Assembly: GCA_015233195.1 (NCBI GenBank)
Contig: JADFYE010000014.1
Span: 1-60,432 of the forward strand
Origin: Candidatus Omnitrophota bacterium
GTDB taxonomy: Bacteria; Omnitrophota; Gorgyraeia; Zapsychrales; Zapsychraceae
DNA: 60,432 nucleotides
Direction of reading: 5' to 3'
Part shown: one piece after another, positions 1-60,432 of the stretch
Layout of the letters: every line of letters begins with the position of its first letter
Numbering within the stretch: the stretch's first letter is position 1
Notes under the pieces: model-generated
The model's database searches: none
What the model saw: only the letters and a program-made list of their open reading frames with translations
What the model was told of the DNA's origin: nothing
Program-made: the position numbers and the translations under genes

Positions 1-1
1 G

Positions 2-523
2 TATGATCAGGCAGTACTTTTATATACAGGTATAATGACTGATACAGGATCCTTTAGGTTTGATAATACTTCGCATCGGGCGCATGAGATCAGCGGTGAG
101 CTTTTGGATTTTGGTTTTTCCGCGAATGAAATATATCGTAAGATTTATGAAACCACGCCTTTGGGTGACATGAAATTACTTTCAAAAGTATTAACTCATT
201 TTGATTTGTTTGAGAACGATCAAGTTGTATTCGTAAATTTACCGAAACAAGTTATGGATCAATTTAGTGGTGAATTTGATTTGCGGGATCGTATATTTGA
301 TTTTTTCAGATCGATAAAAGAGATTGAAGCTGTAATTATATTTACCGAAGTTTCTCGTAAATTGACCAGGATAAATTTTCGGTCAAAGACTAGACTTAAT
401 GTAGCTAAATTATCAGAAATTTTTGGCGGTGGAGGACATAGACGGGCAAGCGGGTGCCAGATCGACCGAAGTATTAATCAAGCCCGGGCAATGGTATTGA
501 AACAACTCAAGAAAGTTTTTTAA
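2..523 (+). CDS. nrnA: DHH/DHHA1 bifunctional oligoribonuclease/PAP phosphatase, 5' partial
   Basis: Frame is open from the window edge (LYTGIMTDTGSFRF motif); C-terminal FGGGGHRRASG DHHA1 motif; lies directly upstream of ribF. Confidence 0.88.
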   Translation, partial: YDQAVLLYTGIMTDTGSFRFDNTSHRAHEISGELLDFGFSANEIYRKIYETTPLGDMKLLSKVLTHFDLFENDQVVFVNLPKQVMDQFSGEFDLRDRIFDFFRSIKEIEAVIIFTEVSRKLTRINFRSKTRLNVAKLSEIFGGGGHRRASGCQIDRSINQARAMVLKQLKKVF

Positions 524-1467
524 TGGAGCCCATGAAAGTTATTAAAGGGATTAGTAAAGCTAAGGGTTGTTTTAAAGATATTGTTTTGGTGATTGGTATT
601 TTTGATGGACTGCATATCGGACACCAAAAGCTTATCCAACAAGCTATTAACCGGGCTAAGGAACTTAAGGCTAAGGTTGTAGTTTTGACATTTTCTCCTC
701 ATCCGATGCTGGTGCTTCATCCTGAGTATCATTTTAAAAAAATCTCATCATTAGCGTACCGGCTGAAATTATTTGAACAGTTTGGTTTGGATGCTGTGGT
801 AGTAGCGCGTTTTTCAAAACAGTTTTCAGAAATGACACCTGAGCTTTTTGTCAGGCGTTATTTAAAAGATATCTTTAAGGTGAAAGAAGTATTTGTAGGT
901 GATGATTTTCGGTTTGGGCAAGAGCGCCAAGGCACAATTACAACTTTTGGTGAATTAGCTCGTAGATTTGGATTTTCGTTAAGAATAGTTCCGCAGGTTT
1001 TGCGGGGTGCTGAAAAAATCAGTAGCACATTAATACGACGCATGATAACGAATGGGGATTTGGATATTGTTGAAGCGTGGCTGGGTCGTAAATTCGGGAT
1101 TATGGGTAAAGTTGAACGGGGGGACGGCAGAGGCAAGACTTTAGGTTTCCCGACGATAAATATTTATCCGGATCCGCTGCAAATTTTACCGCCGCAAGGT
1201 ATATACGCGGTATATGTTGAGGTGGATAGTAAAATTTATTCTGGAGTTTCAGTTATCGGTCAACGTAAAACATTTCATTCCGCTAATCCAAATGTTAATA
1301 TCGAGACTTATATTTTTGATTTTGCAAATGATGTTTATGGGCAAGAGGTGGTGGTTCAGTTTGTAAAATTTATCCGCGAAGAAAAGAAATTCTATTCTGC
1401 AATGGCTCTCATTGATCAGATTAAAAATGATGTAGAATCCGCAAAAAAAATTCTAAAAATTAATTAA
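523..1467 (+). CDS. ribF: Riboflavin kinase / FAD synthetase
   Basis: IGIFDGLHIGH, VGDDFRFG, ISSTLIR and GDGRGKTLGFPTIN motifs. Confidence 0.96.
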   Translation: MEPMKVIKGISKAKGCFKDIVLVIGIFDGLHIGHQKLIQQAINRAKELKAKVVVLTFSPHPMLVLHPEYHFKKISSLAYRLKLFEQFGLDAVVVARFSKQFSEMTPELFVRRYLKDIFKVKEVFVGDDFRFGQERQGTITTFGELARRFGFSLRIVPQVLRGAEKISSTLIRRMITNGDLDIVEAWLGRKFGIMGKVERGDGRGKTLGFPTINIYPDPLQILPPQGIYAVYVEVDSKIYSGVSVIGQRKTFHSANPNVNIETYIFDFANDVYGQEVVVQFVKFIREEKKFYSAMALIDQIKNDVESAKKILKIN

Positions 1468-1497
1468 TTAAATTTATTAACCTTTTACCTTTTTTTA

Positions 1498-1526
1498 TTG
1501 ACAAGTAGGGTCTATTTATGTATATT
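1498..1526 (+). promoter_or_regulatory. Sigma70-type promoter of the dcw cluster
   Basis: TTGACA (1498-1503), 17-nt spacer, TATATT (1521-1526), upstream of mraZ. Confidence 0.75.
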
Positions 1527-1536
1527 TGGATACGTG

Positions 1537-1560
1537 GTGGGGGGATGTGGAGTAAAGTGG
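1537..1560 (+). promoter_or_regulatory. MraZ binding repeats (GTGG-N6 direct repeats)
   Basis: GTGG at 1537, 1547 and 1557, exactly 10 nt apart, between the promoter and the mraZ start; matches the known MraZ operator layout. Confidence 0.8.
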
Positions 1561-1585
1561 TTTATAAGAGAAATGCTAAAAATTT

Positions 1586-2023
1586 ATGTTTTACGGTGAA
1601 TTTAGACACAGCTTAGACGAAAAAGGACGTATTATCCTGCCCTCCAAGTTTAGAGATACTTGTGTTGAGCATGGTATAGAAAAATTCTTTTTGACCCGTG
1701 GTTTAGATAAATGCGTTTTTATGTTTACTGAAGAGGAATGGCGGCTTCAAGAACAGAAATTTAAAGCCAAACCTTTTACGAAAAAAGAAACCCGGATGTT
1801 TAATCGTTTATTTTTTTCTGGAGCAGTTGATACTATTCCGGATAAACAGGGTCGTTTTATTGTTCCTCAATATTTGAAAGATTATGCTGCGATTGAAAAG
1901 GATACGGTTTTAATTGGTGTATCGAATAGGATTGAAATCTGGGATCGTAAGACTTGGGATAATTTTTACGCAGCGTCGAATGATTCGTTTGAGCAAATTG
2001 CCGAAAATATGATTGATCTTTAA
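1586..2023 (+). CDS. mraZ: Transcriptional regulator MraZ
   Basis: MFYGEFRHSLDEKGRIILP, DKQGRFIVP and GVSNRIEIW; first gene of the dcw cluster. Confidence 0.97.
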   Translation: MFYGEFRHSLDEKGRIILPSKFRDTCVEHGIEKFFLTRGLDKCVFMFTEEEWRLQEQKFKAKPFTKKETRMFNRLFFSGAVDTIPDKQGRFIVPQYLKDYAAIEKDTVLIGVSNRIEIWDRKTWDNFYAASNDSFEQIAENMIDL

Positions 2024-2034
2024 GAGATTTTTTT

Positions 2035-2961
2035 GTGAATCAACAAGATAAAAACTCGACTCGGGGGGAGGCACTCTTCGGCCATGTATCTGTGATGCCG
2101 AATGAAGTTTGCGAGTTTTTATCAGTACGGTCGGGGGGCGTGTACGTTGATGGTACGTTAGGGTTAGGCGGTCATGCACAGATGATCTTAAAGTCGCTGG
2201 GGGGAGCTGGCCGCCTAATTGCTATCGATCAAGATTTGTCCGCGTTAGAGCAGGCGCGTAAGCGTTTGGCTGAATACGGGGAACAATGTGTCTTGGTACA
2301 TGATAATTTTAAGAATATTGACGCTATTTTGAATGCTCGGGGGGAGCATGCAATAGATGGAGCCCTGCTGGATCTGGGGGTTTCTAGTTATCAGTTAGAT
2401 GAAGCCGAACGTGGTTTCAGCATAAAAGGCGACGGTCCTTTGGATATGAGAATGAATTCCCAAGGATCGGTCTCTGCTTATGAACTGGTAAATACTTTAC
2501 CTGAAAATGAAATTGAGCGGATCATCCGTGAGTACGGCGAGGATCGTTTCAGTAAACGCATTGCCAAATCAATTTGTTATGTCAGGGCGAATGCGCCGAT
2601 CTCGACCACCGAGGATCTTAGGCGTGCAGTTATGAAGGCTATGCCGCAGGGAAGGTCGTGGCAGAAGACTCATCCTGCGACGCGGACTTTTCAGGCTTTT
2701 CGAATTGCAGTTAATCAAGAATTAGATGTTTTGACAATTGGTCTTAAAGCGTTGATCCGAAGGTTATCTTCTGGAGGACGTATAGTAATAATTTCTTTTC
2801 ATTCTTTGGAAGACCGTATAGTAAAAAATATTTTTCGTGAAGAAGCGCAGAATGGGGTTTTAAATATTTTGACAAGAAAACCTCTTATTCCGTCTGATAA
2901 AGAAGCAGAAGAGAATCCTAGATCTCGCAGCGCGAAATTACGCGCAGCAGAAAGAATATAA
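2035..2961 (+). CDS. rsmH: 16S rRNA m4C1402 methyltransferase
   Basis: DGTLGLGGH, DLGVSSYQLD, HPATRTFQAFRIAVNQE and NPRSRSAKLR motifs. Confidence 0.97.
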   Translation: MNQQDKNSTRGEALFGHVSVMPNEVCEFLSVRSGGVYVDGTLGLGGHAQMILKSLGGAGRLIAIDQDLSALEQARKRLAEYGEQCVLVHDNFKNIDAILNARGEHAIDGALLDLGVSSYQLDEAERGFSIKGDGPLDMRMNSQGSVSAYELVNTLPENEIERIIREYGEDRFSKRIAKSICYVRANAPISTTEDLRRAVMKAMPQGRSWQKTHPATRTFQAFRIAVNQELDVLTIGLKALIRRLSSGGRIVIISFHSLEDRIVKNIFREEAQNGVLNILTRKPLIPSDKEAEENPRSRSAKLRAAERI

Positions 2962-3320
2962 TGAATTTGTTTAAATTCATAAGGTTGACTGGTTTTTGCA
3001 CGCTCTTGGCGCTGGTCTATATTCACATGCAAATGAATATAATGGATAATGCGTATCAACAAGAGAAGCAAGGTCGGCGGATTAAAGAATTAGCTGAATT
3101 TAATGGGAATATGCGATATGTAATTTTGAGGTTTAAATCCGCTAACTATATCGGCGATAAAATCTTCGCGGATAAGTCAGATATGCAGTTTGTAGACCAA
3201 GCTAATGTGGTACAAGTTTCAAGTGTGCAAACTGTTCCTGAAAATGCTCAATTGGGTGAGAGTAAAAAAAATTTATCTGATTCGCTCTTGAGTTTTTTAG
3301 GTAATGGAATTACCAAGTAG
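2961..3320 (+). CDS. ftsL: Probable cell division protein FtsL-like
   Basis: Positioned between rsmH and ftsI; single N-terminal TM followed by a coiled-coil-like segment. Sequence is divergent, so the call is mostly positional. Confidence 0.6.
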   Translation: MNLFKFIRLTGFCTLLALVYIHMQMNIMDNAYQQEKQGRRIKELAEFNGNMRYVILRFKSANYIGDKIFADKSDMQFVDQANVVQVSSVQTVPENAQLGESKKNLSDSLLSFLGNGITK

Positions 3321-3330
3321 AATATTGTTT

Positions 3331-3369
3331 CAGGTTTCATCGGGGGGTGAAACCTGGTTTTCCTTTTTT
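3331..3369 (+). terminator. Hairpin with T-rich tail (possible terminator or attenuator)
   Basis: CAGGTTTCA / TGAAACCTG stem followed by GTTTTCCTTTTTT. Confidence 0.5.
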
Positions 3370-3383
3370 AATTCTCTTCACGA

Positions 3384-5138
3384 ATGTTAAGCGTGCACAA
3401 TTCAAGGTACGTCCTAAGGTTTGGTATTATTTTCTTAGGCCTGATCGGCCTATTTATCTATTTTGCTATTCGGCTTTCTACGTTGTATATTTTTAGTTCT
3501 TCCCGTCTTACAGAACTTGCTGATCGTCAACAACATCATATAGTTGATCTTGAACCAGTACGGGGTACAGTGTTTGACCGTAATCTTAGACCATTGGCTT
3601 TTAACACTGCTGTCTATTCAGTTTTTGCTAATACCCGGGCTATGCGGGATGAGGATAAACGCCAGGCAATAGCAGTTTTGCCGAATTTATTGGGTGAGAG
3701 TCCGGCGTACATTCAAGACAAATTAAGTAAGAGCAGATATTTTATTTGGGTGAAACGGAAGATAGATCCTGGAGTGGCAGATCAGATAAAGGCTCAAAAG
3801 ATCCGGGGGATTGGTTTTCGTAAAGAGTCAAAAAGATTTTATCCGAACGGGTATTTAGCGTCGCATATCATTGGTTTTTCGAATGTGGATAATCAAGGTA
3901 TGGAGGGTGTGGAATTACAATTTGATAATGAACTAAAAGGTACTGCAGGTTGGATGAATGTTTTGCGGGACGCGCGTTTAAGAGATTTACAGGTTGATGA
4001 TGATTTTTTAAATCCAAAAGACGGGAATTCAATTGAGTTGACGATTGATGAAACTATTCAGTATATAGCTGAACGCGCCTTAGACGAAGGATATAAGAAG
4101 CATAATGCTAAAGGCGGTTCGATTATTGTGATGAATGTAAAGACCGGTGAGATATTGGCTTTAGCAAATCGTCCGACGTATGATCTTAGTAAATATGCAG
4201 ACAGTGATGTGGCTAGCCGGACTAATCGGGCAATTAGTTTTGTTTATGAACCAGGTTCGGTATTTAAAATAGTTACAGCTTCGGCTGCTCTCGAAGAAGG
4301 GGCTTTTACTGAGAAAGATAAGATATTTTGTGAGAATGGTCAGTATAAGGTAGCTAACCATATTTTACACGATCATACTTCGCATGGACTTTTGACTTTT
4401 CAGGAAGTGTTTGAAGTTTCGAGTAATATCGGGGTTACAAAGATAGCGCAGAAATTAGGACCGGATAAAATTTATGAATATATAAATAAATTTCGTTTTG
4501 GAAAATCTACGGGTATAGATCTGAAAGGTGAAGTTAATGGCTGGGTAAAGAAACCTAGTGTTTGGTCTAAGACTTCAATCGGCGCTATTCCTATTGGACA
4601 GGAAGTTACAGTCACGCCTATTCAGTTAGTGTCTGCTACTGCTGCAGTAGCTAACGGCGGGGTGTATATGAAGCCGTATGTAGTTAAAGCGATTATAAGT
4701 TCGGACAATAAAGTTATAAAGTCGTTTGAGCCGCAAGTAGAAGAACGGGTTATAGGAGAGGATATTGCGCGGCGATTGACGGAGATATTAGTAGGGGTTG
4801 TAGAAAAAGGTACTGCGACTAAAGCGAAAATAAAAGGGATACGGGTCGCAGGGAAAACTGGTACTGCTCAAAAAGTTGAGAATGGCGCGTATACTCATAG
4901 TAAATTTTATTCTACGTTTATGGGATATGCGCCGGCAGATGATCCGGTTTTAGCCGCGATCGTTGTATATGATGAACCTCATCCAAGTTATTTCGGCGGT
5001 ACAGTCAGCGCCCCGGTGTTTAAGCGCGTGGTCGAGGATTCTTTAAGATATTTAAGGACTAAAGGTGAATGGAATGGAAATATAATAGCGTCGACACCTA
5101 AAGATGAAGCGAAAAATGAACCGAAATATAATGATTAG
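3384..5138 (+). CDS. ftsI: Class B penicillin-binding protein (PBP3/FtsI)
   Basis: N-terminal TM, RGTVFDRN, EPGSVFK (SxxK), SSN and KTGTAQK motifs. Confidence 0.95.
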   Translation: MLSVHNSRYVLRFGIIFLGLIGLFIYFAIRLSTLYIFSSSRLTELADRQQHHIVDLEPVRGTVFDRNLRPLAFNTAVYSVFANTRAMRDEDKRQAIAVLPNLLGESPAYIQDKLSKSRYFIWVKRKIDPGVADQIKAQKIRGIGFRKESKRFYPNGYLASHIIGFSNVDNQGMEGVELQFDNELKGTAGWMNVLRDARLRDLQVDDDFLNPKDGNSIELTIDETIQYIAERALDEGYKKHNAKGGSIIVMNVKTGEILALANRPTYDLSKYADSDVASRTNRAISFVYEPGSVFKIVTASAALEEGAFTEKDKIFCENGQYKVANHILHDHTSHGLLTFQEVFEVSSNIGVTKIAQKLGPDKIYEYINKFRFGKSTGIDLKGEVNGWVKKPSVWSKTSIGAIPIGQEVTVTPIQLVSATAAVANGGVYMKPYVVKAIISSDNKVIKSFEPQVEERVIGEDIARRLTEILVGVVEKGTATKAKIKGIRVAGKTGTAQKVENGAYTHSKFYSTFMGYAPADDPVLAAIVVYDEPHPSYFGGTVSAPVFKRVVEDSLRYLRTKGEWNGNIIASTPKDEAKNEPKYND

Positions 5139-5143
5139 AAAAT

Positions 5144-6604
5144 ATGCGATTAGATAAAATATTATCCGATGAGATCATTGAGCAGTTGCCTACGGAATTA
5201 TCGTCGAGGGAGATTTCCGTGGTGGTTTGTGATTCGCGTTTGGCAGAAAAGACTTGTTTGTTTTTTGCAGTTGAGGGAAGTGTTAAAAATGGCGCGCAGT
5301 TTATTGCTGATGCTGTTAGTCGGGGAGCTAAGACAGTAGTTGGTCAGGGTGTGGCTGGTTATAAAGTTGAAAATGGCGTTTTGTATATTAATGTTAATGA
5401 TCCGGCGAAACGGCTGCGTCAGGCTGTAGATAATTTTTATGGTCATCCGTCTGGATCAGTAAAATGTTTGGGTATTACCGGTACTAATGGTAAAACTACT
5501 ATTACATATTTATTACGTTCGATTTTCGGCGAGGCTGGCAAAGCCTGCGGAGTATTAGGCACTATTCAACATGTGATCGGCGATGAAGTTATTGAAGCAA
5601 AAAATACTACTCCGGGTTTAGTGGATATCCAAAAATATTTGGCATTGATGCGGGATCATAAAATGCAGTATTGCGCGATGGAAGTTTCTTCTCATGGTTT
5701 GGCGCAGAACCGGGTTGATCTTATTGATTTTAGTCAGGCGATATTTACTAATCTTACCCAGGATCATTTGGATTATCATAAGACCGAAGAAGAGTATTTT
5801 TTAGCAAAAGCCAAACTTTTCACGTCGCTTAAGTCTGATGCCTATGCGGTCATTAATATGGATGATCCCAGAGGTAAACGTTTAGCTAAGATGACAAGCG
5901 CTAAAGTTATCGGATACGCGGTTGATAATAGATCAGAGGTTCGCGCGGTTGATGTAAAAATGAGCGCGGCTGGATCAGAATTTAAATTGGTGCATGTTAA
6001 AGGTGAATTTATCGTCAAGACTTGTTTAATTGGTAAACACAATATTTATAATATTTTGGCTGCAGCGTCTGCGGCTTTGAACGAGAACATTGATCCGAAA
6101 TTTATTCAGAGCGGCATATTGAAGTGCTCTTTGGTCAAAGGTCGTCTGGAAAAAGTGGATTATGGTCAGGATTATTCAATATTCATTGATTACGCGCATA
6201 CGGATGATGCTTTAAAGAATGTTTTGGAATCATTAAAAAAACTGCCGCATCAAAAAATTATTTTAATATTCGGCTGCGGCGGTGACCGGGATAAAACCAA
6301 GCGTCCTAAAATGGCAAAAGTTGCGGGTGAATTAGCTGATTATTCGATTGTGACGTCGGATAATCCGCGCAGTGAAGATCCAAAACAAATTATTGAAGAG
6401 GTTATAAAAGGTTTTAATAAAAATAATTATGAAGTTGAAGTGGATAGGACTGAGGCGATTCGAAAAGGTTTAGCTTTGGCGAAAAAAGGCGACATTGTAT
6501 TGTTGGCAGGCAAAGGGCATGAGACCTATCAAATATTTAAAGACAAAACTATTGATTACGACGAGCGTGTAGTTATAAAGGAAATTTTGCATGTTATTAA
6601 TTAG
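5144..6604 (+). CDS. murE: UDP-MurNAc-tripeptide synthetase (mDAP-type, DNPR motif)
   Basis: GITGTNGKTT, MEVSSH, DYAHT, SDNPR and AGKGHE motifs. Confidence 0.97.
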   Translation: MRLDKILSDEIIEQLPTELSSREISVVVCDSRLAEKTCLFFAVEGSVKNGAQFIADAVSRGAKTVVGQGVAGYKVENGVLYINVNDPAKRLRQAVDNFYGHPSGSVKCLGITGTNGKTTITYLLRSIFGEAGKACGVLGTIQHVIGDEVIEAKNTTPGLVDIQKYLALMRDHKMQYCAMEVSSHGLAQNRVDLIDFSQAIFTNLTQDHLDYHKTEEEYFLAKAKLFTSLKSDAYAVINMDDPRGKRLAKMTSAKVIGYAVDNRSEVRAVDVKMSAAGSEFKLVHVKGEFIVKTCLIGKHNIYNILAAASAALNENIDPKFIQSGILKCSLVKGRLEKVDYGQDYSIFIDYAHTDDALKNVLESLKKLPHQKIILIFGCGGDRDKTKRPKMAKVAGELADYSIVTSDNPRSEDPKQIIEEVIKGFNKNNYEVEVDRTEAIRKGLALAKKGDIVLLAGKGHETYQIFKDKTIDYDERVVIKEILHVIN

Positions 6605-7958
6605 TGAAATTGTTAAGGCGACAAACGGAAAATTAGTTAGTAAAGGATTAGTTTTAAATGTAGATGCAGTTTCTACTGATTCAAGAAATGTTCTACCGGG
6701 TGAATTATTTTTTGCTATTGTTGGTGAAAAATTTGACGCGCATAATTTTTTGAATGAGGTAGTTAAAAAAGGTATTACTGCAGTGGTTGTGTCAAAGCCG
6801 GTTTCCCTTCCTGCGCAGGTCGCTGTTATAAAAGTAAAAGATACTACTGAAGCATTAGGTGATCTGGCGCGTTATTATCGAAATAAATTTGATATTCCGG
6901 TTATTGCTATTACAGGCAGCGCTGGAAAAACTACTACGAAAGATATGATTGCTTCGGTTTTATCTGAACGATACCAGGTATTGAAAAGTGTTAAAAGTTT
7001 TAATAATAAATATGGCGTGCCTTTAACTATTTTAAAGTTGCGTAAAGAGCATATGGTTTTGATCTTGGAATTAGGAACTAATCACCGAGGAGAAATAGCA
7101 GCTTTAGCTAAGATTGCTCAGCCGACCATGTGTGTATTTACGACCATAGGCGAATCGCATTTGGAAGGTTTAGGCAGTACCTTGGGAGTGTTTAAAGAAA
7201 AAAGCCAAATGGTAAGGCACATGAAACGCGACGGGATCGTGGTCTATAATTCGGATAATAAATATTTGCGGGCTTTTTCGTCAGACAAATATAGATTTCC
7301 AAAATTCAGTTATTCAGTTGAACAGGAATCTGATTTCAAAGCTGAGGACATTAAGCAGGATGCTCGTAAAATATCTTTTAAGGTGAAAAATCAAGATTTT
7401 ATTTTGAGTTCTCCAGTTTCGCACAATACCCATAACGCGTTAGCAGCGCTGGTGTGCGGCAAACTTTTAGGATTGTCATATAATGAAATAAAATCTGGAT
7501 TAAAAAAATTCAAGAATCCTGACGGAAGACAGAATATTTGTGCTATAAAAAAGAGAGTGTTAATTGACGATACCTATAACGCTAATCCAGTTTCATACCG
7601 CAGCGCGATTGATACGTTGAATAAGTGGTCGGGTAATGTTACTAAAATTTTAGTTTGCGGCGATATGTTGGAATTGGGAGAGGAAAAGATTGAACAGCAC
7701 AAGTCTTTAGGCAGGGTTGTTGCTGATACGAATATTGATGTGGTCGTAACTCTGGGTACCAATGCTGCGTATATAGGACAGGAAGTTAAAAAATTTTCGG
7801 ATAAAAAGGTTTATATTTGCAAAACTATTAAGCAGGTTGAATCTAGATTAAAAACTGTATGCAGAAATACCAGTTCTGTAATTTTAGTTAAAGGTTCTCG
7901 CGGCATGAAAATGGAACGCGCAGTTGAGTTTTTAAAACAATATTTTAAAAAATTATAG
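6591..7958 (+). CDS. murF: UDP-MurNAc-pentapeptide ligase
   Basis: ITGSAGKTTTK, DDTYNANP, GDMLELG and KGSRG motifs. Confidence 0.97.
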   Translation: MLLISEIVKATNGKLVSKGLVLNVDAVSTDSRNVLPGELFFAIVGEKFDAHNFLNEVVKKGITAVVVSKPVSLPAQVAVIKVKDTTEALGDLARYYRNKFDIPVIAITGSAGKTTTKDMIASVLSERYQVLKSVKSFNNKYGVPLTILKLRKEHMVLILELGTNHRGEIAALAKIAQPTMCVFTTIGESHLEGLGSTLGVFKEKSQMVRHMKRDGIVVYNSDNKYLRAFSSDKYRFPKFSYSVEQESDFKAEDIKQDARKISFKVKNQDFILSSPVSHNTHNALAALVCGKLLGLSYNEIKSGLKKFKNPDGRQNICAIKKRVLIDDTYNANPVSYRSAIDTLNKWSGNVTKILVCGDMLELGEEKIEQHKSLGRVVADTNIDVVVTLGTNAAYIGQEVKKFSDKKVYICKTIKQVESRLKTVCRNTSSVILVKGSRGMKMERAVEFLKQYFKKL

Positions 7959-7968
7959 AGGGTTTTTT

Positions 7969-9054
7969 ATGTTTTTTTATTTAAGCCAATTTAAAGATTT
8001 ATTTTTTGGATTTAACATTTTTAGATATATCACTTTTCGTGCGGCTATGGCAGGATTGACTACATTTTTATTTTGTATGATCTTGGGTCCGATGTTTATA
8101 AGATGGCTGCAAAATATGCGGTTAAAAGAAATAGCCAAACGGCAGGATGCTCCGGGATTGGATCAGTTTCAAAAAGTTAAAGAAGGTACGCCGACCATGG
8201 GCGGCATATTTATTGTAGTGAGTATTTTACTTTCAGTATTGTTGTGGGCGGATATGACAAATTGTTATGTGATTTTTACTACAATTACTTGTTTATATTT
8301 GGCAATTTTAGGCGGGGTGGATGATTATGTAAAGTTAAAAGGTATAGGCAAGCATCGCGGGTTATCAATGCGGACTAAAATGTTTTGGGAAATATTTTTA
8401 GGTTTTTTTATTGGGTCATATGTTTATTTTAGTCCTAATATTCCGGTAGATGTGACTTTTCCGTTTCTGAAATTTTCGATGAATATTGGATGGGGATATA
8501 TTTTTTTTGCAGCGTTTGTTATCATTGGGACTTGCAACGCGGTTAATTTTACCGACGGGTTAGATGGCTTGGCTATTGGTTGTGTTTTATTCGCCAGTTT
8601 AACTTTGGCAGTGTTAAGTTATATTACAGGACATGCTTTGTTCTCGAATTATTTGCTTTTGCCGTATATTCCAGGGGCAGGTGAGTTAACTGTATTTTGT
8701 GCTGCTATAGCTGGCGCGAGTTTGGGATTTTTGTGGTTTAATTGTCAGCCGGCTAATGTGTTTATGGGAGACGTTGGATCATTGGCTTTGGGAGGGACTT
8801 TAGGGGTTATCGCGATATTCATTAAAAAAGAATTATTGCTTCCGATTATCGGAGGAGTATTTGTGCTTGAGGCTTTGTCAGTGATATTGCAGATTGGGTC
8901 TTTTAAATTGACTGGAAACCGGATATTTAAAATGGCGCCGTTTCATCATCATTTGCAGTTGAGCGGATGGAAAGAATCAAAGATCATTATACGGTTCTGG
9001 ATATTGGCTGTAATTTTTGCGTTGTTAGCTTTAACAACTTTGAAGATAAGGTAA
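7969..9054 (+). CDS. mraY: Phospho-N-acetylmuramoyl-pentapeptide transferase
   Basis: KEGTPTMGG, NAVNFTDGLDGL, FMGDVGS and MAPFHHH motifs; multi-TM. Confidence 0.97.
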   Translation: MFFYLSQFKDLFFGFNIFRYITFRAAMAGLTTFLFCMILGPMFIRWLQNMRLKEIAKRQDAPGLDQFQKVKEGTPTMGGIFIVVSILLSVLLWADMTNCYVIFTTITCLYLAILGGVDDYVKLKGIGKHRGLSMRTKMFWEIFLGFFIGSYVYFSPNIPVDVTFPFLKFSMNIGWGYIFFAAFVIIGTCNAVNFTDGLDGLAIGCVLFASLTLAVLSYITGHALFSNYLLLPYIPGAGELTVFCAAIAGASLGFLWFNCQPANVFMGDVGSLALGGTLGVIAIFIKKELLLPIIGGVFVLEALSVILQIGSFKLTGNRIFKMAPFHHHLQLSGWKESKIIIRFWILAVIFALLALTTLKIR

Positions 9055-9060
9055 AAGGAG

Positions 9061-9084
9061 CCCTGAACCACGCAGGGTTCAGGG
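9061..9084. repeat. Intergenic palindrome between mraY and murD
   Basis: CCCTGAACC-ACGCAG-GGTTCAGGG, a perfect 9-bp stem with no clear poly-T tail. Confidence 0.55.
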
Positions 9085-9096
9085 TGATTAAAATTT

Positions 9097-10413
9097 ATGG
9101 ATTTACAAAATAAAAAAGTAGTTATTATCGGTGCGCAGAAGAGCGGTTTGGCTGCGGCAAAGTTAGCTAAGACTGCGGGCGCGTCGCTGGTAAAGATATC
9201 GGAGATGTCGCTTCCTGAAAAATTTGATGCTTCAGTTCATTCATTTTTAAAAGAATTTGGAATTGAAGTTGAATGGGGCGGACATACTAAAGATTTTGTT
9301 CAAGATTCGGATTGGGTTATTTTGAGTCCGGGAGTTCGTTTTGACGCTGATCCAGTTAAATGGGCTAAAGAGAAATGTTTGCCAGTTTTAGGAGAGATTG
9401 AATTTGCTTTTCAATTTTGCAAAGTTCCGGTGATTGCGGTTACTGGAAGTAATGGAAAAACTACTACGGTTAATTTGATCAAGAATGTTTTAGTCAGCGC
9501 AGGATATAAAGCTTGTTTGTGCGGGAACGTGGGTACGCCTTTTTCAGAATACGCGTATGAGATAAATCAGAATGATTTTGTGGTGTTAGAGGTGAGTTCT
9601 TTTCAAATGGAATCTTTGGTGCGACCGGAAAGTATTTTTCGCAGCGAAAAAAGTCCGGCGGGATGGACGGTAAGAGGGTTTAAACCTTATATTGGTGTTA
9701 TTTTGAATTTTAATCCTAATCATTTAGACCGTCACGCGGATATAGACGAATATTTTAACGCTAAAAGCCAGATATTTCTAAATCAGACCTCAGAAGATTT
9801 TGCGGTTTTAAATGGGAATGCTCCACGTTTGGCTGAGCTGGCAGAACGTTTGCCGTCTAAGATTGAGTTTTATAATAAAAATATCCCGATTGAGAATGCT
9901 AATTTGAATGATAATCAATTAGCGGTTTTAAGAGTTGCTCAAATTCTTAATATTAAGCCTGTGGTTTGTCAGGAAGTATTTAATTCGTTTAAAGGTATTC
10001 AGCATCGGATGGAATTTGTGAGAAACTTAAATGGCGTTGATTATATAAATGATTCTAAAGCTACTACAGTTGAGTCTGGAGAATGGGCGCTGAATGCTAT
10101 GAATAAGTCGGTGATAATGATTTGTGGCGGTTATGATAAAAAATTAGATTATCGTCCGTTGCGTGAATTAGTTAGGGAAAAAGTTAAACATATGATAGTG
10201 ATCGGTGATACTCGTCCACGTTTGAAAGAAACCTTTTCGGATGTGGTGGCTTTACAGGAGGCGGATAGTTTTGAACAAGCAATACTTACTGCTAAAAACA
10301 TTGCTAAATCCGGGGAATGTGTTTTATTAAGTCCGATGTGCGCGAGTTTTGATATGTTTAAAAATTTTGAACATCGGGGAGAAGAATTTAAGAGGATCGT
10401 GAATAGTTTATGA
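9097..10413 (+). CDS. murD: UDP-MurNAc-L-Ala-D-Glu ligase
   Basis: VTGSNGKTT, LEVSSFQ, HLDRH, NDSKAT and LSPMCASFD motifs. Confidence 0.97.
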   Translation: MDLQNKKVVIIGAQKSGLAAAKLAKTAGASLVKISEMSLPEKFDASVHSFLKEFGIEVEWGGHTKDFVQDSDWVILSPGVRFDADPVKWAKEKCLPVLGEIEFAFQFCKVPVIAVTGSNGKTTTVNLIKNVLVSAGYKACLCGNVGTPFSEYAYEINQNDFVVLEVSSFQMESLVRPESIFRSEKSPAGWTVRGFKPYIGVILNFNPNHLDRHADIDEYFNAKSQIFLNQTSEDFAVLNGNAPRLAELAERLPSKIEFYNKNIPIENANLNDNQLAVLRVAQILNIKPVVCQEVFNSFKGIQHRMEFVRNLNGVDYINDSKATTVESGEWALNAMNKSVIMICGGYDKKLDYRPLRELVREKVKHMIVIGDTRPRLKETFSDVVALQEADSFEQAILTAKNIAKSGECVLLSPMCASFDMFKNFEHRGEEFKRIVNSL

Positions 10414-11498
10414 GAGAACTTCGGGTTTCTTTAGCCATGGTAGTTACTTTATTTTTGTGTATAGGCATTATTATGATCTATAGTGCCAGTGGTATTTATG
10501 CGCAACAAGTATTAGGTAATCCTTTATATTTTTTAGTCAGACATCTTTCATTTTTGGTTATGGGATTATTGGCAATGATACCGATTATGTTAATGGATTA
10601 CCGTGATCTGCAGAAAATTGCTAAGCCGCTGATGGTAGTATCAGTAATTTTGCTGGTGTTGGTTTTGATCCCGGGATTAGGTAAATCAAGTTTTGGCGCT
10701 CGTCGGTGGTTTAAAGTTGGACCTATAAATTTTCAGCCTTCAGAGTTGATGAAATTATCGATGCTGATTTATGTTTCGGATTTTTTAACGAGAAAGAAAA
10801 ATGATATCCGTAGTTTTTCTCATGGTTTTATACCACTAACTTTGGTTATGGGTGTAAGTTGTTTATTAATACTTAAAGAACCAGATATGGGTAATGCGGT
10901 TTTGATCGGTCTTATGGTTTGGGTTTTAATGTTTTTGGCTGGAGGTAAATTAAAACATTTACTTTCATTTTTTATTTTAGCTTTGCCGGCTTTAGTAATT
11001 TTGGTCATTAAGGAACCGTATCGTATGCGGCGGCTGGTGGCGTTTATTGATCCATGGAAGGATAGTTTAGGCGCGGGCTTTCAATTGACCCAATCGCATA
11101 TTGCTTTTGGTTCCGGCGGGATTTTTGGTTTAGGATTAGGGAAAAGTGTTCAGAAATTGTTTTATTTACCTGCGGCACATACTGATTTTATTATGTCGAT
11201 TATTGGAGAAGAATTAGGATTTTTAGGGGCGTTTGTGGTTATCATGCTTTTTATTATTTTTGTCTTTCAAGGCGCGCGTATTGCTAAACGCACTCAAAAT
11301 CCTTTCGGATATTTTTTAGCGAGTGGCATTGTTGGAATGTTGGGTACTCAAGCTATGGTGAATATCGGAGTAAGTATCGGGGCGTTGCCTACCAAAGGTC
11401 TGCCTTTACCTTTTATAAGTTATGGCGGGTCAGCTTTAATATTTAATTTAATGGCAATAGCTTTATTGTTGAATATTTCCCGTACCGAGGATTTATAA
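10410..11498 (+). CDS. ftsW: SEDS peptidoglycan polymerase FtsW
   Basis: GARRW, FQPSE, HTDFI and LPFISYGGS motifs; dcw position. Confidence 0.96.
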   Translation: MRELRVSLAMVVTLFLCIGIIMIYSASGIYAQQVLGNPLYFLVRHLSFLVMGLLAMIPIMLMDYRDLQKIAKPLMVVSVILLVLVLIPGLGKSSFGARRWFKVGPINFQPSELMKLSMLIYVSDFLTRKKNDIRSFSHGFIPLTLVMGVSCLLILKEPDMGNAVLIGLMVWVLMFLAGGKLKHLLSFFILALPALVILVIKEPYRMRRLVAFIDPWKDSLGAGFQLTQSHIAFGSGGIFGLGLGKSVQKLFYLPAAHTDFIMSIIGEELGFLGAFVVIMLFIIFVFQGARIAKRTQNPFGYFLASGIVGMLGTQAMVNIGVSIGALPTKGLPLPFISYGGSALIFNLMAIALLLNISRTEDL

Positions 11499-11500
11499 AA

Positions 11501-12571
11501 ATGAAAATTGTATTAGCTACTGGCGGGACCGGCGGTCATTTATTTCCGGCTTTAGCAACTGCTAAAGAATTGACTGCGGTTGGACATCGGGTGATTTTTT
11601 GCGGTGATTTTAAAAAAAATCAGGGATTGATCGAGGAGCAGGGTTATACTGTTATTCGGATAGACAGTAAAGGTATAACGTCTTTGAATCCGGTTAAAAT
11701 ATTTCTCGCCTTGTTTAATTCTTTTACTGCAGTTTTTCGCGCGCTAAAACATTTATATGGGATTAAACCAGACGTGGTATGCGGGTTTGGGTGTTATAGT
11801 GCTTTCCCTATTGTACTTGCCGCCATAGTTTTACGCATACCTTGTATTATTCATGAACAAAATGTGCAGCCTGGAAAAGCCAATAAATTGCTGGCATTTT
11901 TTGTTTCAAAAATTGCAGTTAGTTTTGTCCAAAGCCGTCAATTTTTTCCAGAGGGTAAAACTGTTTTTACTGGTTGCCCAATAACTTTAGAGATTCCTGC
12001 CAAGAATAAAACTGATCTATTAAAAGAGTATGGATTAAAGTCGGAATTTAAAACTATTTTGGTTTTTGGAGGAAGTCAAGGTAGTCAAAAATTCAACCGG
12101 GATTTAGTCGATATATTAGTTCAATCGCGGAACAAGTATGAATTTCAGGTTATTCATTTATCTGGATATAAAGATTTGGAAACGGTTAAAGAAAAATATT
12201 CACGTTCCGGTATTACAGCTCAAGTTTTTGATTTTTCGACGAAAATGGGGGAGCTGTACACTATGGCGGATTTGGTTATCGGACGTTCTGGTGCAATGAC
12301 TGTGTTTGAGTTGGCGATGTTTAAAAAAGCTGCAATTTTGATTCCATATCCTCACGCTGGGGGACATCAGATATATAATGCTCAAGTTTTAGAACAGTCA
12401 GGTGCGGCTAAATTGGTAGAAGATAAATATTTTAGTTCAGGAGAGGTCAGCTCTGCAGTCGAAGGGTTTTTAAATGGCACGTCGATTTTAGCGGATAAAA
12501 CAGTAGATTCTGATATCTATCAGCCGGATGCGGCAAAGCAATTGGCGAGGGAAATTTTTGTGTGTCGATAA
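11501..12571 (+). CDS. murG: Undecaprenyl-PP-MurNAc-pentapeptide GlcNAc transferase
   Basis: GGTGGHLFP, HEQN, GGSQG and HQIYNA motifs. Confidence 0.97.
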   Translation: MKIVLATGGTGGHLFPALATAKELTAVGHRVIFCGDFKKNQGLIEEQGYTVIRIDSKGITSLNPVKIFLALFNSFTAVFRALKHLYGIKPDVVCGFGCYSAFPIVLAAIVLRIPCIIHEQNVQPGKANKLLAFFVSKIAVSFVQSRQFFPEGKTVFTGCPITLEIPAKNKTDLLKEYGLKSEFKTILVFGGSQGSQKFNRDLVDILVQSRNKYEFQVIHLSGYKDLETVKEKYSRSGITAQVFDFSTKMGELYTMADLVIGRSGAMTVFELAMFKKAAILIPYPHAGGHQIYNAQVLEQSGAAKLVEDKYFSSGEVSSAVEGFLNGTSILADKTVDSDIYQPDAAKQLAREIFVCR

Positions 12572-12572
12572 A

Positions 12573-12626
12573 GTGGTAGAGGTGGTATAGGTGGTATAGG
12601 TGGTAAAGGTGATAAAGGTAGTAAAT
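12573..12626 (+). repeat. Degenerate 9-bp tandem repeat (6 units)
   Basis: GTGGTAGAG GTGGTATAG GTGGTATAG GTGGTAAAG GTGATAAAG GTAGTAAAT, directly after the murG stop. Confidence 0.8.
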
Positions 12627-12646
12627 GGGGATGGGATACGGAAATA

Positions 12647-12681
12647 TTCCCCTCCCCTTGTGGGAGGGGTTAGGGGAGGGG
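12647..12681 (+). repeat. C/G-rich REP-like palindrome, left flank of DUF559
   Basis: TTCCCCTCCCCTTGTGGGAGGGGTTAGGGGAGGGG; an inverted copy lies at 13014-13048. Confidence 0.85.
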
Positions 12682-12684
12682 TTT

Positions 12685-13011
12685 TTGAGAAAAACGTTAA
12701 CACCAATTGCTCAGAGATTAAGGAATGAACTAACAGAGGCGGAAAAACATCTTTGGCTGGCGCTTCGGTCAAAAGGCATGGGTGTTAAATTTCGCAGACA
12801 AGCGGTTATTGGTAAATATATAGTAGATTTTGTGTGTTTTGAGAAAAAAATAGTTGTAGAAGTTGATGGAGGACAGCATAGTCAGAATGAAGATGATATA
12901 ACACGAGATGCATGGTTGAGAAGCCAGGGATTTGAGGTCATAAGATTTTGGAATAATGAAGTGCTTGAGAATTTGGATGGGGTGTTTCAAAAAATTGAAG
13001 AATATGTTTAA
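12685..13011 (+). CDS. DUF559 / Vsr-like PD-(D/E)xK endonuclease domain protein
   Basis: LRNELTEAEKHLW, FRRQAVIGKYIVDF, VEVDGGQH, RDAWLRSQGFEVIRFWN. Start moved to TTG 12685, because the upstream extension is translated repeat and the repeat supplies a GGAGG SD. Confidence 0.9.
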   Translation: MRKTLTPIAQRLRNELTEAEKHLWLALRSKGMGVKFRRQAVIGKYIVDFVCFEKKIVVEVDGGQHSQNEDDITRDAWLRSQGFEVIRFWNNEVLENLDGVFQKIEEYV

Positions 13012-13013
13012 AT

Positions 13014-13048
13014 CCCCCTCCCGTACCCTCCCCACAAGGGGGAGGGAA
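13014..13048 (-). repeat. C/G-rich REP-like palindrome, right flank of DUF559 (inverted)
   Basis: Reverse complement reads TTCCCTCCCCCTTGTGGGGAGGGTACGGGAGGGGG, closely similar to the left copy. Confidence 0.85.
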
Positions 13049-13062
13049 ATCAAAGCTTAATT

Positions 13063-13854
13063 ATGAATAAAATTAGTATATTTTTAATTTCATTTCTATT
13101 GTTTGCCAACGCGGCTACGGCGAAGATTGACGCGCCTGAAGAAGGCTGGTCGGTCGTGAAGTCTCGTCATTTCTTAGTTTATTATAAAGACGTGCCTATT
13201 GATTTTGTGCATGCGGTAAAAAGCGCTGCTGAGACTAATTTTAAGGAAATATTTGATAATTTAGGTTTAGGTATTGGTGCGGGTTGGGATATAGATGAGC
13301 GGGCTAAAATATATATTTTTCCCAGCCAGGAAGAATATATAGCGTCGGGAAAAACTTATAAATGGTCGAATGGCATGGCTTTGGTGCAGGAAAAGATCAT
13401 CCGCACTTTTCCTTTAGACCATGGTTTTTTTGATTCAGTATTGCCGCATGAGTTAGGGCATATTATTTTTCGTAAGTTTGTAGGTTTTGAGGTTGAATTA
13501 CCGCTATGGTTTGAAGAAGGCGTGGCAATGTATCAGGAAAAAGCTAAACGCTGGGGCGCTAATAAATTCGTTAAGGATGCGATGAAGAACAAAAAGTTCA
13601 TGGATTTAAAAGAATTAACTAATACACGATTTAGTAAAACGACTAAACAGGAAGCTGTAGATTTGTTTTATGCGGAGTCTGCTAGTGTAATTAATTTTTT
13701 GATAAATGAATATGGTGAAGAAAGATTTTATAGATTTTGTAAAGATCTTAACGAGGGGTTTACCTTTGCAGCTTCATTTGAAAAAGCTTATCCACAACTT
13801 AGGACTATGGAGCGTTTTAATAAACGTTGGATAGAATACATAGAAAAATTATGA
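13063..13854 (+). CDS. Exported zinc metallopeptidase (peptidase MA-like, gluzincin)
   Basis: Signal peptide; HELGH (HExxH) followed by PLWFEEGVA and a downstream YAES motif. Confidence 0.8.
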   Translation: MNKISIFLISFLLFANAATAKIDAPEEGWSVVKSRHFLVYYKDVPIDFVHAVKSAAETNFKEIFDNLGLGIGAGWDIDERAKIYIFPSQEEYIASGKTYKWSNGMALVQEKIIRTFPLDHGFFDSVLPHELGHIIFRKFVGFEVELPLWFEEGVAMYQEKAKRWGANKFVKDAMKNKKFMDLKELTNTRFSKTTKQEAVDLFYAESASVINFLINEYGEERFYRFCKDLNEGFTFAASFEKAYPQLRTMERFNKRWIEYIEKL

Positions 13855-15215
13855 AAAAACATTATCACTTAGTTGGAATAGGCGGGATAGGTATGGGAGG
13901 TCTCGCTGGTTTATTATTAGCCAAAGGACATAAGGTTACTGGTTCAGATGCAAAAGACAGCGATATGGTTAATATGCTGCGTCAGCAGGGAGCTGATATA
14001 GCAGTCGGGCATAATGCTTCAAATGTAACCCAGCCGGATTTTGTGGCAGTTTCAACAGCGATCAAACCTGATAATCCTGAAATAATCAGCGCGCGGGCTA
14101 AGAATATTCCTATATTAAGAAGAGCGGAATTATTATCTCAATTGATGCTAGAATATAAGACTATTGCGGTTACTGGGGCGCATGGCAAAACTACAACTTC
14201 GTCTATGATTTTGCATACTTTGCAGGTAAATGACTTGTCGCCCATGGGTGCGATTGGCGGGATTGTGCGTACGCTCTCGACCAATATCGCGTTGGGGCAA
14301 GGTAATTATTTTGTGGCAGAGGTTGATGATAGCGACGGAACACACTTGTTTTTCCATCCGGATTATTCAGTGATTACCAATATGGATAAAGAGCACATGG
14401 ATTTTTACCGGGATCTGGACCATATTGCTGAATTGTATGAAAAATATTTGAAGCAAACTAATGAACAGGGGATGATTTTTATTTGCGGGGATGATATAAA
14501 TTTAGCAGCTGTTGCGAAAAGTACAGGGCGAGTATTTCGGACTTTTGGTTTGAATAACGAAAATCGGATGCGACCTGAAGAAATAACCATTGAAGGACTG
14601 CAAAGTAAATTTGATTGTATCTTAGCTGGAAAATCTTTAGGACGAGTAGTGTTAAATGTTCCGGGCAGGCATAATATAATTAACGCTTTAGCCTGTATTT
14701 CGGTTTGCCTTGAGATTGGACTTAAATTTGCCGATATTGTCAAAGGTTTAGAAAGTTTTAGGGGAGTAGAGCGCAGGTTTCAGTTTTTAGGTGAGAAAAA
14801 TGGAGTGGTAATTTATGATGATTATGCTCATCATCCGACGGAAATAGCTGCCACTTGCAAAGTAGCCAAGACTTTAAAAGCTAATAAGGTTAAAAGAATA
14901 GTCGGGGTATTTCAGCCGCATCGTTATACCAGGTTAAAACATTTGTGGAAAGAATTTCAGGGGTGTTTTGAAGGGTGTGACAGTTTATTGGTAACTGATG
15001 TGTACGCGGCAAGTGAAAAACCTATTGAGGGAGTGGGTGCTGAGCTTTTTGTGGAAGAGATGAAAAAAAACACAAAAATAGAAGTAATCTATGTTAATCG
15101 TGATAAATTATTAGAAAGTGTTTTGTCTTTTATCCGTCCTGGAGATTTGGTTTTAACTTTAGGGGCTGGGGATATTACTAAATTGGGAAAAGAATTGATA
15201 CATGGAAAATTGTAA
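13851..15215 (+). CDS. murC: UDP-N-acetylmuramate--L-alanine ligase
   Basis: GIGGIGM, GAHGKTTT, DDYAHHPTE and FQPHRY motifs; start at ATG 13851 (ATGA overlap). Confidence 0.97.
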   Translation: MKKHYHLVGIGGIGMGGLAGLLLAKGHKVTGSDAKDSDMVNMLRQQGADIAVGHNASNVTQPDFVAVSTAIKPDNPEIISARAKNIPILRRAELLSQLMLEYKTIAVTGAHGKTTTSSMILHTLQVNDLSPMGAIGGIVRTLSTNIALGQGNYFVAEVDDSDGTHLFFHPDYSVITNMDKEHMDFYRDLDHIAELYEKYLKQTNEQGMIFICGDDINLAAVAKSTGRVFRTFGLNNENRMRPEEITIEGLQSKFDCILAGKSLGRVVLNVPGRHNIINALACISVCLEIGLKFADIVKGLESFRGVERRFQFLGEKNGVVIYDDYAHHPTEIAATCKVAKTLKANKVKRIVGVFQPHRYTRLKHLWKEFQGCFEGCDSLLVTDVYAASEKPIEGVGAELFVEEMKKNTKIEVIYVNRDKLLESVLSFIRPGDLVLTLGAGDITKLGKELIHGKL

Positions 15216-16164
15216 TTTAAAATTTGGTTGTATCGGGGTTTTGATGGGAGGATATTCATCTGAACGCGAGGTTTCTTTACGTTCTGGAAAGGCGATTTTA
15301 GACGCGTTATTAGCTGCTGGATGTGATGCAAAAGGGTTAGATATTCAATCCGAAGATGAACGTGAGATAAAGAAACAAATCCAAGAGGCTAAGATTGACG
15401 TGGCTTTTATTGCTTTGCATGGTAAACTCGGCGAAGACGGTAAAATCCAAAATATTTTGGAACAATTAAATTTGCCTTATACTGGTTCAGGGGTACAGGC
15501 TAGTCAGTTGTCTATTAATAAAGTTTTGGCTCATATGATATTTAATCAGAACGGAATTAAAACTCCTGAATATGTGGCTTTGCATAAAAGTGATGAATTT
15601 GTTATTGAAGATATTATAAAAAAATTAGGCGGGAAATTTCCTTTAGTGGTTAAACCGGCTTGTGAAGGCTCTTCGATTGGAATACATTTCGCTGAAAGTA
15701 AAGAAACTTTGTTATCCGCGATTGAATCATCTTGGCAATTTGTCGACCAGGTTTTGATTGAACAGTTTATCAAAGGACGAGAATTAACTGTGGGAATATT
15801 AGGTAATGATTGTCTGCCGGTAATTGAAATAAAACCTAAACGGGATTTTTTTGATTATACGGCTAAATATCAAAAAGGTTTGACTGATTATTTAATTCCC
15901 GCACCATTGCCAGAAGAGCTGGCAGGTAAAGTTCAAAAATTAGCATTTGCAGCTTATAAATCTTTAGGATGTGAAGATCTTTCTCGGGTGGATGTGATGT
16001 TGGATGAAAAAGATCAGCCTTTTGTTTTGGAAATAAATACCATACCCGGTTTTACTGAGACCAGCCTGTTACCCAAGGCTGCTCGTCAAGCTGGAGTGGA
16101 TTTTCAGTCATTATGTTTAAGATTAGTAGGAATGGCATATGGGAAAAGCAACCAAGAAGACTAA
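15202..16164 (+). CDS. ddl: D-alanine--D-alanine ligase
   Basis: GGYSSEREVSLRSG, LHGKLGEDG, YTAKY and EINTIPG motifs. Confidence 0.97.
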   Translation: MENCNLKFGCIGVLMGGYSSEREVSLRSGKAILDALLAAGCDAKGLDIQSEDEREIKKQIQEAKIDVAFIALHGKLGEDGKIQNILEQLNLPYTGSGVQASQLSINKVLAHMIFNQNGIKTPEYVALHKSDEFVIEDIIKKLGGKFPLVVKPACEGSSIGIHFAESKETLLSAIESSWQFVDQVLIEQFIKGRELTVGILGNDCLPVIEIKPKRDFFDYTAKYQKGLTDYLIPAPLPEELAGKVQKLAFAAYKSLGCEDLSRVDVMLDEKDQPFVLEINTIPGFTETSLLPKAARQAGVDFQSLCLRLVGMAYGKSNQED

Positions 16165-16951
16165 AATAAAAATCCCAGTCAATCTGATCCGAAACATAGT
16201 GATAATCATTGTGTTATTCGGATTAGGTTTTTGGATTTCTCTTTCTATTTTAGATAGAATAATTCAGGCTCCGAATTTTAAGGTGCGGAAAGTAGTGGTC
16301 GAACAATCTTTAGATTTTATTCAGAGAACAGATTTTTCGTATATGGTAGGAAAAAGTATTTTTGAGGTTGATCTGCCTCGTCTGAAACAAGGCTTGGAAT
16401 TGCGGTATCCACAATTAGCGAATTTACGGGTGACACGACGATTTCCGAATGAAATTGTAATTGCCGCGCAAAAGCGTGATCCGTTTTTACAATTTGAATA
16501 TAACCGTAGATTAATAACTTTGGATCATAATGGTTATATTTTATTTTATGACCAGTTGCGCAATGAAAAATTACCGCTGGTAAAAGGGGTAAAAGTTTCT
16601 GGTCCGAATTTGACGCTGGGATACAAGTTGCGTTCTGATAATGCGTTTTTAGCTGTGGAAATTTTTAGGGCGCTGGAAGCAGAGCCTAAACTTAAAGGTT
16701 TAATAATATCGACGATGGATATTTCTAATATGTCGAAAGTCGAAGTTGCGTTGAACAATGGGCTTTTATTATATTTGTCTAAAGATAAAATGAAGGAAAA
16801 AATGGGTATGTTGGCTATAGTTATGCAGCAACCGAATTTTCAACCTGAAACAATAGAATATATTGATTTAAGGTTTAATGAGCCGGTATTAAAAGCCAAA
16901 CCGGAAGTGAAAAGTAAGGTCAAAGGTCAAAGACCAAAGGATAAAGGGTAA
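16139..16951 (+). CDS. ftsQ: Cell division protein FtsQ/DivIB
   Basis: N-terminal TM, POTRA-like RRFPNEIVI segment and C-terminal YIDLRF; lies between ddl and ftsA. Confidence 0.85.
   Translation: MGKATKKTKIKIPVNLIRNIVIIIVLFGLGFWISLSILDRIIQAPNFKVRKVVVEQSLDFIQRTDFSYMVGKSIFEVDLPRLKQGLELRYPQLANLRVTRRFPNEIVIAAQKRDPFLQFEYNRRLITLDHNGYILFYDQLRNEKLPLVKGVKVSGPNLTLGYKLRSDNAFLAVEIFRALEAEPKLKGLIISTMDISNMSKVEVALNNGLLLYLSKDKMKEKMGMLAIVMQQPNFQPETIEYIDLRFNEPVLKAKPEVKSKVKGQRPKDKG
16916..16950 (+). repeat. 7-bp tandem repeat (AAGGTCA-like, 5 units) within the ftsQ 3' end
   Basis: AAGGTCA AAGGTCA AAGACCA AAGGATA AAGGGTA. Confidence 0.65.
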
Positions 16952-16958
16952 TATAAAC

Positions 16959-18203
16959 ATGGTTAAGAAATTTTTTAAACAAAAGTTTTTTTGCGGTTTG
17001 GATTTAGGTGCCAACCGTATAAAAGTCGCGATATTAAAAACCTCGCCGGTTGAAGGGCAATATGAATTGATCGGTGATTCAATAAGTAAAGTCCATGGTT
17101 TTAAAAAATCTTCAGTAACTGATATCGCAGAATTATCTGAAAGTATTCGTTCAGCTGTGCAATCCGCCGCGCAAAAAGCGCAAGTAAAAGTCAAAGAATT
17201 GAATTTGGGTTTAGGTAGTGATTTAGTGGTCAGTCGACGTACTGGTACTACCATTCCTCTGGTCGAAAAAGGTCACAAAGTTATTACAGAGCGGGATCTG
17301 TATAGATTGCGTAATTTAGCCAAAATGTTAAGTTCTAAAATTGACGAGGAACTCATTCATGACATTCCTCAGTATTACAACGTTGATGATGATAATCAGG
17401 CGCTGAATCCGGTTGGTTTGTACGCGCGTAAATTAGAGATCAATACTTTGATGATATTAGTGAATGCGAATCGACTGCGTAATATTTTTAAATCTGTTAG
17501 CCAAGCCGGATATGAAATATCGAACGTCATGTTCAACACTTACGCGTCAGCTTCAGTAGTTTTACGGGATCAAGATAGTTTACGGGGGTGTGGACTGCTG
17601 GATATTGGCGCGCAATCTACAAATATATTGGTTTTTAAAAATGGCAGTTTAAAATTTTTTGATAAAATTAATGTCGGCAGTGACGATCTTAGTCAGGCAG
17701 TAGCGGATACATTAGGAGTGTCTTTTGATCTGGCTGAAAGCATCAAACGTTCACATGGCTATGCTTTAGCTGGAGAGCATGACGCGAATGAAGAAATATT
17801 GATAAAACAAAGTAATGCTTATAAGCCGATTAAACGCGGCGCGATCTTTGATGCTTTAGATAAAAAAGTTGAAGAATATACTGAACAGTTAAAAGCATTT
17901 ATTTTAAAAGAACATTTGTATGATGACATGGCTGACGGGATGGTAGTTATAGGCGGTGGTTCATTACTTCCGGGTTTGATAGAGCGAATCAGCCAAAAAT
18001 TAACTATTCCCGCAAATACTGGACGATTGCGGCATATTCATCATCCTCAAGCAACGTATGTATCCGAGTTGATTCCTGCTGTTGGTTTAGCTATGCAAGG
18101 GTTTAAGACTAAACCGCTTCCTTGGGATGGGTTGGGCAAAGATAACCGCGGAGTAAAACACATCTTTTCTAAACTTCATGATCTCTACCAAGAATACTTC
18201 TAA
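16959..18203 (+). CDS. ftsA: Cell division protein FtsA
   Basis: GLDLG, NPVGL, LLDIG, AESIKRSHG and IGGGS motifs; C-terminal amphipathic helix. Confidence 0.93.
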   Translation: MVKKFFKQKFFCGLDLGANRIKVAILKTSPVEGQYELIGDSISKVHGFKKSSVTDIAELSESIRSAVQSAAQKAQVKVKELNLGLGSDLVVSRRTGTTIPLVEKGHKVITERDLYRLRNLAKMLSSKIDEELIHDIPQYYNVDDDNQALNPVGLYARKLEINTLMILVNANRLRNIFKSVSQAGYEISNVMFNTYASASVVLRDQDSLRGCGLLDIGAQSTNILVFKNGSLKFFDKINVGSDDLSQAVADTLGVSFDLAESIKRSHGYALAGEHDANEEILIKQSNAYKPIKRGAIFDALDKKVEEYTEQLKAFILKEHLYDDMADGMVVIGGGSLLPGLIERISQKLTIPANTGRLRHIHHPQATYVSELIPAVGLAMQGFKTKPLPWDGLGKDNRGVKHIFSKLHDLYQEYF

Positions 18204-18238
18204 CCGGCTCCGCAGATGACGCATCTGCGGAGCCGGTT
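18202..18238. terminator. Perfect 17-bp inverted repeat between convergent genes
   Basis: AACCGGCTCCGCAGATG-ACG-CATCTGCGGAGCCGGTT, filling the gap between ftsA and the convergent ORF. Confidence 0.75.
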
Positions 18239-18576
18239 TATTTTAATCTTCTCGTTAAATGATACCGCACGTCTTTTAAGGTGTGGTGCATTCTTTGGAT
18301 CCCGTTAAAAATATACAATACCCAAAATGCTATTAATAAGAGGATGAATATGCCAATAGCTGCATAATAAGTTTGAGCTATTAACGCTCTTTCAGCTATA
18401 GTTGCAAATTTTGTTTGACTCGACAGGTCGATGACTGTAAAAATATTTATAAACCAGAATATGAATAGCACGATTAGAATGAATTGAAAGAAAATGTAGT
18501 AAAGGTGCCGCATCATCCATTTCGCTATGATGTTATCCCAGTGGCGAACTTTGTCCATCAAGTCTTTATAGGTCAT
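18238..18576 (-). CDS. Hypothetical membrane protein (2 TM)
   Basis: 112 aa with two hydrophobic segments; AGGAG SD upstream on the minus strand. Confidence 0.75.
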   Translation of the reverse strand: MTYKDLMDKVRHWDNIIAKWMMRHLYYIFFQFILIVLFIFWFINIFTVIDLSSQTKFATIAERALIAQTYYAAIGIFILLLIAFWVLYIFNGIQRMHHTLKDVRYHLTRRLK

Positions 18577-18730
18577 TTTAGTCTCCTAAATTTTTTTGAT
18601 GATTAATATGGATATTTTATATCTATTTTTGCTTATATATCAATATTAATTAAAAGTTTTGAAAAAAATGTACGCATGGTAATATATAAAAACAAGTCAT
18701 GTTATTATAAATGTAATATTAGGAGGACAC

Positions 18731-19096
18731 ATGTCACATAAGATTCTATTGGTCGATGATGAGCGTATAAATACCGCATTAATGCGATTCAGTTTAACTC
18801 AGTTTGGGTATAAAGTTTTTGCGGCATTTGACGGAGAGGAAGGCTTGGCTTTGGTTGAGAAAGAAAAACCAGATTTGATAGTCTTAGACGTGTTGATGCC
18901 AAAGATGAATGGTTTTGAATTTATGACAGAGCTAAAACGTATGCAAGGCATGGATATTGTGCCAGTAATAATGTTGACTTCTAATGAGACTATGGAAGAT
19001 ATATTCAGGCTGGAGGGGGTTAAAGGATATTTTGTTAAGCCAGTGGATTTTGTTCAATTACAGCAAAAAATAGAAGAATGTTTGGATAAAAAATGA
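18731..19096 (+). CDS. Stand-alone response regulator receiver protein
   Basis: ILLVDD, DLIVLDVLMPKMNG and KP motifs; AGGAGG SD. Confidence 0.93.
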   Translation: MSHKILLVDDERINTALMRFSLTQFGYKVFAAFDGEEGLALVEKEKPDLIVLDVLMPKMNGFEFMTELKRMQGMDIVPVIMLTSNETMEDIFRLEGVKGYFVKPVDFVQLQQKIEECLDKK

Positions 19097-20310
19097 TTAA
19101 TTCTCCAGAATTATTAGCTCCAGCTGGAGATTGGCCTTCGGTAAAAGCTGCGGTTGCGGGTGGGGCGGATAGTGTTTATTTCGGAGTTAAGAGTATTAAT
19201 ATGCGGCATTTAGCCACAAACTTCGACGCGCTTGAATTAAGTAAGGTTATGGATTTTTTGCGTGAACATAAACGCAAAGGTTATTTGACTTTAAATACTA
19301 TTTTAATGGACGGAGATTTAGCTAAAGCTGAGAATGTTTTGCAGGAAGCTAAAAAAGCCGGAGTGAACGCGATTATTTTATGGGATATGGCTGCTTTGAA
19401 AATGGCGAAAGATTTGGGATTGGAAATACATTTATCAACTCAAGCCAGCGTTGCGAATTATGAGGCGTTAAAATTTTATCAGGGTTTAGGGGTAAAGAGA
19501 GTAGTGTTGGCACGTGAATGCACGTTAGATGATATTACGCGTATAGTACAACTAAAACGCCGCGAAAATTTACCTTGTGAGATTGAGACTTTTATTCACG
19601 GTGCAATGTGCGTTAGTATAAGCGGCAGATGTTTTTTATCTCAATATTCGCATGGACGTTCTGCTAATAAAGGACAGTGTATTCAGCCTTGCCGCAGGGA
19701 ATATTTGATTAAAGATGTGGATCAGGAAGCGGAATTTATTTTAGGTCAGGATTATGTTTTGAGCCCTAAAGATTTATGTACTGTAGATTTTATTGACGAG
19801 CTGATTAAAGCTGGAATAGATTCATTTAAAATCGAAGGTCGGATGCGTTCGCCGGAATACATCAGAGTAGCAGTCGGGGTTTATCGTAAAGCAATTGATG
19901 CGTTTTATGAAGGCAAATTAGATGTGCCGTTAAAGAATGAATTGAAAGAGCAGTTGTATACAGTATATAATCGAGGGTTCTCGACCGGGTTTTATTTCGG
20001 TCAGCCGCAAGATGCAGTCAGCCGTACGCTGGAACATGAATATGAGAAAGTTTATATCGGCGAGGTAATGAAGTTTTTTAAAAAGATCAATGTGGCACAA
20101 ATCCGTCTGCAAGCCGCTGATCTTAATAAAGGTGATATTTTGATATTTATTGGGAAATCAACTCCCGCTGAATTTGTTACGGCTGAAGAGATCCAGAAGG
20201 ATAATGTTTTTATTGATAAAGCTGAACGGGGTATGCACATTGGGGTAAAAGTTCCATTCAATGTTAATCCGAGAGATAAAGTTTATATTTGGAAAAGGAG
20301 AATTAAATGA
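19093..20310 (+). CDS. U32 family protein (TrhP-like, Fe-S dependent RNA hydroxylation family)
   Basis: [35 protein letters not shown] and KIEGR motifs. Confidence 0.9.
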
Positions 20311-21698
20311 AAGAGATTAATGTTTACTTAGACCCTAAAGAAATGCCGCGTAAATGGTACAACTTGGCTGCTGATCTCCCGACGCCGATGCTTCCGCCTT
20401 TAACTGCGGATGGAAAACCAATTACGCCTGAATCTTTAGCTCCAGTATTCCCGATGAATTTGATTGAACAGGAAGTCAGTCATGAAAGATGGATCGATAT
20501 TCCGGAACCGGTTTTGGATATTTTATGCAGATGGCGTCCAGTCCCTTTACGTCGGGCGATTGGGTTAGAAGCTTATTTAAAAACTCCGGCGAGGATCTAT
20601 TATAAAGATGAAAGTGTAAGTCCCGCAGGAAGTCATAAGACTAATTCGGCGATACCACAAGCTTGGTACAACAAACAATTTGGGATTAAACGTTTAGTAA
20701 CTGAGACGGGGGCTGGGCAGTGGGGTACAGCATTATCATTAGCGTGTAATTTTATCGGGCTGGAATGTAAAGTTTATATGGTTAGGGTAAGTTTTGATCA
20801 AAAACCGATGCGTAAGACTTTAATGCAGATTTGGGGCGGGCATTGCGTCAGCAGTCCGAGCGAATATACTCATGCTGGACGAGAAATGTTGAAAAAAGAT
20901 CCTAATACTCCGGGTAGTTTGGGGATAGCGATTAGTGAGGCTATTGAAGAAGCGGTGTCAGATAAAAAGGGTACGACCCGTTATGCTTTAGGCAGCGTCT
21001 TGAATCATGTGCTTTTGCATCAGACTATAATTGGTTTGGAAGCTAAAAAACAATTGGCTTTGATAGGAGAGAAAACGCCGGATGTGGTTATTGGCTGCGC
21101 TGGAGGCGGAAGTAATTTCGCAGGCATTTCTTTCCCGTTCGTCGCTGATAAAATAAATGGTAGTAAGATCACGATTATACCTGTAGAATCAGCGTCTTGT
21201 CCTAAAATGACTAGAGGTGAATTTGCTTATGATTTTGGTGATACCGCAGGCATGACGCCGTTATTACCTATGAATACAATTGGTCATGATTTTGTTCCAG
21301 CGCCGGTTCATGCCGGAGGATTACGTTATCATGGTATGGCGCCTTTAGTGAGTCAGGCTGTGGTCGAAGGATTGCTAGCTCCTCGGGCGTGTGATCAGTT
21401 GGATGCTTATAAGGCTGCGGCTTTATGGGCTAAGACTGAAGGGATGATTTGTGCCCCTGAAACCAGTCACGCGATAGCCGCGACTATTGATGAGGCGATT
21501 AAAGCGCGTGAAGAAGGTAAAGAAAAAGTAATTTTATTCTCGTATAGCGGTCATGGGCTTTTAGATCTTATGGGATATGATAAATATTTGTCAGGGCAGT
21601 TAGAAGGTTATACTTTGCCGGATGAAGAATTAAAAGCGTCGATGCAGGTGTTGAAAAAAATGCCGAAAGCTAAAATACATAAAACCGGCAAATGGTAG
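20307..21698 (+). CDS. trpB2: Tryptophan synthase beta chain, type 2 (TrpB2)
   Basis: GSHKTN PLP-lysine motif, [28 protein letters not shown] and APET; long TrpB2-type N-terminus. Confidence 0.93.
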
Positions 21699-21710
21699 GG
21701 TGAAGGAAAT

Positions 21711-22991
21711 ATGAAAAAAAATGATAAATTTCAATATGTTGGTTTGGCTGTGGTTTTGATCGTCGGTGTCTATTTTATAATCGGTGGATTGCGACCTGAG
21801 GATATGAAACAAAATAACACGAAATTAGCGCAGATATTAAATAAAATCAAAGGTAAAGTGCCAGCAGCAGTTATTAGTGAAGTAGCGGCTCCGGATATTG
21901 AGGGCAAATATAGTGTTTTTACTTCAAAGATCGGGTCAGCAACAAAAGAAGTGCTGCCTAAATTAGAAAAATTAAATATGTTATTTTCTAACAATGCGTC
22001 TAAAGGTAATGCTTTGTCTATTCAATTGGAAAATGACAGAAAGATTTTGGAAAATGATTTACTCGACTTAAGACTTATCAGCAATCAATTTTTACAGGAT
22101 TTGCCTGAGGATGTAAAAGTTGATGTTTCGATAAAATATTCCGCATTTAAGAAAAAAGTCGTGGAGTTGTTCGCGGGTATAGAAAAAAATATGCCGGATT
22201 TGGTAATGCGTAGAACTAAATTTTTTGAACAGTTAGATCAAGTTGTTTTGGATAATAAATTTATTGATGGAGAATCGTGCTCTAATCGAGTCAGCTGCGG
22301 GCAGAAATTATTTGAATATTTTGGTCAGGATATCCGCGACTATGATTTGGATGCGGTAACCCGGAAGTATTCGGTAGTTAAAATGTGGAATGAGATGTGG
22401 GATATATTAAAACGTGAGACGGATTTGTTGCAGAGAAACACCGTTGGCACTTATGAAACTGTTTTGAGCTCAAATGAACAGATGTTAAATATTATAAATT
22501 CTATAGTGTCTAAGCAAAGTCGATCTGGAAAAGCCATTGACCTCTTGAATGGCTGGTTGATTCAAACGGAAGATTATTGGAGTAATTTGCGTTTAGGTCA
22601 GGAACGTTTTTTGCAGAATAATAAAGTTTTTTGGGACGGGTTAGGTTTAATTAAAGAAGCGCTTGGTGATGCGGATTTAGGAGAAACCGGAGCGCTGATG
22701 AAACCCCAGATTCAGGATATTACAGAAGCGGAACAATTAATAGCTGATATTTCGCTGCAGAATAAAGATGTAGACGTGGGATTTGACGATATGATGTCAG
22801 CGTCATGGTCGATTTTTAGTATGGCGTACAATAAATGGGGGAAAGGCGATAATATTGTTACAGATTGGCAGGAAAGGCAAAGATCTTTCAATCAGAAAAT
22901 ACTGGGTGCTGCTGTAGACACTTCAGAGTTGAAAAATCGTTTGATCAGAATATTAAATGAATTAGGCACTTTAAAAGAGAAAGCAGGCTAG
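21711..22991 (+). CDS. Hypothetical membrane-anchored, largely helical protein
   Basis: 426-aa ORF with an N-terminal TM and an SD; no family recognised. Confidence 0.7.
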   Translation: MKKNDKFQYVGLAVVLIVGVYFIIGGLRPEDMKQNNTKLAQILNKIKGKVPAAVISEVAAPDIEGKYSVFTSKIGSATKEVLPKLEKLNMLFSNNASKGNALSIQLENDRKILENDLLDLRLISNQFLQDLPEDVKVDVSIKYSAFKKKVVELFAGIEKNMPDLVMRRTKFFEQLDQVVLDNKFIDGESCSNRVSCGQKLFEYFGQDIRDYDLDAVTRKYSVVKMWNEMWDILKRETDLLQRNTVGTYETVLSSNEQMLNIINSIVSKQSRSGKAIDLLNGWLIQTEDYWSNLRLGQERFLQNNKVFWDGLGLIKEALGDADLGETGALMKPQIQDITEAEQLIADISLQNKDVDVGFDDMMSASWSIFSMAYNKWGKGDNIVTDWQERQRSFNQKILGAAVDTSELKNRLIRILNELGTLKEKAG

Positions 22992-24065
22992 ATGGAAATA
23001 GGTATTGTAGGTTTACCAAATGTTGGAAAGTCATCATTGTTTAATGCTTTGACCGGCGCTGGAGTAGCAGCGGAAAATTTTCCCTTCACAACCATTGAGC
23101 CTAATGTTGGAGTAGTGCCTATACCGGATGCGAGGCTGGATCATTTAGGGAAAGAATTTAACAGCCAGAAAATTACTCCGTCGGGAATAAGGTTTGTGGA
23201 CATTGCTGGGTTAGTAAAAGGCGCGAGCCAAGGAGAAGGTTTAGGAAATAAATTTTTAGGAAATATCCGTTCAGTCGAAGCTGTGGCGCATGTGGTGCGT
23301 TGTTTTGTAGACGATAATGTGGTTAATGTTATGTCGCAATTAGATCCGGTTTCTGCAGCTGAGACTATTGAAACTGAATTGTTATTAGCCGATCTTCAGC
23401 AGATTGAGAAAAGTATTGACCGGGTGCGCAAAACCGCGAAAGCCGGCGACCGTGAATCACAAAAAAAATGCGAAGTTTTGGATGTGGTAGTAGCTGAATT
23501 AGGTAAAGGCATTCCAGTCCGTCGCCAAAAAGTAGATATGGAGTTAATACGCGAGTATCAGTTATTGACTGCTAAACCGATGATGTATGTCGCAAATATT
23601 GATGAAGCTAATTCCAGACCGGATCTGGTCGAAGCTTTGCAAGCTAGGGCAGAAAAAGAAGGCGCTGGTATTGTGGTTTTATGTACGAAAATAGAGGCGG
23701 AAATTATTCAGCTTCCGCCGGAGGAGCGGGAAGAATTTTATGAGACTGCCGGAATTACTGAACCAGGATTGCATCGTTTGGCAAGGGAAGGACAAAAATT
23801 ATTGAAACAGATTTGTTTCTTAACTGCAGGAGAGAAGGAGACCCGGTCTTGGATAATTTCTGAGGGGACTAAAGCTCCGCAAGCTGCAGGTAAGATTCAT
23901 TCTGATATTGAACGCGGGTTTATCCGCGCGGAAATTTATAAATACGCGGATTTTGAAAGATTAGGTTCGTATAAAGCTGTCGTGGAGAATAAACTTATTT
24001 CGCTCGAGGGTAAAGAGTATGTGATGAAGGATGGGGACGTGGTGAATTTTAGGTTTAGTGTTTAA
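22992..24065 (+). CDS. ychF: Redox-regulated ATPase YchF
   Basis: GIVGLPNVGKS, FPFTTIEPN, DIAGLV, AAGKIHSD and EGKEYVMKDGD motifs. Confidence 0.97.
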   Translation: MEIGIVGLPNVGKSSLFNALTGAGVAAENFPFTTIEPNVGVVPIPDARLDHLGKEFNSQKITPSGIRFVDIAGLVKGASQGEGLGNKFLGNIRSVEAVAHVVRCFVDDNVVNVMSQLDPVSAAETIETELLLADLQQIEKSIDRVRKTAKAGDRESQKKCEVLDVVVAELGKGIPVRRQKVDMELIREYQLLTAKPMMYVANIDEANSRPDLVEALQARAEKEGAGIVVLCTKIEAEIIQLPPEEREEFYETAGITEPGLHRLAREGQKLLKQICFLTAGEKETRSWIISEGTKAPQAAGKIHSDIERGFIRAEIYKYADFERLGSYKAVVENKLISLEGKEYVMKDGDVVNFRFSV

Positions 24066-24092
24066 GAAATTATTGAGAGTTTTAAAGTCATC

Positions 24093-24217
24093 GGTATTTT
24101 GCGTAACGCTGGTTAGCCCCTGCGAGGCTAAACTGCGCTCGAAGATAATTCTCGCTCTCGTACGGTAAAGCGTGTACGAACCGTGCCCGCTCGAATTATC
24201 TACGTACGCTTAATACC
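24093..24217. repeat. ~120-nt multi-stem structured element, copy 1
   Basis: Terminal GGTATT/AATACC with nested stems; reverse-complement homologue at 56321-56441. Confidence 0.8.
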
Positions 24218-24248
24218 TCTGACTATAAAATATTTTATAAAATATTAG

Positions 24249-24287
24249 TTCCCTCTCCAGCCTCTGGGGAGAGGGTGGGGTGAGGGG
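24249..24287 (+). repeat. C/G-rich REP-like palindrome, singlet
   Basis: TTCCCTCTCCAGCCTCTGGGGAGAGGGTGGGGTGAGGGG; the first 28 nt are identical to 36981-37008. Confidence 0.85.
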
Positions 24288-24294
24288 AGGGAAT

Positions 24295-25203
24295 ATGAAA
24301 ATAGGATTTGTCGGTCTGGGCCGGATGGGTTTGAATATGGTTCAGCGTTTGTTGAATGATGGGCATGAGATTGTGGCATATGCGCGTAAAGAATCTTCCC
24401 GCGAACCTGCTAAAAAAATGGGAGCTGAAACTGTGGCTTCACTTGAAGCACTGGTCGATAAATTGGAGGCTCCTCGAAAGATTTGGGTAATGGTGCCTGA
24501 AGGTGAAGCTACTGAAGAGACTATCCGGGAATTATGGAATCTGCTGGATAAGGGCGATATTGTGGTTGATGGCGGTAATTCAAATTATAAAGATTCTATT
24601 CGTCGGGCTAAAACTTATATTCCCAAGGGGCTGGGATTTATTGATTGCGGTACCAGCGGCGGGATATGGGGTTTGAAAATTGGTTATTGTCTGATGTATG
24701 GGGGAGAAAAAGAATTTGTTGCTCAGTTAGAGCCGGTATTTAAATCATTAGCGCCCAAGGACGGATATTTACACGTCGGACCAAGCGGGTCAGGGCATTT
24801 TGTTAAGATGATGCATAATGGAATTGAATACGCGATTCTGCAGGCGTACGCGGAAGGGTTTGAGATTTTAAATGCTAAAAAAGAATTTAATATTGATCTT
24901 CCGTCTGTGGCGCATTTGTGGAATCAAGGGAGTGTGGTTAGGTCATGGCTTTTGGAATTGGCAGAAGACGCTTTGAAAAAAGATCCGAAATTGGAAAATA
25001 TTAAAGGTTACGTTGACGATTCTGGTGAGGGACGCTGGAGTGCTAAAGAAGCAATTGATATTGATGTGCCTGCGCCGACTATTACTTTGGCGTTGTTTGA
25101 GCGTTTTCGTTCTCGTCAGGAACAATCGTTTGGGAATAAGTTTATTGCGGCGTTGAGGAATGAATTCGGCGGGCATGAGGTGAAAAAAAGTGGGCGAATT
25201 TGA
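24295..25203 (+). CDS. gnd: 6-phosphogluconate dehydrogenase, decarboxylating (short form)
   Basis: GLGRMG, DGGNS, GHFVKMMHNGIEY, DSGEGRW and RNEFGGH motifs; start at ATG 24295. Confidence 0.95.
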   Translation: MKIGFVGLGRMGLNMVQRLLNDGHEIVAYARKESSREPAKKMGAETVASLEALVDKLEAPRKIWVMVPEGEATEETIRELWNLLDKGDIVVDGGNSNYKDSIRRAKTYIPKGLGFIDCGTSGGIWGLKIGYCLMYGGEKEFVAQLEPVFKSLAPKDGYLHVGPSGSGHFVKMMHNGIEYAILQAYAEGFEILNAKKEFNIDLPSVAHLWNQGSVVRSWLLELAEDALKKDPKLENIKGYVDDSGEGRWSAKEAIDIDVPAPTITLALFERFRSRQEQSFGNKFIAALRNEFGGHEVKKSGRI

Positions 25204-26698
25204 ATTTGATCCTTCAGCATTGAAACAAAAGCGCGATCCTTGTGAAGAAGCAGCAGAGCATAAGGTCGAGCCTTTTGTGTTGGTTATTTTTGGTGGTACT
25301 GGGGATTTAAGCCGCAAGAAACTTTTGCCTTCTTTATATGAATTATTTTTTAAAGCTAAATTAGTTGATGAATTCTCCGTCCTTGCAGTAGGTTCCCGCA
25401 AATTTTCAGACGATGAATTCCGAAACCTAGCGTTGGATGCTATTAAGCAGTATGGAACATCGTCTATAGATCTTTCCCGCGTTCAAGATTTTCTAAAACA
25501 TTTACATTATTACAGCCATGATCTTAATCAAGACGGGCATTATGGCGAATTGTGTGACCGCTTAACTCAAATTTGCAATTCTCACCAGGTTCCGGTAAAA
25601 AATACAGTTTATTATTTAGCAGTTCATCCGGAAATGGTTGCAGAAGTCATTGAGCGTTTGCGTAAAGTCGAGATGTGCCATAACACTCCTAACAGTAAAA
25701 TTATTATTGAAAAACCTTTTGGTACTGACCGGGTTTCTGCTGAAACGCTGAACACTCAGTTAAGTAAAGTTTTTGGTGAGGAACAGATTTATCGGATGGA
25801 TCATTATTTAGGCAAAGATACAGTCCAGAATATTTTATTTTTCCGTTTTGGTAACAGCATCTTAGAACCATTGTGGAATAGGAATTATATTGAACGGGTG
25901 GATATAATTGTAGACGAAGATATTGGAGTTGAGGCGCGGGGTAAGTTGTATGAACAGTCGGGTATAGTACGCGATGTGGTGCAGAATCATGCTTTACAAA
26001 TTTTATCGTTAATAGCGATGGAACCTCCGGCAGGATTTGATGCTGAGCTTATTCGCGACGAGAAAGTTAATGTTTTACGCCATGTACGTAAACTCAGCAA
26101 AGAACACATTGTTAAATTTATGGTACGCGGACAATACAGGGAAGGGACGGTACAAGGGCAAAAAGTAGTTGGGTATCGTCAAGAACCTAATGTTGCTTCA
26201 AACTCAAACACGCCTACATTTTTTTCTGGTAAATTTTTTATCGATAACAGCAGATGGGCGGACGTTCCCTTTAATATACGCGCAGGTAAACGTCTGGCAG
26301 AGCGAAAAACTGAAGTTGTGATATCTTTTAAATTTCCGGCTTTACGTTTATTTGGTAATTCTTGCAAAGATTTGCATGCTAATGAATTGATTTTTAAGAT
26401 CCAGCCTCAAGAAAAAATTTGCTGGCATTTGAATGTTAAACGTCCGGGTATGGGCAATTATCCGCAAACTGTGCCTATGGTTTTTGATTATGATGTTATG
26501 TTCAACGAAAAACGTTTGCCGCCGTATGAACGTTTGTTAGCAGATTGTATAAGAGGCGATGCTATGCTTTTTGCGCGGCGAGACGAGGTAGAAGCAATGT
26601 GGTCGATAGTTGACCCGATCAACGCATTTTGGGACAATAATCCAGCGCAGGATTTTCCGAATTATGCTGCAGGAACTTTTGGACCAGTGCTGAAGTAA
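25190..26698 (+). CDS. zwf: Glucose-6-phosphate 1-dehydrogenase
   Basis: FGGTGDL, EKPFG, RMDHYLGK and RDVVQNH motifs. Confidence 0.96.
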   Translation: MGEFEFDPSALKQKRDPCEEAAEHKVEPFVLVIFGGTGDLSRKKLLPSLYELFFKAKLVDEFSVLAVGSRKFSDDEFRNLALDAIKQYGTSSIDLSRVQDFLKHLHYYSHDLNQDGHYGELCDRLTQICNSHQVPVKNTVYYLAVHPEMVAEVIERLRKVEMCHNTPNSKIIIEKPFGTDRVSAETLNTQLSKVFGEEQIYRMDHYLGKDTVQNILFFRFGNSILEPLWNRNYIERVDIIVDEDIGVEARGKLYEQSGIVRDVVQNHALQILSLIAMEPPAGFDAELIRDEKVNVLRHVRKLSKEHIVKFMVRGQYREGTVQGQKVVGYRQEPNVASNSNTPTFFSGKFFIDNSRWADVPFNIRAGKRLAERKTEVVISFKFPALRLFGNSCKDLHANELIFKIQPQEKICWHLNVKRPGMGNYPQTVPMVFDYDVMFNEKRLPPYERLLADCIRGDAMLFARRDEVEAMWSIVDPINAFWDNNPAQDFPNYAAGTFGPVLK

Positions 26699-26717
26699 AA
26701 AATAAAAGTTAAAATGA

Positions 26718-26849
26718 TCCCCTCTCCAACCTCCGGGGAGAGGGTAGGGTGAGGGGAATAGTTTTTGAAATAAAATTTTTATATTGTTTTGTCTGTCTTT
26801 TAAAAATAACCCCTCATCCTAACCTTCTCCCCAGAGGCGGGAGAAGGGA
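26718..26849. mobile_element. REPIN/MITE-like doublet of the C/G-rich palindrome
   Basis: Copy at 26718-26756 and inverted copy at 26810-26849 around an AT-rich spacer of ~53 nt; same arrangement as the DUF559 flanks. Confidence 0.7.
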
Positions 26850-26885
26850 GCAAAAAGAGAATAATTAAAAATTTAAATATTATTT

Positions 26886-27590
26886 ATGCCAAAAACAAAA
26901 TCCCATTCTAATGTTGTTATAAATTTTTTAAGTGAAGCACAGGCTGCTTTGATAATTATCGTGCTCAATTGCATGATGTTTTGGTATGTTTATCATTCGG
27001 CTCTTCCTAAACCTCCAGTTCAAGATTTAATTTTATATCCCGGAAATTTATTGCGGGGTTATTTGTGGACGATACTTACTTCAGGATTCATGCACCGCGA
27101 TCTGATGCATTTATTTTTTAATATGCTCGGGATTTTAGTTTTTGGTCGGATAGTGGAAAGACAGTTAGGTGTGGCAAAAACTTTTTATGTATATTTTGGG
27201 GCGCTTTTTATATCCATGCTTTGCGCGACCATGGCGTATATGATGTTAGGCAGGAACGTGGCGCTTATTGGCGCTTCCGGCGCTCTGATGGGGTTAATAT
27301 CAGCCGCAATGTTGCTTGACCCATTTACTATTACTTATGAAATGATAATTCCTTTGCCAGTAATGTTAAAAGCCTGGCTGTTTTTTTACGCGGATTTTAG
27401 AGGGGTTTTAAGTCGGGTTAACGACGGAGTAAGCCATTTCGCGCATATATTTGGATTTTTATCAATTTCAGTTTTGATGTATTGGCTTTCCGTAAAAGAA
27501 CGCAAAAAAATGACAGTAGGATTAATCATTAACATAGCATCTTTCTTCGCGTTATTTTTGATTAGGAAATGGATATACAGTTATCTATGA
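26886..27590 (+). CDS. Rhomboid family intramembrane serine protease
   Basis: FMH, HLFFNM, GASG and HFAHIFG motifs; multi-TM. Confidence 0.92.
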   Translation: MPKTKSHSNVVINFLSEAQAALIIIVLNCMMFWYVYHSALPKPPVQDLILYPGNLLRGYLWTILTSGFMHRDLMHLFFNMLGILVFGRIVERQLGVAKTFYVYFGALFISMLCATMAYMMLGRNVALIGASGALMGLISAAMLLDPFTITYEMIIPLPVMLKAWLFFYADFRGVLSRVNDGVSHFAHIFGFLSISVLMYWLSVKERKKMTVGLIINIASFFALFLIRKWIYSYL

Positions 27591-28750
27591 CCTTTATTTT
27601 ACACATCGACATGGACGCATTTTTTGCTGCTGTAGAACAGCGGGATGATCCTAGATTATTAGGGAAGCCAGTTATTATCGGCGCTGATCCGCAGGGAGGA
27701 AAAGGTCGCGGTGTGGTCTCGACTTGTTCGTATGAAGCGCGGAAATTTGGAGTGCATTCAGCAATGCCAATTTCGCAGGCTTTTAAGAAATGTCCAAAAG
27801 GATTTTTTTTACAGCCGGATATGGATAAATATAGCCGGGTGTCTGCTGAGATCATGAAAATTTTGTATGATTTCACGCCTGAGATTGAGCAGGTGAGTGT
27901 TGATGAGGCATTTTTAGATATTACCGGTTCATATCATTTATGGAAAACACCTTTGGCTGTCGGGCAAAGCATTAAAGCCCGGATTAAAAAAGATTTAGAT
28001 TTGAACTGTTCGATTGGCATTGCGTCTAATAAAATGATAGCAAAAATCGCGTCTGATTATTGCAAACCTAATGGGCTTTTGCAGATTAATGCTGAACAAA
28101 TTTTGGAATTTTTGTGGCCGCTTACTGTTGATAAAATTTGGGGAGTAGGCGCTAAGACAAAAGAGATATTGAATAATTCCGGCATATTCACAGTCGGGGA
28201 TATGGCGCACACGTCAAGAGAATTATTGCGGTCGCGCTTAGGCGAGCATGGTTTGGATTTGTATGAATTAGCCAATGGCATAGACGATCGAGGCGTAGTT
28301 TTAGAACATGATGTAAAATCTGTAAGTAATGAATATACTTTTGATGAAGATACAAATAATAAAGAGGAGCTGTATAAAACCATTTCTTATCTTTGTGAAA
28401 AAGTGTCATATCGTCTAAGACAGGATGAATTAAAGGGAAAAACTATAACTGTAAAAATCCGGACTGGTGCTTTTAAAACTGTTACCCGTTCCCGTACTTT
28501 AGACGACCGGACTAATTTTTTTGATGATATTTATAAAAACTCAAAACAATTGTTTGATGAATATTTTGGGTCTTTACCGTCTAAGGAAGTAGTTCGTTTG
28601 ATTGGGGTGCGGGTAGCAAATTTTGAAGAAAATTTTGTTCAGGATAGTTTGTTTGAACCAGCGCTGGATATTAAAAAAGAAAAAGTTCATCAGGTAATGG
28701 ATAAGATAAAAAATAAATTTGGCGAGGGAGTTATTGGACGAGGAAGATAA
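27587..28750 (+). CDS. dinB: DNA polymerase IV
   Basis: HIDMDAFFAAVE, SYEARKFG, SVDEAFLD and AKIASDYCKPNG motifs; start at ATG 27587. Confidence 0.96.
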   Translation: MTFILHIDMDAFFAAVEQRDDPRLLGKPVIIGADPQGGKGRGVVSTCSYEARKFGVHSAMPISQAFKKCPKGFFLQPDMDKYSRVSAEIMKILYDFTPEIEQVSVDEAFLDITGSYHLWKTPLAVGQSIKARIKKDLDLNCSIGIASNKMIAKIASDYCKPNGLLQINAEQILEFLWPLTVDKIWGVGAKTKEILNNSGIFTVGDMAHTSRELLRSRLGEHGLDLYELANGIDDRGVVLEHDVKSVSNEYTFDEDTNNKEELYKTISYLCEKVSYRLRQDELKGKTITVKIRTGAFKTVTRSRTLDDRTNFFDDIYKNSKQLFDEYFGSLPSKEVVRLIGVRVANFEENFVQDSLFEPALDIKKEKVHQVMDKIKNKFGEGVIGRGR

Positions 28751-28757
28751 AAATTTT

Positions 28758-30572
28758 ATGCGTAGAAATTTTGTTATAACCATATTTTTGGTGTTGCTGT
28801 GCTCCGCTTGCTCGCCTTTGCGTTCAGTTAAATGGGAGAATATGTATTCTCCTTTTGAACAGTTGCATATTGATGAAAAGACTACTTACGAAAACTCGCC
28901 TTTTACAAAATTAATAAATGTGGTTTTTAAAACGGGAATTACCGCATTACCTGGAAACGCGCCGCATTATGTTGATTTGCTTAACACCGGAGAGGACGCG
29001 TTCTTAGCGCGGGTTCATTTGATCCGTAATGCTAAACGTTCGATTTTGCTGCAGACGTATATTTGGGATAAGGATGAATGCGGCAGGTTTTTTATTAAAG
29101 AACTGATCGAAGCTGCAAACCGCGGAGTAAAAGTAAAAGTTTTGATCGATGCCATGGGCGCTACTAAAGATCTTGACCTGTTAGCTTATTTTGCCGACGC
29201 CAGCCCTAACCTTGAGATAAAATTTTATAACCCTAATGTTTTACGTATAAACCCTTCTGCTTTACAAATAGCGAGTCAAATGGCAATACGTTTAGATGGT
29301 ATGAACAAGCGCATGCACAATAAAACTTTAATTATTGACGACCAGATCGCGATCATGGGCGGGCGCAATTATCAGAATGATTATTTTGATATGAGCAGTT
29401 TAAGAAATTTTAAAGATCGAGATGTTTTAGTGGTTGGACCGATAGCCAAGCAAGTTACAGATTCTTTTATTCAATACTGGGCGTTTCATCAGGCAGTATA
29501 TGCTAAAGATATGTTGGATATTGGCGCTTTGATGAAAAATAAAACGTATAAAACAAAAATTACTGACCAGACTTTTGATTTTAACGATTTATTTAAAGAT
29601 GCTGAGACACAGTTGGCAGATCTAAAATTTATAGACCAGCGTTTTGTGAATAGCGCGCTTTTGGTGAAGCATTTGCAATTTATTGTTGATTTACCAGGAA
29701 AAAATTTCATACCTGGACTTGCTAGTGGAAGTGATGCAACTGATGCTTTATTAGATATTCTGCAGCAAGCCAAAAAACAAATAATTTTTCAAACGCCATA
29801 TTTAGTTTTGGATACTTATTTGGTCAAGAATATCCGTAAGCTGAAAAAACAAAATAAAGACTTGGATATCTTAATATCGACTAACAGTTTGGCAGCCACC
29901 GACCATATCACTGCTTACGCGCAATCTTTTAAACAGAAAAGTTTTTTTGTTGACGCTTTAAGGTTTAGGATATTTGAATTTAAGCCAGTGCCTAAGGATA
30001 TTGAGTTCATGCTTCCGAATTATAAAAAACACCCGCCAGAATTTTTTCCGGCTTACAAAGATTCAATTTTAGAGTGGGCAATGGAACCGATCTCTGTACC
30101 ACCGAATCGCAGATATGTTTGTATTCACGCGAAATCTTTTGTGATTGATGATCAAGTAGGCTGGGTCGGTTCATTTAATTTGGATCCGCGTTCAGCGCAT
30201 TTGAACACAGAATTAGGCGTTGTTATCTGGGATACAGCGTTTACTAAATTGCTAAAAGATAATATTGATGTGGATATGGCTACTGGTAATAGCTGGGTGG
30301 TGGGTCGCAGGAATAATGTACCGGTGGTAAAGCAATTAAATATGTTCATTGATAAAACTATGGAAACTTTGCCTTTGGGAGATGTTTGGCCATTCCAGCA
30401 TATTACGATGTTTGAATTAAAAGAAGGGGCTCAGCCAGTACCTTTCTATGATAATTTGTTCTATAAAAATTACCAGGAAGTTGGTTCTTTTCCTGAAGTT
30501 CCCTTTCCTCAAGGACAGATCAAAGTCATTCTGCTTAAAGCATTTATAGGTCTTGCAAAACCTTTAATGTAA
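28758..30572 (+). CDS. Phospholipase D family protein (ClsC-like), probable lipoprotein
   Basis: Two HKD motifs (HNKTLIID, HAKSFVID), GGRN and GSFNLDPRS; lipobox-like CSAC; start at ATG 28758. Confidence 0.9.
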   Translation: MRRNFVITIFLVLLCSACSPLRSVKWENMYSPFEQLHIDEKTTYENSPFTKLINVVFKTGITALPGNAPHYVDLLNTGEDAFLARVHLIRNAKRSILLQTYIWDKDECGRFFIKELIEAANRGVKVKVLIDAMGATKDLDLLAYFADASPNLEIKFYNPNVLRINPSALQIASQMAIRLDGMNKRMHNKTLIIDDQIAIMGGRNYQNDYFDMSSLRNFKDRDVLVVGPIAKQVTDSFIQYWAFHQAVYAKDMLDIGALMKNKTYKTKITDQTFDFNDLFKDAETQLADLKFIDQRFVNSALLVKHLQFIVDLPGKNFIPGLASGSDATDALLDILQQAKKQIIFQTPYLVLDTYLVKNIRKLKKQNKDLDILISTNSLAATDHITAYAQSFKQKSFFVDALRFRIFEFKPVPKDIEFMLPNYKKHPPEFFPAYKDSILEWAMEPISVPPNRRYVCIHAKSFVIDDQVGWVGSFNLDPRSAHLNTELGVVIWDTAFTKLLKDNIDVDMATGNSWVVGRRNNVPVVKQLNMFIDKTMETLPLGDVWPFQHITMFELKEGAQPVPFYDNLFYKNYQEVGSFPEVPFPQGQIKVILLKAFIGLAKPLM

Positions 30573-30575
30573 CCT

Positions 30576-30602
30576 CTTCCGTAACCCCCGGGGTTACGGA
30601 AG
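30576..30602. terminator. Perfect palindrome after the PLD gene
   Basis: CTTCCGTAACCCC-C-GGGGTTACGGAAG; no long T tract. Confidence 0.55.
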
Positions 30603-30608
30603 GTCCTC

Positions 30609-30636
30609 TTGACAACTCTTATTTATATGGCATACT
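30609..30636 (+). promoter_or_regulatory. Sigma70-type promoter for the large modular genes
   Basis: TTGACA, 16-nt spacer, CATACT; AGGAG SD at 30664-30668. Confidence 0.6.
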
Positions 30637-30674
30637 TACACTCCATTTATTTAATTATTATATAGGAGATGGAT

Positions 30675-33600
30675 ATGCTCAAACGTCTTATCAGTTCATT
30701 TGTTTTAACTGCATTTTTATTCACCAACCTTTTTTCCGGAACAGGTTATGCTCAAGTAGTATTACCAATGCCCGGTACAATGTTGACTCCGACTGCGGTG
30801 TATAATCCTGCAATGATCCGAGGGGTGAATATTGACCCAAACAATCCGCTTAAGTTTGATTTTATTCTGGATCGCGGCGATAAAGTATTATCCGATTCTG
30901 ACTTTAAACTAGAATCAAGTAAACTGGTTAAATATTTCCTCGCTGCTTTAACTGTCCCGCAAAAAGAAATGTGGGTCAACCTTTCTCCGAACGAGCCAGA
31001 CCGTATTATTCCAGAAAATTTTGGCAAGACTGAAATGGGTCGCGATGTTTTAGCACAGGATTATTTATTGAAACAGCTGACTTCTTCTTTAATGTATCCC
31101 GAAAATGAATTAGGCAAAAAATTCTGGTCAAAAATTTATGAAAGAGCAAAAAAAGAATTAGGCACAACTGACATCCCGACTGATACCTATAATAAAGTTT
31201 GGATTGTCCCGCAAGTCGCAAAGATTTACGAACATTCCAAAGGCGCGTTTATTGTATCGACTCATCTGAAGGTGCTTTTGGAAGAGGATTATTTTGCAAA
31301 GCAACAAGCACAAATTTCCAAAAGCATCCCGAGAACGCAGGACGAGGGATTACATGACGCAAAGTTAAAAGTGCAATTAATGCATCAAATTATTATCCCA
31401 GAAATTGAACGGGAAGTTAATGAGGGGGAGATTTTTGCTAATCTTCGTCAGATTTATAGTTCTATGGTCCTTGCTCTGTGGTATAAACAAGCTTTAAAAA
31501 ATTCTGCCTTAGGTCAGGCATTTGTAGACCAAAAGAAGACTTCAGGACTTGAAACTGGCGATGTAAAAGCTAACCAAAAAATTTATGACCAATATTTAGC
31601 CGCGTTTAAAAAAGGCGTTTATGATTACGTTAAAGAAGAGTATGAACCTTCAGAACAAAAAATCATCAGTCGCAAATATTTTTCAGGTGGAGTTTCCGCA
31701 GATAGAGCTCAAATTAATACAATAAGAAAATCCGATGCTGCAGTATTAAATGCAGTTGATAAACTTGGCTCCCGCGTGAAAATCGCAAGCGTTACAGTTG
31801 GCGACGAAGCAATGCTTTCCGGAACAAATGCGATGGAATTTCTTTTTGCGAGTTACGCGGATATTAAAGGTGTAATGAGAGGTTTGGAAGAGTGGAAAGC
31901 TAAGGATCGGGATGAGGCAGAACGGTTAGTGGCAATTTTTGCTAAGCTGATGCCTAAGTTAGATGAATTCGAGAGCGGAGAATATCAATTATCGTCGGAT
32001 GAACAACAATTGTTGAATAAATTTGGTGAAGAGTTTATAGGGTCTAAAGATGGTATTTTGAGTTTTTTGAAAAATTTAAAAAAATCTCAGATCGCGGTCG
32101 TTCCTCCTGGAATTGTTAAAAATGTTCATAGAGACAAGAAAGTTTTTATTACAGGCGGTGGCGGATATATAGGAAAGAACGTTGCTTATGAATTATTAAA
32201 AGCAGGTTCGGATGTTGTGCTTTATGATGTATCGCCGAGAAATGTGGAAGCATTAATTAAGGAATTTGGAGAAAAACGCGTAGAAGTGGTTAGACAGGAT
32301 ATGCGGGATCTTCACATGCTGAAAAGGGCAATGCTGGGATGCGATTCTGTGGTGCATTTAGGCGCTTACATTGCCGCAGGTGATTCTACAAAACGACCGG
32401 CTCAATATTACGATGACAATGTGTTAGCAACATTGAACTTGTTAAAAACCATGAAAGAACTGGGTATTAGTAATTTGTCATTTGCTTCCAGCGCGGGAGT
32501 TTATGATGGAATTAATTTTAATAAAAATGAAGTTTTAGACGAAACTATTCATGCTAATCCGCAAAATCCTTACGGAGAGACCAAACTCATGATGGAGCGC
32601 TTGATGAAAGCGTATGGCGAGGATATTAATTGGTTTGCTGTCAGATTTTTTAATGTGGCAGGCGCAGTGTCGTTTAGAGGACGGGATGGTAAAGAATATG
32701 TTTTGGGAGAAGATCATGATGGCGCAGAAACCCATGTTATCGCCCGAGCAATTCAATCATTAAAAGAAAATAAAATTGCATTTAAAAAATTCGGTATTGA
32801 TTATAACACTCCGGATGGAACCAATGTTCGGGATTATATTCATGTAGGCGATTTAGCAAAAGCCATTGTCCGAACTTTGGCTGTACAGTATGTTAATGCT
32901 GAAAAGAAAATGAAGACCGCGCAGATTGTTAATTTAGGAACAGGATCTGGCACATCGGTTAATGAAATTACAGAGGCGATTCTTCAAGAACATAAAGCCG
33001 CAACTGGCGAAGATTTAAAATTTAAAGATGCTCCTCGTCGTCCAGGAGATCCGGATGCTTTAAAAGCCAGCGGGCTCAATGCTTTTGTGGAATTGGGTTT
33101 TGTTCCAACCCGAGGGGTTAAAGAAATTGTTAGGAGTGCTTATAAATATCATGTAACCCATCCGATTAATATTGATAATATCAAGCAGCCAGAGGCGAAA
33201 GATCAAACCAGCGAATCAAAATATTTAGAAACAATCCGTTTATCAATTATGCAAAATAAACAAATACCTTTAGACGTTCGTTTTGAGATTTTGTATCGGT
33301 TATTTATAGATATGGTTCGCGAACCAGCAGTTAATTATCGTGTTGGGAAAGGAATGGATCCGTTTAATGACAAGCAAAAGGAATTAATCGAAAAAATTAT
33401 TCAGGCTTCAACAGTAATATTTTCAACTCCAAATGTTTCTATAAGGGAGCAAGTTGCGAATAGCATGATATTAAAAAAATTATTTATTGATTTATATTTG
33501 GATCTTAAAGAAAGTGCTAATACATTTGAAAAGTTGGATTTTACAAGAGCAATGGATAGTTTTTATTCAATGGCTTATTTAGGAGAAGATTTATTAGATA

Positions 33601-36476
33601 GTAAAAATGACGAAGCCATGATCTCTAAGCGTAAGACAGATGAAGCAGTATGGAAAGAGTGGAAAGACGTTGATGCGACTATAGTAAAGAATTTAAGAGA
33701 TTGGCTGCCGCGCGAAACATTTTTAAATTTAATGGCAGAGAAAACAAAAAATCAAGAGACATGGTGGTCCGTATATTTTAATAACTTGGGTGAGGTTATC
33801 GGATGGGAGTATCGTCGCGGTAAAGCTGTAGAATTACAGTTTAACGGCACAAGATCTGAATACGTGTTACGCGGTGATAATGATTTTGATGGGGTGATAG
33901 CAACCAGCATTAAACTTTACGACCAAAGTATTTGTTTAGCTATGGGGCCTCGTATTTCAAATAAGATAACTCCGCAGGAAAAGGAAAATGGGGCCGCATG
34001 GGTCCATGGTGATGGTTGGAAAATGCCATTCTTGGGTCAGCATGGAATTAATATGAAAACTTTCTGGCGAAATAACTGGCGATCTTCTAATTTTGCTATA
34101 GATGTAGGAGAGAAGAAATATGGCAATATTATTGGGGCTGATGGTTTAAAAAAATGGGTGCCAATAGGTTTATTTTCGCAAGCGGGTGAGCTTTCAGTTG
34201 TATTGGTCGAAAGAGGCAGTCAGATTGTAGAAGGAAAGATACCAGTTGAGCGGTATTCTTTAAAAGGTATACGATTTGGACGCGATGAACAGTTTGATTT
34301 TACGACGAGGACGATTTTAACGCAAAAAAGCGTCGGTTTGTCAGAATCAGTTTTTGGTGAATTTTATTCAGAGGAAATGGAGATCGATAATGTTTCTAAG
34401 ACCGGAGAAAAAATAATTATCCCAGTTAAAATAAACAATAAAGAGTATTCTTTAAAAATATTTAGGGATAAAGATGGCAGGTTTTTTGTTTACGAAAGTT
34501 ACTGGCTTTTTGATCTTTTTGGTGATGATAAAACAGAATTTGCAGAATTTTTTAAATTATTGGCATCGTTAGTACCTGCAAACAGCATATTAGAAAATGT
34601 TATTGACGGGATTAAAAAACAAATCGTCAAAGATCCGTTGTCATTAGTTAAAATAAATGGCTTAGGGGAAATCGATCCGTATCCAAATCCAAATTCTGAC
34701 AAGGCGATGATTATTTCTGAACCGGATAAAATTGGGATAGCGGATAAAGGTGTTAAAGAATATACCAGAGAATATCCTGTGACAGTCATTGGGTTGCGCG
34801 ACGACGTGGTGGCGTTGCGTTTAGGTTCAGACGCGCCTTTGTTCATAGATGAAAAGGATCAAATACTAGGATTTTTAGAAAAGGATGTCACACGTTTTAT
34901 AGAAAATGAAATACCCGGAAATCATCCGATTGAGGAAGTGGATAAAGTTGTTAAACAAATTAGAACATATATGGGCGTGCCAAAACTCACAGTTGTAAAG
35001 CGTGAAGCGAGTCAGTCTTCTGTTAAAGGTTTAAAAGTTACGGTTAACGTGACTTGGGATCGGGCTATGCAGTCAGCAGCGCTTCAAATTGAAGGTCGTA
35101 TATTTTATAAAGATTCTTATGGGTATGGACAAGTGTTTGCATTTATTAAAATTGACGGTCAACTTAAATATATGTTGCAATTACTTCAACATCAAGACGG
35201 TGGAACTGTATGGGGCGCATATTTGGTGCCTGAAGAGAATTTTAAAAGTAATGGAAGTATCGGAACAGAATATGCAAAATTAAGTGCTTCTGCTTTAAGT
35301 ATTAGACCCATAATTTATTTTCCTCATGATCTATTTGTTTCGGATTATACAAAAGGGAAATTAGCAAAACCAAACGATAAATATCCTTGGTTGGAAGATT
35401 TGGTTCGTCAGATTTTAACTAGGGTTTTTTGGCAAACTCAAAATGACCCTGGTATAAATTTGCAAAAAGTTGCTTGGGCGTTTAATTTGCCAGTGGCGTT
35501 AGGTGATTTGTCTTTTAATGGAATAATGAGGAAACAAGTTTCGGTAGAGGTTTCAGACGATGAAGGTTTTGTGAGGAGTAATGTGAATTTTTATGAAGGT
35601 GATGTTGGTGATATAAAAATAACGAAAGTTGATAATGGATATCGGGTATATTATCAAACCAGAGCAAGCAAAGATTGGTATTTGATTGGCGCAATTGATG
35701 AAAATTTGGTAGGAGATGAAAATTTTAATGCGTGTACTAAATCAAAAATGTGGCTAACTGAAGCAGTAAAACAAACTATTGAGCAGGCACAAAAACTTGG
35801 CATGACCATTACCAAAGATGCTGCAATGATGAAAGCATCACAACCGCCGAATCAGTTTAATGGACCATACGTCAGAGAGGTGGCAGGACAAAAGCAAGTA
35901 GTGGCTTTTGTTAATATTTATGGCTTAAATAATTATATGTTGCAGTTGGTAGCTGAAAATAATGGTTGGCATGTTTTAATGGTTTCACAAGATTATTATG
36001 TTCGGTCTATGGGAGAAAGTCTGGGCACAATAGCTTCGAGAATGGAAATAGAGTCGAGAAATGATCGTATAAAACAAAAATATTTTCCTGCATTATGTAT
36101 AGTTGGGCTTAAAGGGTTTTATATTAATGGTGAGCTTTCATCACACGACAGTATTAAAACAGACTTTCCGTGGTTAGAACAGTTAGTTAGTGAAGTTTTA
36201 GCAAAACTTCCGAAAGATAAAGCCGCATTAGTAAAAGACGGTGGTATAGACTTGAATAATACTAATCTCGACGTGAATAAAGTTGAAGGTGGTTTTAAAA
36301 TTAATGCGGATGCTGCAATGATCCAGCAAATTCAAAATGCTACTGGTTTAGTGCCGGTTAGGATCGATATTTTTACAGTCGGGAATTTACGATTATTGCT
36401 GGGTTTGTCGGATACAACAACGCCGTCAGTTGCGTCGGACGAATCGTCGCCGATGGATAGGAAAGTTAATAGTTAA
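30675..36476 (+). CDS. Large secreted modular protein 1: signal peptide, conserved N-domain, DxAM-delimited cargos (including a GalE-like epimerase), GGIDL tail
   Basis: Start at ATG 30675 from SD spacing and the paralog alignment. The N-terminal ~370 aa are homologous to the next ORF. GalE motifs GGGGYIG, YGETK, RFFNVAGA, DGTNVRDYIHV and RRPGDP are present. Confidence 0.88.
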   Translation: MLKRLISSFVLTAFLFTNLFSGTGYAQVVLPMPGTMLTPTAVYNPAMIRGVNIDPNNPLKFDFILDRGDKVLSDSDFKLESSKLVKYFLAALTVPQKEMWVNLSPNEPDRIIPENFGKTEMGRDVLAQDYLLKQLTSSLMYPENELGKKFWSKIYERAKKELGTTDIPTDTYNKVWIVPQVAKIYEHSKGAFIVSTHLKVLLEEDYFAKQQAQISKSIPRTQDEGLHDAKLKVQLMHQIIIPEIEREVNEGEIFANLRQIYSSMVLALWYKQALKNSALGQAFVDQKKTSGLETGDVKANQKIYDQYLAAFKKGVYDYVKEEYEPSEQKIISRKYFSGGVSADRAQINTIRKSDAAVLNAVDKLGSRVKIASVTVGDEAMLSGTNAMEFLFASYADIKGVMRGLEEWKAKDRDEAERLVAIFAKLMPKLDEFESGEYQLSSDEQQLLNKFGEEFIGSKDGILSFLKNLKKSQIAVVPPGIVKNVHRDKKVFITGGGGYIGKNVAYELLKAGSDVVLYDVSPRNVEALIKEFGEKRVEVVRQDMRDLHMLKRAMLGCDSVVHLGAYIAAGDSTKRPAQYYDDNVLATLNLLKTMKELGISNLSFASSAGVYDGINFNKNEVLDETIHANPQNPYGETKLMMERLMKAYGEDINWFAVRFFNVAGAVSFRGRDGKEYVLGEDHDGAETHVIARAIQSLKENKIAFKKFGIDYNTPDGTNVRDYIHVGDLAKAIVRTLAVQYVNAEKKMKTAQIVNLGTGSGTSVNEITEAILQEHKAATGEDLKFKDAPRRPGDPDALKASGLNAFVELGFVPTRGVKEIVRSAYKYHVTHPINIDNIKQPEAKDQTSESKYLETIRLSIMQNKQIPLDVRFEILYRLFIDMVREPAVNYRVGKGMDPFNDKQKELIEKIIQASTVIFSTPNVSIREQVANSMILKKLFIDLYLDLKESANTFEKLDFTRAMDSFYSMAYLGEDLLDSKNDEAMISKRKTDEAVWKEWKDVDATIVKNLRDWLPRETFLNLMAEKTKNQETWWSVYFNNLGEVIGWEYRRGKAVELQFNGTRSEYVLRGDNDFDGVIATSIKLYDQSICLAMGPRISNKITPQEKENGAAWVHGDGWKMPFLGQHGINMKTFWRNNWRSSNFAIDVGEKKYGNIIGADGLKKWVPIGLFSQAGELSVVLVERGSQIVEGKIPVERYSLKGIRFGRDEQFDFTTRTILTQKSVGLSESVFGEFYSEEMEIDNVSKTGEKIIIPVKINNKEYSLKIFRDKDGRFFVYESYWLFDLFGDDKTEFAEFFKLLASLVPANSILENVIDGIKKQIVKDPLSLVKINGLGEIDPYPNPNSDKAMIISEPDKIGIADKGVKEYTREYPVTVIGLRDDVVALRLGSDAPLFIDEKDQILGFLEKDVTRFIENEIPGNHPIEEVDKVVKQIRTYMGVPKLTVVKREASQSSVKGLKVTVNVTWDRAMQSAALQIEGRIFYKDSYGYGQVFAFIKIDGQLKYMLQLLQHQDGGTVWGAYLVPEENFKSNGSIGTEYAKLSASALSIRPIIYFPHDLFVSDYTKGKLAKPNDKYPWLEDLVRQILTRVFWQTQNDPGINLQKVAWAFNLPVALGDLSFNGIMRKQVSVEVSDDEGFVRSNVNFYEGDVGDIKITKVDNGYRVYYQTRASKDWYLIGAIDENLVGDENFNACTKSKMWLTEAVKQTIEQAQKLGMTITKDAAMMKASQPPNQFNGPYVREVAGQKQVVAFVNIYGLNNYMLQLVAENNGWHVLMVSQDYYVRSMGESLGTIASRMEIESRNDRIKQKYFPALCIVGLKGFYINGELSSHDSIKTDFPWLEQLVSEVLAKLPKDKAALVKDGGIDLNNTNLDVNKVEGGFKINADAAMIQQIQNATGLVPVRIDIFTVGNLRLLLGLSDTTTPSVASDESSPMDRKVNS

Positions 36477-36501
36477 TCGATTTATAAGAATCAGGATATA
36501 T

Positions 36502-39500
36502 ATGTTTAAACGCCTTATCAATTTAATCTTTGTGACGGCGTTTTTAATCAATAATCTATTAGCCGGCACAGGATACGCGCAAATGCGTTTATCGGCTTTG
36601 GCTCCAATGATTAACTCTGTTCCCGTGCCTCTGATCAAAGGCTTGCGTGTTGACCCCCAGCAGCCATTTAAGTTCGAATTTGTAGTCGATCCTAATGGTT
36701 CTACGAATAAAAATGATATCCAGCTTCTAATCAAATATTTTCTTGCTGGTTTAACTATTCCTGAAAAAGATTTATGGGTGAATTTGTCTCCCAAAGAACC
36801 GGACCGAATCATCCCTGAGGCGTTTTCTCAGACGGATATGGGAAAAGGTTTGCTTGAACAGGATTTCATATTAAAACAAATGACCAGCGCCATGATCCTG
36901 CCTAATAATAAATTGGGCAAGGAATTTTGGGAAAAAATTTATGAGAAAGCATATGAAACGAGAGGTAAAGAGGGAAAGGATTCCCTCTCCAGCCTCTGGG
37001 GAGAGGGTAAGGGTGAGGGGATTTTAAATAAAGTATGGATTATCCCCGATAAAGCAGTTGTATACGAAGGAAATAATACTGCGTATGTTGTAGAAGCAAA
37101 GTTAAAAGTGATGACGGAAGAAGATTATTTAGCTGGTGGTAGCCCCGTAAAATCGCTACGCGATCACGGGGTTTTAAATTATCAGACATTTTTAAAAAAT
37201 ATAATTATCCCCAAAATCGAAGCTGAAGTCAACGAAGGTCCTCAATTCGCCCAGCTCCGTCAGATCTATCACTCACTCATCCTTGCCATGTGGTTTAAAA
37301 AGAATTTGCAAAATCATATTATCAATAAAGGCTATTCTGACCGCAATAAGGTCGACGGTATTAATAATAATGATCCGCAAGCAAAACAAAAAATTTATGA
37401 CGCGTATTTAAAAGCGTTTACCGACGGCGCAAACGCGCTCATTAAAGAAGACTACGATCCTAATACTCAACAGATCGTACCGCGTAAATACATTTCCGGC
37501 GGGCTGGATTACACGCATTTTGATTCTGCAATGACGGTTACACAGGATAAAGCTATGGTTCCTGCAGAGCAGGGCTTAGTGTTGGTCAAGTCTGGCATAT
37601 TATCATCAGACAGCAAAATAGAAGAAACAGATGCGGCTATGAAAGTCCAAACAATTTTGGATCAGCAGAAAAAAGCTGGTTTGTATGTTTGGTCTGATGA
37701 TATTTCGCGGAAAGGTGCCCCGAACGGAGAGATAAATGATTTTGATCCATTCTTTGTGAAAAAATATGATTTTATTGATTTCATCATGACTCCTTTATCG
37801 AATAAAGAAGATATTTTGAAACGTCAAACTGCAGTTAAAGTATTTTTGGGACTTCCTGAAGAAAAACGTAGAAAATTAAGTCGAACGATCAATGATACAC
37901 TCAGGTGGTTTGAAGCGTACCAATTTTTTGGTCAATATACGTCGGATGAAGATGAAGTTTTTTCGCAGGATGAAAGGATCCCGCTACTTCTTCAGCGGAA
38001 GAAAAAAATCGGTAAAGATTATTTACAGAAAATAGCAGAGTATGAAAAAAAGGAAGGGTCTGATTGGTATTTGCGTCAAATTAATTATGGGGACCTTGAA
38101 CGGGATGCGCATGCTATGTTTAAAAGAATATTGACCCTTGATTCCGCGTTTGAGCGATTTTTTGATGAAATCCGTGAAATAGGTGATCCTTTGTTAACAC
38201 AATTGGCAGAAGATATATCAGCCATATTGAAAAAAACAAAAATGCCGTCTATTGAGGAGATTCTTGAAATTGCAAAGCGCGGGGATGAAAAGGCGCTCGA
38301 TAAAATTTTCAATAAGGTTCAGGATTCCGAAGAAATATTCGGGCAAATGATGATGTTCATTAATTTTGCGGACATGGTCAAAGAGATGCATTTTCAAGAA
38401 GCCACATATGATGATGAAAAACCTGCTGGGTATAAGAATGGTTGGATGTTTACAGATTCCCGGGATAAACAGGTTGTAAATAATTCCCCTGAAGATATTC
38501 CGGTTGCGGTTTATACAGGAAGCCAAATGGCTGGGAAATCGTATCAATTAAAACAGAATTTTTTTATCCAGCTTCTTGGGCAGTCAATGGGTTTTGTTCC
38601 AGCGGAGAACGCGAATATCCGTATTTATCAGAGTCTTGCGTTTTTAGATCGTCCGAGGACGCAGGCGCTCTATGACTTAAGTGCGTTTCAGGTAGAAATA
38701 AGAAATTTACTACCTGTGGACCGGAATAAAAAACACCCTTTGTTATTATTTATGGATGAGGGATATTCTACGACGTCACCGAATGAGCAGACCAGATTTT
38801 TGATAGGGACGCAAAAATTTGTTGAATCTTTTCAAGGGAGAATGCGTGTTGCCACGCATAATGAAGAATATATCCAGTGGGCAGAGATACAGCCTTTAAC
38901 ACGAATATATCACCCAGAGGTGATATTAAAGCCTGATGGAAAACCGGATTACAAAAGAAAGATTCTGCCTGGATCAGGAGATTCTTTGGCTATAACGGTT
39001 GCAAGATCTGAAGGTTTACAAAAAGAGATATTAAGCAGGGTCGAACGGTACCATGAACAAAATGGACAACTTGAACCAGTTGCGGATATTAAAAAAACAA
39101 TAAATCCTCTCACTCAATATTCAGAAGAAGAACGCGCTATATTAAAACAACGATCAGAGAGTTTTACCGGATTTTTACCTTTGGATAATGAACTGGTCAT
39201 TGATGATCAAGGACACGGAGGGAAAAATACTTTACGTTGGAAAGATCCGAAGCATAGTTCTCGAGAATCATCATTGTCCAGGTTTTTTGATCTGGACGAA
39301 AAAAGAGTAGCAGCTGCGTATCCGCCTAACGGTATTTTTTATCCATATTCCAAAGATAAGCATTGGTCTGATGGACAGCTTCAAGAAGGGATGAGTACTA
39401 TTATAAGCCGGATGTTGAAGATGGGCGCAACGAGTGATCCTAAAGAATTATTAGAGCGCCAGAAAATGTTTGAGTTGTTATCATCCAGTAAAATAGACAA

Positions 39501-47332: not shown

Positions 47333-48664
47333 ATGATTTTGAAATCAACTTTTCGTGAACCGCTCGAATTCAACGAGCGGTTTACTTTTACTATAGACCT
47401 GCTGGAAAATACCAGTCACAACGTCCTTATTACCGGTAAAGCCGGAACAGGCAAATCAACTTTACTGAAATATTTCCGTGAACACACTTTAAAAAATGTG
47501 GCAGTGCTTGCGCCTACCGGAGTGGCTGCTGTAAATATTCAAGGTCAGACCATCCATTCATTTTTTTGTATGCGACCGGATACTACACCGGATAGCGTCT
47601 ATAATATACGTTTACGTAAAACGCAAAAAGCGATATATAAAAATCTGGACGCTGTGGTCATAGATGAAGTATCTATGGTTCGAGCTGATCTTTTAGATTG
47701 TGTTGATAATTTTTTACGTGCTCATGGTAAACATCCGGATCTTCCGTTTGGCGGGGTGCAGATGATATTTTTTGGTGATCTGTTGCAGCTGCCGCCGATT
47801 GTTACTAGAGTTGAAGCGTCTACTTTTGGTTCATCTTATGAAAGCGCGTATTTTTTTGATTCTAAAATATTTATAGAGTTGGTTAAAAACGATAAGATAA
47901 TGTTTGTTGAATTGGATAAAATTTACCGTCAGAAAGATGAAGTTTTCATTAATTTGTTGGGGAATATCCGTTCTGGTCAGTTAACTGCGGAAAATATGAA
48001 TATGATTAACAGCCGGGTGGTACGGGATTTTGTTCCTCCTGAGAATGAGTTTTTTATTTATTTGACTACGACAAACCGGTTAGCTGATGAAGTTAATGAA
48101 AAAGAATTAGCTAAACTTGCTCATCCGCATTGCAAATTTAAAGCTGAAATATCCGGCAAGTTTGAAGCGAACAGTTATCCGACCAAGGAATCTTTGGAAT
48201 TAAAAGTCGGCGCGCAGGTTATGATGTTAAATAATGATACTGAAGGACGTTGGGTAAATGGGACAGTCGGGCGGGTGGTTGACCTAAATCCCAGGCAGGA
48301 TAAGATAAGCGTAGAATTAGAGGACGGGAAATTAGTTGATGTTGAACCTTTTGAATGGGACATGTACAGATTTTATTTTGATGAAGATTTAAATCGTTTG
48401 GAGTCTGAAAGTATCGGAGCATTTAAACAATTTCCTATTAGGTTAGCATGGGCGGTAACAATACATAAAAGCCAGGGAAAAACTTTTTCAAAGGTTATAG
48501 TTGATGTGGGTTGGGGCGCGTTTGCTACAGGTCAAATATATGTGGCGTTAAGCCGATGTACGGATTTTGAAGGGGTGATTTTAAAACGTCCAATAGGAAA
48601 AAAAGATATACTGATAGACGACCGTGTGATAGCATTTATGAAAACTATAAATAACAAGGAATAG
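47333..48664 (+). CDS. PIF1-like SF1B DNA helicase
   Basis: TGKAGTGKS, APTGVAA, DEVSM, GDLLQLPP, QFPIRLAWAVTIHKSQG and YVALSR motifs. Confidence 0.92.
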   Translation: MILKSTFREPLEFNERFTFTIDLLENTSHNVLITGKAGTGKSTLLKYFREHTLKNVAVLAPTGVAAVNIQGQTIHSFFCMRPDTTPDSVYNIRLRKTQKAIYKNLDAVVIDEVSMVRADLLDCVDNFLRAHGKHPDLPFGGVQMIFFGDLLQLPPIVTRVEASTFGSSYESAYFFDSKIFIELVKNDKIMFVELDKIYRQKDEVFINLLGNIRSGQLTAENMNMINSRVVRDFVPPENEFFIYLTTTNRLADEVNEKELAKLAHPHCKFKAEISGKFEANSYPTKESLELKVGAQVMMLNNDTEGRWVNGTVGRVVDLNPRQDKISVELEDGKLVDVEPFEWDMYRFYFDEDLNRLESESIGAFKQFPIRLAWAVTIHKSQGKTFSKVIVDVGWGAFATGQIYVALSRCTDFEGVILKRPIGKKDILIDDRVIAFMKTINNKE

Positions 48665-48667
48665 TGT

Positions 48668-49519
48668 ATGTCAAACGCGATTTTGTTAGTTTCTTGTCCT
48701 GATCACCGAGGGATAACTGCTGCAATAACTAATTATATTTTCCAGCATAATGGAAATATTTTACATGCTGACCAGCATACTGATGACCAGACTAATACTT
48801 TTTTTATGCGGGTGGAATGGGATTTAACCGGGTTTGATGTGCCTCGGGAAAAGCTGGTCGAGAGTTTTGCTCCGATAGCACAGAAATTTAATATGGAATG
48901 GTCAGTTAATTATACTGACCAGAAAGCGCGGGTCGCGATTTTTGTTTCTCGTCATTTACATTGTTTATATGATCTTTTGTATCGTCGTCAAGCCGGGCAT
49001 TTGGATTGCGAGATTCCTCTTATAATCAGTAACCATCAGGATGCGGAAGGATTGGCTAAGCAATTTGGTATTAAGTTTTGTCATTTTTCTATTATGCCTG
49101 ATAATAAAAGCGACCAAGAAAAACGTGAGCTCGAACTATTAAAACAGGAACGGATTGATAGCATTGTTTTAGCCCGGTATCATCAAATATTAAGCCCAGG
49201 TTTTGTTGAAGCCTATAATAATCAGATCATAAATATTCATCACTCATTCTTACCGGCTTTCGTCGGGCAGAACCCATATGATCAGGCGTTTAGAAAAGGG
49301 GTTAAGATCATAGGCGCTACCAGTCATTATGTAACTGCTGATCTTGACCAGGGACCGATCATAGAGCAGGACACGGTACGTATTAGTCATAGAGATGAAT
49401 TAGCTGATCTTATCCGTAAAGGTGAGGATCTGGAAAAAATGGTGTTAAGTCGGGCAGTGCGCTGGCATTTACAGAAAAAGATTTTGTGTTACGGAAATAA
49501 AACAGTGGTATTTGATTAA
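48668..49519 (+). CDS. purU: Formyltetrahydrofolate deformylase
   Basis: ACT domain (CPD), LARY, NIHHSFLP and GVKIIGATSH motifs. Confidence 0.97.
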   Translation: MSNAILLVSCPDHRGITAAITNYIFQHNGNILHADQHTDDQTNTFFMRVEWDLTGFDVPREKLVESFAPIAQKFNMEWSVNYTDQKARVAIFVSRHLHCLYDLLYRRQAGHLDCEIPLIISNHQDAEGLAKQFGIKFCHFSIMPDNKSDQEKRELELLKQERIDSIVLARYHQILSPGFVEAYNNQIINIHHSFLPAFVGQNPYDQAFRKGVKIIGATSHYVTADLDQGPIIEQDTVRISHRDELADLIRKGEDLEKMVLSRAVRWHLQKKILCYGNKTVVFD

Positions 49520-50205
49520 TGAATATATCTCTAATTTTAAAAAACTCATTTGATCAGTATAAGAATTTTTACCAGCGGCTTTTGCCTTGGGGATTTTTTT
49601 TGGCTGTGGCTGCGGCAATCGCGAATTCTTTTGTGCTTAAACTTGCCAATGACCAAGTCCAAATTATTTTATTAAGTTTGATTATTGGGACGCTGTTTAC
49701 GAGTTGGCCGCAAATGGTTTTATATAAGTTAAGTTTACAAATTGAATCTAAAGGTGAAGCTGATGAGGATTTTAATAATGAGATAGCTCCGCGCTGGGGA
49801 AGATATTTAACGGTTATGTATGCGTATCAGTTTTTAATTTTAGCAGGTTTATGTTTGTTCATAATACCAGGGTTTTTATTGTTAACATTGTTTTGGTTTG
49901 CGCCGATATTGTTGCTCGATTTAAATAAAGATGAATTAATTTTTGAAAATTTTTTTAAACAAAGTCAACAGTTGGTCAAAGGAAATTTTTGGCAGGTGTT
50001 TAGCATAATGATATATACGGCGGTTTTTGTTTCTGCGCCGGTTTTGATTATTTCTTGGGCTAATATTAAATACGCGGAAATTATTTCATCAGTCTGGATG
50101 GCTTTAGCAGCACCTTATGTTTATATAGCGCAGATCCAGACTTATGTTGCGCTTAAGAATATGAAAAAAGATGAGCTCATAAAGGGCGAGGATAATGTCG
50201 GATAA
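49519..50205 (+). CDS. Multi-pass membrane protein
   Basis: About 6 TM segments; GLCLFIIPG and SQQLVKG motifs typical of YciC/DUF975-like membrane proteins. Confidence 0.7.
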   Translation: MNISLILKNSFDQYKNFYQRLLPWGFFLAVAAAIANSFVLKLANDQVQIILLSLIIGTLFTSWPQMVLYKLSLQIESKGEADEDFNNEIAPRWGRYLTVMYAYQFLILAGLCLFIIPGFLLLTLFWFAPILLLDLNKDELIFENFFKQSQQLVKGNFWQVFSIMIYTAVFVSAPVLIISWANIKYAEIISSVWMALAAPYVYIAQIQTYVALKNMKKDELIKGEDNVG

Positions 50206-51508
50206 TATTTTTACAGTATCAGAGTTGAATGGGTATATTAAGGATGTTATTAACGCGGGATTTCCGCAAATAGTTTGGATATGCGGCGAGATACAAGGGT
50301 TTGACCGCAACAAAAATAAGAATCATATTTTTTTTGAGTTGGTAGAAAAAGACGAGAAGTCTAAAGATGTTAAAGCCCGGGTCGGAGTAGTGCTTTGGGA
50401 ATTCAAGAAAGCCCAGATAAATCAAATATTGCGTAAGAGTGAAAATGCTTTTGAATTAAAAGATGATATTGAGGTAAAACTTGCGTGCAAGGTTGATTAT
50501 TATGTACCGCATGGTGCAGTGCGTCTGGTAGTAGAGTCTATTGATCCGGTCTATACTTTAGGAAAGCTCGCCCAGGAAAAACAAAAATTAATTGCCCTTT
50601 TAAAAGCAAAAGGGGTATTGGACAAAAACAAACAGTTAGCACTTCCGACTGTACCATTGAATATCGGGCTTATCACGTCCGATGATTCTGCCGCGTACAA
50701 TGATTTCATGTCTGAACTTAAAAAAAGCGGGTTTAGTTTTAATGTTTATTTAAGAAACACCTTGATGCAGGGAAAGAAAGCAGAAGCTGATACAGTCCAG
50801 GCTTTGAAGGAATTGCAGCAGATTAAGACGCTGGATGTTATAGTTATAACCAGGGGCGGTGGTTCAATATCAGATTTAAGTTGTTTTGATAGTCAGATTA
50901 TAACCGAAGCAGTAGCTAACGCGAATATACCGATATTAAGCGGCATTGGGCATGAAATAAATATTACTATTACAGATTTGGCAGCGCATACTTTTGCTAA
51001 GACGCCTACAGCAATTGCTCAATTTATTGTTGGACGAGTGCAGGAATTTGTGGATAAATTGAATGATAGTTTAGATTTGGTTTTGCGTGGTAGTGAGACT
51101 TTATTGGAGCGCAATAAAAAGAAGCTTATTAATGACGCGGTCTCAATTCAGACGAAGATGCGGGAATTTTTTAAAGAACATCATACTTTGATTGCGAGAT
51201 TAGGTGAGGCTATGAAACAAAAGTCATTAAAATTATTAGCGTCTGAAAAACAAAGGGTTTCAAGGTTTACTGATAATTTGACGCGGGAAACAAAAAATTG
51301 TTTTCGTAAAGAAAATGATAAAGTAAATAATATTGAAAAGGTGGTGCGGGCTTTACATCCGGAAAATATTTTGAAACGGGGTTTTAGTATAACCCGAGAT
51401 CAGGCGGGAAAAGCTGTTAAAAGTATTAAGCAAGTTAAAGAGGGTGACACTTTGACTACGCAAGTGGTCGATGGGAATATAGAAAATAAAGTTGTAAAAA
51501 TAATATAA
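50195..51508 (+). CDS. xseA: Exodeoxyribonuclease VII large subunit
   Basis: TVSELN, RGGGS, SGIGHE, TPTA and LKRGFSI motifs. Confidence 0.96.
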   Translation: MSDNIFTVSELNGYIKDVINAGFPQIVWICGEIQGFDRNKNKNHIFFELVEKDEKSKDVKARVGVVLWEFKKAQINQILRKSENAFELKDDIEVKLACKVDYYVPHGAVRLVVESIDPVYTLGKLAQEKQKLIALLKAKGVLDKNKQLALPTVPLNIGLITSDDSAAYNDFMSELKKSGFSFNVYLRNTLMQGKKAEADTVQALKELQQIKTLDVIVITRGGGSISDLSCFDSQIITEAVANANIPILSGIGHEINITITDLAAHTFAKTPTAIAQFIVGRVQEFVDKLNDSLDLVLRGSETLLERNKKKLINDAVSIQTKMREFFKEHHTLIARLGEAMKQKSLKLLASEKQRVSRFTDNLTRETKNCFRKENDKVNNIEKVVRALHPENILKRGFSITRDQAGKAVKSIKQVKEGDTLTTQVVDGNIENKVVKII

Positions 51509-51513
51509 ATTTC

Positions 51514-51537
51514 GTAGGGGCACAATATATTGTGCCC
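51514..51537 (+). repeat. GTAG-type REP sequence
   Basis: GTAG followed by the perfect palindrome GGGCACAAT-AT-ATTGTGCCC. Confidence 0.7.
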
Positions 51538-51557
51538 GCATACAAAAGGATAAATTC

Positions 51558-51752
51558 ATGAAAGACAATTATAAAGACGCTATGAATCGTTTAACTGAAA
51601 TTATTGAAAAAATTGAGGATGAAGATGTTGACGTTGATGAATTAGCTGCTAATGTTAAAGAAGCGGTAAAATTAATAAAGACGTGTAAAGATAAAATTGA
51701 AAAAGCAGAATTAGAAGTCAAAAAAGTAGTCGAGGAATTAGATAAGGAATAA
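51558..51752 (+). CDS. xseB: Exodeoxyribonuclease VII small subunit
   Basis: 64-aa helical protein (YKDAMNRLTEIIEKIE...C..KI..AE) following xseA. Confidence 0.93.
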   Translation: MKDNYKDAMNRLTEIIEKIEDEDVDVDELAANVKEAVKLIKTCKDKIEKAELEVKKVVEELDKE

Positions 51753-51753
51753 C

Positions 51754-52656
51754 ATGCTTTCGCTTTCATCCTGCTGGAATTATTCTACGGACATTGACAT
51801 CCATAAATGGCTGGTTCAAGTCAAAGATATGGGTTTTAATGCTATAGAATTAGATTATAAAATATCCCGTTCGCATTTACAGCAGATCCATAAAACTTTG
51901 CCTAAATTAGGGTTGGCAGTTTCCAGTGTCCATAATTTTTGTCCTACCCCTAATGATGAGCTTTCTCCCCGCCATGTGTCTAATTATTATCGTTTATCTT
52001 CTTTAGATGAATGGGAACGTAAAAAAGCAGTTGGTTGGACGTGTTATACCATTGATACTGCCGTTGAATTCAAAGCCAAAGCTGTGGTGTTACACGCAGG
52101 AATGATTGAATCAGATGATATCAGGTCTAAAAAATTATTTGATTTGTATAAACATGGTAAAGAACTTTCTGCCGCGTTTTTACAAGAGCGGGAGCGGATT
52201 TTAAAATTCAGGAAAAAAAATTGTGATCCGTATTTGGCTGTTTTAGAAGAGAGTTTGCGGGATGTAATGGATTATGCGTATCGGAAAAAAATAAAGATAG
52301 GATTGGAAACCCGTTATTATCCAACTGAAATTCCAAACTTTCAAGAGATTGGAATGTTATTGAGTTTATTTGAGCGTAAAGGTATGGGCTATTGGCATGA
52401 TGTTGGACATGCTGAAATGAATAGTTTATTGGGTATTACAGACCATAGAGATTATTTGGAGGCATACGGAAAATATTTGATAGGCGTGCATTTACATGGC
52501 ATGGAAGGTATAGACGATCATTTAGTGCCTTTTGCCGGTGATATGAATTTAACCGCTTTAATGAAGTTTTTTGATAAAAGCGTGATTAAAGTGGTGGAAA
52601 CGTCAGCGTCTTCAGTGGAAGAAATGCGGGAAGCTGTTGATAGGTTAAAAAAGTAA
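51754..52656 (+). CDS. Sugar phosphate isomerase/epimerase (AP endonuclease 2 TIM barrel) family protein
   Basis: SVH, VVLHAG, GLETR, DVGH, VHLH and DH motifs. Confidence 0.85.
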   Translation: MLSLSSCWNYSTDIDIHKWLVQVKDMGFNAIELDYKISRSHLQQIHKTLPKLGLAVSSVHNFCPTPNDELSPRHVSNYYRLSSLDEWERKKAVGWTCYTIDTAVEFKAKAVVLHAGMIESDDIRSKKLFDLYKHGKELSAAFLQERERILKFRKKNCDPYLAVLEESLRDVMDYAYRKKIKIGLETRYYPTEIPNFQEIGMLLSLFERKGMGYWHDVGHAEMNSLLGITDHRDYLEAYGKYLIGVHLHGMEGIDDHLVPFAGDMNLTALMKFFDKSVIKVVETSASSVEEMREAVDRLKK

Positions 52657-52672
52657 TAGGGTGAAAGCAGAC

Positions 52673-52729
52673 TTGACAAAAGTATTTTATGTGGCATAAT
52701 CACTATGTAGATACATTGTAATTACATAG
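52673..52729 (+). promoter_or_regulatory. mazEF promoter with palindromic operator
   Basis: TTGACA (52673), CATAAT (52695); CTATGTA...TACATAG outer inverted repeat containing TGTAGATACA and TGTAATTACA. Confidence 0.7.
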
Positions 52730-52737
52730 GAGGTTTT

Positions 52738-52986
52738 ATGAGGGTTAATATTATTTCGATTGGTAATTCAAAGGGCATTCGAATACCGAAAGCATTATTA
52801 AATCAATGTCAAATTCATGAGGAAGTTGATCTTGTGGCTGATGGAAAGAAAATTGTCATTAAGCCTACGAAAGATCATCCACGTAAGGATTGGGGAAATC
52901 GGTTTGCTGATATGGCTAAAAATAAGGATGATGTATTAATAATCAATGACCTGATCGATATTAAGGATAATGAATGGACTTGGTAA
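52738..52986 (+). CDS. mazE: AbrB/MazE antitoxin
   Basis: IGNSKGIRIPK motif and acidic C-terminal EWTW. Confidence 0.92.
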   Translation: MRVNIISIGNSKGIRIPKALLNQCQIHEEVDLVADGKKIVIKPTKDHPRKDWGNRFADMAKNKDDVLIINDLIDIKDNEWTW

Positions 52987-53303
52987 TCCGGCAGTATGAT
53001 ATTTATTTGATCAATTTGGATCCGACTATAGGGCATGAGATAAAGAAATCCCGTCCTTGTGTTGTTATATCTCCCAATGAAATGAATAGTCATATTAGCA
53101 CAATTATTATTGCACCTATGACAACGAAAAGCAGGGATTATCCTTCCAGGATTCCCTTGAAGTTTTTAAAGAAAGACGGGTGGATTGTTCTGGATCAGAT
53201 CAGAACGGTTGATAAAAGACGGATCATTAAGCGGCTGGGGACAGTTCCTGAATTAAAAGTTGCGGAAATAAAAGCTGTTATTAAAGAAATGTTGGTTGAT
53301 TGA
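52974..53303 (+). CDS. mazF: PemK/MazF endoribonuclease toxin
   Basis: LDPTIGHEIKKSRPCVVIS and DQIRTVDKRR motifs. Confidence 0.94.
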   Translation: MDLVIRQYDIYLINLDPTIGHEIKKSRPCVVISPNEMNSHISTIIIAPMTTKSRDYPSRIPLKFLKKDGWIVLDQIRTVDKRRIIKRLGTVPELKVAEIKAVIKEMLVD

Positions 53304-53310
53304 TTTTTAT

Positions 53311-53383
53311 GCGCCTATAGCTCAGTGGATAGAGCACTGGTCTTCGGAATCAGGTGTCGGGGGTTCGACTCCCTCTAGGCGCG
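53311..53383 (+). tRNA. tRNA-Arg, anticodon TCG, CCA not encoded
   Basis: Acceptor stem GCGCCTA/TAGGCGC, D arm GCTC/GAGC, anticodon loop CTTCGGA, T loop TTCGACT. Confidence 0.93.
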
Positions 53384-53419
53384 TTAATTTTTTGGTAATA
53401 AAAAATTTTAGGAAGAAAT

Positions 53420-54517
53420 ATGGAAAATAAAAATTTAAAATTTACTCCGCTTCATGATGAACATGTGTCATTAAAAGCTAAAATGGTTCCATTCGGCGGA
53501 TGGGATATGCCGGTACAGTATGACGGTATTTTAAAAGAATATGAATATACCCGTCGCGGCGTGGCGATATTTGATATTTGTCACATGGGCGAATTTTTGG
53601 TATTTGGCGATGCGGTTGAGAGTGGTTTAGATAATTTAGTTACTCAAAAGATCGCAGATATGCCGGTCGGTACTTGCCGTTATGGATGTATGCTTAATGA
53701 TCGTGGCGGTATTATGGATGACTTGATAGTGTTTCGTAAGGCAGAGCAGGAATGGTTTATTGTGGTTAACGCGTCGACAACAGCGAAGGATGCGGCGCAT
53801 TTTCAAAAACATTTATCGCCAAAGGCGCAATTTAAGGATATTTCTTCTCAGACGGGAAAAATTGATATTCAAGGACCTTTATCTCGGGATGTGATGAAAA
53901 ATTTCGCGCCGGGTATTGAGAAATTAGAATTTTATTCTTTCGGCATGTTTAAATGTTTGGGTGAAGAGGTGTTGATCAGCCGCACTGGATACACTGGCGA
54001 ATTAGGGTATGAAATTTACATGCCTTGGTCTAAAGCTGCGGATTTTTGGAAAGCATTGTTGAAAGATGCAAGAGTAAAACCTGCAGGTTTAGGAGCGCGG
54101 GATGTGTTAAGGCTCGAGGTGGGATATAGTTTGTATGGTCATGAATTAAACGAAGAAAAAACTCCGTTAGAATCAAGCTTGACAAGGTTTGTCAATTTTG
54201 ATAAAGATTTCATAGGTAAAAACGCTCTTATTACGCAAAAAAATATTGGATTGAACGAACAAGTGATTGGTTTTACCGCGCTTGACCGCCGTTCTCCTCG
54301 GGCAGAACAAAAGTTATTTGCGCAAGACGGTAGTGTTATAGGTGTGGTTACCAGCGGAAGTTTTTCTCCGGCGTTGATTAAAGGTATTGGTTTGGGATTT
54401 GTAAAAACCGGTTATGCTAAGCAGGGCACGTCAATATTTTTTGGCGAGGATAAATCCAAAAATCCGGCAATAGTATCAAGTCGGATATTTTATAAAGGCG
54501 GCTCATTAAAACAATAA
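53420..54517 (+). CDS. gcvT: Glycine cleavage system aminomethyltransferase T
   Basis: FGGWDMP, FDICHMG, SRTGYTGELGYE and GLGARDVLRLE motifs. Confidence 0.97.
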   Translation: MENKNLKFTPLHDEHVSLKAKMVPFGGWDMPVQYDGILKEYEYTRRGVAIFDICHMGEFLVFGDAVESGLDNLVTQKIADMPVGTCRYGCMLNDRGGIMDDLIVFRKAEQEWFIVVNASTTAKDAAHFQKHLSPKAQFKDISSQTGKIDIQGPLSRDVMKNFAPGIEKLEFYSFGMFKCLGEEVLISRTGYTGELGYEIYMPWSKAADFWKALLKDARVKPAGLGARDVLRLEVGYSLYGHELNEEKTPLESSLTRFVNFDKDFIGKNALITQKNIGLNEQVIGFTALDRRSPRAEQKLFAQDGSVIGVVTSGSFSPALIKGIGLGFVKTGYAKQGTSIFFGEDKSKNPAIVSSRIFYKGGSLKQ

Positions 54518-54533
54518 TAGGGGAAGGGAAAAG

Positions 54534-54923
54534 ATGGAGATAATCGAACATTATCATTATACCAAGGATCATGAATGGGTGTGTATCGAGGAAGATTTGG
54601 TTGTAGTCGGTATCACCGATTATGCTCAGTCTTCTTTGGGAGATATTACTTTTGTTGAGTTGCCTGCAGTAGATACTGAGGTTGAACAATTTGAAGAGCT
54701 TGCTTCAGTGGAATCTGTAAAAGCAGCCAGCGATATTTTTTCTCCGCTCGGTGGTAAGATCGTGGATGTAAACCACAATTTGGAAGAGGAGCCGGGATTG
54801 ATCAACCGTTCTCCTTATGACCGCGGATGGATCGCCAAAATAGTAGCTTCAGATATGGATCAGTTAGGTAATCTGATGAATGCTGAAGAATATGAAAGTT
54901 TTTTGGCAACCGAGCAAGAATAA
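54534..54923 (+). CDS. gcvH: Glycine cleavage system H protein
   Basis: HEW, GITDYAQ and VESVKAA (lipoyl lysine) motifs. Confidence 0.97.
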   Translation: MEIIEHYHYTKDHEWVCIEEDLVVVGITDYAQSSLGDITFVELPAVDTEVEQFEELASVESVKAASDIFSPLGGKIVDVNHNLEEEPGLINRSPYDRGWIAKIVASDMDQLGNLMNAEEYESFLATEQE

Positions 54924-54937
54924 ACTGAAAGCACACT

Positions 54938-56278
54938 TTGAATCCGTATATTGCGAATACAGAGCAGGATGTTAATTACATGCTGCAGAAGATTGGTGTT
55001 AAGAAGATCGACGATCTTTTTATCGATATTAAGCCGCAGCATAAGCCGAAGTCATTTAATTTACCTAAAGGTAAATCAGAGTTTGAAGTCTTAGAATATC
55101 TGAAAAGTCTTTCCGCAAAGAATTCTACTCAATTAGTGCCTTTTATCGGCGGTGGTTATTATGACCACTATGTGCCGGCAGTTGTTTCAGCCTTGACTTC
55201 TCGGGGGGAGTTTTTTACTGCTTACACTCCGTATCAGCCTGAATGTTCACAAGGGACGCTGCAGTCTTTATTTGAATATCAAAGTATGATTTGCGCTATG
55301 ACTGACATGGAAGTATCGAACGCGTCTTTGTATGAAGGTGGGACAGCTTTATACGAAGCAGTTATGATGGCGCTTCGTATTACTGGCAGAAAAAAAGTTT
55401 TAGTCGACGGTGGTGTTAGCCCGATTCATAAAAAAATTATTCATTCATATACGGATAATTTGCATTATGAATTTGTAGAGACTCCGGTAATACATGGTCA
55501 GGCGAGCCGGGCAGCTATTAAAGAATTATTGAATAAAGATATTGCGGCAGTTGTGGTGCAGAATCCGAATTTTTTTGGCGCGATCGACGATTATACTGAC
55601 ATTGTGGATATGGCACATAAATGCGGAGCTCTGGTGGTTGAGAGCGTTTATCCGATCTCTTTGGGGATTTTAAAAACTCCGGGGGAAATGGGTGTGGATA
55701 TTGTTACAGGCGAGGGGCAGAGTTTAGGTCTGGCGTTAAATTTTGGCGGACCGTATTTAGGTTTTATGGCAACTAAAAAAGAATTTGTGCGTAAAATGCC
55801 TGGTCGTATTGTGGGGCAGACTGTTGATACACAAGGTCGACGCTGTTACGTTAACACTTTACAGGCGAGAGAACAGCATATCCGCCGTGAAAAAGCTACC
55901 TCGAATATTTGTACTAATGTTGCTTTATGTGCTATTCAAGCGGTAATTTTTATGTCTCTGGTCGGAAAACAAGGTTTTAAAGAATTGGCGGGTATCAATG
56001 CGGATAAAGCTGAATACATGAAACAATGTTTAGCCAAGATCAAAGGCGTAGAAGTAAAACGCAGTTCGCCGACGTTCAATGAGTTTACAGTATGTTTGCC
56101 AAAAGATGCCTCGTCGGTAGTTGAGGTCATGATTAAAAAAGGTTTTGCAGCCGGCTTCCCCTTAAGCCGTTATTACAAGGGTATGGATAATTATATGATC
56201 GTTGCAGTGACGGAAAAGCGTACTAAGGCTGAGATTGACGCTTATGTTAAAGCGTTGGGGGAAATTTTATTAAAGTGA
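54938..56278 (+). CDS. gcvPA: Glycine dehydrogenase subunit 1
   Basis: YTPYQPE.SQG, NASLY and REQHIRREKATSNIC motifs. Confidence 0.97.
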   Translation: MNPYIANTEQDVNYMLQKIGVKKIDDLFIDIKPQHKPKSFNLPKGKSEFEVLEYLKSLSAKNSTQLVPFIGGGYYDHYVPAVVSALTSRGEFFTAYTPYQPECSQGTLQSLFEYQSMICAMTDMEVSNASLYEGGTALYEAVMMALRITGRKKVLVDGGVSPIHKKIIHSYTDNLHYEFVETPVIHGQASRAAIKELLNKDIAAVVVQNPNFFGAIDDYTDIVDMAHKCGALVVESVYPISLGILKTPGEMGVDIVTGEGQSLGLALNFGGPYLGFMATKKEFVRKMPGRIVGQTVDTQGRRCYVNTLQAREQHIRREKATSNICTNVALCAIQAVIFMSLVGKQGFKELAGINADKAEYMKQCLAKIKGVEVKRSSPTFNEFTVCLPKDASSVVEVMIKKGFAAGFPLSRYYKGMDNYMIVAVTEKRTKAEIDAYVKALGEILLK

Positions 56279-56320
56279 TAAAGGTGATAGAGGAGGACAA
56301 ATTTTAAATTAAAAGGCGCA

Positions 56321-56441
56321 GGTATTGAGCGGACATTGGGAATTCGAGCGGGCACGGTTCGTATGCTGAAAGCGTACGAGAGCGAGAATTCTCGCGAGCG
56401 TAGTTTAATTCGCTGGATTAAACAAGCGTTCCGCTAAATAC
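56321..56441. repeat. ~120-nt multi-stem structured element, copy 2 (inverted relative to copy 1)
   Basis: Reverse complement aligns with 24093-24217; outer stem extended by GACAAATTTT / AAAATTTGTC. Confidence 0.8.
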
Positions 56442-56490
56442 ATAAGACTTTTAAAAAATTTGTCTCATATAAGTAAAATTTTTGAGAAAT

Positions 56491-57954
56491 ATGATAAACA
56501 AACTTGTTCCATTAATTTTCGATGACAGCGTTAAAGGCAGACGGGGATATGTTAATCCTCCGTCCGGCGTTGACACCAAAGCTCCGATCCCTCAGGCTTA
56601 TTTGCGTAAGAGTGAATGCAATTGGCCGGAAGTTTCGGAATTGGACGTAGTACGTCATTTTACCCGCTTGTCCCGCATGAATTATTCAGTTGATACGCAT
56701 TTTTATCCGTTGGGTTCGTGTACTATGAAATATAATCCGCGCATAACTGAGAAGATCGCGCAGTTATCTGGTTTTACAGATCTGCATCCATTGTTACCTC
56801 AACTTAAACACGGCGAGAAATTCGCCCAAGGCGCTCTGCAGGTTTTATATGAAATGGAACAATTGTTATGCGAGATAACCGGATTTAAAGCTTTTACAAT
56901 GCAGCCTTTGGCTGGCGCGCATGGCGAGTTGTCCGGCGTAATGATGATTGCTGCATATCACAAAGCTAAAGGGAATAATAAAAAAAATATTTTGGTGCCT
57001 GACGCTGCTCACGGAACTAATCCGGCTACAGCCGCAATCGTTGGCTACGAAATTGTTTCAGTTAAAACAGCGCCTAATGGTGAGCTTGATATTGAAGATT
57101 TGAAAACTAAAGTCAATCAGGATACAGCAGGTATGATGATGACCTGTCCTGATACACACGGTATATTCCAATCACAGATCGACCAGATCGCCGAGATTAT
57201 TCACGCTGTAGACGGTTTAATGTATTATGACGGAGCTAATCTGAACGCGATTTTAGGACGCTGTCGTCCAGGTGATGTTGGGTTTGATGTAATGCACATT
57301 AACATTCACAAAACATTTTCCGCGCCACATGGCGGCGGAGGACCAGGTTCTGGTCCAGTAGGCGTGGGTGAAAGATTGTTACCGTTTTTGCCGATATCCC
57401 GGGTCGTAAAAAATACGGACGGTGATTTTGCTTTGAATTATGATTATCCACAATCCGTCGGATACGTTGCATCGTTTTATGGTAATTTTTCAGTCATATT
57501 GAAGGCTTTTGCGTATACATTGTTATTAGGCGGTCAGGGTTTAAAAGAAACCAGCGACCATGCGGTTTTAAATGCAAATTATGTCCGGGCTTGTTTAAAA
57601 GATCGTTATGAATTGCCTTATGATCGTATTTGCATGCATGAAGTGGTTTTTTCAGCGTCTGAACAAGTAAAACGCGGCGTCCACACTTTAGATATTGCAA
57701 AATTTTTGATAGATAAAGGTTTTCATCCGCCAACAATTTATTTTCCGATGACAGTAAAAGAAGCCATCATGATCGAGCCGACTGAAACTGAATCACGGCA
57801 AAGTATTGATGAATTTATTCAGGCGATGATTGAGGCTGATGAATTATCTAAAACTGATCCGGAAAGTTTTCATAATATGCCGACTACTATGCCGATCTCC
57901 CGTCCTGACGACGTAAAAGCAGCAAAAGACATTAATACCTGTTATCATTGTTAA
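56491..57954 (+). CDS. gcvPB: Glycine dehydrogenase subunit 2
   Basis: PLGSCTMKYNP, HGTNPAT and NIHKTFSAPHGGGGPG motifs; start placed at ATG 56491. Confidence 0.97.
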   Translation: MINKLVPLIFDDSVKGRRGYVNPPSGVDTKAPIPQAYLRKSECNWPEVSELDVVRHFTRLSRMNYSVDTHFYPLGSCTMKYNPRITEKIAQLSGFTDLHPLLPQLKHGEKFAQGALQVLYEMEQLLCEITGFKAFTMQPLAGAHGELSGVMMIAAYHKAKGNNKKNILVPDAAHGTNPATAAIVGYEIVSVKTAPNGELDIEDLKTKVNQDTAGMMMTCPDTHGIFQSQIDQIAEIIHAVDGLMYYDGANLNAILGRCRPGDVGFDVMHINIHKTFSAPHGGGGPGSGPVGVGERLLPFLPISRVVKNTDGDFALNYDYPQSVGYVASFYGNFSVILKAFAYTLLLGGQGLKETSDHAVLNANYVRACLKDRYELPYDRICMHEVVFSASEQVKRGVHTLDIAKFLIDKGFHPPTIYFPMTVKEAIMIEPTETESRQSIDEFIQAMIEADELSKTDPESFHNMPTTMPISRPDDVKAAKDINTCYHC

Positions 57955-57955
57955 T

Positions 57956-58675
57956 ATGATCTTGCGTGATATTTCTTTTAATTCTCCTGCAGAAAATATT
58001 CTATTCGACGAATTTTTATTGCATCAGGCTGAAGCTGGACAATCTGGTGAGAGTCTACGTTTTTGGGAATCTCCTAAGTATTTTGTGGTCTTAGGTCGTA
58101 TCGGCAAAGTTGACGAAGATGTAAACCTTCCTGCAGTGAAATTTGATAAAATCCCAGTATTGCGCAGAGCTTCAGGCGGCGGCACAGTCTTACAGGGTCC
58201 GGGATGTTTAAACTATTCTTTAGTCTTATCAAAAAAAACAGACGTGAAACTAGCTGATATTAGAAGGTCTTACGATTATATTCTCTCCAAAGTAGTTAAG
58301 GTTTTGGGCAAACAAGGAATAGACTCTAAATATTTTCCAATCTCAGATATTGCTCTAAAAGATAATGAGAAAAAATTTTCTGGAAACGCTCAAAAACGTG
58401 GACGTAATTATATTCTGCATCATGGCACAATTCTTTATAATTTTGACCTTAATTTAATTTTTAAATATTTAACCATGCCTAAAAGTATTCCTGGATATCG
58501 TCAAAAGCGTCCTCACCAGGACTTTGTAACGAATATTTCGCTATCAATAGCAGACTTAAAAAAGCTTATGGCACAAGAGTTTAAGATTAAAGGAGCGGTT
58601 TCCGCAATTAATGCTTCAGAAAAACAACTTTGGTCTGAATTTTTCCTTAAAAAAGATCTTTCCGCGGGTATTTAA
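57956..58675 (+). CDS. lplA: Lipoate--protein ligase family protein
   Basis: RRASGGGTV, KKFSGNAQ and HGT motifs; lies next to the gcv genes. Confidence 0.88.
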   Translation: MILRDISFNSPAENILFDEFLLHQAEAGQSGESLRFWESPKYFVVLGRIGKVDEDVNLPAVKFDKIPVLRRASGGGTVLQGPGCLNYSLVLSKKTDVKLADIRRSYDYILSKVVKVLGKQGIDSKYFPISDIALKDNEKKFSGNAQKRGRNYILHHGTILYNFDLNLIFKYLTMPKSIPGYRQKRPHQDFVTNISLSIADLKKLMAQEFKIKGAVSAINASEKQLWSEFFLKKDLSAGI

Positions 58676-58811
58676 CCTATTAAGACGACAAAATTTAATG
58701 TTTTGGAGAATTAAAGTATAAAATTATATTCTATTTAATTAAAATATAGGTATAATCTTAATTATTATTTAACCAATGGTATTTGTGAAAGTTATTGCAA
58801 GACTCACATAT

Positions 58812-60125
58812 ATGCGTTATAAAAAGTTCATATTATTAGTGTTGTTTTTAGGGTTGGCGCCTTTTTATTCAGAGTGCAAACTGGCTGAAAATAAAATGGA
58901 TATAAAACCTCTTAATACAAATATTTCAAAAAAATCTGCAGTTAAAGAATCCAAATCAGTTGACCAGGTTTATCAAAGTTACCTTGATTATTTTGAGCAA
59001 GTTTATAAATATATGGACGAGAACTATTATCACGCGGTTAGCCGGGAAGCATATAATGATTTTGTTCAAAAATTTAATACAAAAATTTATGCTCAATTTA
59101 AAGATACTGGTAAATCCGTTGATTTTATAAAATGGCGAAGCGCTGCACTTTTAGTTGATCATTTAAAGACGCAGGAAGATGTTTTTTCAGCTTTGTATCC
59201 GCCTAAGCCTGCTGAAGAATTTGTAAAAAGTGCTACAGGAAAAAGAAATGATCTTGGGATAGAAGGACATAAAATTGCAGAAGGATATTCAGTAGATAAA
59301 GTTGAACCTCGGTCGGATTCATATGTTAAAGGGTTAAGACCGCAAGATTTGATTTTAGCTTTTAACAGTCAGAATGTGGGTGATTTAGATGATGTGAAGA
59401 TTAAAGATTTTCTTAATCCTCTGGAAAATGCAGAAGTGGCAATTGATTACTTAGCTGCTGTAGATAAGCATAAAAAACAAATTAAAGTGAAAAGTCAGGA
59501 ATATATAAAGCAAACTGTATTTGCTTTTGATACAGGGGTGCCAAATGTTTATGGAATTAAGTTAGAAACTTTTAACCGGATGACGTCTGAAGATATGCTT
59601 AGGTACATGGAGTTTTTCCGTCAACAAGGATCGATTGAAGGACTTATTTTGGACTTACGCAATAATCCGGGAGGTCCGCCTTTAGCTGCCCGGGAAATAT
59701 CGGCTTTCTTTTTACCTGGAGGAGATCAGTTTGCATATTTTCACAAAAAGGGTTTGGAGGAAGCAAAGTTGGATGTTCCGGTTATCCCTGAACAGTTCAA
59801 ATATCATGGTCCGATGGTTATTTGGGTTAATAAGGATTCAGGAAGCGCGTCAGAATTATTTTCTGGCATATTGCAGCGTAAAGGTCGGGCTATTTTAATG
59901 GGATCTAATTCCGCAGGTCAGGTTATGTTAAAAAGTATGTTTGATATGGATGATAAAGCCATGCTGCTTTTAATAACTTCGCGCGGTTATCATTCCGACG
60001 GAACTCCTTTTAGTTTTGGTGGTTTGATACCTGATCAGCGGACTGCTACTGAAAGTGAAATATTGCAAGCATCTTTGAATTACATACGATACATGGATAT
60101 GAAAAACAGCGGAAAAATTAAATAA
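58812..60125 (+). CDS. S41 family (CtpA-like) PDZ protease with atypical active site
   Basis: Signal/anchor segment, degenerate PDZ, ILDLRNNPGG, SGSASE and GLIPD motifs; start placed at ATG 58812. Confidence 0.85.
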   Translation: MRYKKFILLVLFLGLAPFYSECKLAENKMDIKPLNTNISKKSAVKESKSVDQVYQSYLDYFEQVYKYMDENYYHAVSREAYNDFVQKFNTKIYAQFKDTGKSVDFIKWRSAALLVDHLKTQEDVFSALYPPKPAEEFVKSATGKRNDLGIEGHKIAEGYSVDKVEPRSDSYVKGLRPQDLILAFNSQNVGDLDDVKIKDFLNPLENAEVAIDYLAAVDKHKKQIKVKSQEYIKQTVFAFDTGVPNVYGIKLETFNRMTSEDMLRYMEFFRQQGSIEGLILDLRNNPGGPPLAAREISAFFLPGGDQFAYFHKKGLEEAKLDVPVIPEQFKYHGPMVIWVNKDSGSASELFSGILQRKGRAILMGSNSAGQVMLKSMFDMDDKAMLLLITSRGYHSDGTPFSFGGLIPDQRTATESEILQASLNYIRYMDMKNSGKIK

Positions 60126-60126
60126 G

Positions 60127-60432
60127 ATGAAAATTTTAGTAACTATACCGGCGTTTAATGAAGAAAAAAATATATTCAAAACTATTGAAGAGGTAATGGG
60201 TTGCGGTGTTGACGTATCAGTAGTGGTGATCAATGATGGCTCCGTCGATAAAACCGTGGATGAAGCTTCAAAGGCAGGCGCTAAAGTAATTTGTTTGCCG
60301 TTTAATTTAGGCATAGGCGGTGCTGTTCAGACGGGGTTTAAGTACGCGTACAAAAATAATTTTGATGTTATGATTCAGATAGACGGCGATAATCAACATG
60401 ATGCCGCGTATTTGAAAGATATTTTGGCTCCA
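60127..60432 (+). CDS. Glycosyltransferase family 2, 3' partial
   Basis: MKILVTIPAFNEE, INDGSVD, NLGIGGAVQTG and IDGDNQH; runs off the window end. Confidence 0.92.
   Translation, partial: MKILVTIPAFNEEKNIFKTIEEVMGCGVDVSVVVINDGSVDKTVDEASKAGAKVICLPFNLGIGGAVQTGFKYAYKNNFDVMIQIDGDNQHDAAYLKDILAP

Follow-up and report, generated by a model that had tools for sequence, protein, structure and literature searches.

A strict D-x-A-M motif at module boundaries marks candidate processing sites in a family of long modular proteins of Omnitrophota

In a family of long modular proteins of Candidatus Omnitrophota, the peptide D-x-A-M shows the traits of a short linear motif: it is enriched, strict, and located at the joints between modules. 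Two members of the family, P0001 and P0002, are encoded in the window (the whole stretch of 60,432 nucleotides that was analyzed). They are 2 of the 37 paralogous ORFs that a phmmer search with the N-domain of the family retrieved among the ORFs of this 2-Mb genome. Judging from the sequence patterns, we see about an even chance that D-x-A-M is the lineage's own form of a short peptide motif punctuating modular polyproteins, with a module-releasing endopeptidase as its most likely reader. Our literature searches turned up no description of the motif or of the protein family.

Family members range from 800 to 5300 aa and have a common layout: a signal-like hydrophobic segment at the N-terminus, a conserved N-domain of ~320 aa, a variable cargo, and a conserved C-module of ~60 aa with the sequence GGIDL. 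The hydrophobic segment was detected in 33 of the 37 paralogues (Kyte-Doolittle scan), and in their alignment the N-terminus starts rich in K/R and ends with A-Q. The N-domain, whose alignment has 42 invariant columns, has 3095 homologues, and those with names are called Omnitrophica or Omnitrophota. Within the taxonomic family of the window's genome there are 5 to 41 matches per genome, and the expansions are in part lineage-specific. The N-domain of P0001 gave no match in Pfam, NCBIfam, or PDB, and its AF2 model (pLDDT 60.9) gave no Foldseek match at E<=1e-3. The C-module has 73 homologues, each matching at or close to its own C-terminal end; in P0001 its elements follow the order GGIDL, F/I-x-x-DAAM helix, G-L-x-P-V, LLLGL. 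Among the cargo modules, many correspond to whole enzymes of cytoplasmic type.

The original prediction listed nine exact matches to D-x-A-M, and all were found at their coordinates, 6 in P0001 and 3 in P0002 (Table 1). It also put the number expected by chance below one, which agrees with the amino acid composition: 0.22 motifs are expected per protein, i.e., 0.44 against 9 observed (Poisson P ~1e-9). The remaining 39 ORFs of the window with at least 150 aa have 1 D-x-A-M in total. In P0001 the hydrophobic N-terminus and the N-domain are followed by five cargo segments delimited by the motif, and then by the C-module. P0002 lacks D-x-A-M over ~1350 aa of its cargo. Four variants had been described as equivalent to the motif. 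All of them are present, and DRAQ, DKAA, and DKAQ align accordingly, whereas the equivalence of DAAV (31734) was not established.

Table 1. Motif instances and neighboring features of the two family members in the window.
Feature	Position	Strand	Remark
P0001, family member	30669..36476	+	1935 aa; ORF list and translation, N-domain phmmer against the genome's ORFs
P0001 conserved N-domain	30756..31703	+	aa ~30-345
P0001 DRAQ variant, aa 345	31701..31712	+	same place as the first DxAM of paralogues (alignment)
P0001 DEAM, aa 379	31803..31814	+	earliest strict motif, 34 aa past the N-domain end
P0001 GalE-like SDR epimerase cargo, aa 490-835	32136..33173	+	Pfam PF01370
P0001 DEAM, aa 981	33609..33620	+	closes the GalE segment
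P0001 DKAM, aa 1344	34698..34709	+	
P0001 DRAM, aa 1464	35058..35069	+	opens internal repeat unit 1
P0001 DAAM, aa 1717	35817..35828	+	opens internal repeat unit 2
P0001 DKAA, aa 1850	36216..36227	+	D-x-A-x position right ahead of GGIDL (alignment)
P0001 C-module, aa ~1858-1917	36240..36419	+	
P0001 DAAM, aa 1881	36309..36320	+	within the C-module
P0002, second family member	36502..41901	+	listed ORF from TTG 36430; ATG 36502 favored by paralogue alignment
P0002 DSAM	37522..37533	+	immediately past the N-domain end
P0002 DKAM	37546..37557	+	
P0002 DAAM	37630..37641	+	
P0002 MutS_V-type ATPase domain 1, ORF aa 694-875	38509..39054	+	Walker A GSQMAGKS
P0002 MutS-like ATPase region 2, aa ~1512-1739	40963..41646	+	~29% identity to domain 1
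P0002 DKAQ	41695..41706	+	D-x-A-x position ahead of GGIDL (alignment)
P0002 C-module	41722..41898	+	divergent form, without internal DxAM

The GalE-like cargo of P0001 matches PF01370 well over the cut-off (E 5e-40) and scores 251.5 bits against TIGR01179, under the equivalog cut-off of 262.3. It has GGGGYIG at 496 and YGETK at 635, which we take to be the GxxGxxG NAD site and the YxxxK catalytic motif of the epimerase. The cargo of P0002 is not a full MutS mismatch-repair protein: MutS_V alone matches, the mismatch-binding, connector, and core domains are unmatched, and the scores against the mutS1, mutS2, and KamC models are far under the cut-offs.

The excess of D-x-A-M is confined to the family. 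Throughout the genome, the 37 family ORFs have 130 motifs where 6.0 are expected, and the 1628 other ORFs have 53, very close to the expected 54.7. An ORF of 23,460 aa in the same genome shows no enrichment (4 against 2.55 expected). In the cargo of the family, D.AM is the top gapped word by enrichment (25-fold). The D, the A, and the M are irreplaceable: the variant classes D.AX, D.XM, and X.AM are at background level, with the exception of D.AQ (19 against 8.6 expected). Neither E.AM (GAR) nor N.AM is enriched in the family, which shows that the amino acid Asp is under selection. The flanks of 140 instances hold nearly no information, with only mild preferences at positions +4 to +6, and unrelated cargo domains that share the motif have no flank similarity.

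The central claim of the original prediction, that the motif marks module boundaries, is borne out. None of 87 motifs in 12 proteins falls inside a Pfam envelope, where 20.1 are expected, and 0 of 20000 simulations gave so low a count. The motif is likewise absent from the Pfam envelopes of GalE (490-835) and MutS_V (694-875), the two folds that it had been said never to enter. The expected clustering at the end of the N-domain is also found, since the first motif lies at most 60 aa from it in 31 of the 37 paralogues; it is missing there in the other 6. At this junction the motif often comes two- or threefold, and its further places in the family are between cargo modules and ahead of or within the C-module. 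Individual enzymes are closely framed. The Hexokinase domain (825-1240) is bracketed by motifs at 811 and 1252, with position 14 of the Hexokinase_1 profile 11 residues past the motif Met. PEPCK (454-1072) is flanked by motifs at 425 and 1093, an aldose epimerase ends at 2883 with a motif at 2887, and ICL, TAL, and ADK begin 18 to 24 aa past a motif. In a homologue of the GalE protein (P0123), GalE spans 1269-1674 and the flanking motifs are at 1083 and 1757. The two internal repeat units of P0001 (30% identity over 117 aa, E 2.5e-10) start in register with their motifs, at offsets of 16 and 18 from the respective D. There is no motif between the adjacent malate synthase and aldolase of P0068, nor between ADK and PGK in P0031. 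The motif flanks are just slightly more hydrophilic than background and are therefore not obvious disordered linkers.

Related genomes use other motifs at the equivalent joints. In 60 ORFs from 17 relatives we found, besides D-x-A-M, the motifs [SA]SSP[VIL], D-x-A-[AV]-φ, and D-H-x-M. The observed (expected) counts of D-x-A-M are 24 (1.0) in G001, 24 (1.7) in G003, 12 (0.5) in G006, 28 (1.3) in G008, 40 (1.5) in G010, 15 (0.7) in G011, and 18 (1.4) in G012. Those of SSP are 10 (0.5) in G004, 10 (0.6) in G005, and 18 (1.1) in G007, while G009 has 64 (3.8) D-x-A-[AV]-[LMIV] and G013 has 8 (0.3) D-H-x-M. No clear motif was found in G002, G014, G015, G017, and G019, with 1 to 5 ORFs sampled per genome. 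In an SSP-type protein (P0104), SSP occurs on both sides of each of the UDPGP, PGI, PGM, and PGK domains. The motif type appears to follow the genome and not the tree of the N-domain, on which D and S types are interspersed. This 190-tip tree requires 16 D/S changes; shuffled labels give a mean of 30.6 and a minimum of 23. The types are thus less scattered than shuffled labels, so that part of the pattern is due to common descent. No column of the N-domain alignment separates DxAM-type from SSP-type proteins (top mutual information 0.27 bit), which gives no support to the N-domain as reader of the motif. Together, the interspersed types and the lack of a co-varying column imply that many paralogues changed together, as expected with one shared reader.

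Two alternative readings of the motif involve no protein reader. A junction for cassette-shuffling recombination, or an internal translation start at the ATG, would account for the invariant Met codon, which stands close to the expected start of a free enzyme, but we regard a signal in DNA or RNA as very improbable. The third codon positions are free, with GAT, GAC, and all four GCN codons near background frequencies as the original prediction had observed, and so is the whole x codon. Counts of the DNA word GAYNNNGCNATG are 130 in frame 0, 1 in frame 1, 0 in frame 2, and 1 in antisense. A motif found in frame only, with free codons, acts at the peptide level, as had been proposed. In addition, there are no conserved bases upstream, purine-rich or other, the lack of enrichment of E.AM and N.AM speaks against such a signal, and the SSP-type motif of other genomes uses both TCN and AGY serine codons and contains no ATG. 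The motif could also be a structural linker convention, a helix or domain-end cap spread by module duplication and shuffling without any reader. Asp is a common helix N-cap, a predicted helix of the C-module starts after the D of its DAAM, and the partly lineage-specific expansions would suit such a spread. Nevertheless, this seems improbable: a cap would accept S, T, or N in place of D and other hydrophobic residues in place of M, in conflict with the background levels of X.AM and D.AX; the motif is common to unrelated cargo domains that lack flank similarity; and the motifs at these boundaries differ chemically from one whole genome to another, with N-domain clades spanning these genomes.

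An uncut recognition or docking signal is a more substantial alternative, although on balance we find it unlikely. The motif would then form an Asp-capped short helix that inserts its Met into a pocket of a common partner and organizes export or assembly, the partner being a chaperone, another copy of the N-domain of the family, or a translocation machine that handles the chain one module at a time. Features of the C-module speak for this reading. Its model lacks a compact fold (pTM 0.22) and shows a single helix, at residues 45-53 of 98 aa, that starts immediately past the D of DAAM, a motif with D and A conserved to at least 90% in the C-module alignment. Three prediction runs docked the C-module on the N-domain (ipSAE 0.84, 0.84, and 0.81, where the best control reached 0.00); the runs agree in at least 69% of contacts, and the partner pLDDT is at least 60. 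Of 80 solved complexes in the calibration of the tool, 58 reach the mark, as do 2 of 110 mismatched pairs, a guide that is only rough here as our own alignments were used. Since the motif starts the predicted helix, and since its Met (M47) and the residue four positions on (I51) are in the predicted interface, the DAAM copy within the C-module, at least, looks structural. In most motifs, position +4 is hydrophobic, and the genome-specific swap of motifs suits any co-evolving reader, protease or other. However, the absence of N-domain columns co-varying with motif type makes this domain an unlikely reader of the linker motifs, and [SA]SSP[VIL], which contains a Pro and forms helices poorly, occupies the same places. 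The modules delimited by motifs match complete natural enzymes, which suits release better than tethering, although tethered enzymes are conceivable.

We return to cleavage. The N-domain, the cargo string, and the C-module would be made as one chain with the motif at the joints, where it would be read by a factor whose gene lies elsewhere in the genome. Such a trans-acting reader is suggested by a motif that is enriched in the family, strict, placed at boundaries, and swapped genome by genome. The reader would be an endopeptidase cutting at or beside the motif and freeing the modules as separate proteins. The scissile bond of D-x-A-M may lie between Ala and Met. Cleavage after Ala, releasing Met-initiated cargo as originally suggested, is consistent with the position of the motif Met, about where the free enzyme would begin. 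The freed enzymes may act beyond the cytoplasm of the producer, e.g., in a host or prey cell. No peptidase family was detected in P0001 or P0002 by Pfam and NCBIfam scans at E<=0.01. The two genes are surrounded by housekeeping genes, and the sole protease candidate among 10 neighboring ORFs is a rhomboid (26886-27590). A more speculative model, which we consider doubtful, would have N-domain and C-module dock, closing a loop in cis or building chains in trans, around the dozens of enzyme strings encoded by these ultra-small bacteria, with a genome-specific code (DxAM here; SSPV, DxAAφ, or DHxM elsewhere) read by a co-evolving protease that releases Met-initiated enzymes.

Several known systems resemble the family in part. 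MARTX toxins have their own cysteine protease domain, which cuts after Leu, and glycine-rich repeat regions. They are also long secreted-type proteins with conserved termini around unrelated effector or enzyme domains and short motifs in the joints, which in MARTX are processing sites. The family shares the array of unrelated domains between conserved termini, given the N-domain of 37 paralogues, the C-module, and the diverse cargo Pfams. In contrast, peptidase C80 (CPD) is absent from P0001 and P0002 in Pfam and NCBIfam scans (E<=0.01), the two ends consist of a novel N-domain and the GGIDL module, ordinary enzymes of metabolism are part of the cargo, and the paralogues number in the dozens per genome, with a motif that changes between genomes. 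Viral polyproteins and the substrates of phage prohead proteases have cleavage motifs of 3 to 5 residues that are specific to lineage and protease. Here too, many functional units in one ORF are separated by a strict, short, lineage-specific motif, with 0 of 87 inside Pfam envelopes and enzymes bracketed; but the family is chromosomal and bacterial, no embedded protease was found in P0001 or P0002, and cleavage is putative. T9SS CTD, LPXTG, and PEP-CTERM proteins have an N-terminal signal peptide and a C-terminal sorting domain. As in the family, where the export signal is putative, a variable passenger is followed by a conserved module at the C-terminus. The C-module of the family differs, as its model is not compact, docks in the prediction on the N-domain of its own protein, and has no HMM match (T9SS CTD, PEP-CTERM, LPXTG, and GlyGly-CTERM were all absent from P0001 and P0002 in Pfam and NCBIfam scans).

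Further parallels are the giant proteins of Omnitrophota called "Archaeovorins" (West-Roberts et al. 2023, bioRxiv 10.1101/2023.11.21.568195) and "multi-enzyme metabolic clusters" (2026 preprint, 10.64898/2026.06.07.730766). The accessible text of the former proposes post-translational cleavage of giant multi-enzyme proteins and states that the cleavage points are unknown, which blocks their structure prediction and functional parsing (10.1101/2023.11.21.568195). The giant proteins share with the family the phylum, by homologue names, and the joining of glycolytic and sugar-nucleotide enzyme domains in one ORF with a signal, which in the family is putative. As far as the accessible parts of the two preprints go, their ORFs have at least 10,000 aa and no cleavage motif is named, whereas the family described here has 800 to 5300 aa and a defined N-domain and C-module.

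The uncultured and very small Omnitrophota may be predators or parasites, and their long multi-enzyme proteins still lack an explanation. A strict, boundary-located, and genome-variable motif provides concrete candidate cut sites for a family of more than 3000 public members, and a simple rule to divide their ORFs into modules. If cleavage is true, this would be genome-scale polyprotein processing in bacteria, with a recognition code that drifts among lineages. If the docked model were also true, code-punctuated strings of enzymes would represent the cellular equivalent of polyprotein processing in viruses, perhaps serving to bring complete metabolic pathways into the cells of a host or prey.

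P0001 and P0002, the adjacent window proteins in which the Asp-x-Ala-Met motif (DxAM) had been noticed, both have an N-domain of about 320 aa, a variable cargo and a C-terminal GGIDL module (C-module). The nine D-x-A-M sites and four variants of the original prediction were all found in place, and the claimed excess of the nine over chance is confirmed: composition predicts 0.44 (0.22 per protein; Poisson P ~1e-9). The other 39 window ORFs of at least 150 aa contain a single DxAM. Pfam and NCBIfam scans place a GalE-like SDR epimerase at residues 490-835 of P0001, with its GGGGYIG and YGETK motifs intact; P0002 has two MutS_V-type ATPase regions. The same scans give no match in the first ~380 or last ~90 residues of either protein. 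The listed TTG start of P0002 creates a 47-nt overlap with the end of P0001, and the alignment of paralogues suggests that the real start is the ATG at 36502 ('MFKRLINL...'). The neighboring genes are ordinary (6PGD, G6PD, rhomboid, DinB, PLD-like, EEP nuclease, PilZ, glycogen phosphorylase). The rhomboid gene, which encodes an intramembrane protease of that family, is located 3 kb upstream of P0001, and we found no evidence of a tie between it and the motif.

Features of the window around P0001 and P0002
Feature	Position	Strand	Remark
P0001	30669-36476	+	long ORF, 1935 aa
P0002	36430 (TTG, as listed) to 41901	+	long ORF adjoining P0001
DRAQ variant	31701		
DKAA variant	36216		
DKAQ variant	41695		
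Homologue-free cargo of P0001	33609-36215		aa 981-1849
Rhomboid-family protease gene	26886-27590		
G-rich palindromic repeat	~36983-37021		in P0002 N-domain
G-rich palindromic repeat	24249-24288, 26720-26757, 26810-26844		intergenic
Hairpin-like in-frame repeat	~37126-37173		P0002 aa ~233-248

P0001 and P0002 are members of a large family in their genome (G000; 1.98 Mb, 50 contigs, 77.6% complete), in which the window is contig C5. Residues 1-345 of P0001 have N-terminal counterparts in 37 ORFs (at least 100 aa), and a six-frame search gives 41 matches. Most members share the same end, in which GGIDL is followed by [FI]-x-x-D-x-A-M-φ-x-x-φ-Q, G-φ-x-P-V-I-x-x-I and L-x-x-F-L-G. An N-terminal hydrophobic segment occurs in 33 of the 37 members, internal ones in just 11. 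The 37 family ORFs contain 130 DxAM for 6.0 expected and the 1628 non-family ORFs 53 for 54.7 expected, enrichment statistics that rule out chance or composition as the source of the counts. D.AM is the top gapped word in the cargo (25-fold), and the words ranking next are those of the conserved N-domain tail. Three further DxAM-rich ORFs, located at contig ends and carrying the C-module, are family fragments. A 23,460-aa ORF of another contig (C47, 24183-94565) is outside the N-domain family and is not enriched in the motif (4 for 2.55 expected).

Family genes also contain in-frame repeats. A G-rich palindromic repeat of ~40 nt has ~50 blastn-short matches on more than 20 contigs of G000, and also sits in frame in loops of the N-domain in family genes; depending on the frame, it is translated there as 'SSLWGEGKGEG', 'GVGKGRVGG', 'PSQ.QGQDD' or 'KGERLKVK'. 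The Rickettsia RPEs are similar mini-elements, palindromic and in frame. A second, hairpin-like repeat ('SPVKSLRDHGV') has 10 genome matches including the window copy, several of them within other family genes.

The motif lies at the edges of domains. In 31 of 37 members the first DxAM is at most 60 aa from the end of the N-domain; it is frequently doubled or tripled there, and the median spacing between successive motifs is 217 aa, the size of a domain. In 12 proteins, none of 87 DxAM fell inside a Pfam envelope, for 20.1 expected from coverage, and none of 20000 simulations gave a count as low. In the 3372-aa paralogue L001, a hexokinase (825-1240) is flanked by DxAM at 811 and 1252, and another motif, at 2887, is just past the end of an aldose epimerase (2883). 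Among homologues, P0068 has a PEPCK (454-1072) between DxAM 425 and 1093 and an isocitrate lyase starting 21 aa past DxAM 2255, and P0123, one of just two fused GalE homologues beyond P0001 itself, has its GalE (1269-1674) between DxAM 1083 and 1757. Position 14 of the Hexokinase_1 profile is 11 residues past the DxAM Met, a Met located at about the expected start point of the free enzyme. The exceptions are malate synthase/aldolase in P0068 and ADK/PGK in the homologue P0031, adjacent enzymes with no motif between them, and ~1350 aa of cargo in P0002 that lack DxAM. The ends of HSPs in G000 are anecdotal, because they come mostly from C-module matches and include three or four cargo examples.

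Residues 981-1840 of the P0001 cargo have no homologue among 1.84 billion representatives, the sole matches being to the C-module. This homologue-free stretch of ~860 aa holds an internal duplication, in which residues 1464-1716 align with 1717-1880 at 30% identity over 117 aa (E 2.5e-10), starting 16 and 18 residues past the D of the respective DxAM.

Across 140 instances, information is confined to D, A and M, with nothing upstream and mild preferences downstream (L, I, V, M at +4; V, S, A at +5; D, E at +6). The surroundings show merely a weak shift in hydrophilicity, and we rejected a disordered-linker signature. The four variants, said in the original prediction to occupy equivalent positions, hold up in part. 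DRAQ aligns with the first DxAM of the paralogues, and DKAA and DKAQ with a D-x-A-x position directly ahead of GGIDL, whose last residue is M, A, Q, V or I in G000; in 11 of 30 members, a strict DxAM precedes the C-terminal GGID by no more than 30 aa. As a class, however, single substitutions (X.AM, D.XM, D.AX) are at background, the sole exception being D.AQ (19 for 8.6 expected).

In frame 0 the DNA word GAYNNNGCNATG is found 130 times, against a single copy in frame 1, none in frame 2 and one in antisense; it has no conserved upstream bases. Codons vary, as the original prediction had noted, with usage for D and A at background. This frame specificity, together with the free codons and the absence of an upstream signal, rules out a signal in DNA or RNA and bears out the earlier preference for a peptide-level signal over a DNA recombination site. 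DxAM is thus a short linear motif of the peptide rather than a DNA word for recombination or an element for ribosome binding.

A search with the N-domain retrieved 3095 proteins of 1064-3387 aa (E<=1e-3), and the named homologues are from Candidatus Omnitrophica or Omnitrophota. Most of the Pfam domains in their cargo are enzymes or regulators of cytoplasmic type, often several per ORF, including PGI, PGM, PGK, enolase, PEPCK, ICL, malate synthase and acyl-CoA dehydrogenase, as well as response-regulator receivers, HTH domains and radical SAM. The 120 best homologues of the 3095 contain 284 DxAM for 24.9 expected, but 46 of them have none. The DxAM-poor proteins are enriched in another motif, SSP (consensus [SA]-S-S-P-[VIL]; 157 for 14.8 expected), found soon after the N-domain, a few residues ahead of GGID, and between enzymes. 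In the homologue P0104, the UDPGP, PGI, PGM and PGK domains are each flanked by SSP. Both codon families are used for the SSP serines. The 34 homologues lacking both motifs showed no third common motif when pooled; a genome-by-genome search revealed those of G009 and G013. Motif types were compared across 17 relatives, with 60 family ORFs in all; G016, G018 and G020 yielded no family member.

Motifs in family ORFs of related genomes, observed (expected)
Motif	Genomes
DxAM	G001 24 (1.0), G003 24 (1.7), G006 12 (0.5), G008 28 (1.3), G010 40 (1.5), G011 15 (0.7), G012 18 (1.4)
SSP	G004 10 (0.5), G005 10 (0.6), G007 18 (1.1)
D-x-A-[AV]-[LMIV]	G009 64 (3.8)
D-H-x-M-[AS]-[ED]	G013 8 (0.3)
No clear motif	G002, G014, G015, G017, G019 (1-5 ORFs each)

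Motif type is, on the sequences compared, a property of the genome, with the caution that the genomes are related, contribute 1-8 ORFs per relative, and were typed from the motif counts themselves. In G009 the helix motif of the C-module is altered in the same manner (e.g., FDPAAL). DxAM-type and SSP-type proteins are interspersed on the N-domain tree (190 tips), with 16 changes of type for a mean of 30.6 and a minimum of 23 after shuffling. None of the N-domain columns tells DxAM-type from SSP-type proteins (highest mutual information 0.27 bit), and we therefore reject the N-domain as the reader of the linker motif. The interspersion and the lack of a separating column imply that many paralogues per genome switched motif together, as would be expected if the motif had one reader, encoded elsewhere and co-evolving with the sites.

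The conserved ends may interact. The AF2 model of the N-domain is moderate (pLDDT 60.9), and Foldseek gave no match to it in PDB at E<=1e-3; the Atlas yielded solely hypothetical Omnitrophota clusters, so that nothing in these searches supports a known fold or a protease. The C-module model, with a pTM of 0.22, lacks a compact fold, and its sole helix begins directly past the D of DAAM. When the N-domain (30-350) and the C-module (15-80) were modeled as a complex, ipSAE was 0.84, 0.84 and 0.81, for 0.00 in the best of three controls (contact agreement between runs at least 69%, partner pLDDT at least 60). In the tool's calibration the mark was reached by 58 of the 80 solved complexes and by 2 of the 110 mismatched pairs, figures that are only roughly valid here, because custom alignments were used. 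GGIDL is predicted to contact the invariant N-domain residues W102, V103, Q130, D131, L134, W178 and I179, and the predicted interface further includes M47 and I51 from the DAAM helix. These models support docking between the two ends, in cis or head-to-tail in trans. Two C-module subtypes co-occur within genomes (family C-modules, relatives L021-L060), type A with an F-x-x-DPAM-L-x-x-LQN helix and type B with 'GGIDLNPALLDLQIKRDGNGVPLPLPQQPI..M.I.GF.PVIINITP', and many members have an acidic tail ending in a D-[RK]-K-like patch.

The best-supported mechanism, with about an even chance of being correct, is processing by a trans-acting endopeptidase, which would be encoded elsewhere in the genome and cleave the family chains at the motif. 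We favor it because the motif is strict, context-free and at the edges of complete functional units, because sites are redundant at the first junction, and because whole genomes have made a co-ordinated swap to unrelated motifs. Its main rival is a non-proteolytic docking or translocation signal. The DxAM copy within the C-module speaks for it, being helical and interface-forming in the models, and this copy may be structural, since the DAAM helix is in the predicted interface; we nonetheless regard the docking or translocation signal as rather unlikely. A structural convention without any reader fits the data poorly and is improbable, and a signal at the nucleic-acid level, also a poor fit given the frame specificity, is very improbable.

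Functionally, the closest analogues are the MARTX toxins, together with polyproteins of viruses or phages that carry short protease motifs. Their embedded protease is a defining feature, whereas Pfam and NCBIfam scans found none in P0001 or P0002. Multi-enzyme ORFs among giant Omnitrophota proteins, with cleavage proposed, are described in the accessible parts of two preprints (West-Roberts et al. 2023, 10.1101/2023.11.21.568195; 10.64898/2026.06.07.730766), the first of which gives the cleavage points as unknown. We found no paper naming DxAM, the GGIDL module or the family, although the supplements of three Omnitrophota papers could list such proteins.

Some of the fused enzymes may be additional to housekeeping copies. 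In G000, PGK (413 aa, 534 bits) and a PGI-like protein (455 aa) each have an ORF of their own. The fused PGKs of relatives score just 127-200 bits and have the look of divergent extra copies. By contrast, the only hexokinase, aldose epimerase, PGM-like and UDPGP-like domains found in this incomplete genome are inside family ORFs. The position of cytoplasm-type, cofactor-dependent enzymes behind a signal-like N-terminus hints that the products act in the cytoplasm of another cell. Such action would fit the host-dependent lifestyle proposed for Omnitrophota in the accessible part of PMC10066038.
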